A stretch of DNA of 51,652 bases from Halodesulfurarchaeum sp. (lineage in GTDB: Archaea; Halobacteriota; Halobacteria; Halobacteriales; Halobacteriaceae), in NCBI GenBank assembly GCA_042216015.1, contig JBDGUI010000032.1, forward strand, positions 1 to 51,652, written 5' to 3'. The position numbers and the translations under genes were made by a program. Under the pieces are notes generated by a model. That model saw nothing but the letters and a program-made list of their open reading frames with translations, had not been told where the DNA came from and made no database searches. Below are positions 1 to 51,652 of the stretch, piece after piece (position 1 is the stretch's first letter; the number at the start of each line of letters is the position of its first letter).

Positions 1-50
1 GAGTTCCGAGGGTCGGGCGCCCATGCTGAGTTCCGAGGGTCGGGCGCCCA
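1..50. repeat. Short tandem repeat, 27-bp period, 2 visible copies (may extend beyond the window start)
   Basis: gagttccgagggtcgggcgccca at 1-23 and 28-50. Confidence 0.85.
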
Positions 51-129
51 CGCCGAGTGGTGTACCACCCCCCTCAGAGGGCCGAGGCTGCCCGGTCGCA
101 GATGGAAAAACCGCAGGTGGTCGGCCGAT

Positions 130-600
<471 letters not shown>

Positions 601-921
601 TCACCGTTTCGTCCCTGGTCCCCCAACGAGGCTGTCGAGCGAGCCGACGCCATCGTCGAATCGAACACACAATCGCCGGAGGACGTGAGGATTCGTTCGC
701 TGCTGCCGAAAACATGGCACCTGGCATCTCGGCCTCGGTGTTTTTATCTACCACCGCGAGCGGGCCGCTACGGTCGAAATCTCCAGTTGAAACGAAGGGG
801 TGTTCGTCCGACGGCGGGCGATTCGACCGCTCGGCAGTTGGTTTCGTTGATCGTGCCACCGTCATCACGAAGAACGCCCCAGAGACAACGGTTTTGGCCG
901 TCGTCGCTCGTAGGGGTCCCA

Positions 922-2490
922 ATGGACGCGCCTGGTCGGCTTCGAGTGACCCGACTCTCGGAGCCGGCACTCGCCGTGCTCGTCTCCGGCATCGCGAGCA
1001 TGGGCCTCGAGATTCTCGCGGGCCGGATGATCGCCCCGGAGTTCGGCAGTTCGATCTACACCTGGGGCAGCATCATCGGGGTCTTTCTCGCCGCACTGAG
1101 TCTCGGGTACGTCAGAGGTGGGAGACGGGCAGCCCGGCACGCCCGGGTCTCATCGCTTCAGACATTGCTCCTGTGGACGACCGTCTACGTGGCCTTTCTC
1201 CTCTTTGCCGGTGAGTTCCTGATTCGTCAGAGTGGGACGTTGCCCATCCCGGCGCGGTACAATTCGCTGGTGCCGGTCACGGTGCTCTTCGGGCCGCCGA
1301 CCTACCTCCTCGGGTTCATCAGTCCCTACGCCGCCGAACTCTCGGGTGCAGAGAGCACCGGGGAGGCTTCCGGCCGGGTCTACGCGCTTGGAACCATCGG
1401 CAGCATCGTGGGGGCCTTCGGGACGACCTACGTGCTGATTCCCTCCCTCTCCATCGAATGGATCGGCCTGTTCTTCGGGGGAATCCTCCTGCTCACGGCA
1501 GCCCGGCTCTCCTGGCCCGCCCCCTCCCACCGGAACGTCCTCCGCCTCGCCGTCGTGGCCCTGCTCCTTGTGGGTGCAGTCCTCGCTCCACAGTTCGGTG
1601 TCGCCCTGTCCGGGGAGACGGTCTATGAGACCCAGTCGGCCTACCAGAACCTCCGGGTCGCAGACCAGGACGGCGTCCGGACCCTCTATCTCGACGGCGT
1701 CTCCCACAGCGCGATGGATCTCTCGGATCTCGACCGGCACGTCTTCACGTACACGCGGTACTTCCATCTCCCCTTCCTCTACACCGAGGACGTCGGGAAT
1801 GTCCTCTTCATCGGCGGGGGCGGATTCACCGGACCGAAGATATTCACGGATCGCTACGACGTCAGCGTCGACGTCGTGGAGATCGATCCCGAGGTGGTCC
1901 GTGTCGCCCGCGAGTACTTCGGCCTCGAAACCGGCCCGAACCTCTCGGTCCACACGACGGACGGGCGGGCCTACCTCCGGGAGACCGAGACGACGTACGA
2001 CGTGATCGTTCTCGACGCCTACCGCCGGGACACGGTCCCATTCCATCTGACGACGACGGAGTTCTTCGCCCTGGCCCGCGCCCGTCTCGACGCGGACGGC
2101 GTGTTGCTCGCGAACGTCATCTCGGCCCCGAGCGGCCCCGGGTCGGCCTTCTTCCGGGCTGAGTACCGGACGATGCAGACGAGTTTCGCCTCGGTCTCGG
2201 CCTTCCGGACCACGGAGCCGGGCGTGGTCCAGAACGTCGAACTGATCGCCACCAGCCAGTCTACCCCCTCGACGGCCGAACTCCGGGAGCGTGCGGCCAA
2301 TCGAGCGGTCGGGTACCGACTCGAGGACGCCCTCGATCGCCGGATCGAATCGGTCCGGACCGGCGACGTGCCCGTCCTCCGGGACGACGACGCCCCCGTC
2401 GATTCGCTGCTCGATCCGATGGTCGGGCAGCGCTACGTGGTCGAATCCGGCTCGGATGGCGCCCCGACCAACCGCTCGGCCGACGCCTGA
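922..2490 (+). CDS. Membrane domain fused to a spermidine synthase-like SAM-dependent transferase
   Basis: N-terminal TM helices (LEILAGRMIAPEFGSSIYTWGSIIG), then VLFIGGGGFT, VEIDPEVV, DGR, DVIVLDAY motifs. Confidence 0.85.
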   Translation: MDAPGRLRVTRLSEPALAVLVSGIASMGLEILAGRMIAPEFGSSIYTWGSIIGVFLAALSLGYVRGGRRAARHARVSSLQTLLLWTTVYVAFLLFAGEFLIRQSGTLPIPARYNSLVPVTVLFGPPTYLLGFISPYAAELSGAESTGEASGRVYALGTIGSIVGAFGTTYVLIPSLSIEWIGLFFGGILLLTAARLSWPAPSHRNVLRLAVVALLLVGAVLAPQFGVALSGETVYETQSAYQNLRVADQDGVRTLYLDGVSHSAMDLSDLDRHVFTYTRYFHLPFLYTEDVGNVLFIGGGGFTGPKIFTDRYDVSVDVVEIDPEVVRVAREYFGLETGPNLSVHTTDGRAYLRETETTYDVIVLDAYRRDTVPFHLTTTEFFALARARLDADGVLLANVISAPSGPGSAFFRAEYRTMQTSFASVSAFRTTEPGVVQNVELIATSQSTPSTAELRERAANRAVGYRLEDALDRRIESVRTGDVPVLRDDDAPVDSLLDPMVGQRYVVESGSDGAPTNRSADA

Positions 2491-2639
2491 CTCGAGGCGG
2501 AACCGTGCTCGAGCTATCGGCGTTCGAACTGGGGAGTCGGATCCGGTACTCGAACTGGACTGAACGAGGGGAGGGGACAGCGTTGTCCGATCGGGGCCAT
2601 CGGCGAGGATTTTTATTCTCACCCATCTACCGATGTGCC

Positions 2640-3914
2640 ATGGACTCGCGCATATCCGGGTTTTACAAGCTCCCGGTCACAGAGCGGCGGGAGCGGATCG
2701 CGGAACTCGCCGATCTCTCAGAAGAGGCAGTCGAGGCGATCGGCGGAACCGGCCTGACGGAGGACCTCGCTGACACCGTCAGCGAGAACGTCATTGGCAC
2801 CCTCGAGTATCCGATCTCGGTGGCGACGAACTTCCAGATAGACGGCGAGGATCGCCTGATTCCGATGGCCATCGAGGAGACGAGCGTCGTGGCCGCGGCC
2901 TCCTATGCCGCACGAATGGCCCGTGCTGGTGGGGGGTTCGAGACCGAGGTCGACGCCCCGCGGATGATCGCCCAGATCCAGGCCGTCGACGTCACCGACC
3001 CGCAGGCCGCCCGCATGCGGATTCTACAGGACAAGGAGCGCCTGATGGAGCTGGCCGACGAGCAGGACCCGACCCTCGTGAAGTTCGGTGGCGGGGCCGA
3101 GGACCTCGCGGTCCGCGTGATCGACACCCCGACCGGCCAGATGGTCGTCACTCACCTCATTGTCAACGTCCAGGATGCCATGGGCGGGAACGCCGTCAAC
3201 ACGATGGCCGAGGCCCTGGCCCCAGAAATCGAGGACCTCGCGGGCGGCGACGTCGAGATGCGCATCCTCTCGAACCTTGCCGACCGCCGTCTCGCACGGG
3301 CGACCTGTACGGTTCCTCCCGAGGAACTCGCCGACGAGGACAGCGAGTTCACGGGGGAAGAAGTCCGGGATCGGATCGTCGACGCCTGGGCGTTCGCCAT
3401 GGGCGATCCGTACCGTGCGGCGACCCACAACAAGGGCATCATGAACGGGATCGACGCGGTCACCACCGCCACGTTCAACGACTGGCGGGCGATGGAGGCC
3501 GGCGCCCACGTCTATGCGTCCCGGGGCGGCTACGACTCGCTCACGAGCTACGAGGTCGACGCCGAGGGCAACCTCGCCTGCACCATCGAACTCCCGGTCC
3601 AGATCGGGACCGTGGGCGGCGCGACGGGCCTCCAGCCGGTGGCTCAGGCCGCAATGGAGATCCTCGACGTGGACTCCGCCCCGGAGATGGCCGGCGTGCT
3701 CGCCTCCGTCGGGCTCGCCCAGAATCTCGCCGCCCTCCGCGCGCTCGTGAGCGAGGGAATCCAGCGGGGACACATGCGGCTGCACGCCCAGAACCTCGCG
3801 ATCCAGGCCGGGGCCGAGGGCGATCAGATCGACCGGGTCACAGAGCGGATGATCGAGGAGGATTCCATCGGTCAGGCCGAAGCCGAGGCGATCCTCGCGG
3901 AACTCGAGGAGTGA
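2640..3914 (+). CDS. mvaA: Hydroxymethylglutaryl-CoA reductase, class II (bacterial/degradative type)
   Basis: MDSRISGFYKL start; ENVIG, EETSVVAAAS, DAMGGNAVN, THNKGIMNGIDAV, GTVGGAT, EGIQRGHMRLHA motifs; TATA-like ttttta ~25 nt upstream. Confidence 0.92.
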   Translation: MDSRISGFYKLPVTERRERIAELADLSEEAVEAIGGTGLTEDLADTVSENVIGTLEYPISVATNFQIDGEDRLIPMAIEETSVVAAASYAARMARAGGGFETEVDAPRMIAQIQAVDVTDPQAARMRILQDKERLMELADEQDPTLVKFGGGAEDLAVRVIDTPTGQMVVTHLIVNVQDAMGGNAVNTMAEALAPEIEDLAGGDVEMRILSNLADRRLARATCTVPPEELADEDSEFTGEEVRDRIVDAWAFAMGDPYRAATHNKGIMNGIDAVTTATFNDWRAMEAGAHVYASRGGYDSLTSYEVDAEGNLACTIELPVQIGTVGGATGLQPVAQAAMEILDVDSAPEMAGVLASVGLAQNLAALRALVSEGIQRGHMRLHAQNLAIQAGAEGDQIDRVTERMIEEDSIGQAEAEAILAELEE

Positions 3915-4115
3915 GCCCTCGTCGGGACAGTATTTGAACAGGTTCACAATACCGTGCCGCAGTCATTTGTCAACCGTTCCCATGAAACGGTGACCGGATC
4001 ATCCAATACCCGTCCAGCAACGTCAAAGAACCCGGTTAACGCTCCCCCCTTTCGCTGCCGGTCCTGGTCCCAGCCCAACACATATTAATAGCTGGGACAG
4101 TAGTGTTGAATCAAG

Positions 4116-4757
4116 ATGGCAATACTCTCCGACGAGAACCGCGACGACGTCAGGGACGTGTTCGACGAGATGGACGAGCCGATCACCGCGTACGTCTTCG
4201 TCGACGACGACTGTGAGTACTGCGAGGAGACCGTCGAACTGAACGAGGAACTCGCCGATCTCACCGACCTGTACACCGTCGAGGTCCACGACATGGACAG
4301 CGAGGAAGCCGAGGAGTGGGACGCCACGAAGTACGACAGCGCGCCGGTCACCGTCCTGACCGACGGCGAGATTCGGGGCGTTCGGTACTACGGGATCCCC
4401 TCCGGCCAGGAGTTCGGGGCGTACGTCCGGGACATCGTGGCCGTCTCCACGGGCGAGAGTGGCCTCGACGAGAACATCAAGGCCGAACTGGCCGAGATCG
4501 ACGAGCCGGTCAACATCACGGTCTTCGTGACCCTGACCTGCCCGCACTGTCCCCAGGCCGTCGAGACCGCCCACAAGTTCGCGATCGAGAACCCGAACAT
4601 CACGAGCGAGATGGTCGAGTCCCAGGAGTTCATGGAACTGGCCCAGCAGTTCGGGGTCCGCGGCGTGCCACAGGTCAACATCAACGACGAGGCCGGCCAG
4701 TTCACCGGCGCTCAGCCGCCCCAGCAGTTCCTCGAGCAGGTCAAGGCCGCGCTGTAG
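4116..4757 (+). CDS. Protein disulfide oxidoreductase (PDO; two thioredoxin folds)
   Basis: CEYC and CPHC motifs; YYGIPSGQEF, GVRGVP, FTGAQP. Confidence 0.88.
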   Translation: MAILSDENRDDVRDVFDEMDEPITAYVFVDDDCEYCEETVELNEELADLTDLYTVEVHDMDSEEAEEWDATKYDSAPVTVLTDGEIRGVRYYGIPSGQEFGAYVRDIVAVSTGESGLDENIKAELAEIDEPVNITVFVTLTCPHCPQAVETAHKFAIENPNITSEMVESQEFMELAQQFGVRGVPQVNINDEAGQFTGAQPPQQFLEQVKAAL

Positions 4758-5018
4758 TTTCGATCGATCGCTCCATTTTCCGTCGACCGAGCGTCAGACG
4801 CCCGTCTGACAGACGCGGGCGCCGTTTCAGGTGGAACGACCCGCCCATCGGCCGGACGCCCCCATTTTCGTCCCGAAGGGGGGACCTCCTCCCCTTATAA
4901 ATACGGTCACAAAACCGCTAGAGGGAGGCGCCGCAAAACCCCTGTATTTCGACTGGAAACTCCACTTGGCACGTCCGCGCGGACCGAATCCCGCTTTGGT
5001 GCCCTCGTTTCGACTGGA

Positions 5019-5552
5019 TCACTTCTCGATGTCGAGAAGCGCGACCCGCTCGCGAACGAGGTCCACGAGGTCTCCGCCCGTGGTCTGTCGCTCCGCAGCC
5101 GTAATGTCGAAGTATTCACAGATCAGGTCCTCGTCCGGTTCGACCGGCCCCGGCTCGAGCAGTTCCCGCACGGCGGCTGCGGCGTCGGCCTCCCGATCCC
5201 CGTCGACGAGGACGATCACCGGCTGGGTGCCGGTCCCGAGTCCGAGTTCCATCGCCCGATCGATCTGACGCCGGCCGGCCGCGTAGAGTAACACCTCCAC
5301 TGCGAGGTCGTCGGCGACGTTCTCGCCCCGCTCCATCGATCGTCTCGCGTGATCGAGGGCCGCCCGGAGGTGGGCCTCGCCAGCGATATAGCGGGCGTCG
5401 AAGGCCTGGAGCAGCACGTCGTGCTGCAGGTCGATCGAGTGAAGGGCCTCGAGGAAGGCCTCGAGGGAGTCATAGCGTCCACTCGGCCCGTTTTCCGGCT
5501 TGCTCTCCGTCCCGTCCGCTCCGATTCGGACCCGCCCGGTGACGGTCCTCAC
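5019..5552 (-). CDS. cgi121: KEOPS complex subunit Cgi121
   Basis: [43 protein letters not shown] overlap with the helicase stop. Confidence 0.88.
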
Positions 5553-7831
5553 TCGAACTCACCCAGGTTGGCCTGGGCGCCGCTCGATCGGGAACCAGGA
5601 CCGTCATTCCCGGAGTCGGCTGTCGATCCGTCGCCGTTCGCGATCTCTCGGGCTTCCCCGTCGCCGGCGTCGACGTCATCGAGATCGGGATTCGGATGGC
5701 CGGCGCTCGCGAGCACCTTCTCGGCGGTCTTCTTCCGCCCCTTCAGGGCGGCCAACACGCGGTCCTTCTCGGCGGTGCGAAGGTCCTCCCGCGTCTCGAA
5801 GCCCGCGTCGTACAGCCGTCGAGCGCGCTTTCGCCCCACGTGACGGACCCCGACCAGGTCGAGGAGGTCCTCGCGGATGCCGTGTTCGACCCGGATCCGT
5901 GCCTCACGGATCGTCGTCGCCGAACCCATCGAGAGCTCTCCAGCGAGTCGCTCGGCCGCCTGCAGCAGCCACTCGGCGGTCTCGACCTTTCCGCGGATGT
6001 CCCCCGGCCCGACGCCGTAGCGCTCGGTGATCCGATCCTCGTCGAGTTCCTCGGCCCAGTCCTCGAGGAGTTTCGCCGTCTTCAGCGCCGAGAGCCAGTC
6101 CTCGAACTCGCTCTCGGAAAATTCGGAGGGGGTCTTCCCCAGCAGTTCCCCCTCGCGCTCGTAGGCGATCTCGGTGTACGTCGAGGCGTCGCCGGATTTC
6201 AGATAGAGCTCGTACATGTCCGGCGTGCGACTCACGAGGTGATAGAGCCCGAGCGGCGAGGGATCCCCGGATCCGGCCTCCAGCCCGTCGATGATGATCG
6301 CCGCGGACATGGGATCGAGGTAGAGCTGGGAGACGAGGTGGCCCGCCGGCGTCGCGGAGAGGTCTCCCCCCTCCCGGCGGAGGAAGTCGTTTGTCACGAG
6401 GTACTCGAGGACGGCCTCGGTCACGGCCTCGAGCCGCGAGGGATCGTCGGTCTGGGAGGCATAGAGGGTCTCACCGAGGAACTCGATAAGCCCGTCGTGA
6501 GTGTGGACGAAGCCGGTGGCGACCGTGGAGAGGACGTGGGAGCGAAGCGCGGGCTCGGCGGCCAGCTTCGAGCGGACCGGCTCCGGCTCCCCGTAGATGT
6601 AGCGGTCGAAGAGCTCCTCGAGCTCGTCGTGGGTGTTCGCGAGCAGGACGGCCTCGCCGTGTGGATCCCGGCCCGGCCGCCCGGCCCGGCCGAACATCTG
6701 GTGGACCTCGAGGACCGAGAGGGGGGCCATCCCGCCCGTCGAGCCGTCATAGCGCCGCCAGTCCCGGACGATCACTCGCCGGCTGGGCGTGTTCACCCCC
6801 GCCGCGAGGGTCGGCGTCGCCGCGACGGCCCGGATCAGCCGGTCCCTGAAGGCGTCCTCGACGATGCTGCGATGTCCCCTGGCGAGCCCGGCGTGGTGAA
6901 AGGCGGCCCCCTTCTCCACGGCCGTCGCGAGGTCCTCGCTCGTCTCCGTGTCGCTCACCGACCGGATCTCCCCGGCGAGGGCCTGGAGTCGTTCCCGGTC
7001 TGCGGCCTCGAGGTCCTGTTCGGTCACGGTGGTCAGCCGTCGGGCGGCGGCCTCGGCGTTTCGCCGGGAGTTGACGAAGACCAGCGCCGACCCGCCCTCC
7101 TCGATCGTGTCGTTCACGAGGGCCTCCGTCTGCTCGTTCGAGCCGGTGGGGAGTTCGCGTGTCGTGCCGTCGTCGAGGTGGAGGGCGTCGCCGTAGTGGA
7201 CCCCGGTCCGGAGTTCGATCGGGCGCCACTCCGAATCGACCAGTTCCGCGTCGAGCCAGTCGGCGATCTCCTCGGCGTTGCCGATGGTCGCCGAGAGGGC
7301 GATCACCTGGAGGGCGGCCACGCGGGACCGGAGCTTTGCGAGGGTGACCTCGAGGGTCGGCCCGCGGCTCCGGTCGTCCACGAGGTGGACCTCGTCGGCG
7401 ACGACGGTCGCGAGGTCCTCGATCCACTCCGCCCCGTTCCGGATGAGCGAGTCGACCTTCTCGGAGGTCGCGACGACGACGTCGCTGTTCCCGAGCCAGT
7501 CCCCATCGCTCTCGTAGTTGCCCGTCGAGACCGCGACATCGAGGCCGAACCGTTCGAGTTCCTCGAACTCGGCGGCCTTCTCGCTCGCCAGGGCCCGGAG
7601 CGGGACGATGTAAAGCGCCATTCCGTCCCCGTCCCCGATGGCCGAGAGCATCCCGAGCTCGGCGACCAGGGTCTTTCCGCTCGCGGTCGGCACGCTGGCA
7701 ACCACGCTCTCGCCCTCCAGCACGCCGGCCTCGACGGCGGCGGCCTGGGGCGGGTAGAGTTCCTCGATCCCCTCGCCGGCGAAGTACTCGGCCACCCCGT
7801 CGGGCAGTCCCGACAGGTCCCTGAGCTGCAT
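5549..7831 (-). CDS. hel308: Hel308/Ski2-like ATP-dependent DNA helicase
   Basis: [40 protein letters not shown]-terminal HhH. Confidence 0.93.
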
Positions 7832-7977
7832 CGCCCGACAGTTGTCCGTCACCGGATAAAAACTGCCGGGCTCGACGGTGGAGTGGAATCCGGCCCGCCC
7901 CATCGAAACGGGCACCTCGTCCGAACCCCACCCGACAGGCGCGTCACTTTAACCGATCCAGCCCGATTCACCGCGTA

Positions 7978-8658
7978 ATGGGAGAGAACTTCGATAAGGA
8001 GGCCGAACGGAAGCGCCTCCGGGAGAAGTACGAGGCGGACTCGGCCGACCGCGAGGTCACCGAGCGCATGAGCCAGCTCCTCCTCCAGGGCGCGACGATG
8101 ACGAACAAGCACTGTGACACCTGTGGCTCGCCGATCTTTCGCTACCAGGGCCAGGAGTTCTGTCCGACCTGCCAGACCGAGGCGGACGGGGCAGTCGCGG
8201 GGGCCGGGGCGGATACCGGAGAAGTGGAGGCCGGTGCGGGTGCCGGTAACGCGGAGGGCGGGATGGCCGCTGCCGGCGATGGCGACAGTAACCCACCGAC
8301 ACAGGCGGCCGAGGGCGAAAACTCGAATGGGGGGACAGCGTCCGATGCCCGGGACGGCACTGGGAAACAATCAGCCGACGAATCGCCCACCGCGAACGCG
8401 GGACACGAGTCGGTCGGAACGGCCTCGACCGGGACGGCCGAACTCGGGGGACAGCCAGAGCAGTCACGGGCCTCGGGCACCAGTGGGGGCACCCCGACCA
8501 CCGAGGCGGCCCCGGATGCGGTGACCCAGTCACTCGCCGAGACCATCGTCTCGCTGTCCGACCGCGCCAGGGAAAGCGAGGATCCCAACCGGGCGAAAAA
8601 GCTCCTGGAGGCCGCCCGCGAGGCCGCAGAGACCCTCTCGAGGCTCCAGGGGAACTGA
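7978..8658 (+). CDS. Sjogren/scleroderma autoantigen 1 (Auto_anti-p27)-like Zn-ribbon protein
   Basis: MSQLLLQGATMTNKHCDTCGSPIFRYQGQEFCPTC followed by a low-complexity linker and helical C-terminus. Confidence 0.8.
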   Translation: MGENFDKEAERKRLREKYEADSADREVTERMSQLLLQGATMTNKHCDTCGSPIFRYQGQEFCPTCQTEADGAVAGAGADTGEVEAGAGAGNAEGGMAAAGDGDSNPPTQAAEGENSNGGTASDARDGTGKQSADESPTANAGHESVGTASTGTAELGGQPEQSRASGTSGGTPTTEAAPDAVTQSLAETIVSLSDRARESEDPNRAKKLLEAAREAAETLSRLQGN

Positions 8659-8659
8659 C

Positions 8660-9064
8660 ATGCCCATCGAGAAGATCCTCGTCCCGATCGACGGGACGGA
8701 CGTGGGATTTCGGGCGCTCTCCTTCGCGACGGAACTGGCCGAGGCCTTCGACGCCAGCCTCGAGGTGATCCATCACACCACCGAGGATAGCGGGGACGTG
8801 ACCGCCGTCCTCGACCGGGCCGAGTTGATTCTCGAGAAGGCCGACGTCGAGACCTCTCTCGAGGTCGCCCCCGACCTCGACCTCGACTTCCGGCCGGCTG
8901 ATCGACTCGGGGAGGACGTCCTCGACCTGGTCGCCGAGCGGGGCTACGACCACGTCGTGATGGGCCACGAGGAGCCGCCGGGGCCGGTCGAGCGGGCGAT
9001 TCTCGGGAGCGCCGCCGAGACCGTCCTCCGGAGCGAGCGAGTCAGGCTCACGGTCGTGCCCTGA
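8660..9064 (+). CDS. Universal stress protein (UspA family)
   Basis: KILVPIDG...YDHVVMG...AILGSAAETVLR. Confidence 0.88.
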   Translation: MPIEKILVPIDGTDVGFRALSFATELAEAFDASLEVIHHTTEDSGDVTAVLDRAELILEKADVETSLEVAPDLDLDFRPADRLGEDVLDLVAERGYDHVVMGHEEPPGPVERAILGSAAETVLRSERVRLTVVP

Positions 9065-9095
9065 CCGGCTCGCCCGAGGTCTCCCTGCTCGGTTT

Positions 9096-11519
9096 TTACG
9101 GATCGTAGTCGCTTCCCGCGACCTCCCGGATCCGCTCGGCGGTCACTTCGCCGACGCCGTCGACCTCCTCGAGGGTTTCAGCGTCGGCCGTGAGGACCCT
9201 TTCCACACTCCCCAGCGCCTCGAGGAGCGATCGGGCGGTGACGGGGCCGATGTCGGCGATGGCGCTGATGACGTACTCCTGCTGTTCGGTGAGTGTCTTC
9301 GCGGCCGACTCGCCGTGGACGCTCACCTCGCGGTCCCGGTCCTCCTGCTCCCGTCTGGCGATGGTTTCGAGGAGGGCGGCGGTGTCGTCCTCTTCCCGGG
9401 TAAAGAGGACCGAGATGCCGAAATCGACCGCGAGACTGGCCAGCGCGCCCCGGATGGCGTTCGGGTGGACGTTCCGCTCCCCGTAGAGGTCCCCCTCGCC
9501 CTCGACGAGAAGGACGGGCCGAGCGTAGTGTCGGCTCAGGTTCCCGGCCTGCTCGAAGAGCGCCCGGTCCCCGCCGTCCAGCAGGGTCGAGAGGAAATCG
9601 GAGATGGACTTCCGCTCGACGGCAACCCGATCCGAGAGCACGTAGTCCCCGACCTCGAGGGTCTCCAGTCGCGTCGTTACTCCGTCGACTTTCGAGAGTT
9701 TCCGGGCGATGTGAGCGTCGAGTTCCCGCTGGTCGATCACGATCTCGACGTGGTCCTCGGCCCCCGCCTCGGCGAGGACTTCCTCGGATGACGCCTCCCT
9801 CTCGTCGGCCGCTCGATCCCTGTCGTCGCCCCCACCGTCCCCCGAAGCGAAGTCCCCGATGTCTGACTGGCCGTCACCGCCTCCGTCGGCGGAACGGGCG
9901 GCATCGGACCCGGATCCCGAATCCGATCCGGCCGCGAAGGCCTCGAGATCCGCCTGCCCGCCGAATTCCGCCTCGAGATCCGGCGCGACCTCTCTGAGCG
10001 CCTCGAGTTCCGCGGCCATCTCCTTCTCGCGGCGCCTCGAGATCCAGTAGTAGGCCTCATCGCGGGTGTCCTCGGCCATGAGGACGACGACCTTCCCCTC
10101 GGTCTGCCGGCCGGTTCGGCCCTTGCGCTGGATCGAGCGGATGGCGTTTGGTACGGGCTCGAAGAAGCAAACGAGGTCGACCTCGGGAACGTCGAGGCCC
10201 TCCTCTGCGACCGAGGTCGAGACGAGGACCTCGAACTCACCCGCGCGGAAGTCCTCGAGGACGGCGGTCTGCTCGGTCTGGGTCATCCCCGAGGACCCCT
10301 CCTTGTCCCCCTGGCCGACGAACCGCCTGACCTCGAATCCCTCCGAGAGGAACTCGGTCAGAGCCTCGGCGGTGTCCCGGGACTCGGTGAAGACGATCAC
10401 CCGCTCGCCGTCCTTGATTCCCAGGGTCTCCGCGAGGAGGATTCTGACCTGCCGGAACTTCGGATGGAGATCCTCGAAGGTTCGGGCCTGCTCCATCGCC
10501 CGGCGGACCTCCGGGTCCGAGACGAAGCGCTGGCTCGCCTTCGAGGCCCCCGAGGAGCGGGCGGCGTTCTTTTGGCGCTCGAAGTACCGATCGAGGGCGT
10601 CAACGCTCTGGGTCTCGACCAGCTCGACCGCCCGCTTTACCTTCATGATCTCGGCGTGGATGGACATTCCCTCGTAGCCCGCCGGGTCGTCCCGATCGAT
10701 CAGCCGCTGGAGCTTCGAGCGTATCTGCTGGAGGTCGCCCTGGGATATTTCGGGGTCAGTGGAGGTGGTCACACCCAGGTCGGCGAGTTTCTCGAGCCGA
10801 TCGGACAGGACCCCCTGCAGTCGGTCACGAATCTCCAGTACCTCCTCCGGGAGTTCGACCCGGACCCACTCGACGTCGGTCCCGTAGGTGTACTCCGCGA
10901 CGTCCGGATCCGACTCGGTCTTCACCGCGACCTGCTCCAGCCCGAGGTTCGCCATCACCGTCCGGATGGCCTCCTCGTCGTCGCCGGGCGAGGCGCTCAT
11001 CCCGGTCACGAGCGGGTCGGTGGCGGCCTCGTGGTAGCGCCCGGCGATGTAGGCGTAGGGGTACTCCCCGGTCGCGCGGTGGCACTCGTCGAACGTGAGG
11101 TGGACGACGGGTGCGAGGTCGATGCGGTTCCCAAGGAGGTCGTTCTCGATCACCTGGGGCGTGGCGACGATCACCCGGGCGGATTCGAAGCGTTCGGCGC
11201 GGTCCTCGGGTCGGGTTTCCCCGGTGAACACGACCACGTCCTCGTCGGGAATCGCGAGCGCCTCGCGGTAGAAGCCCGCGTGTTGCTCGACGAGGGGCTT
11301 GGTCGGGGCGAGGAGCATCGCCATCGCGTCGGGATCGTCCGTCAGCCGGTCGGCGGTCACCCGAAGGCTCACCGCCGTCTTCCCGAGTCCGGTGGGGAGT
11401 GAGACCAGCGTGTGGCCCTGCCGCGCCTTCTCGACCAGATCGGTCTGGTAGGGCCGGGCCTCGATGGCGCCCGGTTCGATCAGGGGGTGATCCACGCTGT
11501 CCGCCGTGCCGTCCTGCAT
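9096..11519 (-). CDS. hef: Hef helicase-nuclease (FANCM/XPF-like; SF2 helicase plus ERCC4 nuclease)
   Basis: LPTGLGKT, DECH, SASPG, QRKGRTGR; GDYVLSDRVAVERKS; C-terminal HhH2. Confidence 0.93.
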   Translation of the reverse strand: MQDGTADSVDHPLIEPGAIEARPYQTDLVEKARQGHTLVSLPTGLGKTAVSLRVTADRLTDDPDAMAMLLAPTKPLVEQHAGFYREALAIPDEDVVVFTGETRPEDRAERFESARVIVATPQVIENDLLGNRIDLAPVVHLTFDECHRATGEYPYAYIAGRYHEAATDPLVTGMSASPGDDEEAIRTVMANLGLEQVAVKTESDPDVAEYTYGTDVEWVRVELPEEVLEIRDRLQGVLSDRLEKLADLGVTTSTDPEISQGDLQQIRSKLQRLIDRDDPAGYEGMSIHAEIMKVKRAVELVETQSVDALDRYFERQKNAARSSGASKASQRFVSDPEVRRAMEQARTFEDLHPKFRQVRILLAETLGIKDGERVIVFTESRDTAEALTEFLSEGFEVRRFVGQGDKEGSSGMTQTEQTAVLEDFRAGEFEVLVSTSVAEEGLDVPEVDLVCFFEPVPNAIRSIQRKGRTGRQTEGKVVVLMAEDTRDEAYYWISRRREKEMAAELEALREVAPDLEAEFGGQADLEAFAAGSDSGSGSDAARSADGGGDGQSDIGDFASGDGGGDDRDRAADEREASSEEVLAEAGAEDHVEIVIDQRELDAHIARKLSKVDGVTTRLETLEVGDYVLSDRVAVERKSISDFLSTLLDGGDRALFEQAGNLSRHYARPVLLVEGEGDLYGERNVHPNAIRGALASLAVDFGISVLFTREEDDTAALLETIARREQEDRDREVSVHGESAAKTLTEQQEYVISAIADIGPVTARSLLEALGSVERVLTADAETLEEVDGVGEVTAERIREVAGSDYDP

Positions 11520-11564
11520 TCGGCTGGGAGTTGTTCGCTCTGGCGGTTAAGGGTTCGTGTCCAC

Positions 11565-12125
11565 TCAGACCAGGACGAATCCGATCTGCATCGCCGTCGC
11601 GGCCCCGATCGGGATGGTGAGATTGTCGTCGATCACGTACCCGGCGATCGTGGGCTTCACGCCGTCGGCCACTGTGGCCGCCGTGGCCCCCAGCACCGCC
11701 GGGATCGTCGGGACGAACAGGAGCCCCGCAATCGCGAGGCTGAGGCCGAACGTGACGAGCAACACGTAGCCCCGTTTGACCTCGAGGCTTTTTCTCGAGA
11801 GCATTCCGCTCACCGGATCGGCGATGGTGAGCATGAGCAGGGCCGGGACGGCCACCCGGGGATCGAACGCCAGGACCGTCACCGTCGCCCCGACGAGCGC
11901 GATGGCGTAGCCCGCGGGCCAGTGGGCCTCGTACTCCCTGGTGAACCGCCGGTAGACCCACCAGTCGAGGCGACCGGAGAGCCGTAACCCCTCGAGCACG
12001 GCCGCGACACTCATGGCGAGCAGGACGAGCCCAGTCACCTGCGGCCAGGTGATGAGCTCCATCACGTAGGCGATCGGGACCAGGCTGCCACTCGCGTGCA
12101 CCAGCCGACGGCCGGGTTCGCTCAC
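11565..12125 (-). CDS. Dolichol kinase / CTP_transf_1-like membrane protein
   Basis: GRRLVHASG, TREYE, IADPVSG, IDDNLTIP; coupled to glyS. Confidence 0.82.
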   Translation of the reverse strand: MSEPGRRLVHASGSLVPIAYVMELITWPQVTGLVLLAMSVAAVLEGLRLSGRLDWWVYRRFTREYEAHWPAGYAIALVGATVTVLAFDPRVAVPALLMLTIADPVSGMLSRKSLEVKRGYVLLVTFGLSLAIAGLLFVPTIPAVLGATAATVADGVKPTIAGYVIDDNLTIPIGAATAMQIGFVLV

Positions 12126-13861
12126 AGCTGCTCGAAGGGGATCTCGCCGTCCCGGAGGGCAGCGAGCGTCTCGGGCAGGTCCTCGATCGCCACGCGGACC
12201 TGCTCGGTCGTGTCCCGGTCCCGGACCGTGACCGTCCCGGTCTCGAGGCTCTCGTAGTCGACGGTGACACAGTATGGAGTCCCGATCTCGTCCTGGCGGC
12301 GGTAGCGCCGGCCGATCGCGCCCGAGTCGTCGTAGGTGACCGAGAGCCCCGCCTCGCGCAGGTCGGCCTCGAGGTCACGGGCCTTTTCGCCCAGGCCGTC
12401 CCGGTCCATGAGCGGGAAGACGCCCACGAGGGTGGGCGCCATTTCGGGCGGCAACCGGAGTACGGTCCGCTCCTCGCCGTCGATTTCGTCCTCGTCGTAG
12501 GCGTGGACCAGGACCGCGTAGACCGCCCGGTCGATGCCCATCGAGGGCTCGATCACGTGCGGGGTGACGTGCTCGCCGCGCTCGGTGACCTCCTCGACCG
12601 CGAAGCCGGTCTGCTCGACCGGGATCTCGACGGTCTCGCCCTCGAGGTCGACGCTGACGCTCTCGCCCTCGAAGGCCCCGGGGTCGGTCTCGGCCCGCTC
12701 CTCGAGGGCTGCGACGATGTCCGCGGCCTCCGAGCCGAACTCGGGACCGAGGGCGGCCATGTCCGGATCGACGGTGGTCCGGTCGACGGTCCGTGGCTCG
12801 TCGTACTCCACAAACACCTGATAGCGTTCGCCGGTGTGGGTCTCGTGGTGGCTCAGGTCGTAGGTGCCCCGGTTGGCGATTCCCGCGAGTTCGATCCACT
12901 CCGGCTCCTCGTCCGGCCCGCTCACGTCGGCCTCGGCGTCCCAGCAGGCCCGGGCGTAGTGCGCCCGCTCGGCCGGCTGGTGCTGTCTGAACCGCAGCCG
13001 ATCGAGGTCGACGCCGATCCGGTCGTACCACTCCGTGGCGATTCCGACGTAATACCCGACCCACGCGTCCGCGATGGGCCCTGCCGAAATGGCCTCGCCG
13101 ATCGACTGAAAGCTCGGCTCGGCTCCGGCCTGTTGGGCCTCGGCGCTGTAGAGTGGCGCCTCGACCTCGGCCACGCGCTCGAGGTCGGGTTCGTCAGTCT
13201 CCGGATCGAAGAAGAGTTCGAGTTCGGCCTGGCTGAACTCCCGGGTCCGGACGATGGCGTTTCGCGGGCTGATCTCGTTGCGGTAGGCCCGGCCGATCTG
13301 GGCGACGCCGAAGGGCAACTCGCCGCGGGCGTACTCGCGGAGCCGGGGGAAGTCCACGAAGATGCCCTGGGCGGTCTCCGGGCGGAGGTAGCCCCGGTTG
13401 CTCGACCCGGGCCCGATCGCCGTCTCGAACATCAGGTTGAACTCCTCGACGGGCTCCTCGGCGAGGGCCGCGCCACAGCTCGGGCAGGTAATTCCATGCT
13501 CGGCGAGCAGATCCTCGATCTCCGCGGGCGAGAAGGTCTCGGCCTCGGTGATCTCGGTCTGACCTTCGACGAGGTGATCGGCCCGATGGCTCCCCTCGCA
13601 CTCGGGACATTCGACGAGCAGGTCGTCGAAGCCGTCGAGATGGCCCGAGGCCTCGAAGACCGCCTCTGGAAGGATCGTCGGCGCGTCGATCTCGTGGTGG
13701 CCCTCCCGGGTGGCCCAGCGCTCCCGCCAGCTCGCCTCGACCTTGGCCTTGAGCGTCGCACCGTGTGGACCGTAGGTGTAAAAGCCCGAGACGCCGCCGT
13801 AGGCCGAGCCGGTCTGGAAGAAATACCCGCGCCGCTTCGCCAGTTCGGTTAACTCCCTCAT
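12122..13861 (-). CDS. glyS: Glycine--tRNA ligase (alpha2 type)
   Basis: LRPETAQGIF, RNEISPR, REFSQAE, HVIEPSMGIDR, GAIGRRYRRQDEIG. Confidence 0.96.
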   Translation of the reverse strand: MRELTELAKRRGYFFQTGSAYGGVSGFYTYGPHGATLKAKVEASWRERWATREGHHEIDAPTILPEAVFEASGHLDGFDDLLVECPECEGSHRADHLVEGQTEITEAETFSPAEIEDLLAEHGITCPSCGAALAEEPVEEFNLMFETAIGPGSSNRGYLRPETAQGIFVDFPRLREYARGELPFGVAQIGRAYRNEISPRNAIVRTREFSQAELELFFDPETDEPDLERVAEVEAPLYSAEAQQAGAEPSFQSIGEAISAGPIADAWVGYYVGIATEWYDRIGVDLDRLRFRQHQPAERAHYARACWDAEADVSGPDEEPEWIELAGIANRGTYDLSHHETHTGERYQVFVEYDEPRTVDRTTVDPDMAALGPEFGSEAADIVAALEERAETDPGAFEGESVSVDLEGETVEIPVEQTGFAVEEVTERGEHVTPHVIEPSMGIDRAVYAVLVHAYDEDEIDGEERTVLRLPPEMAPTLVGVFPLMDRDGLGEKARDLEADLREAGLSVTYDDSGAIGRRYRRQDEIGTPYCVTVDYESLETGTVTVRDRDTTEQVRVAIEDLPETLAALRDGEIPFEQL

Positions 13862-14706
13862 AGCCCCCGGAGCAGGTCGACGTCCCGGACGATGCCGCTC
13901 AGTTCGTCACCTTGCTTCAGTGGCACTTGCTCGATGTCGTTGTCGAGGAGGAGCCCGGCGACCTCGCTTGCAGTCCGACCCCCGGTAACGGTCACGAGGG
14001 AACTGGACATGTACTCCCGGACCGGCTCGTTGGGGAACTCGACGTCCCGCGTGGGGAGATAGCGGTTGCCCACGGCCTTGATCCCCTCCCACATCCACTC
14101 GTCGTCCTGGTTGGCGATGCTCTCGCCGGTGGCGTCCTCGCCCTCGACGACCCTCGCGACGTCGATGATGTCGACCTCGGTGATGATGCCGGTCATCTCG
14201 CCGTCGTCGTCGAGCGCGATCGCATATGGCACGTTCGCGAAGGCGATCTCCCGTTCGGCGACGGGGAGTGGGGTGCCGACGTAGACCGTGTTCACGTCGT
14301 GACTCGCGAGTTCCCCGACCTCGACGTCCCCATTGGCGTCTCCGTCGGCGATGGCGCGCACCACGTCGGTGATGGTGACCATGCCGGTTAGCCCCCCGCC
14401 ATTGACGACCGGAATGCGCCGCTCGCCGGTCTCGACGATGAGTTCGGCCACCTCGTCGAGCGTGGCGTCACTCGAGGTCGTCGGGACGTCCTCCATGAGC
14501 AGGGCCAGCTGGTCCTCGTCCGGCCTGGCGATCAGGCTCTCGCGGGAAACGAGGCCCCGATACTGCTCGCCGTCGTCGGTTTCTTTGACGACCGGAACCG
14601 AGGAAAACGACCGCTCCTGCAGGTACTCGAGGACGTCGTCACGGGTTCCGGGGAGCGAGACCGTGACCACGTCGGCCCGGGGTGTCATCGCGTCGGCAAC
14701 CTTCAT
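13858..14706 (-). CDS. CBS domain protein
   Basis: Repeated CBS motifs (FSSVPVV, RRIPVV, IEQVPL); ATGA overlap with glyS. Confidence 0.88.
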   Translation of the reverse strand: MKVADAMTPRADVVTVSLPGTRDDVLEYLQERSFSSVPVVKETDDGEQYRGLVSRESLIARPDEDQLALLMEDVPTTSSDATLDEVAELIVETGERRIPVVNGGGLTGMVTITDVVRAIADGDANGDVEVGELASHDVNTVYVGTPLPVAEREIAFANVPYAIALDDDGEMTGIITEVDIIDVARVVEGEDATGESIANQDDEWMWEGIKAVGNRYLPTRDVEFPNEPVREYMSSSLVTVTGGRTASEVAGLLLDNDIEQVPLKQGDELSGIVRDVDLLRGL

Positions 14707-14795
14707 GTGAGCCGCTTACAGGATCCTCGCATATGTAGGCTACGACACCGACTGGTGGAAATCTGGCCCGGCAATCGTCGAATTTCGAACCGGTA

Positions 14796-14827
14796 TCTCC
14801 CCTCGGAAACCGTGTCTCCCCTCGGAA
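14796..14827. repeat. 13-bp direct repeat in the divergent CBS/dppA promoter region
   Basis: tctcccctcggaa at 14796-14808 and 14815-14827. Confidence 0.7.
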
Positions 14828-14860
14828 CGATCCCCCGGCGCGAGGCGAAATCTTACACCA

Positions 14861-14870
14861 ATTTTTATAA
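14861..14870 (+). promoter_or_regulatory. TATA box of dppA
   Basis: atttttataa ~27 nt upstream of ATG 14897 (leaderless geometry). Confidence 0.65.
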
Positions 14871-14896
14871 CGCTTCACAATATTGGTCCTGGTGGT

Positions 14897-16729
14897 ATGG
14901 CAAAAAGCCGCAAACTCAACAGGCGCCGATTTCTGGAAGCCACCGGGGCTGCCGCCCTCACCGCCAGCATGGCCGGGTGTGCCGGCGGCGGCGACGGACA
15001 ACAGACCACGACGGAAGCGGGTCCGACCGGGGAATACACGCCCTCCGATACCTACCCCTACGGGGCCAACGAGACGAACGTCGAGGAGGCCAAGGCGGTG
15101 ATGGAGGAGGCCGGGTACGGGCCGGACAACCGGTTCAAACTCGACTGGCTCCAGTACCAGAGCCCGGCCTGGAAGGAGATGGCCAATACGATTCGAGCCC
15201 GGCTCGGGTCCGCGTACATCGACATGAACATCAGCCAGGCCGACTTCGGCGCCCTTCTCAACACGACGAAGAAGGGCGATCACATGGCCTACACGCTGGG
15301 GTGGATCGCGGACTATCCCGCACCGCAGAACTTCCTCCAGCTCATCGATCCCAAAAACACGATCTACGACGCGGAGGGGTACACGCCGAACGGGGCCCGA
15401 CTGTTCTGGTCCAAGGATGCGCTCGGTGACGACCGCATCCGGAAGTACATGACCGCCCAGTTCGACCGGATCCAGAACAATCCCGAGCCGACCGACGAGG
15501 CCCAGCAGATCAGGAACGACGCGGCCGTGAAGATGGAGAAGGCCCTCTGGGATTCGGCTGGCCTGCTGCCGATCTATCACTCGGTCGACCAGCTCTTCTG
15601 GTACGACCGGGTCGATTTCGACCCGCCGGGCGGGATGGGCCCCTCGCGTGCCAAAACGAACATCTCTATCAAGGGTCTCGAGGGCAAATCCACCCTGAAC
15701 GGCATCTCGGTCACCTTCAACGCGCTCGACCCGATCGCATCCGGCAACACCGCGAGCGGAAACAAGGTGATGGACATGTTCGACGCGCCGTTGAACTACC
15801 ACAACGGCACGACGGACGTTCGCAACCTGCTCGTGACGGACTACAGCGTGAGCGAGGACGCCACCGTGTACGAGTTCACGCTCAAGGAGGGGATCCAGTT
15901 CCACGGTGACCACGGCGAGGTCACGGCCGACGACGTGGTCTATTCGTTCCGGCGACTCGTCGAATCGCCGAACTCCACGAACACCTACTTCCCGATCAGC
16001 GTTCTCAACATCGAACGCGAGGAGGACGAGAAGGGCAACGTGAAACCGGGGACGACCGGCGTCGAGAAGACCGGGGAGTACTCCTTCAAGGTCACGCTCC
16101 GAAAGCCGTTCGCATACACCCTCTCGGTGCTCGCGTACTCCGCGTTCTCGGTCGTGCCGGAGGGGATCGTCGGGGATATCCAGGGCTACGAGGGCGAGAT
16201 GACCTGGGAGGAGTTCTCCACGAATCCCGTCGGGTGTGGGCCGTTCGTGTTCGAGACCTGGGAGTCCGGTGTGGGCGGCGAGTTCGCCGCGACGAAATTC
16301 GAGGACTATCACGGGCCGGAATCGGCGGTTGAACGGGTCCACGACGCAATTATGTCCCAGCCCTCGGCCATCTACAACTACTTCATCAACGGGAACGCCG
16401 ACGTCTCGGGCATCCCGACCTCGAAGTACGATCCGGCGAAGATATCGAACGAGCGGCAGAAGGGGAGCCAGACGCTTGCGGACTACGGGCCGATCGGCGA
16501 CGGAAAGACGGTCAACATGTCGACCACCCCGTCGATCAACACCTATTTCGTCGGGTTCAACATGGAGAAGGTTCCAAAGGCCGTTCGCGAGGCGATGGCC
16601 TACGTCATCAATCACGAACAGTTCATCACGAACGTCTTCAAACAGCGGGGGGAATCCGCGTTCCACCTGACGCCACCGCAGGCCTACCCGGGCGGAACGA
16701 GCGCGTACAACGAGTACATCCCCAAGTGA
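14897..16729 (+). CDS. dppA: Peptide/nickel ABC transporter substrate-binding lipoprotein (SBP family 5), Tat-exported, apparently circularly permuted
   Basis: Tat motif NRRRFLE plus lipobox MAGC; family-5 motifs (ALDP, YEFTLKEGIQFHG, VTADDVVYSF, PVGCGPFVF) present but located in the second part of the chain. Confidence 0.9.
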   Translation: MAKSRKLNRRRFLEATGAAALTASMAGCAGGGDGQQTTTEAGPTGEYTPSDTYPYGANETNVEEAKAVMEEAGYGPDNRFKLDWLQYQSPAWKEMANTIRARLGSAYIDMNISQADFGALLNTTKKGDHMAYTLGWIADYPAPQNFLQLIDPKNTIYDAEGYTPNGARLFWSKDALGDDRIRKYMTAQFDRIQNNPEPTDEAQQIRNDAAVKMEKALWDSAGLLPIYHSVDQLFWYDRVDFDPPGGMGPSRAKTNISIKGLEGKSTLNGISVTFNALDPIASGNTASGNKVMDMFDAPLNYHNGTTDVRNLLVTDYSVSEDATVYEFTLKEGIQFHGDHGEVTADDVVYSFRRLVESPNSTNTYFPISVLNIEREEDEKGNVKPGTTGVEKTGEYSFKVTLRKPFAYTLSVLAYSAFSVVPEGIVGDIQGYEGEMTWEEFSTNPVGCGPFVFETWESGVGGEFAATKFEDYHGPESAVERVHDAIMSQPSAIYNYFINGNADVSGIPTSKYDPAKISNERQKGSQTLADYGPIGDGKTVNMSTTPSINTYFVGFNMEKVPKAVREAMAYVINHEQFITNVFKQRGESAFHLTPPQAYPGGTSAYNEYIPK

Positions 16730-17063
16730 GTCGGCTCCGTGGGTGATCCCCGAGTAAATCCTCCGTGGGTGACGGGATCTTCGGCTGATTCGCTCCGGCG
16801 GGACGTTTCATCCACGTCGCCTGCGTAATCTTCTTAACTGGTCCCAAGAAAACACCTGTATTCAATATGCGCCGGCAGGCCAGACCCGCGCCGGACGGCC
16901 GGGCAGGATCCGCCACCCGGGCGGCCCTTTTGAAGGAGGACGCCGATCACGGAGCGGAGCGGCCAGGCAATTCACCGGGTCGCATCGCCGATTTCCCCCC
17001 TCGAACGGGCAGCAATCGGTGGGGGGCTGAGAGCAGTGGAAGGGGACTATTTCGTGACCGACG

Positions 17064-18155
17064 ATGAATCGGCTGGTGTATCTCCTCAAACGACTGGCAC
17101 TTGGGGTCCCGGTGATGCTGTTCGGGCTCACCATGGCCTTCATGGTCATGTATCTGGGTCCGATCGATCCGGTGTTGACCATTCTGGGCCGGGACGCCGA
17201 ACCGATGGCGGCCCACCAATTGCGCATCCAGCTGGGGATCATCTACCCGGACGGAACGCCGGTTCCGCTGTGGGACCAGTACCGGATGGTGCTCACCGAT
17301 CTCATCACGTTCAACTTCGGCCAATCCTGGACGATCCAGCGGGGCACTCCGGTCGGTGAACTCATCGTGGCCCGGATGCCCGCGACCGTCTGGATGGGGT
17401 TCTGGTCGGTCGCCATCGCGCTTCTCCTCGGGATTCCCATCGGGCTGTTCGCCGGGCTCCGGGCGAACACCTGGTCTGATTACTTCTCCTCCGGGTTCGG
17501 AATCATCTGGCGGGCCATGCCGAACTTCTGGCTCGCCGTGATGATCGCCGGCTTGCTGTCCTCGGGGGGCGCGCTTGACTTCTATCGGGGATGGTGGATC
17601 ACGACCGACGTGATCGGCACGCCGGACGAACTGTATCACCTCTTCACGGGGCTCCACGTGTTCGAGGGGATTCCGCTCCTCGAGGTGGTCTGGATCCCCG
17701 TTCCGAACGTGGGCTCGATATTGACCGCCTTCAAGTGGATCCTTCCGGCCGCCCTGGTTCTCGGCTCGGCGTCGATGGGGAACGAGATTCGAATCGGCCG
17801 AACGGCGGTTCTCGAGAGCATCCATTCGAAGTACGTGGAAACCGCCCGGGCCAAGGGCCTCTCGGAGCGACGGATCATCGCGAAGCACGTGGGTCGAAAC
17901 GCGGTAGTCCCGCTCCTGCCCGTCATCATGGGCGAGTTCTACCTGTTGATCGGCGGGTCGGTCCTCGTGGAGCGGGTGTTCTCGATCAACGGGCTTGGAA
18001 ACCTGTTCTTCCGGGCGGTTCTGGGACCTGACATTCCGATGGTGATGGCCCTCGTGTTCTTCTTCATCATCTTCCAGATCCTGTTCAACATCACCCAGGA
18101 CCTGTTGTACACCTTCATCGATCCACGCATCACGCTGGAGGGTGCTGAGCGGTGA
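17064..18155 (+). CDS. dppB: Peptide ABC transporter permease
   Basis: NFGQSW, RMPATV, PNFWLA, YVETARAKGLSERRIIAKH, VERVFSINGLG. Confidence 0.92.
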   Translation: MNRLVYLLKRLALGVPVMLFGLTMAFMVMYLGPIDPVLTILGRDAEPMAAHQLRIQLGIIYPDGTPVPLWDQYRMVLTDLITFNFGQSWTIQRGTPVGELIVARMPATVWMGFWSVAIALLLGIPIGLFAGLRANTWSDYFSSGFGIIWRAMPNFWLAVMIAGLLSSGGALDFYRGWWITTDVIGTPDELYHLFTGLHVFEGIPLLEVVWIPVPNVGSILTAFKWILPAALVLGSASMGNEIRIGRTAVLESIHSKYVETARAKGLSERRIIAKHVGRNAVVPLLPVIMGEFYLLIGGSVLVERVFSINGLGNLFFRAVLGPDIPMVMALVFFFIIFQILFNITQDLLYTFIDPRITLEGAER

Positions 18156-19708
18156 CTCCCATGTCAGAGGACACCATTTCCACGACGCGTGCGGAGCTGG
18201 TCGAGAATGAAAAGACCCCGCTTCGCGAGCGGATCGCCGAAAACCCGGAACCGGCCATGCGATGGAGCGCGGTGATGGCGGTTCTCGTGCTCGTCCAGAT
18301 CTTCACGTTCGCCGAAATCGCGGTGACGATGCTCGATGCACTGGTCGTTGGCCTCACCGGAGTGCTGGACGTCATCGTCGGCCTCGTCTCACCCGCGGCC
18401 GCCGGGGCGATCGTCGACCTCCAGACGGCGACCACCGCTTTTCTCGGTGGCATTCACGAATTTCTCGAACAGCTCCCCACCCTCCTCAGTCGGGACGTCA
18501 TCCCGAACCAGGGCTATCGAATGGGGCCAAATGGATCGTGGGTCGGGACCTTCCTGGGTCTTCAGCCGGCGGTCGCCTGGGCCATTCGATTCGTACTGCT
18601 CGTCGGCTATTCGATCTTCTTCGCGTTCTGGGTCTTCAAGGGATGGCTCGTGTTCCGAGAGCACTACCGACACGAGGAGTGGACTCCAACGGACGACATC
18701 GTTCGCCGCCTTCGAGGCCACCGCTGGGGCCAGTTCGGAATCGTCGTCCTCGTCCTGTTCTTGATGATGGGGGTCTTTGGTCCGGCACTCGGCCCGACGA
18801 CGGTCGAGCAGAACATCCAGCAACCCTACAGTTACGACATCAAGTACTTCTCCGAGGAAACCGGCCAGGTCGAAACGGTCCCGGTCGGGAAGGCGAATTT
18901 CCTGTCGAAATCCAAGGGGTCGGTGGGACAGAACGTCGCCCCGATGACCTACGACGATTTCGGCCGGTTCCACCCGTTTGGAACCCTCCCCAACGGGCGT
19001 GATCTCTTCACGTTCATGATGGGCGGGGCCCGCATCTCGCTCATCGTCTCCGGAATGGCGATCGGGATCGCCTCGCTCATCGCAGCGGTGCTCTCGATGA
19101 TCTCAGCGTACTACACGGGGTGGATCGACCTCACGATCCTGACCACCGCGGAGGGGGTCATGTCGATCCCCCGGTTGCTCCTGCTCATCATGGTGAGCGT
19201 GGTCTTTGCCAACCACTGGCTCGGTGGAGTCCTCGACGGTGGATTCCTCCTCGCGCTCGTGTTCGCGTTCACCACCTGGCCGTTCCTGTGGCGGGCCGTC
19301 CGTGGCCCCGCACTGCAGGTCTCAGAGGAGGGCTGGATCAAGGCCGCAAAGAGCTTCGGCCAGCGGCCCAGGACGATCATGCGCAAGCACATGCTGCCCT
19401 ACATCGTCGGCTACCTGATGGTGTATGCCTCCATGTCGACGGGCGGGATCATCATCGGACTCGCCGCACTCTCCTTCCTCGGGAACGGGCTGGGTATCAC
19501 CCCACCGACGCCGGCCTGGGGACGCGCCGTCTCGCTCGGACAACCCTATGTCTCCGGGCCGTCCTGGCACATCTCCTTCATCCCGGGGGTGATGATCGTC
19601 TTCCTCGTGACCGGACTGAACGCGTTCGGTGACGGCATCCGGGACGCGATCGATCCCGAGACGGAGGGTGGAGACGTCGAGGAGGCGACGATGGGAGGTG
19701 GTGGCTGA
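18152..19708 (+). CDS. dppC: Peptide ABC transporter permease with N-terminal membrane extension
   Basis: HPFGTLPNGRDLF, GARISL, AAKSFG, NAFGDGIRDAIDP; start GTG 18152 or ATG 18161. Confidence 0.9.
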   Translation: MTPMSEDTISTTRAELVENEKTPLRERIAENPEPAMRWSAVMAVLVLVQIFTFAEIAVTMLDALVVGLTGVLDVIVGLVSPAAAGAIVDLQTATTAFLGGIHEFLEQLPTLLSRDVIPNQGYRMGPNGSWVGTFLGLQPAVAWAIRFVLLVGYSIFFAFWVFKGWLVFREHYRHEEWTPTDDIVRRLRGHRWGQFGIVVLVLFLMMGVFGPALGPTTVEQNIQQPYSYDIKYFSEETGQVETVPVGKANFLSKSKGSVGQNVAPMTYDDFGRFHPFGTLPNGRDLFTFMMGGARISLIVSGMAIGIASLIAAVLSMISAYYTGWIDLTILTTAEGVMSIPRLLLLIMVSVVFANHWLGGVLDGGFLLALVFAFTTWPFLWRAVRGPALQVSEEGWIKAAKSFGQRPRTIMRKHMLPYIVGYLMVYASMSTGGIIIGLAALSFLGNGLGITPPTPAWGRAVSLGQPYVSGPSWHISFIPGVMIVFLVTGLNAFGDGIRDAIDPETEGGDVEEATMGGGG

Positions 19709-20778
19709 TGGCTGACACCACGGCGGAAACGATCCTCTCGGTCCGGAATCTCCAGACGGTGTTCTACACCGATCGCGAGACGATACGGGCCGTCGACGAC
19801 ATCACGTTCGACGTGAAACGTGGCGAAACCGTCGGTCTCGTCGGCGAATCGGGATCCGGCAAGAGCGTCACCGCCCGATCGATCATGGGAATGATCGAAT
19901 CCCCTGGCCGGATCCTGTCCGGTTCCTCGATCCGATTCGAGGGTCGTGAACTCACTGACCTGTCGAACGCGGAGTACCGGAAGGTACGGGGCAGCGGCAT
20001 CGGGATGGTCTTCCAGGACCCGCGGAACTCGTTGAATCCGGTCTATACCATCGGGAATCAAATCAAGGAGGCCCTGAAGGTCAACCGGGGAATCACGGGA
20101 AAGGCGGCGACCGAGGAGGCGATCACCCTGCTCGAGGCCGTCGGCATTCCGGACGCGGAGCGCCGGCTCGGGGAGTACCCCCACGAGTTCTCCGGCGGGA
20201 TGAACCAGCGGGCGGTCATCGCGATGGTGCTCGCCTGCGAACCGGAGTTCCTGATCGTCGACGAGCCGACGACGGCCCTGGACGTGACCATCCAGGCCCA
20301 GATCCTCGACCTGCTCAAGGACCTCCAGGAGGAGCGAAACCTCTCGATCCTCTTCATCACCCACGACATGGGCGTGATCGCCGATATCGCGGACCGAGTG
20401 AACGTCATGTACGCCGGACAGATCGTCGAGACGGCCCCCGTCGAACCGCTCTTTGCCCAGCCGAAACATCCCTACACCGAGGCGCTCATCGAGACCATCC
20501 CCGGCGAGAAGACCCGGAAACAGGGCCTCCGAACCATCGAGGGCGAAGTCCCGACGCCCAACGAGCCGGCGTCGTACTGTCGGTTCGCCCCCCGGTGTGA
20601 GTACGCCTTCGAGGCCTGTGAGTCACATCCACCGGCCCACGTCGAGGCGGGCGAAACGGCGGATCACACCGCGGCCTGTCTGCTCTATCCCGAGGACCTC
20701 GACGAAGCGGCCCGCCTCGAGTATCATCAACAGTTACAGGCCGCCGGCGACGCCGAGTCCGGAGGTACGAACCAATGA
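19708..20778 (+). CDS. dppD: Peptide ABC transporter ATP-binding protein
   Basis: GESGSGKS, FSGGMNQR, DEPTTALD, oligo_HPY C-terminus with Cys. Confidence 0.94.
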   Translation: MADTTAETILSVRNLQTVFYTDRETIRAVDDITFDVKRGETVGLVGESGSGKSVTARSIMGMIESPGRILSGSSIRFEGRELTDLSNAEYRKVRGSGIGMVFQDPRNSLNPVYTIGNQIKEALKVNRGITGKAATEEAITLLEAVGIPDAERRLGEYPHEFSGGMNQRAVIAMVLACEPEFLIVDEPTTALDVTIQAQILDLLKDLQEERNLSILFITHDMGVIADIADRVNVMYAGQIVETAPVEPLFAQPKHPYTEALIETIPGEKTRKQGLRTIEGEVPTPNEPASYCRFAPRCEYAFEACESHPPAHVEAGETADHTAACLLYPEDLDEAARLEYHQQLQAAGDAESGGTNQ

Positions 20779-22103
20779 GCGAGTCGGATCTCCGTCCCGA
20801 CCGGACGGTTCGACCGGGCGAGCCACTCATCGAGGTCTCCGGCCTGAAAAAGCACTACGGCGGCGACGGAGTCTTCGCCGGACCGCCGGTCAAGGCCCTC
20901 GACGGCGTCAGCTTTACCATCAAGCGGGGGGAGACCCTGGGGCTCGTCGGCGAGTCCGGCTGTGGGAAGAGCACGCTCGGCCGCACGATGATTCGGCTCG
21001 AACGGGCGACCGAGGGCACGGTGGAGTTCGACGGGACCGACATCACCACCCTCTCCGGTCGCGACCTCCATCGGTGGCGCAAAAACGCCCAGATGGTCTT
21101 CCAGGACCCCGAGTCGAGCCTGGACGACCGCATGACGGTGGGGGAAATCGTTCGAGAACCACTCGACGCCCACGACTGGGGAAGCGACCGCGACCGGCGG
21201 AGGAGGGTCCTCGACCTTCTCGAGGATGTCGGACTTCAGGAGGAGCACTACTACCGCTATCCCACCCAGTTCTCCGGCGGGCAGCGCCAGCGGATCGGCA
21301 TCGCCCGCGCGCTGGCACTGGAGCCCGAGTTCATCGTCCTCGACGAGCCGGTGAGCGCCCTCGACGTGAGCGTTCAGGCGAAGATCATCAGCCTCCTCGA
21401 GCGACTCCAGGACGAGTTCGACCTGACCTACCTCTTCATCGCCCACGACCTCTCCGTGGTCCGGCACATCACGGACCGCGTGGCGGTGATGTATCTCGGG
21501 AAGATCATGGAACTCGGGGAGACCGAGGAACTGTTCCAGAACCCATCGAACCCCTACACCCGATCGTTGCTCTCGGCCATCCCGGTCCCGGATCCGGCCG
21601 CCTCGGATCACCGAATCACCCTCCCGGGATCGCCACCGAGTCCCCGAGATCCACCCGCTGGCTGCCAGTTCTCGACTCGCTGTCCCGCGAAGATCCGACC
21701 GGACGGGTACGACCTCTCCGAGGACGGCTGGGACGCGATCGAGCGGTTCCGGGAGATCGTCCGCGAACGGTCCCGCATCAGCCTGGGCGTCCCCGACCTC
21801 GTCAAACGGCAGGTGGGGCTGTTCTCGCGGTACGACGACATCGACCACACGGTGGATGACCTCTTCGAGGACGTCGACGTCACTCAGGAGACCGCGGAGA
21901 TCATCGAGACGGCCGCAGCGCGAGTCCGGGCGGGGTATCCCGGGGAGGCACGCGCCCATCTCGATTCGGCGTTCAATAGCGTGTGTGACCGGGAACGGCC
22001 CGAATTTCACGATATCAGCGCCTCGGGCAGACAGAGTTACTGTCACCGCCACAGCCCGGACCACGAGGACGTCGGACCGGTGCTCGAACGCCGGACCCAA
22101 TGA
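20775..22103 (+). CDS. dppF: Peptide ABC transporter ATP-binding protein
   Basis: GESGCGKS, FSGGQRQR, DEPVSALD, NPYT, GCQFSTRCP...C...CH with a helical insertion. Confidence 0.94.
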   Translation: MSESDLRPDRTVRPGEPLIEVSGLKKHYGGDGVFAGPPVKALDGVSFTIKRGETLGLVGESGCGKSTLGRTMIRLERATEGTVEFDGTDITTLSGRDLHRWRKNAQMVFQDPESSLDDRMTVGEIVREPLDAHDWGSDRDRRRRVLDLLEDVGLQEEHYYRYPTQFSGGQRQRIGIARALALEPEFIVLDEPVSALDVSVQAKIISLLERLQDEFDLTYLFIAHDLSVVRHITDRVAVMYLGKIMELGETEELFQNPSNPYTRSLLSAIPVPDPAASDHRITLPGSPPSPRDPPAGCQFSTRCPAKIRPDGYDLSEDGWDAIERFREIVRERSRISLGVPDLVKRQVGLFSRYDDIDHTVDDLFEDVDVTQETAEIIETAAARVRAGYPGEARAHLDSAFNSVCDRERPEFHDISASGRQSYCHRHSPDHEDVGPVLERRTQ

Positions 22104-22501
22104 CGCGCCGCCTGCGGGCACTCGAGGCGCTCTACTGGATCCTCGCGGTCTCCGGGATGGTCGTCCTCGGCCTCGCCGTGCTCGCCTTCGTGTTCGGCGA
22201 CGGGCTGCTCACGCTCAAGTACCTCCTGTTCGTCGTCGGGTTCCTGCTGTTCGGCGTCGGAAGCTGGTCGCTCTGGGCGGGGAACCGACGACGGCCGACG
22301 ATCTGGCCGAATATCGATCTCGGGCCCGCGGAAACCGAGGAGATCTGGTTCGAACGCCGTCTCTGGTCGCTTCCGGGGCTTCGGGGCGAATGGCTTCCCC
22401 CACAGGACCGCGTTTCGCGATCGATCAAACTCTTTCTCGCCAGCCTGGTCGTCCTCGGGAGTTCCTACCTGCTCGAGGCGGCTTTCGGCGTCGCGATCTG
22501 A
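22100..22501 (+). CDS. Haloarchaeal membrane hypothetical protein, last gene of the dpp operon
   Basis: Three hydrophobic segments; ATGA overlap with dppF. Confidence 0.75.
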   Translation: MTRRLRALEALYWILAVSGMVVLGLAVLAFVFGDGLLTLKYLLFVVGFLLFGVGSWSLWAGNRRRPTIWPNIDLGPAETEEIWFERRLWSLPGLRGEWLPPQDRVSRSIKLFLASLVVLGSSYLLEAAFGVAI

Positions 22502-22540
22502 CCGCCGACCATTTATCCCTGCTCGCGCCGTTTTCCTCCC

Positions 22541-23092
22541 ATGGCCAGAATTGGGCCCGACGATTCCGAACTCGACGAGGCCGAGCAGATGGCCCAGCGG
22601 AGTGACGATGTACGAACCGGCTGGAGCCAGACGATCGAGGATATGCGGGCGATGGCCGAGAACCGACGTGAGGCCGGCTATGAAGCCCTCACACTCCAGG
22701 CCGGGAACACGGCCCCAATCGCCCCGGAGCAGGGTGAGTCAGCGGACTGGGGGCTCTTTCACGTCATTCCGGGCGATGACGCCGAGGCGTTTCGGGACCT
22801 CGTGCAGCGGGCCGATTTCGAGGAGACGGGGGTCTACCAGGCGTCGATCGGCCGGGATACCTTCCTCGTGACCGAGTGCATCGACCACGACGCCGAACTC
22901 GTCCTTCTGATCGCCGGGAGCTACACGAGGGAAGCCGCCCCCGAACTCGTCCGGGCCGCGATGGACCGCGGTCGCCTGTACACCCACGTCAAGACACTCG
23001 ACGGAACGATCCTGGGAACGATCGAACACGACGATCCGGCCGCGTTTTTCCCCGACCCCGACGCCATTTTTGCCTACGAACACGGGGAGTGA
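22541..23092 (+). CDS. Haloarchaeal hypothetical protein
   Basis: Acidic 183-aa ORF (WSQTIEDMRAMA...IEHDDPAAFFP); TATA-like tttat ~27 nt upstream. Confidence 0.8.
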   Translation: MARIGPDDSELDEAEQMAQRSDDVRTGWSQTIEDMRAMAENRREAGYEALTLQAGNTAPIAPEQGESADWGLFHVIPGDDAEAFRDLVQRADFEETGVYQASIGRDTFLVTECIDHDAELVLLIAGSYTREAAPELVRAAMDRGRLYTHVKTLDGTILGTIEHDDPAAFFPDPDAIFAYEHGE

Positions 23093-23198
23093 GCCCGGCC
23101 GACATCCGATTGGGGGGACGAAATTATTGTTGGGAGACCAATCAGTCGACGCCGATCCGATGATCTTAAATAACGATTGCGACTTTGTACCACACGTC

Positions 23199-23369
23199 AT
23201 GGTGTCCAATGCCACGTCCATGGCCGCCGCGGAACCGAAACCCGAGGTCATGGCTGCCGTCGAGGAGGACGATTCGCAGTCGCGGTACGTCATCGCCGAC
23301 ATCACCCGGGACGAGGCCTGGGTAAGGGCGCCGATGGCCGCGACACGCGACCTCGAGGCGTGGCGATAG
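23199..23369 (+). CDS. Small haloarchaeal hypothetical protein
   Basis: VMAAVEEDDSQSRYVIADITRDEAWV...DLEAWR; TATA cttaaata at 23165-23172 fits ATG 23199 (or 23220). Confidence 0.75.
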   Translation: MVSNATSMAAAEPKPEVMAAVEEDDSQSRYVIADITRDEAWVRAPMAATRDLEAWR

Positions 23370-23405
23370 GCCACCTTTTTGCCGACGGACCCCGTCCCGC
23401 ACGGT

Positions 23406-23828
23406 ATGCACTTCAGGGAGGTGACGCCCGAGCGAACCCTGCTCGTCGAACTCGCGTATGACGAGTCACTCGCCGCGGAACTGCGCGCGTTCGCCGAGGC
23501 CGCCGGCCTCCAGTCGGCCTGGGTCCTCGGGTCGGGAGCTCTCCGGACGGCCGAACTGGCCGTCTACGACCAGGACGAGTTCGACCCCGAGGCCGTCGCG
23601 TTCGACGAACCGCTCGAGATGCCGGTATTCGCCGCCACCATCGGGACCGGGGACGAAACGCCGACGGTGAGTGCCCGGGCGGTGCTCGCGCGGCCCTCTG
23701 GACAGGCCCTCGCCGGCCGCCTCGAGTCGGCCACCGTCTTCGGTGGCGAGGCCGTCGTCTGGGCGTTCGAGGAATCACTCGAGAGAACCCCCGCCGAGGA
23801 AACTGGCATGGACCGCTACGCACTGTAG
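23406..23828 (+). CDS. PPC/DUF296 domain protein
   Basis: GSGALRTAELAVYDQ, FDEPLE, RPSGQALAG; stop directly abuts the polC ATG. Confidence 0.8.
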   Translation: MHFREVTPERTLLVELAYDESLAAELRAFAEAAGLQSAWVLGSGALRTAELAVYDQDEFDPEAVAFDEPLEMPVFAATIGTGDETPTVSARAVLARPSGQALAGRLESATVFGGEAVVWAFEESLERTPAEETGMDRYAL

Positions 23829-26800
23829 ATGCGCGAGGTCGAATCCGCGTACTTCGAGGAACTCGAATCCAGGCTCCAGCGGGCCATCTCGATCGCCGAG
23901 CGCGCCCGCGAGAACGGCGAGGACCCGGTCCCCGAGGTCGAGATCCCTGTGGCGACGGACATGGCCGACCGCGTCGAGAACATCCTGGGCATCGACGGGG
24001 TGGCCGAGCGGGTCAGGGAACTCGAGGACGATTACTCCCGCGAGCGGGCCGCGCTCATGCTCGTCGAGGACTTCGTCGAGGGAACCGTCGGCGACTACGA
24101 GACCCGCGAGGGGAAAGTCGAGGGGGCGGTCCGGACCGCGGTCGCCCTGTTGACCGAGGGTGTCGTCGCCGCGCCGATCGAGGGGATCGACCGGGTCGAG
24201 CTGCGCCAGAACGACGACGGCTCGGAGTTCGTCGCAGTCTCGTATGCCGGGCCGATCCGCTCGGCCGGCGGGACGGCCCAGGCGCTCTCCGTGCTCGTTG
24301 CCGACTACGCCCGCGCCCTGCTCGGGATCGAGGCCTATCATCCCCGGGAGGACGAGGTCGAACGGTACGCCGAGGAGGTCGCCCTCTACGACCAGGAGAC
24401 CGGGTTGCAGTACACCCCCTCCGACGCGGAGGCCAAACACATCGCCCGGAACGTGCCGATCATGCTCGACGGCGAGGCCACCGGCGAGGGGGAGGTCTCC
24501 GGGTTCAGGGACCTCGATCGAGTCGACACGAACCGCTCCCGCGGCGGCATGTGTCTCGTGCTCGCGGAGGGGATCGCCCTCAAGGCCCCGAAGATCGAGC
24601 GGTACACCGACGAACTCGACGACGTCGAGTGGCCGTGGCTCGGGTCGCTCATCGACGGCGACCTCGGGGCGGAGACGGCGCCAGCAGACGGGGACGCCCT
24701 CGAACGAGCCGAGGAACCGGAGGACCCCTCGACCGGCCCGCCCCGCGTCGAGCCCTCGGAGAAGTACCTCCGGGACCTCATTGCCGGCCGCCCGGTCTTC
24801 TCCCACCCGAGTGAACCGGGCGGGTTCAGGCTGCGCTACGGCCGTGCACGCAATCATGGCTTTGCGACCGCCGGGGTCCACCCGGCGACGATGCACCTCG
24901 TCGATGACTTCCTCGCGACGGGCACCCAGATCAAGACCGAGCGACCGGGCAAGGCCGCCGGGGTCGTCCCCGTGGATTCGATCGAGGGGCCGACGGTCAA
25001 ACTCGCGAACGGCGACGTACGCCGGATCGACGACCCGGCCGAAGCCCTGGAGGTGCGAAACGGCGTGGAGGCGGTCCTCGACCTGGGCGAGTACCTCGTG
25101 AACTACGGCGAGTTCGTCGAGAACAACCAGCCCCTCGCCCCGGCCTCCTACACGGTCGAGTGGTGGAAAAAAGACATGGCGGCCGCGGGAGCCAACGTAC
25201 AGGCCCTCGAGGACTCGCCATACGTCGACCTCGCAAACCCCGACCCCGAGCAGGCGCTCAACTGGGCCCGGGATCACGACGCGCCGCTGCACCCCGAGTA
25301 CACCTATCTCTATCACGATATCGACTGTGCGGCCCTCGACGAACTCGCCTCGGCCCTGGCCGAGGGGTCGATCGATGGCGACACCCTCGCAGTCCCCCGG
25401 TCCGACTCGGTCCGCGAAATCCTCGAAGTGCTGCTCGTCACCCACCACCAGTCCATGGACTCCCTCGAAATCGAGGACTGGCGCCCGCTGGTCCGGACGA
25501 TGGGACTCACGACCGACCTCGAACGCGAGTGGGAACTGGGGGACCTCTCCGAATCGGCCCGCGAGTGGGACAACGCCATGAAGGCCATCGAGGAGGTCGC
25601 CCCGTTCGCCGTCCGGGAGCGGGCTCCCACTCGCATCGGGAACCGGATGGGCCGACCGGAGAAGTCCGAATCCCGCGACCTGAGCCCGGCGGTTCACACG
25701 CTCTTCCCAATCGCCGAGGCGGGCGGCGACCAGCGCGACGTCGCCAAGGCGGCCGCCGCGGGCGACGAACTCGACGGGAGCCAGGGAACCGTCGAGGTCG
25801 AACTCGGCCGGCGGGAGTGTCCCGCCTGCGGGACCGAAACCTTCCGCCCCCGCTGTCCCGGGTGTGGCGAGCAAACCGACCCGCATTACGAGTGTCCAGA
25901 GTGCAACGTGCGGGCCGAACCGGACGACGGCGAGCGGGTCGAGTGCCCCCGCTGCGATCGGGAACTCTCGAACGTCGACCGCCAGACCGTCGACGTGGGG
26001 CGGGAGTTTCACGAGGCGCTCGCTTCGGTCGGGGAGCGCGAGACCGCCTTCGACATCGTGAAGGGCGTCAAGGGGTTGATGTCCGCGACCAAGGTCCCCG
26101 AGCCGATGGAGAAGGGAATCCTCCGGGCCAAACACGGCGTGACGGCGTTCAAGGACGGCACGGTCCGCTACGACATGACCGACCTGCCGGTGACGGCGGT
26201 CCGCCCGGCCGAACTCGACGTGACGGTCGCGGACTTCCGCGAACTGGGTTACGAGGAGGACATCAACGGCGAACCGCTCGAGCATCCCGACCAGCTCGTG
26301 GAACTGCGGGTCCAGGACGTCGTCCTCTCCGACGGCGCCGCCGAACACATGCTCAAGACCGCTTCCTTCGTCGACGAACTTCTCACGGATTACTACGACC
26401 TCGACCCCTTCTACGAACTCGAGGATCGCGAGGACCTGGTCGGCGAACTGGTCTTCGGGATGGCACCCCACACCAGCGCGGCGGTCGTGGGCCGGGTCGT
26501 GGGCTTTACCTCCGCGGCTGTGGGCTACGCCCATCCGTACTTTCACGCCTCGAAGCGGCGGAACTGCTTCCATCCCGAGACGAAACTCTGGTTCCAGGAC
26601 GAGACGGGTGTCTGGCACTACGATCCGATCGAGGAATTCGTGGAGGGCCGGTTGGAAGCTCCCCGCGAGGACGATTTCGGCACGTTGGTCGAGGAACTCG
26701 AGGGCCAGATCCACGTTCCATCCATCAAGGCGGACGGAACACCGTCGTTGGAACCTATCTCTGCGGTATCGAAACACGTCTCGACTGATCACCTCCTCGA

Positions 26801-27908
26801 AATCGAGTTGGAAACTGGCCGGTCCCTGACGGTAACGCCGGACCATTCGATGCGAAAGTGGGATGCGGGGGTCTGCGAACTGGCCGCATCACAAATTGAG
26901 GTCGGAGACGTGATTCCACGGCCGGATACCGAATCTGGGGGAGCAACAATCTCCGATGGCTCACAGCTCGAGAGCTGGCTCGCTAACACCGGGTCGAGTG
27001 AGGTTCAGTCGAACTTTCTTGCTGCTGACGGCAGTAACGGGCCAGTGGAACTTGACGAAGTCGTCTCGGTCGAGATCAGGGAAAGCGACGTCGAGCATAC
27101 GTATTCGGTAACGGTCGAGAACACACATACGCTCCTTGCGAATGGGTACCATGTCGGTCAGTGCGACGGCGACGAAGATTGCGTCATGCTCCTCATGGAC
27201 GGCCTGCTCAACTTCTCGAAGAAATATTTGCCCGACTCGCGGGGCGGGCGGATGGACGCCCCACTCGTCATGTCCTCCCGGATCGACCCCGAGGAGATCG
27301 ACGACGAGGCCCACAACATGGACACCGTCCGGGAGTACTCCCGTGAGTTCTACGAGGCGACCCGCGAGATGGCCGATCCCGGCGCGGTCGACGTCGAACT
27401 CGCCGAGGACCACCTCGGCACCGACCGGGAGTATTCGGACTTCGGGTTCACCCATGACACCTCGAACATCGCGCTCGGCCCCGATCTCTCCGCGTACAAG
27501 ACGCTGGGGTCGATGATGGACAAGATGGAGGCCCAGCTCGAACTCGCCCGCAAGCTCCGTGCCGTAGCGGAGAGCGACGTCGCCGAACGGGTGATCGAGT
27601 ATCACTTCCTGCCGGACCTGATCGGCAACCTGCGGGCCTTTACCCGCCAGGAGGTCCGGTGTCTCTCCTGTGGGACGAAGTACCGACGCGTGCCCCTCTC
27701 TGGCACCTGCCGGAACTGCGGCGGGAACGTAAATCTCACCGTCCACGAGGGCTCGGTGACGAAGTACCTCGAGACGGCAATCGAGGTCGCCGAGGAGTAC
27801 GGCTCGAGGGAGTACACCAAACAGCGCCTCCGGATTCTCGAGCGCTCGATCGACTCGATCTTCGAGAACGACAAGAACAAACAGAGCGGCATCGCTGACT
27901 TCATGTGA
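23829..27908 (+). CDS. polC: DNA polymerase D large subunit (DP2), intein-containing
   Basis: GPIRSAGGTAQA, GFRLRYGR, RIGNRMGRPEK, APHTSA, KRRN/CDGDED, Zn fingers, KQSGIADFM C-terminus. Confidence 0.97.
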   Translation: MREVESAYFEELESRLQRAISIAERARENGEDPVPEVEIPVATDMADRVENILGIDGVAERVRELEDDYSRERAALMLVEDFVEGTVGDYETREGKVEGAVRTAVALLTEGVVAAPIEGIDRVELRQNDDGSEFVAVSYAGPIRSAGGTAQALSVLVADYARALLGIEAYHPREDEVERYAEEVALYDQETGLQYTPSDAEAKHIARNVPIMLDGEATGEGEVSGFRDLDRVDTNRSRGGMCLVLAEGIALKAPKIERYTDELDDVEWPWLGSLIDGDLGAETAPADGDALERAEEPEDPSTGPPRVEPSEKYLRDLIAGRPVFSHPSEPGGFRLRYGRARNHGFATAGVHPATMHLVDDFLATGTQIKTERPGKAAGVVPVDSIEGPTVKLANGDVRRIDDPAEALEVRNGVEAVLDLGEYLVNYGEFVENNQPLAPASYTVEWWKKDMAAAGANVQALEDSPYVDLANPDPEQALNWARDHDAPLHPEYTYLYHDIDCAALDELASALAEGSIDGDTLAVPRSDSVREILEVLLVTHHQSMDSLEIEDWRPLVRTMGLTTDLEREWELGDLSESAREWDNAMKAIEEVAPFAVRERAPTRIGNRMGRPEKSESRDLSPAVHTLFPIAEAGGDQRDVAKAAAAGDELDGSQGTVEVELGRRECPACGTETFRPRCPGCGEQTDPHYECPECNVRAEPDDGERVECPRCDRELSNVDRQTVDVGREFHEALASVGERETAFDIVKGVKGLMSATKVPEPMEKGILRAKHGVTAFKDGTVRYDMTDLPVTAVRPAELDVTVADFRELGYEEDINGEPLEHPDQLVELRVQDVVLSDGAAEHMLKTASFVDELLTDYYDLDPFYELEDREDLVGELVFGMAPHTSAAVVGRVVGFTSAAVGYAHPYFHASKRRNCFHPETKLWFQDETGVWHYDPIEEFVEGRLEAPREDDFGTLVEELEGQIHVPSIKADGTPSLEPISAVSKHVSTDHLLEIELETGRSLTVTPDHSMRKWDAGVCELAASQIEVGDVIPRPDTESGGATISDGSQLESWLANTGSSEVQSNFLAADGSNGPVELDEVVSVEIRESDVEHTYSVTVENTHTLLANGYHVGQCDGDEDCVMLLMDGLLNFSKKYLPDSRGGRMDAPLVMSSRIDPEEIDDEAHNMDTVREYSREFYEATREMADPGAVDVELAEDHLGTDREYSDFGFTHDTSNIALGPDLSAYKTLGSMMDKMEAQLELARKLRAVAESDVAERVIEYHFLPDLIGNLRAFTRQEVRCLSCGTKYRRVPLSGTCRNCGGNVNLTVHEGSVTKYLETAIEVAEEYGSREYTKQRLRILERSIDSIFENDKNKQSGIADFM
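26565..27161 (+). mobile_element. Mini-intein (199 aa) in PolD DP2, no homing endonuclease
   Basis: Interrupts KRRN|CDGDED; begins CFHPET; block B VTPDH; ends ANGYHVGQ followed by extein Cys. Confidence 0.93.
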
Positions 27909-27929
27909 CCCAGTCTCCGCGATGACTGC

Positions 27930-29669
27930 TCAATCGGCGCGTTCGGTGTCTATCTGGGCGTTCTCTTCTCGCTCCAATCCGGCGGGGGTCTCACTCGGCG
28001 TCTCGATCGCCTCGAGCATCGCGTGCTCTCTTGCCAGCCCTTTGAACAGCGTGTAGATCAGGACGAGGATGATGACCGCAAAGGGGAGCCCCGTGGTGAT
28101 CGCGGCCGTCTGCAGGGCGTCGAGTCCCCCGCCGACCAACAGCGCCGCGGCGACGACCCCGACAACGACCGCCCAGAGCATCCGCTGGTGCCGTGGGACA
28201 TCGAGTTTCCCGCCGGCGGTCACGAGGGCGATGACCTGGGAACCCGAGTCCGCACTGGTGACGAAGAAGGTCACGATGACGGCCACGGCGACGACCGAGG
28301 TCACCATCGAGAGGGGATACGCGCCGAGGAGCTCGAACATGGCGTAGGCCGAACCCTGCTGCATGACCGTCCGCTGGACGGTCCCGCCCAGTTCGAGTTC
28401 GGTGAAGAGCGCCAGTCCGCCAAAGGAGCCGAGCCAGGTCATCGAGAACGCGGTCGGGAGGAGGAGCACGCCGAGGACCATCTGCCGGATCGATCGCCCC
28501 CGCGAGATGCGGGCGATGAACAGGCCCACGAACGGTGACCAGGCAATCCACCAGCCCCAGTAGAAGATCGTCCAGTGGTCCTGCCAGCCGGCGGCCTTTC
28601 CGGCCTGTTGGGGAAGCGATCCCAGGAAGGTCTCGGTGAAAAACGCCATGTGGGGGAGGTTCTGCAGGTAAAACCCGATCCCCCGAAGAATGCTCTCGAG
28701 CAGGTAGCGCGTCGGTCCGACCACCAGCACGAAGGCCATGAGGATGATCATGAGGTAGACGTTCAGCGTGCTCAGCCGCTTCAGGCCCTTGTCGATCCCG
28801 GCCCAGACAGAGAGCCCCGTAATCGCGGTGATCGCCGCGATGAGGACGAGCTGGACGCCGGCATTCACGGAGATTCCCACTCCAATCGTCCGCTCGAGCA
28901 CGATCGAGAGGCCGGCGTTGATCTGGGCCGCCCCGAGGCCCAGCGAGGTGGCCAGTCCGAAGATCGTCGCGAAGACGGTCACGAGATCGACGACGTGGCC
29001 CGGCCAGCCGAAGACCCGGTCGCCGAAGAGCGGGTAGAACATCGACCGGAAGGTCAGCGGGAGGCCCCGATTGAACGAGAAGAAGGCCAGTCCGAGGGCC
29101 ACGAGCCCGTAGATCGCCCAGGGATGGATGCCCCAGTGAAAGAGGGTGATACCCAGTGCGGCCCTGGCTGCCTCGCCCGTGTTCGGATCGAAGGGAAACA
29201 TCGTGCCGCCGCCCGTCGAGAGATGATACATGGGTTCGGCCACGCTCCAGAACATCAGCCCGATACCCATGCCCGCACTGAAGAGCATGGCCATCCACTC
29301 GAAGGTCGAATATTTCGGCTTCGCCCCGAGGCCCCCGATCGTGATGTCACCGTACCGACTCGCCGCCATGGCGACCAGCGCCACGATGAAGGCGTTCGCG
29401 CTGAAGATGTAGAGCCACCCGAAATTCGCGTTGATGAAGTCGTTGAGTGTTCGATACGCACTGGCTGCGGTCTCACCGAGCAGGATCGTTCCGATGAGAA
29501 AGAGCCCGATCATGAAAAGCGAGACCGGAAACACGACCGGGTGGACATCGAGGCCGAAGCGGGAGACGTTTGCCGCGCCGGCCGTCCGATCCGTTTCTGC
29601 GTGCAGCAATTCGGCCTGTCTGTTCGACCACCACTCCTCGTCTCGTTCGTCTCGTTCGGATTCTTCCAT
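27930..29669 (-). CDS. BCCT-family transporter (glycine betaine-type)
   Basis: MLFSAGMGIGLMFW, FHWGIHPW, WTIFYWGWWIAWSPFVGLFIARISRGR, FFVTSADS. Confidence 0.93.
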   Translation of the reverse strand: MEESERDERDEEWWSNRQAELLHAETDRTAGAANVSRFGLDVHPVVFPVSLFMIGLFLIGTILLGETAASAYRTLNDFINANFGWLYIFSANAFIVALVAMAASRYGDITIGGLGAKPKYSTFEWMAMLFSAGMGIGLMFWSVAEPMYHLSTGGGTMFPFDPNTGEAARAALGITLFHWGIHPWAIYGLVALGLAFFSFNRGLPLTFRSMFYPLFGDRVFGWPGHVVDLVTVFATIFGLATSLGLGAAQINAGLSIVLERTIGVGISVNAGVQLVLIAAITAITGLSVWAGIDKGLKRLSTLNVYLMIILMAFVLVVGPTRYLLESILRGIGFYLQNLPHMAFFTETFLGSLPQQAGKAAGWQDHWTIFYWGWWIAWSPFVGLFIARISRGRSIRQMVLGVLLLPTAFSMTWLGSFGGLALFTELELGGTVQRTVMQQGSAYAMFELLGAYPLSMVTSVVAVAVIVTFFVTSADSGSQVIALVTAGGKLDVPRHQRMLWAVVVGVVAAALLVGGGLDALQTAAITTGLPFAVIILVLIYTLFKGLAREHAMLEAIETPSETPAGLEREENAQIDTERAD

Positions 29670-29792
29670 GGTAGCTCGACTGTTTTGGCGTCGCTCTCCC
29701 AACCGTGGGGGACTGTCTCACGATACGTCTCGCGATCCCACGGTTGGAACTCTCGATTGCCCCCGCAAAAGCCCCACGATCCGGCGCTGGGA

Positions 29793-30572
29793 TCACCGCA
29801 TATTCCACCGGGACTCGAGGACGGTATGGGACTCCAGGGCCCGTTCGAGTTGCTCCACGCCCCGTGAAAGCGTCCTGGCGATCGACCGTTCGTAGGAGAT
29901 TCGGCGGGGGGATCCCGAGATGTCCATCGCCCCGAGGACGTCTCCATCGGAACCGTGAACCGGGACCGCGACTGCCTTGAGGTTCTCCCAGGCCTCCTGC
30001 TCGTTGATCGCATACCCCCGCTTTCTGACCAGTGCCAGTTCCTCCTCCAGCGTCTCTCTGTCAGTGATGGTGAATTCGGTCCGTTGGGGCAATCCCCACT
30101 GATCGATTATCTCCTCGACCCGCTTCTCGTCCATCTCGGCGAGCATCGCCTTTCCGGCGGCCGTGCTATGGAGGTAGAAATACTGTCCCCGCTGGAATCC
30201 CTCGAGGGTTCCCGTATCGAGACTGTCGAAGAGCGTGATCGCCCGCCCGTTCTCCAGCACGGAGAAGTTCACGACCTCGCTCGTCCGATCGGCTATCTCG
30301 TAGGTCTTCTCTCTGGCCAGCATGAACTCCGTGTCACGGCGCTTGGCCCGCGTCCCCAGGTGATAGAGCTTCAACCCCAACCGGTAGCGACCATCTCGCT
30401 TGATGACCAGCCCGTTCTCCCGCAGTGTCTGGAGGTGTTTGTGGGTCGTGCTGATCGCCATCCCGAGTTCCTCGGCCAACGCGCTGACTGTGGGCCCGTT
30501 CCCGTCCGAGACGGCCTCGAGGACCCGCAAGGACGTGTTCGTGGTCTCGTGTGTTCGGCCCGTGCTCCTCAT
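29793..30572 (-). CDS. IclR-family transcriptional regulator
   Basis: HTH (STTHKHLQTL, YRLG), HSTAAGKAMLA, TEFTITD, RGYAINEQE. Confidence 0.92.
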   Translation of the reverse strand: MRSTGRTHETTNTSLRVLEAVSDGNGPTVSALAEELGMAISTTHKHLQTLRENGLVIKRDGRYRLGLKLYHLGTRAKRRDTEFMLAREKTYEIADRTSEVVNFSVLENGRAITLFDSLDTGTLEGFQRGQYFYLHSTAAGKAMLAEMDEKRVEEIIDQWGLPQRTEFTITDRETLEEELALVRKRGYAINEQEAWENLKAVAVPVHGSDGDVLGAMDISGSPRRISYERSIARTLSRGVEQLERALESHTVLESRWNMR

Positions 30573-31292
30573 CGTTTCGCCATCTGTTTCACGTTATAGA
30601 AAAAACTGACCATCAGAGCGCGAACCCCTTCGGAATTTAATATTGCGGAATACAGTTTAACTTATAAAGAACGCGCCAGATGAGCGAATAGTCCCTCGGA
30701 AGGGTCTGCCGGAAAACATATTCGCTCAACTGTTGCGGTCCAGCGACCGGACCCCTCATGGCATTCTTGAAGCCACAGCCCGTTTGCCACATTTTCGTAT
30801 ATCGAAATGACGTTTATCGTTGCCAGGACCTTTTCGATGGGGCTCCGGATCGTGTTATTTCCAAAGGAGTGATGCCGGCTCACCTCTCGCGGCGAAAGGC
30901 CTATGCCATGAAATCTGGCCCAGGGTCGCTTCTATCATCGTATACGTGATGTGTGAAGATCTCCCGGGGAATCTGGCCCATCAGCAGCCAGCGCGTTCTC
31001 CCTGTTCGGCCCCCCGGTTCAAATGCTAGCCGTTCATATATAAGTTAAACTCAATAGCGCTATATCAAATTTTTCTCCCGCAGCCACCATCCGGGTCCTC
31101 GCAAATGCGTCCAGATCGTCAATTATCGTGCGATAGAACTCCTCTCACAGTAGTTTTGCGTTCACTCGACGGACGTCTCGGTGGCCTTCGTCTCCTGATA
31201 GGGTGGTCGAAAGCCAATCGAAGAAGGGGTCAATGACCGAGTTTCCTGACAAACGCCGCAAAACCAATACTGTTGAAGAACTGTCAGTCGCC

Positions 31293-31979
31293 TCAGGCCT
31301 GCGTCGTCGCTTCGGGTTCCTCGAGAATCGACTCGAGGAGCTTCGACTGGGCGGCGGCGAGGTGTTCGGTGAAGGTAGAAGTCGTGATGCCGAGCTCCGC
31401 TGCGACCTGTCCGGCATTTGCGCCCTTCGGGTGCTCGAAGTAGCCCATCTCGTGGGCGACTTCGAGGACCTCGCGTTGCCGATCGGTCAGGACGCCGCGA
31501 TCGACGAAGACCAGATCCTCACTCCCCTCGTCCTCGCGGGAACTCACCAATCGCTGGACGTCGACGTCGTCATAGGATTCACGCAACGCCGTGATGGCCC
31601 CTCGGAGATCGTCGATCGAGGGGGCGTGAAACACGATCGAGAGGTCCCCCGCCTCGGCCTGGATGTCCACGATCGGGCAGTCGTATCCCTCGACGAGTTC
31701 GCAGGCGCAATCGTGGCCGAAATTCCGCTGAAATCGGTAGACAGACTGCTGTCCGTAGGAGAAGACCGGCTCGAAGGTCCCATCCGGGAGCTCCACGCTC
31801 GCGTCCGTGGCGAACTCCTCGGTGACCCGTCCCGTCTCCGGGTCGACCCGCTTCGAGACGTTGAAGCACTCCACGCCGTCGTCCGAGACCTCGGCGATCG
31901 GACAGTTCTCGAGGTCTGCGAGTCGGACCTTTGCCCTGATCCCCTCGGATGCCGTGGCCTCGCTCGCGAGCGAACTCAT
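31293..31979 (-). CDS. HTH-10 (Bat-type) transcriptional regulator, DmsR-like
   Basis: GIRAKV...CPIA...CACE; C-terminal LTDRQREVLEVAHEMGYFEHPKGANA...TFTEHL. Confidence 0.88.
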   Translation of the reverse strand: MSSLASEATASEGIRAKVRLADLENCPIAEVSDDGVECFNVSKRVDPETGRVTEEFATDASVELPDGTFEPVFSYGQQSVYRFQRNFGHDCACELVEGYDCPIVDIQAEAGDLSIVFHAPSIDDLRGAITALRESYDDVDVQRLVSSREDEGSEDLVFVDRGVLTDRQREVLEVAHEMGYFEHPKGANAGQVAAELGITTSTFTEHLAAAQSKLLESILEEPEATTQA

Positions 31980-32295
31980 CGCCCTTTCCCCGTGGTCGGT
32001 CCACTCCCCGGTCGGGGGGCCTCTATGGGGCGGCCGGACGATGGGACGATCATTCCGTTCATTACATACATATTTGGTGGTATCGTTTCCAACACCCTAA
32101 AATCCACTCCCCTTCCCAATTATTGAAAATGCCAGTTGCGGGCGTTTCAGCCGATTTCACCTCCTTTTTCTTACGAATGCGTGCCATTTTTGAATTTTTA
32201 GTGTACCCCAAATATGCGGGAGACGATCCAGTCAGATGAGGTTGGCCTTGCTGGGGTCGGAAGGGTTTACCCAGCACCTCCCCTGAATCCGCACC

Positions 32296-32922
32296 ATGTC
32301 GTCCGGCATCCGGGCGGAGCTGGCGTTCGAGAACCCCGACGCGTGTCGAATCGCCGGCTTTCTCGATGGTGATGCCGATGCCGCATCCATCTCCTGGTCG
32401 GTGGCGCCGGAGTCCGGGCAGATCACCGAGGAGTTCGCCGTGGACGGCCCCCACACGGTCGAGGGCCCGACGGAGGTCTTCTCCTATGGCAACCGTTCCA
32501 TCTACCGATTTCAGCGCGGCCACGACGGGTGTTGTCCCTGCGAGACGGTCCAGGACTTCGACGTCCCGGTCCGGGACATTCACACCGTGGACGGCTCGCT
32601 TCACCTCGCCATTCACGTCGAGGACATGGACGAGCTCAGGCGGATCGTCGTCGGTGTCAGGTCGGAATTCCCCGAGGTGCGAATCGTCCGGCTCGTCCAC
32701 GCGAGAGAAGGGGCCGAGGGCGACCTCGTGTTGGTCGACCGCGGGGAACTGACGACCCGACAGCGCGAGGTCCTCGAAACCGCCCACGAACTGGGCTACT
32801 TCGACCACCCGAAGGGGGCGAATGCGGGCGAAGTCGCCGAGGAACTCGACATCACGACTTCTACCTTCACCGAACACCTTTCCGCCGCCCAGTCGAAGCT
32901 CCTGACGGCAATCCTCTCCTGA
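32296..32922 (+). CDS. HTH-10 (Bat-type) transcriptional regulator, DmsR-like paralog
   Basis: GIRAEL...CRIA...CCPCE; LTTRQREVLETAHELGYFDHPKGANA...TFTEHL. Confidence 0.88.
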   Translation: MSSGIRAELAFENPDACRIAGFLDGDADAASISWSVAPESGQITEEFAVDGPHTVEGPTEVFSYGNRSIYRFQRGHDGCCPCETVQDFDVPVRDIHTVDGSLHLAIHVEDMDELRRIVVGVRSEFPEVRIVRLVHAREGAEGDLVLVDRGELTTRQREVLETAHELGYFDHPKGANAGEVAEELDITTSTFTEHLSAAQSKLLTAILS

Positions 32923-32923
32923 G

Positions 32924-34354
32924 CTACCCGTTGTCCAGTTGACTGCCGATCAGACCGTCGATCGCCTCGACGAAGGCCGGTTCTGTCCCCTCGGGGACCG
33001 TCGCGCCGGCGGCCATCGCGTGGCCACCGCCTTCGCCCCCGACGCTGGCTGCGGCCTCCCGCATGGCAACCGAGAGGTCGATCCCACGGCCGGAAAGCCG
33101 GTTCGGTGCCCGTGCCGAGACCTTGATCCCCGCCTCGTCGTCCTTGGTCGCGAAGCCGACGATCGGCCGCTGGCGGTCGATCCCCTTCGATCCCAGGACC
33201 ATTCCCGCGACGATTCCGACGATCGTTGCCCGGATCTCCCGTCCCGCGTGGAACCACTGGACGTGAGCTTCCCGGTTCACGCCGGTTTTCTCGACGAACT
33301 CGATGCCGGCCGAGAGGTGCTTTCGGTGCTCGCGGAGCAACTGGAGTGCCGTCTCGAGTGCCCCATCTCGGTCGCCGCGGCAGACGGCAAGCCCCACCTC
33401 GCTCCGCTCGTATCGGGCGGTCGCGTTGAGCACCGTGGCGAACTCGCTCGCGTCCCGGAGCTGTGTTCCCGGCTTCTCCCGTGGGAGGATGTACCGGGTT
33501 CCGACGAGCCGCTCCACCCGTTCGGCCGGGACGCCACGATCGATCGCCCGGGCGATGAGTCCGCTTACGATCTGCTGGCGCGTGTCGGCGTCTAGCTCTG
33601 CCCAGGTCGGCCAGCGGTCCCCGTCTCGCACTGGCTTCGGGAGGGATTGCAGGAACTCGATCGCACCGCGGCGACTCCCCGTGATGCCGGGGATCCGAAT
33701 CTCCCAGGTGTACTCGAGGAGCTTCGGCAGGGGCCGGGTCTGGGTGCCATAGAGGGCGAGATCCGTCCCGATCTCCACCGCCCCGGCGGCCTCGCCCTCC
33801 TCGGCGATTGCCCGGTTCGCGCCCACGAGTTCCCCGTCTTCGGTCTGTCGGTCACCGACGGCGCCGACGACGGCCAAGGAGGCGAGCGTCCGGGGATCAC
33901 TCTCGGGTTCGACCCGATCGGCGATCGCCCGGGCGAGCACGTACGCCGCTCCCGCGCCGGCGAGTTCACGCCCGCCGTCGAGCCCGACGTCGACGGGGTT
34001 GAGGTGCTGTTCGATCGTCGCGTCGACCGGCTGGTGGTGGTCGACGACGACCGGCGTGAATCGACCCCGATCGGCGTGGTGGGCGAGCCGGTCGAGGCCG
34101 CCGCTGCCCAGGTCGGTGAGGAGCACGACGTCCTCGGAACCGGTGGCCAGTTCGTCGATCGCCGGCTCGTCGAGGTCGTGTTTGATCTCGGTGGTCACCG
34201 GAACCTCGGCCCACTCGAGCGCGGTCCGGGCGATGGCCGCGCTGGTCAGTCCGTCGGCGTCGTCGTGGGAGACGAGGCGGACCGAATCCGCCCCGCAGAG
34301 CACGGCCGCCGACCGATCGGCGCGTTCTTGCAGTGCGGGAACGGGTGGGTCCAT
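32924..34354 (-). CDS. recJ: RecJ/GAN-like DHH-DHHA1 nuclease
   Basis: SHDDADG, LTDLG, VVDHHQ, GAVGD, KVSAR, GGGHAMAAGA. Confidence 0.88.
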   Translation of the reverse strand: MDPPVPALQERADRSAAVLCGADSVRLVSHDDADGLTSAAIARTALEWAEVPVTTEIKHDLDEPAIDELATGSEDVVLLTDLGSGGLDRLAHHADRGRFTPVVVDHHQPVDATIEQHLNPVDVGLDGGRELAGAGAAYVLARAIADRVEPESDPRTLASLAVVGAVGDRQTEDGELVGANRAIAEEGEAAGAVEIGTDLALYGTQTRPLPKLLEYTWEIRIPGITGSRRGAIEFLQSLPKPVRDGDRWPTWAELDADTRQQIVSGLIARAIDRGVPAERVERLVGTRYILPREKPGTQLRDASEFATVLNATARYERSEVGLAVCRGDRDGALETALQLLREHRKHLSAGIEFVEKTGVNREAHVQWFHAGREIRATIVGIVAGMVLGSKGIDRQRPIVGFATKDDEAGIKVSARAPNRLSGRGIDLSVAMREAAASVGGEGGGHAMAAGATVPEGTEPAFVEAIDGLIGSQLDNG

Positions 34355-34396
34355 CACGAAAACCTGGGTCGTCTTGCGGGATAAACGTGTGCCCGA

Positions 34397-35137
34397 TCAG
34401 GTCGGGTCGAGGTCCTCGAGCGCCCTTCGTGCGAGCGCCTCGAAGTCCGCGGACTCGGGAACGATGTCGACAGTGAGCCCTGACGCGGCGGCCGTTTCGG
34501 CGGTCGGTGACCCGATCGCCGCGACGACGGCCCCGTCGAGTCCCCCCCTGACGTCGCTCTCGACGCCCCGGTCCCTGGCGACCGCGAGGAAGTGCTCGAC
34601 CGTCAACGAGGAGGTGAAAAGCGCCGCGTCGAGGTCGCCCCTCGCGGCGAGTTCGACGGAGTCGCCCGCCCCGTCCGGAACCACCAGTTCGTAGAGGATC
34701 GTCTCGTGCAGGTAGGCGCCCGCCGCCCCGAGGCCGTCGAGGAGCACCTGGCTCCCGTGATCGCTCCGGGCGATCTCGACGCGCTCCCCGTCGACCTCGC
34801 TCTCGAGGGCCTGGACGAGTCCGGCGGAGGTGTACTCGTCGGGAACGAATCCCACCTCGAACCCGGCGGACTCGGCGGCTTCGGCCGTCGAGGGACCGAT
34901 CGTCACCAGCGTGCTCGCGCCCGGCTCCCAGCCAGCCGAGGCGGCCAGTTCCACGCCGGTCTTGCTCGTGAGGACGGTGTACGCCCCGTCGGTGCGGGGA
35001 GTCGCGCCGGTCGGCTCGATCGCGAGCATCGGGTCCGGAACTGGCGTCGCACCAAGGTCCTCGAGCAAGTCGACCGCCTCCTCGATGCGCTCGTCCGCGG
35101 GCCGGAAGACCGCGACCCGTGGTCGCGCCCCCGTCAT
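34397..35137 (-). CDS. hemD: Uroporphyrinogen-III synthase
   Basis: VAVFRP, LTSKTGV, IGPSTA, ARSDHGS, FTSSLTV, AIGSPTA; ATGA overlap with hemC. Confidence 0.9.
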   Translation of the reverse strand: MTGARPRVAVFRPADERIEEAVDLLEDLGATPVPDPMLAIEPTGATPRTDGAYTVLTSKTGVELAASAGWEPGASTLVTIGPSTAEAAESAGFEVGFVPDEYTSAGLVQALESEVDGERVEIARSDHGSQVLLDGLGAAGAYLHETILYELVVPDGAGDSVELAARGDLDAALFTSSLTVEHFLAVARDRGVESDVRGGLDGAVVAAIGSPTAETAAASGLTVDIVPESADFEALARRALEDLDPT

Positions 35138-36207
35138 TCCCGCTTTGCCTCCGCGATGAGTTCGGCCGCGCCACGATCGGCGAGTTCGCTCGCGAACTGG
35201 CGGGCTTCGTTTTCGTACTGTTCGACGTCGAGGGCCCGTGTCTCCCTGACTTCCTCGCTCCCGTCCCGGCTCAGCACCTGGACGGTCGTCCGGACGACGT
35301 CGCCCTGGACGGTCGCGTGGATGCCGAGCGGAGCGACACAGCCGGCCCCGAGTTCCGCGAGCACCACCCGCTCCACGGTCGTCGCGACCCGCGTCGGGGG
35401 GTGGTCGAGGGCCGCGTGGATCGCCTCGGCGACCTCGCTTCCCCCGTGGGCGGCGATCGCGAGGGCGCCCTGTCCGGCCGCTGGGACGTGTGACTCGACG
35501 GGGAGCTCCACGTGTGAGACTGCATCGAGCAGACTGCTCCGGACGAGTCCGGCCTTCGCGAGAACGATCGCGTCGTACGCCGTGTCGACCTCCCGCCCCA
35601 GCGCGCCCCGCTCGACCTCCGACAGCGAGTCGAACCACTCCTCGGGCGACCGGTCGTCGGGAGCCTCGACGTCGGACTCGGACGCTGCGGCCTCGAGACG
35701 GATTTCGTGCTCGGCCTGCAGGCTGGGGGCGAGTACCTTCTCGACCCGTGTGTCGACGTTCCCCCGCAGCGGCTCGATCTCGAGGTCCGGCCGGCGGGCC
35801 CGAACTTGCGCGCCGCGACGGAGACTCGAGGTACCGACGATTGCCCCCTGAGGGAGCTCCGCCAGGGTGTCTCCGTCCGGTGTGACGAGCACGTCCTCGA
35901 CCGGGCCACGGGACGGAACGGCCGCGATGACGATCTTTGCGGGCTCCTCGGTGGGGACGTCCTTCATCGAGTGGACCGCGCCGTCTACTTCCTCGTCCAT
36001 CACGAGCCGGTCGAGCTCCCGGACGAAGGCGCCGGTCTTCCCGAGGTCCTGAATGAGGGCGTCCTCGATGCGGTCCCCCTGGGTCTCGACCTCGCGGAGG
36101 TCGGCGTCGATGCGCTGGTCCGCGAGTCGGGACTGGACCTGTGCGGCCTGCCGGAGGGCCAGGTCGGAGCCCCGAGTCGCGAGTTCGATCGTCCCCTTTG
36201 CGCTCAT
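35134..36207 (-). CDS. hemC: Porphobilinogen deaminase
   Basis: LATRGSDLALRQ, HSMKDVP, GTSSLRR, LRGNVDTR, PAAGQGAL, LGAGCVAP. Confidence 0.94.
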   Translation of the reverse strand: MSAKGTIELATRGSDLALRQAAQVQSRLADQRIDADLREVETQGDRIEDALIQDLGKTGAFVRELDRLVMDEEVDGAVHSMKDVPTEEPAKIVIAAVPSRGPVEDVLVTPDGDTLAELPQGAIVGTSSLRRGAQVRARRPDLEIEPLRGNVDTRVEKVLAPSLQAEHEIRLEAAASESDVEAPDDRSPEEWFDSLSEVERGALGREVDTAYDAIVLAKAGLVRSSLLDAVSHVELPVESHVPAAGQGALAIAAHGGSEVAEAIHAALDHPPTRVATTVERVVLAELGAGCVAPLGIHATVQGDVVRTTVQVLSRDGSEEVRETRALDVEQYENEARQFASELADRGAAELIAEAKRE

Positions 36208-36265
36208 ACCTGTCCTCGCCCCCGCGGAAGTGAAAACCTCCCGGCTCGGGCCGGCCGGCTCCCCA

Positions 36266-37600
36266 TCACAGCACCGCCCTGTAGGCCTCGAGGGTCTCCT
36301 CGATGTCCTCTGTGGTGTGTGCGGCCGTGAGGAACTGCGATTCGAACTGGTTCGGGGTGAGCACCACGCCCTCCTCGCGCATCCGGTGGTAGAACACCCG
36401 CTCCCACCGGTCGGTCTCGGCCGCCTCGACGTCGCTCGCGTTCTCCGGGCAGGCGCCACGTTTCGCACACTCGGCGTCGTGCCGACAGCCGGTCGAACAC
36501 CCCTCGTCCTGAACCGGCCCGTCGCGGGTGAAGACGACCTTGAACATGCTGTCGATGCCGGTCACCGTGTAATTCGGGGCCCTGTCGGCGACGATGTCCA
36601 CCAGTCCGGACCGGAGCCGGTCGCCCAGGTCGGCGAGGTGCTCGTAGACGTTTTCCTCCGCGGCATAGCGAAGCGTCTCCAGTCCCGCGGCCATCGTCAC
36701 GGGGTGCCCGGAGAAGGTACCGGCCTCGAAGACGTCGCCGGCGGGTGTCAGCGCCTCCATGATCTCGGCTTTGCCCCCCACCGCGCCGACAGGGAACCCG
36801 CCCCCGATGACCTTCGCGAGGGTCGTGAGGTCGGGTTCGATCCCGAAGTGGCTCTGGGCACAGCCCAGCCCGCCGACCCGGAAGCCGGTCATGACCTCGT
36901 CGAGGATCAGGAGTGCCCCGTGTTCGCGGGTCACCTCCCGGAGGGTCTCGTGATAGCCCGGCTTCGGCATGACGATGCCCCGATTCCCGAGGATCGGTTC
37001 GGTGAGCACCGCGGCGATCTCCTCGCCCCGCTCCGCGAAGACCTGCTCGATGCGCTCGGTGTCGTTGAACGGGACGGGTATCGTGTGCGCGGCGAATTCG
37101 GCCGGCACGCCCGGGCTTGATGGCACCGACTGCCCCGCGTCGGTCTCGACGAGCGTGCTCTCCTGGGCGCCGTGGTAGCCGCCCTGCATGACGACCACCT
37201 TGTCGCGGTCGGTATAGCCGCGGGCGAGCCGCACGGCCGCCGTCGTGGCCTCGGTCCCGGAGTTCACGAACCGAACCATCTCGATACTCGGGACGTGTCG
37301 GGCGATGAACTCCGCGAGTTCGATCTCGACCTCGGTGGGGGCGCCGTACATCGGGCCATCGCTGACCTGGGACTGGATCGCCGCGATCACCCGGTCGGGC
37401 AGATCGTGGCCCAGGAGGACCGGACCGTACCCGGCCACGTAGTCGACGTATCGGTTCCCGTCGGCGTCGATGACGTGGGCCCCATCCCCGCGCTCGACGA
37501 ACGCGGGATAGGGGTGGGTCGCCCGGACAGGGGAGTTCACCCCGCCGGGCATGACCGAGAGGGCCCGATCGTACAGGTCGCGGGAGGCGTCGTGTCGCAT
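36266..37600 (-). CDS. hemL: Glutamate-1-semialdehyde 2,1-aminomutase
   Basis: [52 protein letters not shown]. Confidence 0.95.
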
Positions 37601-37672
37601 GGCCCGAGGTTGGGCAGGCGGGGCCATGAAGGTAGTGCTGTCCGATTTCGGTTCCGGGGGCGCCCGGACACC

Positions 37673-38965
37673 TCAGGCCGCACTGTCGCCGGGAGTTTCG
37701 GGGGACTCGATTCCCGTCCGGTACAGCAGCCAGGCGATCGGGAGCAAGACCATCCCGCCGGCCACGAAGGGGGCCCAGAACGCGACGCCGGTGTAGAGCG
37801 CGCCGGCCACGACCGGCCCGATCGCCCGGGCGATGCTCCCCGCAGACTGGGTGAGCCCGAATGCACTTCCCTGGTCCTCTTCCGCGGCGGAGCGGGAGAC
37901 GAGGGTCGTCAGCGAGACGTTCGCGAAGCCGTTGCCGACAGCCAGAATCGAGAGGATAGGGAGGAGCGCGAGCAGGCCCGGGCCCACCGGCCCGATCGCG
38001 GGCAGATACTGTCCCACCTGCGGGGCGAATGGCACGGCCACCAGCCCGACGAACTCGACTGTCACCCCGCCAATCGCAAGGGACTTCTCGTCCCAGACGG
38101 CCGCGGCACGGCCGACGAGCCCGCCCTGCACGATCGCGATGATCATCCCGAGGGACGCCAGGATGTACCCGTTCATCGCCGTCCCATAGCCATAGACGTC
38201 CTTCGTGAACAGGACGAACATACTCTCCATCCCCGAGAAAGCGAGCGAGGCGAGGAAGAAGCTGACCACGAGGGTGGAGAGAACGGGCCTGGTGAGCGCC
38301 CGCTCGAGTTCGGCGACCCGGCTCTTCCGCTGACGCGCTTTGGCCCGCCGGTTCGTCTCGGGCAGGAGGAAGAACGCGACCACGAGGTTCGCGAGCGTGA
38401 TGAGGGCGGCGGTAAAGGAGGGAATCGTGAACTGCGAGACCGGCACGACGGCCGGAAGGACCGACTCGGCGACGGAAAGTGCGGCCGGACTCGAGACGAG
38501 CCCGCCGATCGCCGGGCCGAAGACGAAGCCGAGCCCGAAGGCCGCCCCGATCAACCCGAGGCCCTTCGCCCGGTTCTCCTCGGTGGTCACGTCGGCGACG
38601 TACGCCTGTGCGGCCGCGATGTTCCCGCCCATGGCGCCGGCGAGAAACCGGGCGAGAAAGAGGACCCAGAGCGCCTGGGCGAGCCCGAACAGCGTCCAGG
38701 CGATCACGCTGCCCGCAAGCGAGAGCAGTAACACCGGCCGGCGACCCCGATCGTCGGAGAGCCGTCCCAGAATCGGCGCGAAGACGAACTGGGTGATCGA
38801 GTAGGAGGCAAGCAGGATCCCCACGACGAACTCGGTGGCCCCGAAGGCCTCCGCGTAGAGCGGAATGATCGGGATGAGGATGCCGAAGCCGACCAGGTCG
38901 ACGAAGACCACGAGCAGGACGATTGCAAGCGGGCGCCCGTCCGACCCCGCCCCGTCCCCGCTCAT
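37673..38965 (-). CDS. MFS transporter (TetA/DHA1-like)
   Basis: DLVGFGILIPIIP, GRLSDDRGRRPVLL, GLGFVFGPAIGG. Confidence 0.9.
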   Translation of the reverse strand: MSGDGAGSDGRPLAIVLLVVFVDLVGFGILIPIIPLYAEAFGATEFVVGILLASYSITQFVFAPILGRLSDDRGRRPVLLLSLAGSVIAWTLFGLAQALWVLFLARFLAGAMGGNIAAAQAYVADVTTEENRAKGLGLIGAAFGLGFVFGPAIGGLVSSPAALSVAESVLPAVVPVSQFTIPSFTAALITLANLVVAFFLLPETNRRAKARQRKSRVAELERALTRPVLSTLVVSFFLASLAFSGMESMFVLFTKDVYGYGTAMNGYILASLGMIIAIVQGGLVGRAAAVWDEKSLAIGGVTVEFVGLVAVPFAPQVGQYLPAIGPVGPGLLALLPILSILAVGNGFANVSLTTLVSRSAAEEDQGSAFGLTQSAGSIARAIGPVVAGALYTGVAFWAPFVAGGMVLLPIAWLLYRTGIESPETPGDSAA

Positions 38966-39086
38966 GGGATTGCTCCTTCGGGCGTCGCCCCACACGATGC
39001 CATCGCCTTCCCTTACCCCTCCCCACCACAATAGGCTTCGGTTCGCGGAACGGCAGGTGGGACTTCCGGGACCCCCTGACCTCCGC

Positions 39087-40067
39087 CTACAGCTGCTCGG
39101 CCATGTCCTCGGCGAAGTACGTGAGAATCAGGTCCGCGCCGGCCCGCTTGATCGAGACGAGGGACTCCATGGCGGTCTCCTCGAGGTCGAGCCAGCCGTT
39201 CTCCGCGGCCGCGTGGAGCATGGCGTACTCGCCGCTGACGTTGTACGCCGCAACCGGGTGCTCGAAGGACACGTCCACCCGGCGGACGACGTCGAGGTAC
39301 GGGAGCGCGGGTTTCACCATCAACACGTCTGCCCCCTGCTCGACGTCGAGGGCGACCTCCCTAAGTGCCTCCTCGCCGTTGCCCGGGTCCATCTGGTAGT
39401 GCCGCCGGTCGCCGAAGCTCGGTGCGCCGTCGGCAGCGTCCCGGAACGGGCCGTAGAAGGCGGACTCGTATTTCGCCGCGTAGCTCATGATCGGGGTGTG
39501 CTCGAACCCGGCCCCGTCCAGAGCCTCCCGGATCGCGCCGACCATCCCGTCCATCATGCCGCTCGGGGCGACCATGTCAGCCCCTGCCTCGGCGTGGGAG
39601 ACGGCAGTTCTGGCGATCCGGTCGAGGGTCGGATCGTTGTCGACGGTGAGGGTCACGTCCGCGGGTGCGCCGGGCTCGAGCACGCCGCAATGGCCGTGGT
39701 CGGTGTACTCGCAGAGACAGACGTCCGTGATGAGGGAGGCGTCGGTCGCCTCGCCCACCCGGCGGGTCGCCTTCTGGATGACGCCCTCTTCTGCCCAGGC
39801 ACGTGATCCCTCGGGGTCCTTCGATTCGGGCACGCCGAAGAGGATGACCGCCTCGACGCCGGTCGCGAGCACCTCCTCGACCCGATCGACGATTTCGTCG
39901 AGTGGCACCCGCTCGTGGCCGGGCATCGAGGGGATTTCCACCCGCTCGTCGGTCGTGGCGTCGACGAAGACGGGGGCGATGAGGTCACTCGGGTGCAAGT
40001 CAGTCTCCCGAACGAGCGCCCGGATGCCGTCCTGCCGAAGTCTGCGTGGGCGTCGCGTGTGGTCCAT
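39087..40067 (-). CDS. hemB: Porphobilinogen synthase (ALA dehydratase)
   Basis: [20 protein letters not shown] (Zn site), [29 protein letters not shown]. Confidence 0.95.
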
Positions 40068-40172
40068 ACGTCCACTGGATCGGCGAGCAAGATAGAAGCC
40101 ACGGAAGGATCGACACGAACAGTTAACGGAGGCGAGCCAACTGCTATGGTGCCCCTCCGCGAAGGCCAGTGC

Positions 40173-40775
40173 ATGCCAGGTGCCCGCTTCAGCCAGGCTG
40201 AACGCGTTGCCCTCCGAACGGTCGAAATCGAGGACGCCCCCTTCCTTCAGGACCACGCAAACGACCCGGCGATCCGGCTCCCCATGACGTTCACCGGCCC
40301 GACGTCCCTCGACGAACAGGAGGAATACATCGAGGAAGACGAGGACGTCGCCGCGTTCCTCGTCTCGGTCGCCGGCGAGGAAACCGGCTACAACCCCGAA
40401 TACGTGACCGACGGGAATCCGCCGATCGAACCGGTCGGATTCATCAGTCTTTTCGATATCGACGAAGCGGCGGGGAGCGGCGTCATCGCCTACTGGATCA
40501 CGCCGCCCGCCCAAAAACAGGGCTACATGACCGAGGCCACGTCGCTGCTGCTCGATTACGCCTTCGGCCAGCGTCGCCTCCACCGCGTCGTCGCCCGGGC
40601 CCTCGAGGACAATCGTGGCTCACGGGCGCTGCTCGAAGCGCTCGGGTTCACGCGGGAGGGGATCGAGCGGGACGCCAAATACGTCCGGGTCGAGTACCGG
40701 GACGTGGTTCGTTTTTCGATGCTGGCCCCAGAATGGCGGGTGAGTGAGCCCCCTGCCGAGGGCCAGCAGTCCTGA
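40173..40775 (+). CDS. GNAT N-acetyltransferase (RimJ/RimL type)
   Basis: [43 protein letters not shown]. Confidence 0.88.
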
Positions 40776-41160
40776 CAGTTCGCGACCGCGATCCTGACAT
40801 GTCGCCTGCCAACGAGTCTCAATTCGGGGGAAATCAGCCGTGTGAAACTCTCCCAACCGCCACAAGCTTTTTTACCCACCCCTCAAAATGCAGGAACGCG
40901 TCCCCCGGTGATCGACATGACCACGCGCTTCCCCACCTCCACAACGAGCGCCCCCCTCCGTTACACCAGCCGGTGTGACAGTTCTGTCACCGGGTGGTCG
41001 ACTGCGGGAGCGCGTGGCAGTGCGGGCATTCGCCCGTCACGCCCCTCCGGATTCTCTCGGCGGACCTGATCCGGTTCGTCGGTCGATCCGGCGTTCTCGC
41101 TAATTCCACCCTTCTGGTGACCCGTATCGCCCCCTGACAGCCCTTCGGCCCTCCATACCA

Positions 41161-41349
41161 ATGCGACGACACGACCGACCCTCTCGACACGAACCACACG
41201 CGAACGGCCCCCGACCCGCGCCGCCCCTGCGGTTCTCGCTGGCGATGGCGCTCGCGGTTCCGCTGATGGCACTCTTTCTCCTGTCACCGGCCGCCCCCGC
41301 CCTCCTGCTGGGGTTGGCTGCCCTCTCGCTTGCGGCCTTCGGGCTGTAA
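41161..41349 (+). CDS. Putative small membrane protein
   Basis: 62 aa: polar N-terminus, then a long hydrophobic stretch (FSLAMALAVPLMALFLL...LLLGLAALSLAAFGL). Confidence 0.5.
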   Translation: MRRHDRPSRHEPHANGPRPAPPLRFSLAMALAVPLMALFLLSPAAPALLLGLAALSLAAFGL

Positions 41350-41433
41350 GTGCCGTTCGTCGAATCGCTTCTCGAACACCCGGTACTGCTTGTCGTACCG
41401 ACTGGTGAGCGTGCAAAACAGGAAATCGATCGT

Positions 41434-43542
41434 TCAGTCCGCAGCGACGGCCGTCTCGGCGCCGTCGCCCGCCTCGAGGGCGTCCCAGACCATCTCGGCG
41501 AGGTCGACGACCTCGATGTCGTCCTCGTAGCCGCCCGATTTCATGCCGTCCTCGTACATCGTCATGCACATCGGACAGGAGACGACGAACTGGTCCACGT
41601 TTTTGCCGCCGGCCGTGTCCTCGAGGGCCTCGCGAATGCGCTCTTCGGAGGGCTTTTCGTCCTCGTCCGGGTCGAGCCAGAGGCCGCCGCCGCCGCCGCC
41701 ACAGCAGTACGACTCGTTCCGGTTGCGGGGCATCTCGTCGAGTTCGGCCCCGGTGGAGGCAAGGACCGCTCGCGGCGCCTCGAACTCCTCGTTGTACCGG
41801 CCCAGATGACACGGATCGTGGAAGGTCGCCCGGGTGTCGAGTTCCGTCCCGGAGAGCGGGAGCGCCCCCGATTCGACGAGGTCCTCGACGACCTGGGTGT
41901 AGTGGGCCACGTCGTCGCCCCGCTCCCAGCCGAACTGCTCGTACTCGTTCACGAACGTGTTGTAGGCGTGGGGGTCGGTGGTGACCATGGTGTCGTACTC
42001 TACCGACTCGAAGGTCTCGATGTTCTCCATGGCGAGCATCTCGAAGAGCCCCTCCTCGCCCACGCGCCGGATGTCGTTGCCGGCGTTTTTCTCGTCCTCG
42101 TAGAGGATGCCGTAGGAGACCTCGGCCGCCTCGAAGATCCGGGCCAGCGAGCGAGCGACCTTCTTGTTGCGCTCGTCGAAGCTCGGGTAGTCCCCGACGT
42201 ACCAGAGGTACTCGACGGCCTCCTCGCGGGCGTCGGGGACCTCGAAGTCGAGTTCCTCGGTCCACTCCGCACGGGTGCCTTCGGGCTCGCCGAAGGAGTT
42301 GCCCTGCTGGAAGAGCGCCATCATGGCCTCCTGGACGTTCTCGTCCATCTGGCCGGACTCGGTGAGCCGGCGGTTCATCTCGGTGAACTGGGTGACGTGC
42401 TCGATCTCGACCGGGCAGGCGTCGACACAGGCCATGCAGGTCATGCAGGACTCCATCGTGATCGGATCGATGACCGAGTCCTCATCCCCGGAGATGATCG
42501 GGATCTCCTCGGTCTCGCCGGCCTCGAGTTCGCGGCCGTACTTTCGGAGGTCGAGGATGACGTTCCGCGGGTCGAGGGGGCGCCCGGACTGGTTTGCCGG
42601 ACAGACCGAGGTGCACCGTCCACACTTCGTACAGGCGTCGTGATCGAGGAGCTGCTTCCAGCTGAAGTCCTCGATTGTGCTGGTGCCGATCTCCTCGGGA
42701 CTGGCGTCCTCCGGGACGCCGGGCAGGCGCTTGCCCGCCTTCGGATCCCGGGCGATGACGTTCGCGTAGCTCGTCAGCATGTGGACCGGCTTCGCGTAGG
42801 GCACCGTCGCGACGAACCCGAGCGCGAGGAAGGCGTGTGACCACCAGAGCGGCCGGTAGAGGGCCGCCGCCATGTCCGGGGTCATCCCCACACTCGTGAA
42901 GATCGAGGCGAGGGTCCACCCCACCACGCTCACGGTCTCGAAGTCGGGCATGCCGGCTCCGACGATGCGAACCCCCTCCTGGAGGAAGCCGCCCACCCCG
43001 AGCAGGAACAGCGACCAGACGAACAGGTCGTCCTCGAGGCGGGTGTGCTCGCCCCAGAGCCGATCCTTGCGGGTGACGTAGCGCTGGAAGAGCGCCATCG
43101 CCATTCCGAGAAGGAAGACGAAGCCCATCACGTCCACGACGAAGGAGAAAGAGAGGTAGAAGTCCCCGTTGAAGAAGTGCTGCCGGCGGAGCAACTTCAC
43201 CCAGATGTCCATCTCGAAGGCGAGGATCGTCGTCGCCATCAGCAGGGTCATGAAGCCCCAGAAGATGAAACTGTGCATCAGGCCCGCGAAGAGGTCTCGA
43301 TCGAACTGCTTGACGTTGCTCCCGACGATCTTCGTCCCCTCGAGGATACGTCCGGCGAGGTCGTCGACCCGGTCGAAGGGGTCCTCGCTCCCCAGCCGAT
43401 AGCGCTCGACGCGCCGGTAGAACCCGTACAGGAAGAGCAACACCGCGACGATCGTCAGATAGTAGAAAATCAACTCTCCGGCGTGAGTGATCTGCCAGAA
43501 CGTCTCCCGGGAAATGTCGCCTGCCTGGGCGAGTAGCACCAT
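41434..43542 (-). CDS. Membrane-bound Fe-S oxidoreductase, FadF/HdrD-like (cytochrome b-like domain + 2x[4Fe-4S] + CCG)
   Basis: TM domain with His (LMHSFIF, WWSHAF, PVHM); CTKCGRCTSVCP; CMTCMACVDACP; HDPCHLG, YCCGGGGG, SCPMC. Confidence 0.9.
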   Translation of the reverse strand: MVLLAQAGDISRETFWQITHAGELIFYYLTIVAVLLFLYGFYRRVERYRLGSEDPFDRVDDLAGRILEGTKIVGSNVKQFDRDLFAGLMHSFIFWGFMTLLMATTILAFEMDIWVKLLRRQHFFNGDFYLSFSFVVDVMGFVFLLGMAMALFQRYVTRKDRLWGEHTRLEDDLFVWSLFLLGVGGFLQEGVRIVGAGMPDFETVSVVGWTLASIFTSVGMTPDMAAALYRPLWWSHAFLALGFVATVPYAKPVHMLTSYANVIARDPKAGKRLPGVPEDASPEEIGTSTIEDFSWKQLLDHDACTKCGRCTSVCPANQSGRPLDPRNVILDLRKYGRELEAGETEEIPIISGDEDSVIDPITMESCMTCMACVDACPVEIEHVTQFTEMNRRLTESGQMDENVQEAMMALFQQGNSFGEPEGTRAEWTEELDFEVPDAREEAVEYLWYVGDYPSFDERNKKVARSLARIFEAAEVSYGILYEDEKNAGNDIRRVGEEGLFEMLAMENIETFESVEYDTMVTTDPHAYNTFVNEYEQFGWERGDDVAHYTQVVEDLVESGALPLSGTELDTRATFHDPCHLGRYNEEFEAPRAVLASTGAELDEMPRNRNESYCCGGGGGGLWLDPDEDEKPSEERIREALEDTAGGKNVDQFVVSCPMCMTMYEDGMKSGGYEDDIEVVDLAEMVWDALEAGDGAETAVAAD

Positions 43543-43856
43543 ACGGAATCCTGCCCACACGTCGCGCTTAAAGCTTTCCAAGACCTGTGACGGCTGCGAG
43601 CCCTGCCCAAAGATGGGGAAAATCTTGCCCTATCTTTCGTGGGCACACGTGAGGCGATCCCCGAATCGTCTGGTTTTCCACGGATTGTCGGGTTTCAGGC
43701 TTCGCGCGGGCGAAAATCCCGGCAGCGTCGGTGGATCGATCGCGCCTTTTCGAGTGGTCGGCGGGTCCGCGCACGAATCGGCAGGACCGGAGCACTCTCA
43801 TCCACCGCCCGTCCCGACGATAGACCTATCCCGCTCGGTGGGCCACTCTCTGGTAG

Positions 43857-44495
43857 ATGCCGGACCGGACCGAGAAGCTGCGTGACCTCTTCGAGTCGGT
43901 GACCGGAACCGAGACCGTCACCGAGCGACAGCGTCAGGCCCACGGCTCGCTCGGGTCGGAGACGGAGCCAGTCGCGGCCATCGCCGACACCATCGAGGAG
44001 ATGGCGACGGCCCTGTCCTTCGAGACGGCCCTCCCGCGGTCGGCGCTCCTGCGGGTGGTCCAGGGCTACTACCGCGGCCAGACGGACGGGGAGCTCGCCG
44101 AGGCCATCAGACGGGAACTCGATCCCGTCGAACCGGGACCGGATCCCGATGCTATCGACGAAAAAACGATCGCACGAGCCCGGCTCGACCTTCACCTCGT
44201 CCGCGAGGACGAACGTCCCGGGGAGGCGGCGGTCCCCCACCTTCGCGATGTCGAGGAGGGCACGGAAACGGTCAGCACGGTGGCTGAGCGCCTCGATCGG
44301 ACGGAATCGACGGTGCGTCACTGGCTCGCCGTGCGGGAGACCCAGGCCGAACGACGCCGTGTCGCCGATCGCTACCGCCAGGCCTTCGAGTCCGCACTCG
44401 GGGATCGGGACATCGCCGACCGGTTGACGGCGAGCCTCGAGGAGACCGGTCTCGAGGAGTCCCTGGAGGACCAGGAAGTCGACGTCGATCTGTAG
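43857..44495 (+). CDS. Haloarchaeal 'conditioned medium-induced protein 4'-like protein
   Basis: TEKLRDLFESVTGTETVTERQ, YYRGQTDGELA, ARARLDLHLVR pattern. Confidence 0.7.
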   Translation: MPDRTEKLRDLFESVTGTETVTERQRQAHGSLGSETEPVAAIADTIEEMATALSFETALPRSALLRVVQGYYRGQTDGELAEAIRRELDPVEPGPDPDAIDEKTIARARLDLHLVREDERPGEAAVPHLRDVEEGTETVSTVAERLDRTESTVRHWLAVRETQAERRRVADRYRQAFESALGDRDIADRLTASLEETGLEESLEDQEVDVDL

Positions 44496-44643
44496 TCCGC
44501 AGTCGTCGCTGCCCGGCCCACCGAGTCGAGTGGACCCTCGATCGAATGGGACCGCAGGGGGAGCGAATTGGGACCCGGCCCAGCCCCAGGGCCAGCCGAT
44601 TCCGGTCGAAGGTTTATATCCCAGAATGGGACCACTCCGCCAC

Positions 44644-45306
44644 GTGCCCGATTCCATCCCACTCTCCGACCTCGCCCTCGCCGCGTTCTGTCCGCGAAAA
44701 CTCCACTACGCCCGGCAGACCGACCGCTCGCCACCGCCGGAATTCGGCGCGGCCCTCGAACTGAGCAACCGGTATGCCACGTTTCTCGAACCGGATCCCG
44801 AATCTCCGCCGGCCGACACGCTGGCCGTGCACCCCTCGACGTTCCGGGAGTCACTCCGGGCTGCCCGTGAGGGACTTCCAGCGTGGGCGGAGCTGATCGA
44901 CCCGTCCCGGGTCGACGTGTTTCTCAGGGGGAAGGACGTCCACGGGCGGGTGGCAAAGGTCCTCGCGAATCCCCTGGCGCCGTCGATCGTCTCCCCCGGG
45001 GCTCCACCGCCCGAGGGGGTCTGGCAGCCACAGGCGGTCAAGGCCGTCGGCGCGGCGAAGGCCCTCTCCTGGGAGCACGGGAGCGAGGTCGAGCGCGCGT
45101 ACGTGGAGTACCCCCGCCACGGCGTCGTGCGGACTCTCGCCCTCACGACCAGACACAAGGCCGCCTACAGACGGACGCTCCGCTCGGTCCGGGCCATGGA
45201 CGGGCCGCCACCCCGGGCCCGGGACGACGGGAAGTGTCACTCCTGCCGATTCGCCGATCAGTGTGGCGTCCGGACACGCTCGTTGAAATCGCTTTTGACG
45301 GGGTGA
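44644..45306 (+). CDS. Solo Cas4-like Fe-S protein with apparently degenerate PD-(D/E)xK site
   Basis: SDLALAAFCPRKLHY...KCHSCRFADQC (1+3 Cys staple); TATA tttata at 44613 fits GTG 44644; alternative ATG 44626. Confidence 0.75.
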   Translation: MPDSIPLSDLALAAFCPRKLHYARQTDRSPPPEFGAALELSNRYATFLEPDPESPPADTLAVHPSTFRESLRAAREGLPAWAELIDPSRVDVFLRGKDVHGRVAKVLANPLAPSIVSPGAPPPEGVWQPQAVKAVGAAKALSWEHGSEVERAYVEYPRHGVVRTLALTTRHKAAYRRTLRSVRAMDGPPPRARDDGKCHSCRFADQCGVRTRSLKSLLTG

Positions 45307-45389
45307 CCGGGCTGGTACACGTCTCGATAGTGTCGGGATGCACCGGACGGTCTACCCACCGGTGGTGCCGGGAGTATCGGCTCACCCCC

Positions 45390-46001
45390 TCACTGGTTGG
45401 CTGAAAGCCAGTCGGCGATCTCCGCAGCGAGTGGCCCCTCTCGGTGGATCTTCCCTCGTTCGACGTCGACGACCGTGCTCCCGGTCCCACCCGTCTCGCC
45501 GCCGTCGAGGACGACCGCGGCGGCCGACCGGATCTCCGGATCGAGATCGGCGGGATCGGTCACGCTCGGGCGGCCACTCACGTTCGCGCTGGTGGCCGTG
45601 AGCGGTGCGACGGTCCGGAGGAGGTCCAGTGCAACTGGATGGTCCGGAACGCGAATCCCGACCCGATCGCCACCGGCCGTGAGCATGTCCGGAACGTTCG
45701 CCCGCTTCGCCGCGACGACCGTCACCGGGCCGGGCAGAAATTCGTCCATAAACGCTCTCGAACGCTCGCTCGTCGAGACGTATTCGAGGGCCGCCTCGGC
45801 GGTGGGGGCGGCAAGGGAGATGGGATCGTCCCGATCCCGGCCCTTCGCCTGGAACACCCGTTCGATCGCCTTCGGGTCGAGCGCGTCGGCACCCAGTCCG
45901 TAGACCGTCTCCGTCGGGTAAACGACCAGCTCGCCGCGTTCGATGGCGTCCGCTGCCCGAAAAATGGCTCCCCCCTCGGCTCCGTCACCCAAGTCGGGCA
46001 T
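45390..46001 (-). CDS. tsaC: L-threonylcarbamoyladenylate synthase (TsaC/YrdC-type, short form)
   Basis: YPTETVYGLGADA, KGR, PGPVT, GIRVPDH, TATSANVSG, GSTVVD. Confidence 0.92.
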   Translation of the reverse strand: MPDLGDGAEGGAIFRAADAIERGELVVYPTETVYGLGADALDPKAIERVFQAKGRDRDDPISLAAPTAEAALEYVSTSERSRAFMDEFLPGPVTVVAAKRANVPDMLTAGGDRVGIRVPDHPVALDLLRTVAPLTATSANVSGRPSVTDPADLDPEIRSAAAVVLDGGETGGTGSTVVDVERGKIHREGPLAAEIADWLSANQ

Positions 46002-46076
46002 GGGGTGTGGTGATAGCTCGGGCGCCAATAGTGTTTTTACCCGTCACTCGGGTGAGGTTCACTTCCGCCGTCCGTC

Positions 46077-46592
46077 CTACCGGTCCTCGAGTGCCTCCTC
46101 GAGGCCGTCGTAGTCCGGAAACTCCGGCCAGGCCGCTGCCACCCAGGCGAAGGAGACGGTGCGGTCGGGCTCGATGAGAAACAGCGAGAGTCGGGGTTCC
46201 TCGATCCCCGCCATTCCGTCGAGGTCGTGGACGACGTCGTACTCGGCGGCGACCTCGTTTTTCGGATCCGCATACAGCCCGCGTATCGATTCGAGGTCCC
46301 GCTCCTCGATGGTCCCTGCGTGGTCGTAAGGCGTCGAGATGGTGATCCCGACGACCTGGGCCGGCCCCTCGAGGATCGAGCGATCCGCGAGTTCGTTGTA
46401 GACGTAGGTGGTCGGGAAGGCTCCGTCCATGGGGTGGAAGACGAGCAGGACGGGCCCCTCCTCGAGCAGGTCGGAGAGGGCGACGTCCTCCCAGAATTCG
46501 GCGGTCACGAGCGGCCGGGTGAAATCCGGCGCTCGCTCGCCCCGCTCGACGTGGTCGGTCCCCTCGAACTCGACGACCTTTCGCCGCATCAC
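46077..46592 (-). CDS. Peroxiredoxin/AhpC-TSA-fold protein lacking cysteine
   Basis: GERAPDFT, GPVLLVFHP, VVGIT, ADP, EPR, WVA...PDYD. Confidence 0.78.
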   Translation of the reverse strand: MMRRKVVEFEGTDHVERGERAPDFTRPLVTAEFWEDVALSDLLEEGPVLLVFHPMDGAFPTTYVYNELADRSILEGPAQVVGITISTPYDHAGTIEERDLESIRGLYADPKNEVAAEYDVVHDLDGMAGIEEPRLSLFLIEPDRTVSFAWVAAAWPEFPDYDGLEEALEDR

Positions 46593-46882
46593 CGCTCACC
46601 CCGCCTGCGGTAGGTGTCATGGAGGTACTTCACGATCCGTGCGCTCTCACCCATGGTCACGCCCGTGTTGTGATCCACGATCACCGGCACCTCCCGGCTT
46701 CCCGAGAGTCGCTTGATCACGTTCCGCTCGGAGTGCATTGGCCCGATGAAGCGGGAGTGATAGGTGACATCGAGATCGTCGAGGGTCCGGACGACCCGCT
46801 CACAGAAGGGACAGCCCTGCAACCGATATAGCGTGAGGTCCACGTCCACGGACGCGGGCTCCTCGGGTACCGCCTGTGTCAT
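46589..46882 (-). CDS. Glutaredoxin / GST N-terminal-like protein
   Basis: LYRLQGCPFCERV, VPVIVD, MGESARIVKYL. Confidence 0.85.
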   Translation of the reverse strand: MTQAVPEEPASVDVDLTLYRLQGCPFCERVVRTLDDLDVTYHSRFIGPMHSERNVIKRLSGSREVPVIVDHNTGVTMGESARIVKYLHDTYRRRGER

Positions 46883-46995
46883 ATTCCGGTCTCGGGGATG
46901 GGCGTGGAAAACCCTGCCGAGTCCGACCGACGGGGGCATGCGGGCCGAGCCTTGAAGAAACCCTTTAGGCACCGGGACCGGAATTCCCGGTGTTG

Positions 46996-48345
46996 ATGGG
47001 CATTGCTCCTGGCATGGCCGTCGGGGTGGGTATCGCTGGTTCGCCGACCACCTGGACCGTCCTCGGCGCGAGCGTCATCCTCCTGCTGGTCATCCTCTCC
47101 GCCTTTTTCTCCTCCTCGGAGATCGCGATGTTCTCCCTGGCCCGCCACCGGATCGACGCCCTCCACGAGGAGGGCCGGAAGGGTGCATCGGTGGTCAAGG
47201 AACTCAAGTCCGACCCGCATCGCCTCCTCGTGACGATCCTGGTCGGCAACAACCTGGTCAACATCGCGATGTCTTCCATCGCGACGGCCCTCCTGGGGTA
47301 TTACCTCACCCAGGGACAGGCGGTCTTTGCAGCGACATTCGGGATCACGGCCCTCGTGTTGCTCTTCGGCGAGATCGCGCCGAAGTCCTACGCCGTCGAG
47401 CACACCGAACCCTGGGCCCTCAAGGTCTCACGGCCGCTCGCGTTCACCGAACGGCTGCTCTACCCGCTCGTGGTCCTCTTCGACTGGCTCTCCCGGCTCG
47501 TGATCGGGGTTACCGGCGGCCACGCCGCCATCGAGACCTCCTACGTCACCCGGGATGAGATCCAGAAACTCATCAGGACCGGCGAGCGCGAGGGCGTCAT
47601 CGAGGCCGACGAGCGGGAGATGTTCCAGCGCATCTTCCGGTTCAACAACACGATCGCGAAGGAGGTGATGACCCCGCGGCTCGACGTCACGGCGGTGGAC
47701 GCCGAGGACTCGATCGAGACCGCGATCCAGACCTGCACCCAGAGCGGTCACGAGCGGGTGCCGGTCTACGAGTCGGACCTCGACACCGTAATCGGGATCG
47801 TCCGGTTGCGCGACCTGGTCCGCGAGCACCTCTACAGCGAGAACGGCGAGGCGACCCTCCGGGACCTCATCGAGCCCACCCTCCACGTTCCAGAATCGAA
47901 GAACGTGGACGAACTCCTCCAGGAGATGCAGGAGGAGCGGGTCGGGATGGTCATCGTCATCGACGAGTTCGGGACCACGGAGGGCCTGATCACGACCGAG
48001 GACATCATCGAGGAGATCGTCGGAGAGATTCTCGAGGGCGAGGAGGAGCGTCCAGTCGACCGGGTGGACGACCGGACCGTCGTCGTCCGGGGCGAGGTCA
48101 ACATCGAGGAGGTCAACGCGGCCCTCGACATCGACCTCCCGGAGGGCGAGGAGTTCGAGACGATCGCGGGCTTCATCTTCAACCGGGCGGGCCGCCTGGT
48201 CGAGGAGGGCGAGGTCTTCACCTACGAGAACATCGAACTCCTGGTCGAGACGGTGGAGGACACCCGCATCATGAAGGCACGGGTGCGGAGGCACGAGGAC
48301 GATTCGGGGCCGGATCCGGAGGAACGTGGCGTCGAGGAACTGTAA
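46996..48345 (+). CDS. CNNM/DUF21-CBS-CorC ('hemolysin family') divalent cation transport protein
   Basis: SAFFSSSEIA, TILVGNNLVN, FGEIAPKS, VMTPR, VIDEFG, EDIIEEIVGEI, FETIAGF. Confidence 0.92.
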   Translation: MGIAPGMAVGVGIAGSPTTWTVLGASVILLLVILSAFFSSSEIAMFSLARHRIDALHEEGRKGASVVKELKSDPHRLLVTILVGNNLVNIAMSSIATALLGYYLTQGQAVFAATFGITALVLLFGEIAPKSYAVEHTEPWALKVSRPLAFTERLLYPLVVLFDWLSRLVIGVTGGHAAIETSYVTRDEIQKLIRTGEREGVIEADEREMFQRIFRFNNTIAKEVMTPRLDVTAVDAEDSIETAIQTCTQSGHERVPVYESDLDTVIGIVRLRDLVREHLYSENGEATLRDLIEPTLHVPESKNVDELLQEMQEERVGMVIVIDEFGTTEGLITTEDIIEEIVGEILEGEEERPVDRVDDRTVVVRGEVNIEEVNAALDIDLPEGEEFETIAGFIFNRAGRLVEEGEVFTYENIELLVETVEDTRIMKARVRRHEDDSGPDPEERGVEEL

Positions 48346-48430
48346 TCGGGACTGACCGGTTTTCCCGATCGTCGCGGGGTCAGGGCCACAACTCGCTCGC
48401 CAGCGCGGCCAGTTCGAATCGGAGACGGCT

Positions 48431-49603
48431 TCAGCGAAGGACGCCTACGAGCGTTAACCCGGCGTAGCCGACCGCAAGCGAACCGAGGAGCGAGCCGACC
48501 CACGCCAGCACGGTGTATCCCATCTTGGAGGCACTCACCCCTTCGCTGCCCTCCACGGCCAGCCCGCTGCCCATGATCGCACTCACGACGATCTCGTTGA
48601 AGGAGACCGGCACGCCGAGGTAGACGGCACTCTGGGCCAGCACGAAGGCCGGAATGAGCGCGGCGATCGACCGCCGCGGACCGAGCGAGGAGTAATCCCG
48701 GGCGATCGCCTTGATCATTCGCGGGGCACCGGTCCAGGAGCCGACGAGCAACCCGATTCCACCGCCGAGGAGGATCGCCAGCAGGGGCACGGTGTTGCCC
48801 ACGAGCGGGATGAGCGGCCCGACGGCCAGTCCCACCTGGCTGCCGCCGGCCGAGAAGGCCACCAGACTTCCCATCGCCACCAGGAAGTGACGCATGCCGG
48901 CGATCGGATCCCGACCGATGTCCCACCGGAGGACGGCTGCACCGGCCACCCCGAGGCCGACGGTGGCACCCACGAGCGTGAGCAGTGGTGGTCCGCCGGC
49001 CACGTCCGCGAGCACCTCAGCGATCGAGCGGGCCCCGCTCTCCCCGAGGACGCCGAAGCGGACGTTCGCAACGATCGCTCCCACGAATGCCCCGAGCCCC
49101 GGGATCGTCAGCCGGTCGCGGTCGACCGACCGGAGGGTCTTCGCCGTCGCGTAGGCGACCCCGCCACCGACGAAAGGAACGGCGACCCAGAGGGAAACGA
49201 TCTCCCGGTAGGTCGCCCAGGCGGGCTCTCCGCCCAGCGCGAGGCCGACGCCGACGACCGCCCCTGTCACGGTGAAGGCGGTTGCGATGGGATAGCCCGC
49301 GAACACCCCGGTTGCGACGAGGGCGGCCGCGATGGCGAGCACCGTCACGACCGCTGGTGGCGTCAGCGTGACCCCCCGAATCAGGCCGGTGCCGACGGTC
49401 TCCGAGACGTTTGCCCCCTGGAGGACCGCCCCGGAAAACCCCAGGATCCCGACGAGAAATCCGGCCCGCATGACCGAGATGGCGTTCGCCCCGACGGCCG
49501 GGGCGAAGGGGGTGGAGCCACTCGAGCCGGCGCCGATCGCCCAGGCCATGAAGAGACTGGCCAGCCCGGCGACCACCAGGGTCGAGACGGCACCGACGCT
49601 CAT
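48431..49603 (-). CDS. Inorganic phosphate transporter (PiT family)
   Basis: Hydrophobic; AWAIGAGSSGSTPFAPAVG, AFSAGGSQVG, GVPVSFNE repeats. Confidence 0.82.
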   Translation of the reverse strand: MSVGAVSTLVVAGLASLFMAWAIGAGSSGSTPFAPAVGANAISVMRAGFLVGILGFSGAVLQGANVSETVGTGLIRGVTLTPPAVVTVLAIAAALVATGVFAGYPIATAFTVTGAVVGVGLALGGEPAWATYREIVSLWVAVPFVGGGVAYATAKTLRSVDRDRLTIPGLGAFVGAIVANVRFGVLGESGARSIAEVLADVAGGPPLLTLVGATVGLGVAGAAVLRWDIGRDPIAGMRHFLVAMGSLVAFSAGGSQVGLAVGPLIPLVGNTVPLLAILLGGGIGLLVGSWTGAPRMIKAIARDYSSLGPRRSIAALIPAFVLAQSAVYLGVPVSFNEIVVSAIMGSGLAVEGSEGVSASKMGYTVLAWVGSLLGSLAVGYAGLTLVGVLR

Positions 49604-49658
49604 CACGTTCGGTTGTACGTCGCCCCGTTAAGTGCTTGCCGGGTCGCGAGCCTCTCGT

Positions 49659-50357
49659 TCAGTTCGTCTGTGAGTCCGGCCTGGCGTCATCGGGAGTGTC
49701 CGTGCCCTCGGGGACTTCGACGCCCTCGACGGCCTCCGCGGTTTCGACGTCCTTCTCGGTGTCGACGTGCCAGCGATCGACGTCTTCGAAGGAGCGTAGG
49801 TGCTCTGTCACCTCCGCCTTGAGGGATTCGTCGTTGACGTTGACCTCGAAGACGAACTCGTCCTGGGAGCGGACCCGCTGGATGTTCGCGCTAATCAGAT
49901 CGTTGTCGAAGTAATAGGGGGCGACCTGGGTCATCACCTTCCGGTAGACGGTGTTTTCGAGCTTTCGGAGCGCCTTCCGGCTCGCGGTATCAGCCGCCCG
50001 GGCGACGTAATCGAGGGAGTCCTGCCACTTCTCGACGGCCCCACCGGCGTCGTTCTCCTCGATGTGCTCGTAGGACTCGGTGAGACGCTCGCCGGCGGAC
50101 TGGAGGTCCTCGTCCGCCGTCTTCCCCTCGGCCTCGCCCTTGCCCTCGCCGACGCTCGCCTGATCGGCGGTCTTTTCGGAGACGTCGGACTCGATCTGCT
50201 CGTGCATCTTGGGTCGCCAGTCGACCCACTCCGCGAAGGCCTCGGGGTAGGCATCGCTCGCCTCCGCCTCTCTGAGGGCGGTGGTGATGCGCTCGCCGTG
50301 CTCCACGACGTCACCCCAGGTTCCCCGCTGTTTGAAACCCGAGATGCTCTCTTCCAT
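49659..50357 (-). CDS. Conserved haloarchaeal hypothetical protein (DUF5828-like)
   Basis: MEESISGFKQRGTWGDVVEHGERIT...APYYFDNDLISAN; strongly acidic. Confidence 0.78.
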   Translation of the reverse strand: MEESISGFKQRGTWGDVVEHGERITTALREAEASDAYPEAFAEWVDWRPKMHEQIESDVSEKTADQASVGEGKGEAEGKTADEDLQSAGERLTESYEHIEENDAGGAVEKWQDSLDYVARAADTASRKALRKLENTVYRKVMTQVAPYYFDNDLISANIQRVRSQDEFVFEVNVNDESLKAEVTEHLRSFEDVDRWHVDTEKDVETAEAVEGVEVPEGTDTPDDARPDSQTN

Positions 50358-50448
50358 TGATTGAGTCTCCGCCCCGAGAAGTAAACACCTTTTCCCTGCG
50401 GTCCTCCGGTCGGCGAGTCGAATCCGCACCGGACCTCTTCCGTGAGCC

Positions 50449-50504
50449 GATCGGCGGTGGTCCGTCGACCGATACTGATCGGCGGTGGTCCGTCGACCGA
50501 TACC
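50449..50504. repeat. 28-bp tandem duplication upstream of upp
   Basis: gatcggcggtggtccgtcgaccgatac(t/c) at 50449-50476 and 50477-50504. Confidence 0.85.
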
Positions 50505-50534
50505 GATAATTGGTCCTCGTGCGAGCACGCACAC

Positions 50535-51221
50535 ATGCCCATCCGGGAGCAAGAACACGGGGCCCTGATCTCACACGCCTTCGCGACGGACACCCTCACG
50601 CGACTCCGGGATCGCGGGACCGAACAGATCGGGTTTCGAAAGGGGCTCGTCCAGCTCGGTCGGATCTGTGGCTACGAGATCATCGACGGCGCGATGGAGA
50701 CGGAGTACGTCGAGATCGAGACCCCGCTCACCGAGACGATGGGCGAACGGGTCAGCGGCCTCGAGGACGTGGTCATCGTCAACGTCCTGCGCGCGGCAAC
50801 ACCGTTCGTCGAGGGACTGCTCAAGGCCTTTCCGGCGGCCCGGCAGGGGGTGATCAGCGCTGGTCGGGACGAGGCGGGCGGAATGGACGAGGACGGCACC
50901 TTCTCCATCGATATCGACTACGTCAAACTCCCCGAGATCACCTCGAGTGACACGGTCATCGTCGCGGATCCGATGCTCGCGACCGGATCGACCGCCAGCA
51001 CGGTCCTCGGGCGCGTGGTGGTAGACGCCCCGCCGGGGGCCGACGTCGTCCTGCTCGCCGCGGTGAGTGCCCCCGCCGGCATCATCCGGATCGAGGAGGA
51101 ATACCCCGACGTCCGGGTCCTGACCGTCGCCGTCGACGACCACCTCGACGAGGACGGGTACATCGTTCCCGGGCTGGGGGACGCGGGCGACCGCGCCTTC
51201 GGGACCACCGAATCGGAGTAG
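50535..51221 (+). CDS. upp: Uracil phosphoribosyltransferase
   Basis: LRD...[38 protein letters not shown]. Confidence 0.95.
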
Positions 51222-51344
51222 GCGGGTTGGCGCTGGCGGCCTGAGCCCTCCGGTCGACCCACCGAACAGGGATGAAGGGGGAAGGTCTACTCGCCGGGCG
51301 AAAAAGAACCAACTTATATGCCGATTCGCGCCGGTGTCTGGGGT

Positions 51345-51560
51345 ATGCCAGACGACGAACAGTGTGACGCCTGTGGGGAGCCGGTCTCGGATGCCCTCTC
51401 CCGGACGATCCGCCTGACCGTCGATCGCTCCCAGATAGACGCCCAGCGGCTCTGTCCCGAGTGTTTCGCCGACTGGATCGACCGCTACGAGTCGGAGATG
51501 AAGTCCCGCCCCGAACCCGCGGTCGTCGAGGACGGCGAGGACGAACTCATCGTCGACTGA
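51345..51560 (+). CDS. Small CPxCG-related Zn-finger protein
   Basis: CDACG...LCPECF; TATA cttata ~27 nt upstream. Confidence 0.8.
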   Translation: MPDDEQCDACGEPVSDALSRTIRLTVDRSQIDAQRLCPECFADWIDRYESEMKSRPEPAVVEDGEDELIVD

Positions 51561-51572
51561 GCTCATTCGTCC

Positions 51573-51652
51573 TCGACCGGATCGAAACCTGCCGGGATGG
51601 TCGACCGGATCGAAACCTGCCGGGATGGCCGACCGGATCGAATCCTGCCGGG
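51573..51652. repeat. 28-bp tandem repeat, about 3 copies, running off the window end
   Basis: tcgaccggatcgaaacctgccgggatgg x2 plus variant ccgaccggatcgaatcctgccggg. Confidence 0.88.

Follow-up and report, generated by a model that had tools for sequence, protein, structure and literature searches.

The P1 gene and its neighborhood

The window analyzed here, the whole stretch of 51,652 nucleotides from a Halodesulfurarchaeum genome, carries on its forward strand an open reading frame at 14897..16729 (610 aa plus stop) that encodes a circularly permuted substrate-binding lipoprotein of family 5, in an arrangement denoted P1. The frame is as an earlier note on this DNA described it, and all the motifs and coordinates quoted there were verified. 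The protein begins with a twin-arginine signal (RRRFL) and a lipobox ending at Cys28 (MAGC), which occupy 14897..14980 and are recognized by sequence and conservation. In an alignment of 31 P1 proteins, R9, R10, L13, T16, G27 and C28 each reach 90% conservation or more, and the Pfam TAT_signal model scores 14.8 bits, under its cut-off of 22.7. The combination of twin arginine, hydrophobic stretch and lipobox cysteine is that of a Tat-exported lipoprotein, and lipidation is predicted. A Thr/Gly-rich tether of variable length and sequence among relatives (residues 29-50; 14981..15046) leads from the predicted lipid-modified Cys to the fold.

The remainder of the chain consists of two blocks on either side of a short connector, all on the forward strand. 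Block B (residues 51-255; 15047..15661) corresponds to the canonical C-terminal ~200 residues (profile positions h406-604) and contains the GWIADYP motif, the Asp of which aligns with Asp408 of E. coli DppA. The connector ISIKGLEGKS (15662..15691) bridges the former C-terminus and the former mature N-terminus and holds no remnant of a signal peptide. Block A (residues 263-608; 15683..16720) corresponds to the canonical mature N-terminal ~345 residues (h60-404), and the P1 chain ends at the point where canonical proteins run on into YPYG. Within this layout, the segment SIKGLEGKS lies at 15665-15691, TLNG starts at 15689, and two similar short sequences that are considered below start at 15032 (gaatacacgccc) and 16712 (gagtacatcccc).

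The genes downstream, all on the forward strand, encode a DppB/OppB-like permease (17064..18155; BPD_transp_1, 115.8 bits), a DppC/OppC-like permease with a long N-terminal extension (18152..19708; OppC_N at residues 178-221, BPD_transp_1 at 313-504), a DppD/OppD-like ATPase (19708..20778; ABC_tran and oligo_HPY) and a DppF/OppF-like ATPase (20775..22103) in which ABC_tran and oligo_HPY end at residue 306 of 442, leaving a C-terminal tail. The P1 gene thus accompanies the genes of a PepT-type importer with two permeases and two ATPases with oligo_HPY tails, and the operon is otherwise intact, as had been noted previously. In all 11 fetched loci, the P1 gene is followed directly by an orthologue of this DppB (70-89% identity). 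No Rfam matches at the gathering threshold were found in the whole window. The sequencing runs listed as containing this stretch included no RNA run.

Rotated order of the substrate-binding domain

Pfam SBP_bac_5 (PF00496) matches the protein with 196.8 bits (cut-off 32.4), and the match is split into two stretches, the best of which aligns residues 308-606 with positions 2-260 of the 368-position profile. The NCBIfam equivalog models for DppA, OppA and NikA score far under their cut-offs (for example, 93.5 against 1005 for DppA_dipep), so the protein belongs to family 5 without being an equivalog of a named transporter. Its chain order is not colinear with that of the family-5 profile or of solved members. 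In a phmmer search against the PDB (E 2.5e-23), residues 281-597 match 1dpp residues 20-315 and residues 62-148 match 1dpp residues 328-417, so that, compared with DppA, the equivalent of 328-417 precedes that of 20-315 and ~10 residues bridge the old termini. BLASTP against P0091, a canonical haloarchaeal protein of 613 aa, likewise yields two stretches, with residues 53-255 matching 411-607 (51% identity) and residues 270-608 matching 71-407 (43% identity). An HMM built from 24 canonical relatives aligns h406-604 with residues 51-255 and h60-404 with residues 263-608, with a 7-residue gap between the blocks; the canonical profile is thereby covered once, completely and in rotated order.

A colinear full-length alignment to canonical proteins, one of two outcomes that the earlier note had named as counting against its proposal of a permutation, was looked for and was found neither by phmmer against the PDB nor by BLASTP against P0091. 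The solved chains among the listed matches align either as two swapped stretches or over block A only, none of them colinearly with the whole protein. Because homology to family 5 is beyond doubt, the protein is classed as a permuted member of the family despite the non-colinear order. The two blocks cover the parent profile once, rotated and with the old termini joined, as in a natural circular permutant.

Homology over both blocks extends to E. coli DppA (1DPP, 1DPE and chain F of 8Z1Y/8Z1Z), OppA (1OLA/3TCF), MppA (3O9P), GbpA (3M8U) and 8UPI. These solved cluster C proteins resemble the window protein also in their partner, an importer with two permeases and two ATPases bearing oligo_HPY tails, but E. 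coli DppA-type proteins are free in the periplasm, in contrast to the predicted Tat-exported lipoprotein encoded here. The canonical haloarchaeal relatives (P0091 of Haloferax larsenii, P0104, and P0118 of Halogranum gelatinilyticum) are 43-51% identical per block and share with the window protein the Tat signal, the lipobox and a Thr/Asp/Gly-rich tether. The motifs LDP, VPEGIVGD, HLTPP, YPYG, GWIADYP and GGMG.SR.K are common to them and P1, whereas the order differs, being signal-A-B in the canonical proteins and signal-B-connector-A in the window protein.

Structural model and ligand residues

The full-length AlphaFold2 model has a pLDDT of 81.2 and a pTM of 0.81. Residues 1-44 are under 50, and the connector region reaches 92 (residues 251-260) and 96 (residues 261-270). 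Foldseek and VIA-align, both sequential aligners, align block A alone when given the full model; with VIA-align, model residues from 256/265 to 609/610 superimpose on residues 1 to ~335 of solved OppA/DppA-type chains (Z 22-24, 290-319 residues). Block B folded alone, from an alignment of 12 sequences, gives a poor model (pLDDT 44.9, pTM 0.37), so the three-dimensional equivalence of this block rests on sequence homology and the full-length model. The permuted chain should fold like its canonical relatives, into the three-domain, bilobed form of family 5 with an unchanged binding cleft.

In E. coli DppA, the termini of the dipeptide are clamped by Asp408 and Arg355. The Asp aligned with Asp408 is kept in the window protein (D139, in GWIADYP) and is invariant across the 31 P1 proteins. 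The counterpart of Arg355 falls into a gap of the phmmer alignment with 1dpp, which leaves room for ligands other than dipeptides. The lipid tether enters P1 at a point equivalent to approximately residue 326 of E. coli DppA, presumably within domain III; as the earlier note proposed, such a shift could alter docking to the permeases.

Distribution and selection

Among the 120 homologues listed, 80 are full-length and 8 are partial P1 proteins and 25 are canonical; the rest comprise 5 proteins of the P2 arrangement described below, one partial P2 and one other partial sequence. P1 is present in Halodesulfurarchaeum, Halorhabdus, Haloferax, Halomarina, Halonotius, Halapricum, Halobacterium and Halosimplex. 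The 31 P1 proteins align colinearly with a mean column identity of 61%, HMM-based classification assigns P1 to 11 of the 11 fetched loci, and 22 of the 301 sampled genomes of the class encode P1 as a colinear single open frame with no stops, at 59-100% identity. Two complete genomes of the same genus contain no match at E <= 1e-20, suggesting that the gene is dispensable or patchily inherited.

The dN/dS ratio (NG86) is 0.12 between the window gene and L006 and 0.115 between L010 and L011; the other nine computable pairs with the window gene give 0.24-0.37, and L016 gave no dS. The P1 arrangement has been kept under purifying selection.

Other break points and arrangement changes

The earlier note did not see that the gene belongs to an old clade, nor that the subfamily contains at least two more break points. 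A permuted form of one kind or another is encoded in 50 of the 301 sampled genomes, about one in six. Apart from P1, which is broken at h404/406, the P2 arrangement is broken near h170-182 (window residues ~375-383) and the P3 arrangement near h526-531 (window residues ~176-180). These proteins share with P1 the fold family and the kind of rewiring, with the old termini joined by 0-13 residues, and differ in the break points. P2 is found in a paralogue from the same genome as the window (on contig C48), in Halobacterium hubeiense (WP_059057849) and in a Haloglomus sp. MAG. P3 is represented by Halapricum salinum WP_079979476 and by 27 loci in 26 sampled genomes. A DppB-like gene is located downstream in 3 of 3 P2 loci and 24 of 27 P3 loci.

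The P1 clade is recovered with SH-aLRT values of 99-100 in both trees, nested among canonical sequences. The subfamily is likely to be a natural hot spot of permutation, with three recurrent break loops, about nine arrangement changes on the tree, and second-order events, namely a P2 group inside the P1 clade and, within the main P3 clade, one P2 protein and one protein of canonical order.

Alternative explanations

The swapped order could be an artefact of assembly or binning, or a chimeric join in a metagenome-derived genome. The source genome is indeed a draft of 51 contigs, 86.6% complete, and the only sequencing runs that hold this stretch may be its own source. Nevertheless, contigs from two runs, both possibly of the source sample, bridge 14700-16611 and 15105-17100 and thus cross both junctions with 0 differences, the same order in a single open frame recurs in a further 21 of the sampled genomes, some of which have one-contig chromosomes, and full-length P1 proteins are abundant among the listed homologues. 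The chance of an artefact is accordingly negligible. It is very improbable as well that the protein is real but has left transport, either as a decaying relic or through recruitment to sensing or chemotaxis. The missing equivalent of DppA Arg355 would fit such a change of role, as would a P3-type relative that is fused behind a region named a protein kinase domain in its source and lacks a downstream DppB gene, which shows that recruitment to signaling is possible within the subfamily. Against this stand the dN/dS values of 0.12-0.37 and the frames free of stops in 22 genomes, the retention of the Tat signal and lipobox, the DppB orthologue invariably adjacent in the fetched loci, and the full dppBCDF set in the window.

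The repeated origins of P2 and P3 might be only apparent, if each arrangement arose a single time and paralogues then exchanged sequence by gene conversion or recombination. Genomes do carry several paralogues, and the rows of the 59-row tree were picked after the first tree had been seen. Moreover, in block A2, P2_P0125 is 67% identical to P2_P0092 and 66% identical to canonical P0124, and this near equidistance makes that pair of origins insecure. Conversely, the AU test rejects a single clade for all 8 P2 sequences (dlnL 707.9, p 5e-47), for the 5 P2 sequences outside the P1 clade (dlnL 320.3, p 7e-45) and for 4 P3 sequences (dlnL 281.8, p 1e-4). Nearest neighbors also agree across segments: the P0054 trio is closest to P1 in 4 of 4 segments, P0168 to canonical P0171 in 3 of 4, and P0152 to the P3/P0140 group in 3 of 4. 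Furthermore, the junction in P0054 retains a P1-type C-terminal motif and a P1-type N-terminal motif on the two sides of a Gly-rich spacer. A single origin of each arrangement blurred by recombination is unlikely, albeit less so than the two explanations considered above.

Taken together, sequence, profile, conservation, selection and contig evidence back the proposal of the earlier note that this is a genuine circular permutation of a DppA/OppA-type lipoprotein. With a probability of about 0.93, the window gene encodes a working binding lipoprotein for an ABC importer of the Dpp/Opp type (peptide/nickel family), a natural permutant of the family-5 (cluster C) fold in the P1 arrangement, which arose once, long ago, and has been kept by purifying selection.

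Proposed origin of the permuted chain

The chain runs from the Tat signal and the lipobox Cys28 through a tether of ~22 residues and enters the fold at the canonical YPYG point (about residue 326 of DppA). From there it continues to the old C-terminus, passes over the ~10-residue connector into the old mature N-terminus, and finishes at ...PGGTSAYNEYIPK, its own starting place. The canonical proteins and P1 would differ solely in where the lipid tether meets the fold and in which part is synthesized first. P1 probably was born once, long ago, within the canonical haloarchaeal subfamily, most likely through in-frame fusion of tandem copies with subsequent trimming of both ends and retention of the signal peptide; two other loops in the subfamily have also been sites of permutation, on several independent occasions.

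A search for a tandem-fused intermediate among longer proteins returned only 2 unrelated multidomain proteins of 22-24% identity, an outcome that bears weakly on this route. The resemblance of the new termini (GEYTPS and NEYIPK), which the earlier note took as an expected trace of duplication and deletion, is compatible with duplication and trimming, but at the DNA level it is not above chance (9 of 12 nucleotides identical) and it is not conserved across the P1 clade. It was not reported by a repeat search of 2.5 kb, which listed 8 other two-copy direct repeats of 12-19 nt and 84-100% identity, and was rejected as evidence of duplication. The overlap of residues at the P2 termini was dropped as such evidence too because the residues could equally be two strands of a hairpin.

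Comparison with other permuted proteins and implications

Classical natural circular permutations include swaposin/saposin, lectins and transaldolases, for which a duplication-and-trimming model has been proposed; these are mostly single events in soluble proteins. In contrast, in the haloarchaeal family the export signal and the lipid anchor were kept through each event, and permutation recurred at three loops. Searches of the literature outside subscription journals found no description of a natural permuted binding protein of ABC importers, only engineered biosensors, generic mentions and unrelated work. The one passage located in PMC8694067 names circular permutation only as a general evolutionary trick. 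Engineered permutants and domain insertions of periplasmic binding proteins that serve as biosensors indicate that these folds tolerate new termini (PMC6335823); the variants in the available part of that source are laboratory-made, belong to other classes of binding proteins and are not lipoproteins, unlike the natural and recurrent haloarchaeal case.

The window protein represents a genuine and novel variation on an established fold. Profile-based annotation labels such proteins simply as "ABC transporter substrate-binding protein" and splits their domain hits, so the rearrangement escapes notice. Although circular permutation is known from nature, there are few well-resolved families in which it took place several times independently, and in the haloarchaeal family neither the N-terminal export signal nor the lipid anchor could be lost in any of the events. 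The family supplies dated, nested examples with which duplication-and-trimming can be tested against fission-and-fusion origins. Among its natural variants the membrane tether joins the same binding protein at three or four different points, so the family is also informative about how a tethered binding protein encounters its permeases. Biosensor engineers would find in it positions, already proven in nature, at which new termini or insertions could be placed in cluster C proteins. Should selection, and not mere tolerance, lie behind the recurrence, it would probably act on the point at which the tether joins the fold or on the order of folding before Tat export in a high-salt cytoplasm, and the family would amount to a natural experiment on both.

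Rotated Order of the Binding Lipoprotein

The 610-codon open reading frame at 14897..16729 (+ strand) encodes a family-5 (DppA/OppA-type) substrate-binding lipoprotein that starts with a twin-arginine motif (RRRFL), a lipobox (MAGC, Cys28) and a Thr/Gly-rich stretch. Of the recognizable family motifs, YPYGANE...AKAVMEEAGY comes first and GWIADYP and LLPIYH...WYDRVDF come next; TLNG...LDPIAS, FTLKEGIQFHG, VVPEGIVGD, PVGCGPF and VREAMAY...HLTPPQAYPGG appear only from residue 265 (nucleotide 15689), and the chain ends with ...AYNEYIPK. The motifs and coordinates quoted in the earlier note all proved correct. Its claim that their order is rotated was borne out by four independent comparisons that all agree, with two matching stretches in swapped order against both DppA and the canonical haloarchaeal protein P0091. 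The better of the two stretches matched by Pfam SBP_bac_5 places residues 308-606 on profile positions 2-260 of 368. In a phmmer search of all PDB chains, residues 281-597 correspond to 20-315 of E. coli DppA (1dpp) and residues 62-148 to 328-417, and the best stretch with Y. pestis OppA (2z23) is 45-150 against 325-430. BLASTP pairs residues 53-255 with 411-607 of P0091 and 270-608 with 71-407, and an HMM of 24 canonical (unpermuted) relatives places residues 51-255 (block B) at positions 406-604 and residues 263-608 (block A) at 60-404. In none of the four does the protein align colinearly with a canonical one. Together, blocks B and A span the mature canonical profile once in rotated order and do not overlap, and seven residues between them (ISIKGLE, the connector) bridge the former C-terminus and the former start of the mature chain; by definition, therefore, the protein is a circular permutant of a family-5 binding protein. 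With NCBIfam, the protein falls far short of the equivalog cut-offs for DppA, OppA, NikA and GsiB alike.

Conservation and Genomic Context

That the swap might be an assembly artefact, as the earlier note allowed, is contradicted by contigs of two separately assembled runs that bridge 14700-16611 and 15105-17100 with zero differences; since both could come from the source sample itself, they exclude a binning join without giving independent support. The same order (hereafter P1) is present in 22 of the 301 sampled genomes of class Halobacteria, the source genome included, as a colinear single open frame of 59-100% identity without stops, and a connector-spanning 140-residue query has full-span matches in the same 22 P1 genomes. 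The best 120 database homologues, classified by BLAST, comprise 80 full-length and 8 partial P1 proteins, 25 canonical ones, 5 full-length and one partial protein of a second permuted order (P2), and one other partial sequence. Eight haloarchaeal genera are represented among the named P1 proteins, and thirty-one P1 proteins align over their whole length. All 11 fetched P1 loci are classed as P1 by the HMM and carry a DppB orthologue (70-89% identity) directly downstream. The closest pairs have a dN/dS ratio (NG86) of 0.12 and the other computable pairs one of 0.24-0.37, with dS near saturation and one pair without dS. Because of the homologues, the genomic distribution, the DppB linkage, the dN/dS values and the bridging contigs, we conclude that the P1 gene is real, old and under purifying selection. 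Its distribution within the genus is patchy: two 99%-complete genomes (G004 and G010) have no P1 match at E <= 1e-20, and a third (G020) encodes an orthologue that is 79% identical.

Downstream of the gene, 17064-18155 encodes a DppB-like permease and 18152-19708 a DppC-like one with OppC_N, while 19708-20778 and 20775-22103 (DppF-like) encode two ATPases with oligo_HPY tails. In the DppC-like permease, ~175 residues precede the OppC_N segment and BPD_transp_1 begins only at residue 313; in the DppF-like ATPase, oligo_HPY is followed by a ~135-residue tail. Upstream, the opposite strand encodes a protein with four CBS domains and a class II tRNA synthetase. The divergent intergenic region contains a 19-nt tandem direct repeat (14787-14824; GAACCGGTATCTCCCCTCG / GAAACCGTGTCTCCCCTCG, 84% identical), ~75-110 nt upstream of the start codon, as a possible site for a regulator to bind. 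Directly after the stop codon, two perfect copies of a 12-nt direct repeat, CTCCGTGGGTGA, lie 26 nt apart (16735-16772); the spacer that contains them, between this gene and the DppB-like one, is unusually long at 335 nt. Elsewhere, the G+C content falls to 0.586 at 30001-32000, compared with 0.62-0.71 in the rest of the window.

Predicted Structure and Binding Residues

The AlphaFold2 model (31-sequence P1 alignment) has a pLDDT of 81.2 and a pTM of 0.81, with disorder in the signal and tether (1-44) and the loop 152-167, and values of 92-96 across the connector (251-270). Foldseek with the full model retrieved family-5 binding proteins only (242-304 aligned columns, TM 0.30-0.36 on query length). 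VIA-align superimposed model residues 256/265..609/610 on 1..~335 of OppA, DppA, MppA and related chains (Z 22-24, 290-319 residues), a match to block A only that is expected because the aligners are sequential. Predicted alone, block B gave a poor model (pLDDT 44.9), consistent with a segment that does not form a domain by itself. DppA Asp408 is aligned with the Asp of GWIADYP, which all 31 P1 proteins share, and Arg355 of DppA falls in a gap of the phmmer alignment; in DppA, a role in clamping the ligand is ascribed to both residues. The tether (~22 residues after Cys28) would join the fold at about the position that corresponds to DppA residue 326, not residue 1, which, given the domain limits of DppA, presumably lies in the other lobe. 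Changed docking through this entry point is possible, with the tether being flexible.

Other Permuted Orders and Number of Events

The HMM classified 270 collected proteins as 79 P1, 66 canonical, 8 P2 (break point near h170-182 of the HMM) and 4 of a third order, P3 (near h526-531), leaving 113 unclassed fragments or more distant sequences. The connector query, for which canonical genes yield half-matches only, has full-span matches in 50 of the 301 genomes: 22 P1, 26 P3 (27 loci, one of them truncated at a contig end) and two P2 (G078 and G243). The source genome holds both P1 and P2, the P2 paralogue being a 635 aa protein with its own Tat signal and lipobox (contig C48, 6531-8351; 1474-3381 of fetched locus L002; - strand in both) and a DppB-like gene downstream. 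Such a gene follows all three P2 loci and 24 of the 27 P3 loci; the other three are two contig ends and one fusion behind a kinase-annotated region. In this fusion (locus L040, G198:C1:2519800-2524000; P0151/P0272, Halapricum salinum WP_079979476; 965-975 aa), a ~400-residue N-terminal region, a protein kinase domain according to one source, precedes a P3-type binding protein, and no DppB-like gene was found downstream within the fetched stretch. A sensor derived from a permuted binding protein is one possible reading of this fusion. Among distant relatives, P0237 (770 aa) contains the N-terminal part h68-290 twice, and in P0218 (585 aa) h358-513 precedes h71-287, which may be an additional permutation outside the haloarchaeal subfamily.

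Trees were built from sequences rotated to canonical order: FastTree with 108 rows (all 66 canonical, 8 P2, 4 P3 and 30 of the 79 P1 picked for diversity), IQ-TREE LG+C20 "quick" with 59 rows (35 canonical, 12 P1 picked after the first tree was seen, and all P2 and P3), and FastTree with 147 rows including genome loci. In all three, P1 is a single clade (support 99-100) nested among canonical sequences, and a P2 group (P0054, P0057, P0068 and L045) lies inside it (support 100). P2 requires 5 changes, P3 3-4 and all labels together 9, the minimum possible being 3. For groups defined by arrangement but tested after the trees were seen, AU tests rejected one clade for all 8 P2 (dlnL 707.9, p 5e-47), for the 5 P2 outside the P1 clade (dlnL 320.3, p 7e-45) and for the 4 P3 (dlnL 281.8, p 1e-4). 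Segment-wise nearest neighbours match the trees for the P0054 trio, P0152 and P0168. Because they do not separate P0125 from P0092/P0120, we count conservatively one origin of P1, at least three of P2 and at least two of P3. The canonical-order P0140 and the P2 protein P0152 fall inside or adjoining the main P3 clade; either P3 would have arisen there more than once or a permuted gene would have re-permuted to canonical order.

Origin of the Permutations

The junction of P0054 runs from a C-terminal motif of P1 type over a Gly-rich spacer to an N-terminal motif of the same type, which we read as the mark of a P1-to-P2 change that passed through a fused tandem copy. For P1 itself, the earlier note read the resemblance of GEYTPS and NEYIPK, at the new termini, as an echo of duplication. 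Both ends do hold the same few profile positions, as trimming of a duplicated gene would leave, but the DNA is only 9/12 identical. The echo went unreported in a repeat search, the same 2.5 kb contains 8 equal or better two-copy repeats, and the peptide similarity is limited to close relatives. The echo is compatible with duplication and is no evidence for it.

These proteins are annotated simply as "ABC transporter substrate-binding protein", and full-text searches of the literature gave only engineered permutants, generic remarks and unrelated papers. The fold, the function and circular permutation as a phenomenon are already known; what appears to be undescribed so far is such a natural series of repeated events in a binding protein with a lipid anchor. 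The P2 site falls on a loop where some P1 proteins carry up to ~40 inserted residues (columns 437-475 of the 31-protein alignment), and the P3 site follows the disordered loop 152-167, ahead of helix 179-193. The simplest explanation for the recurrence of permutation, we infer, is structural tolerance at a few loops.
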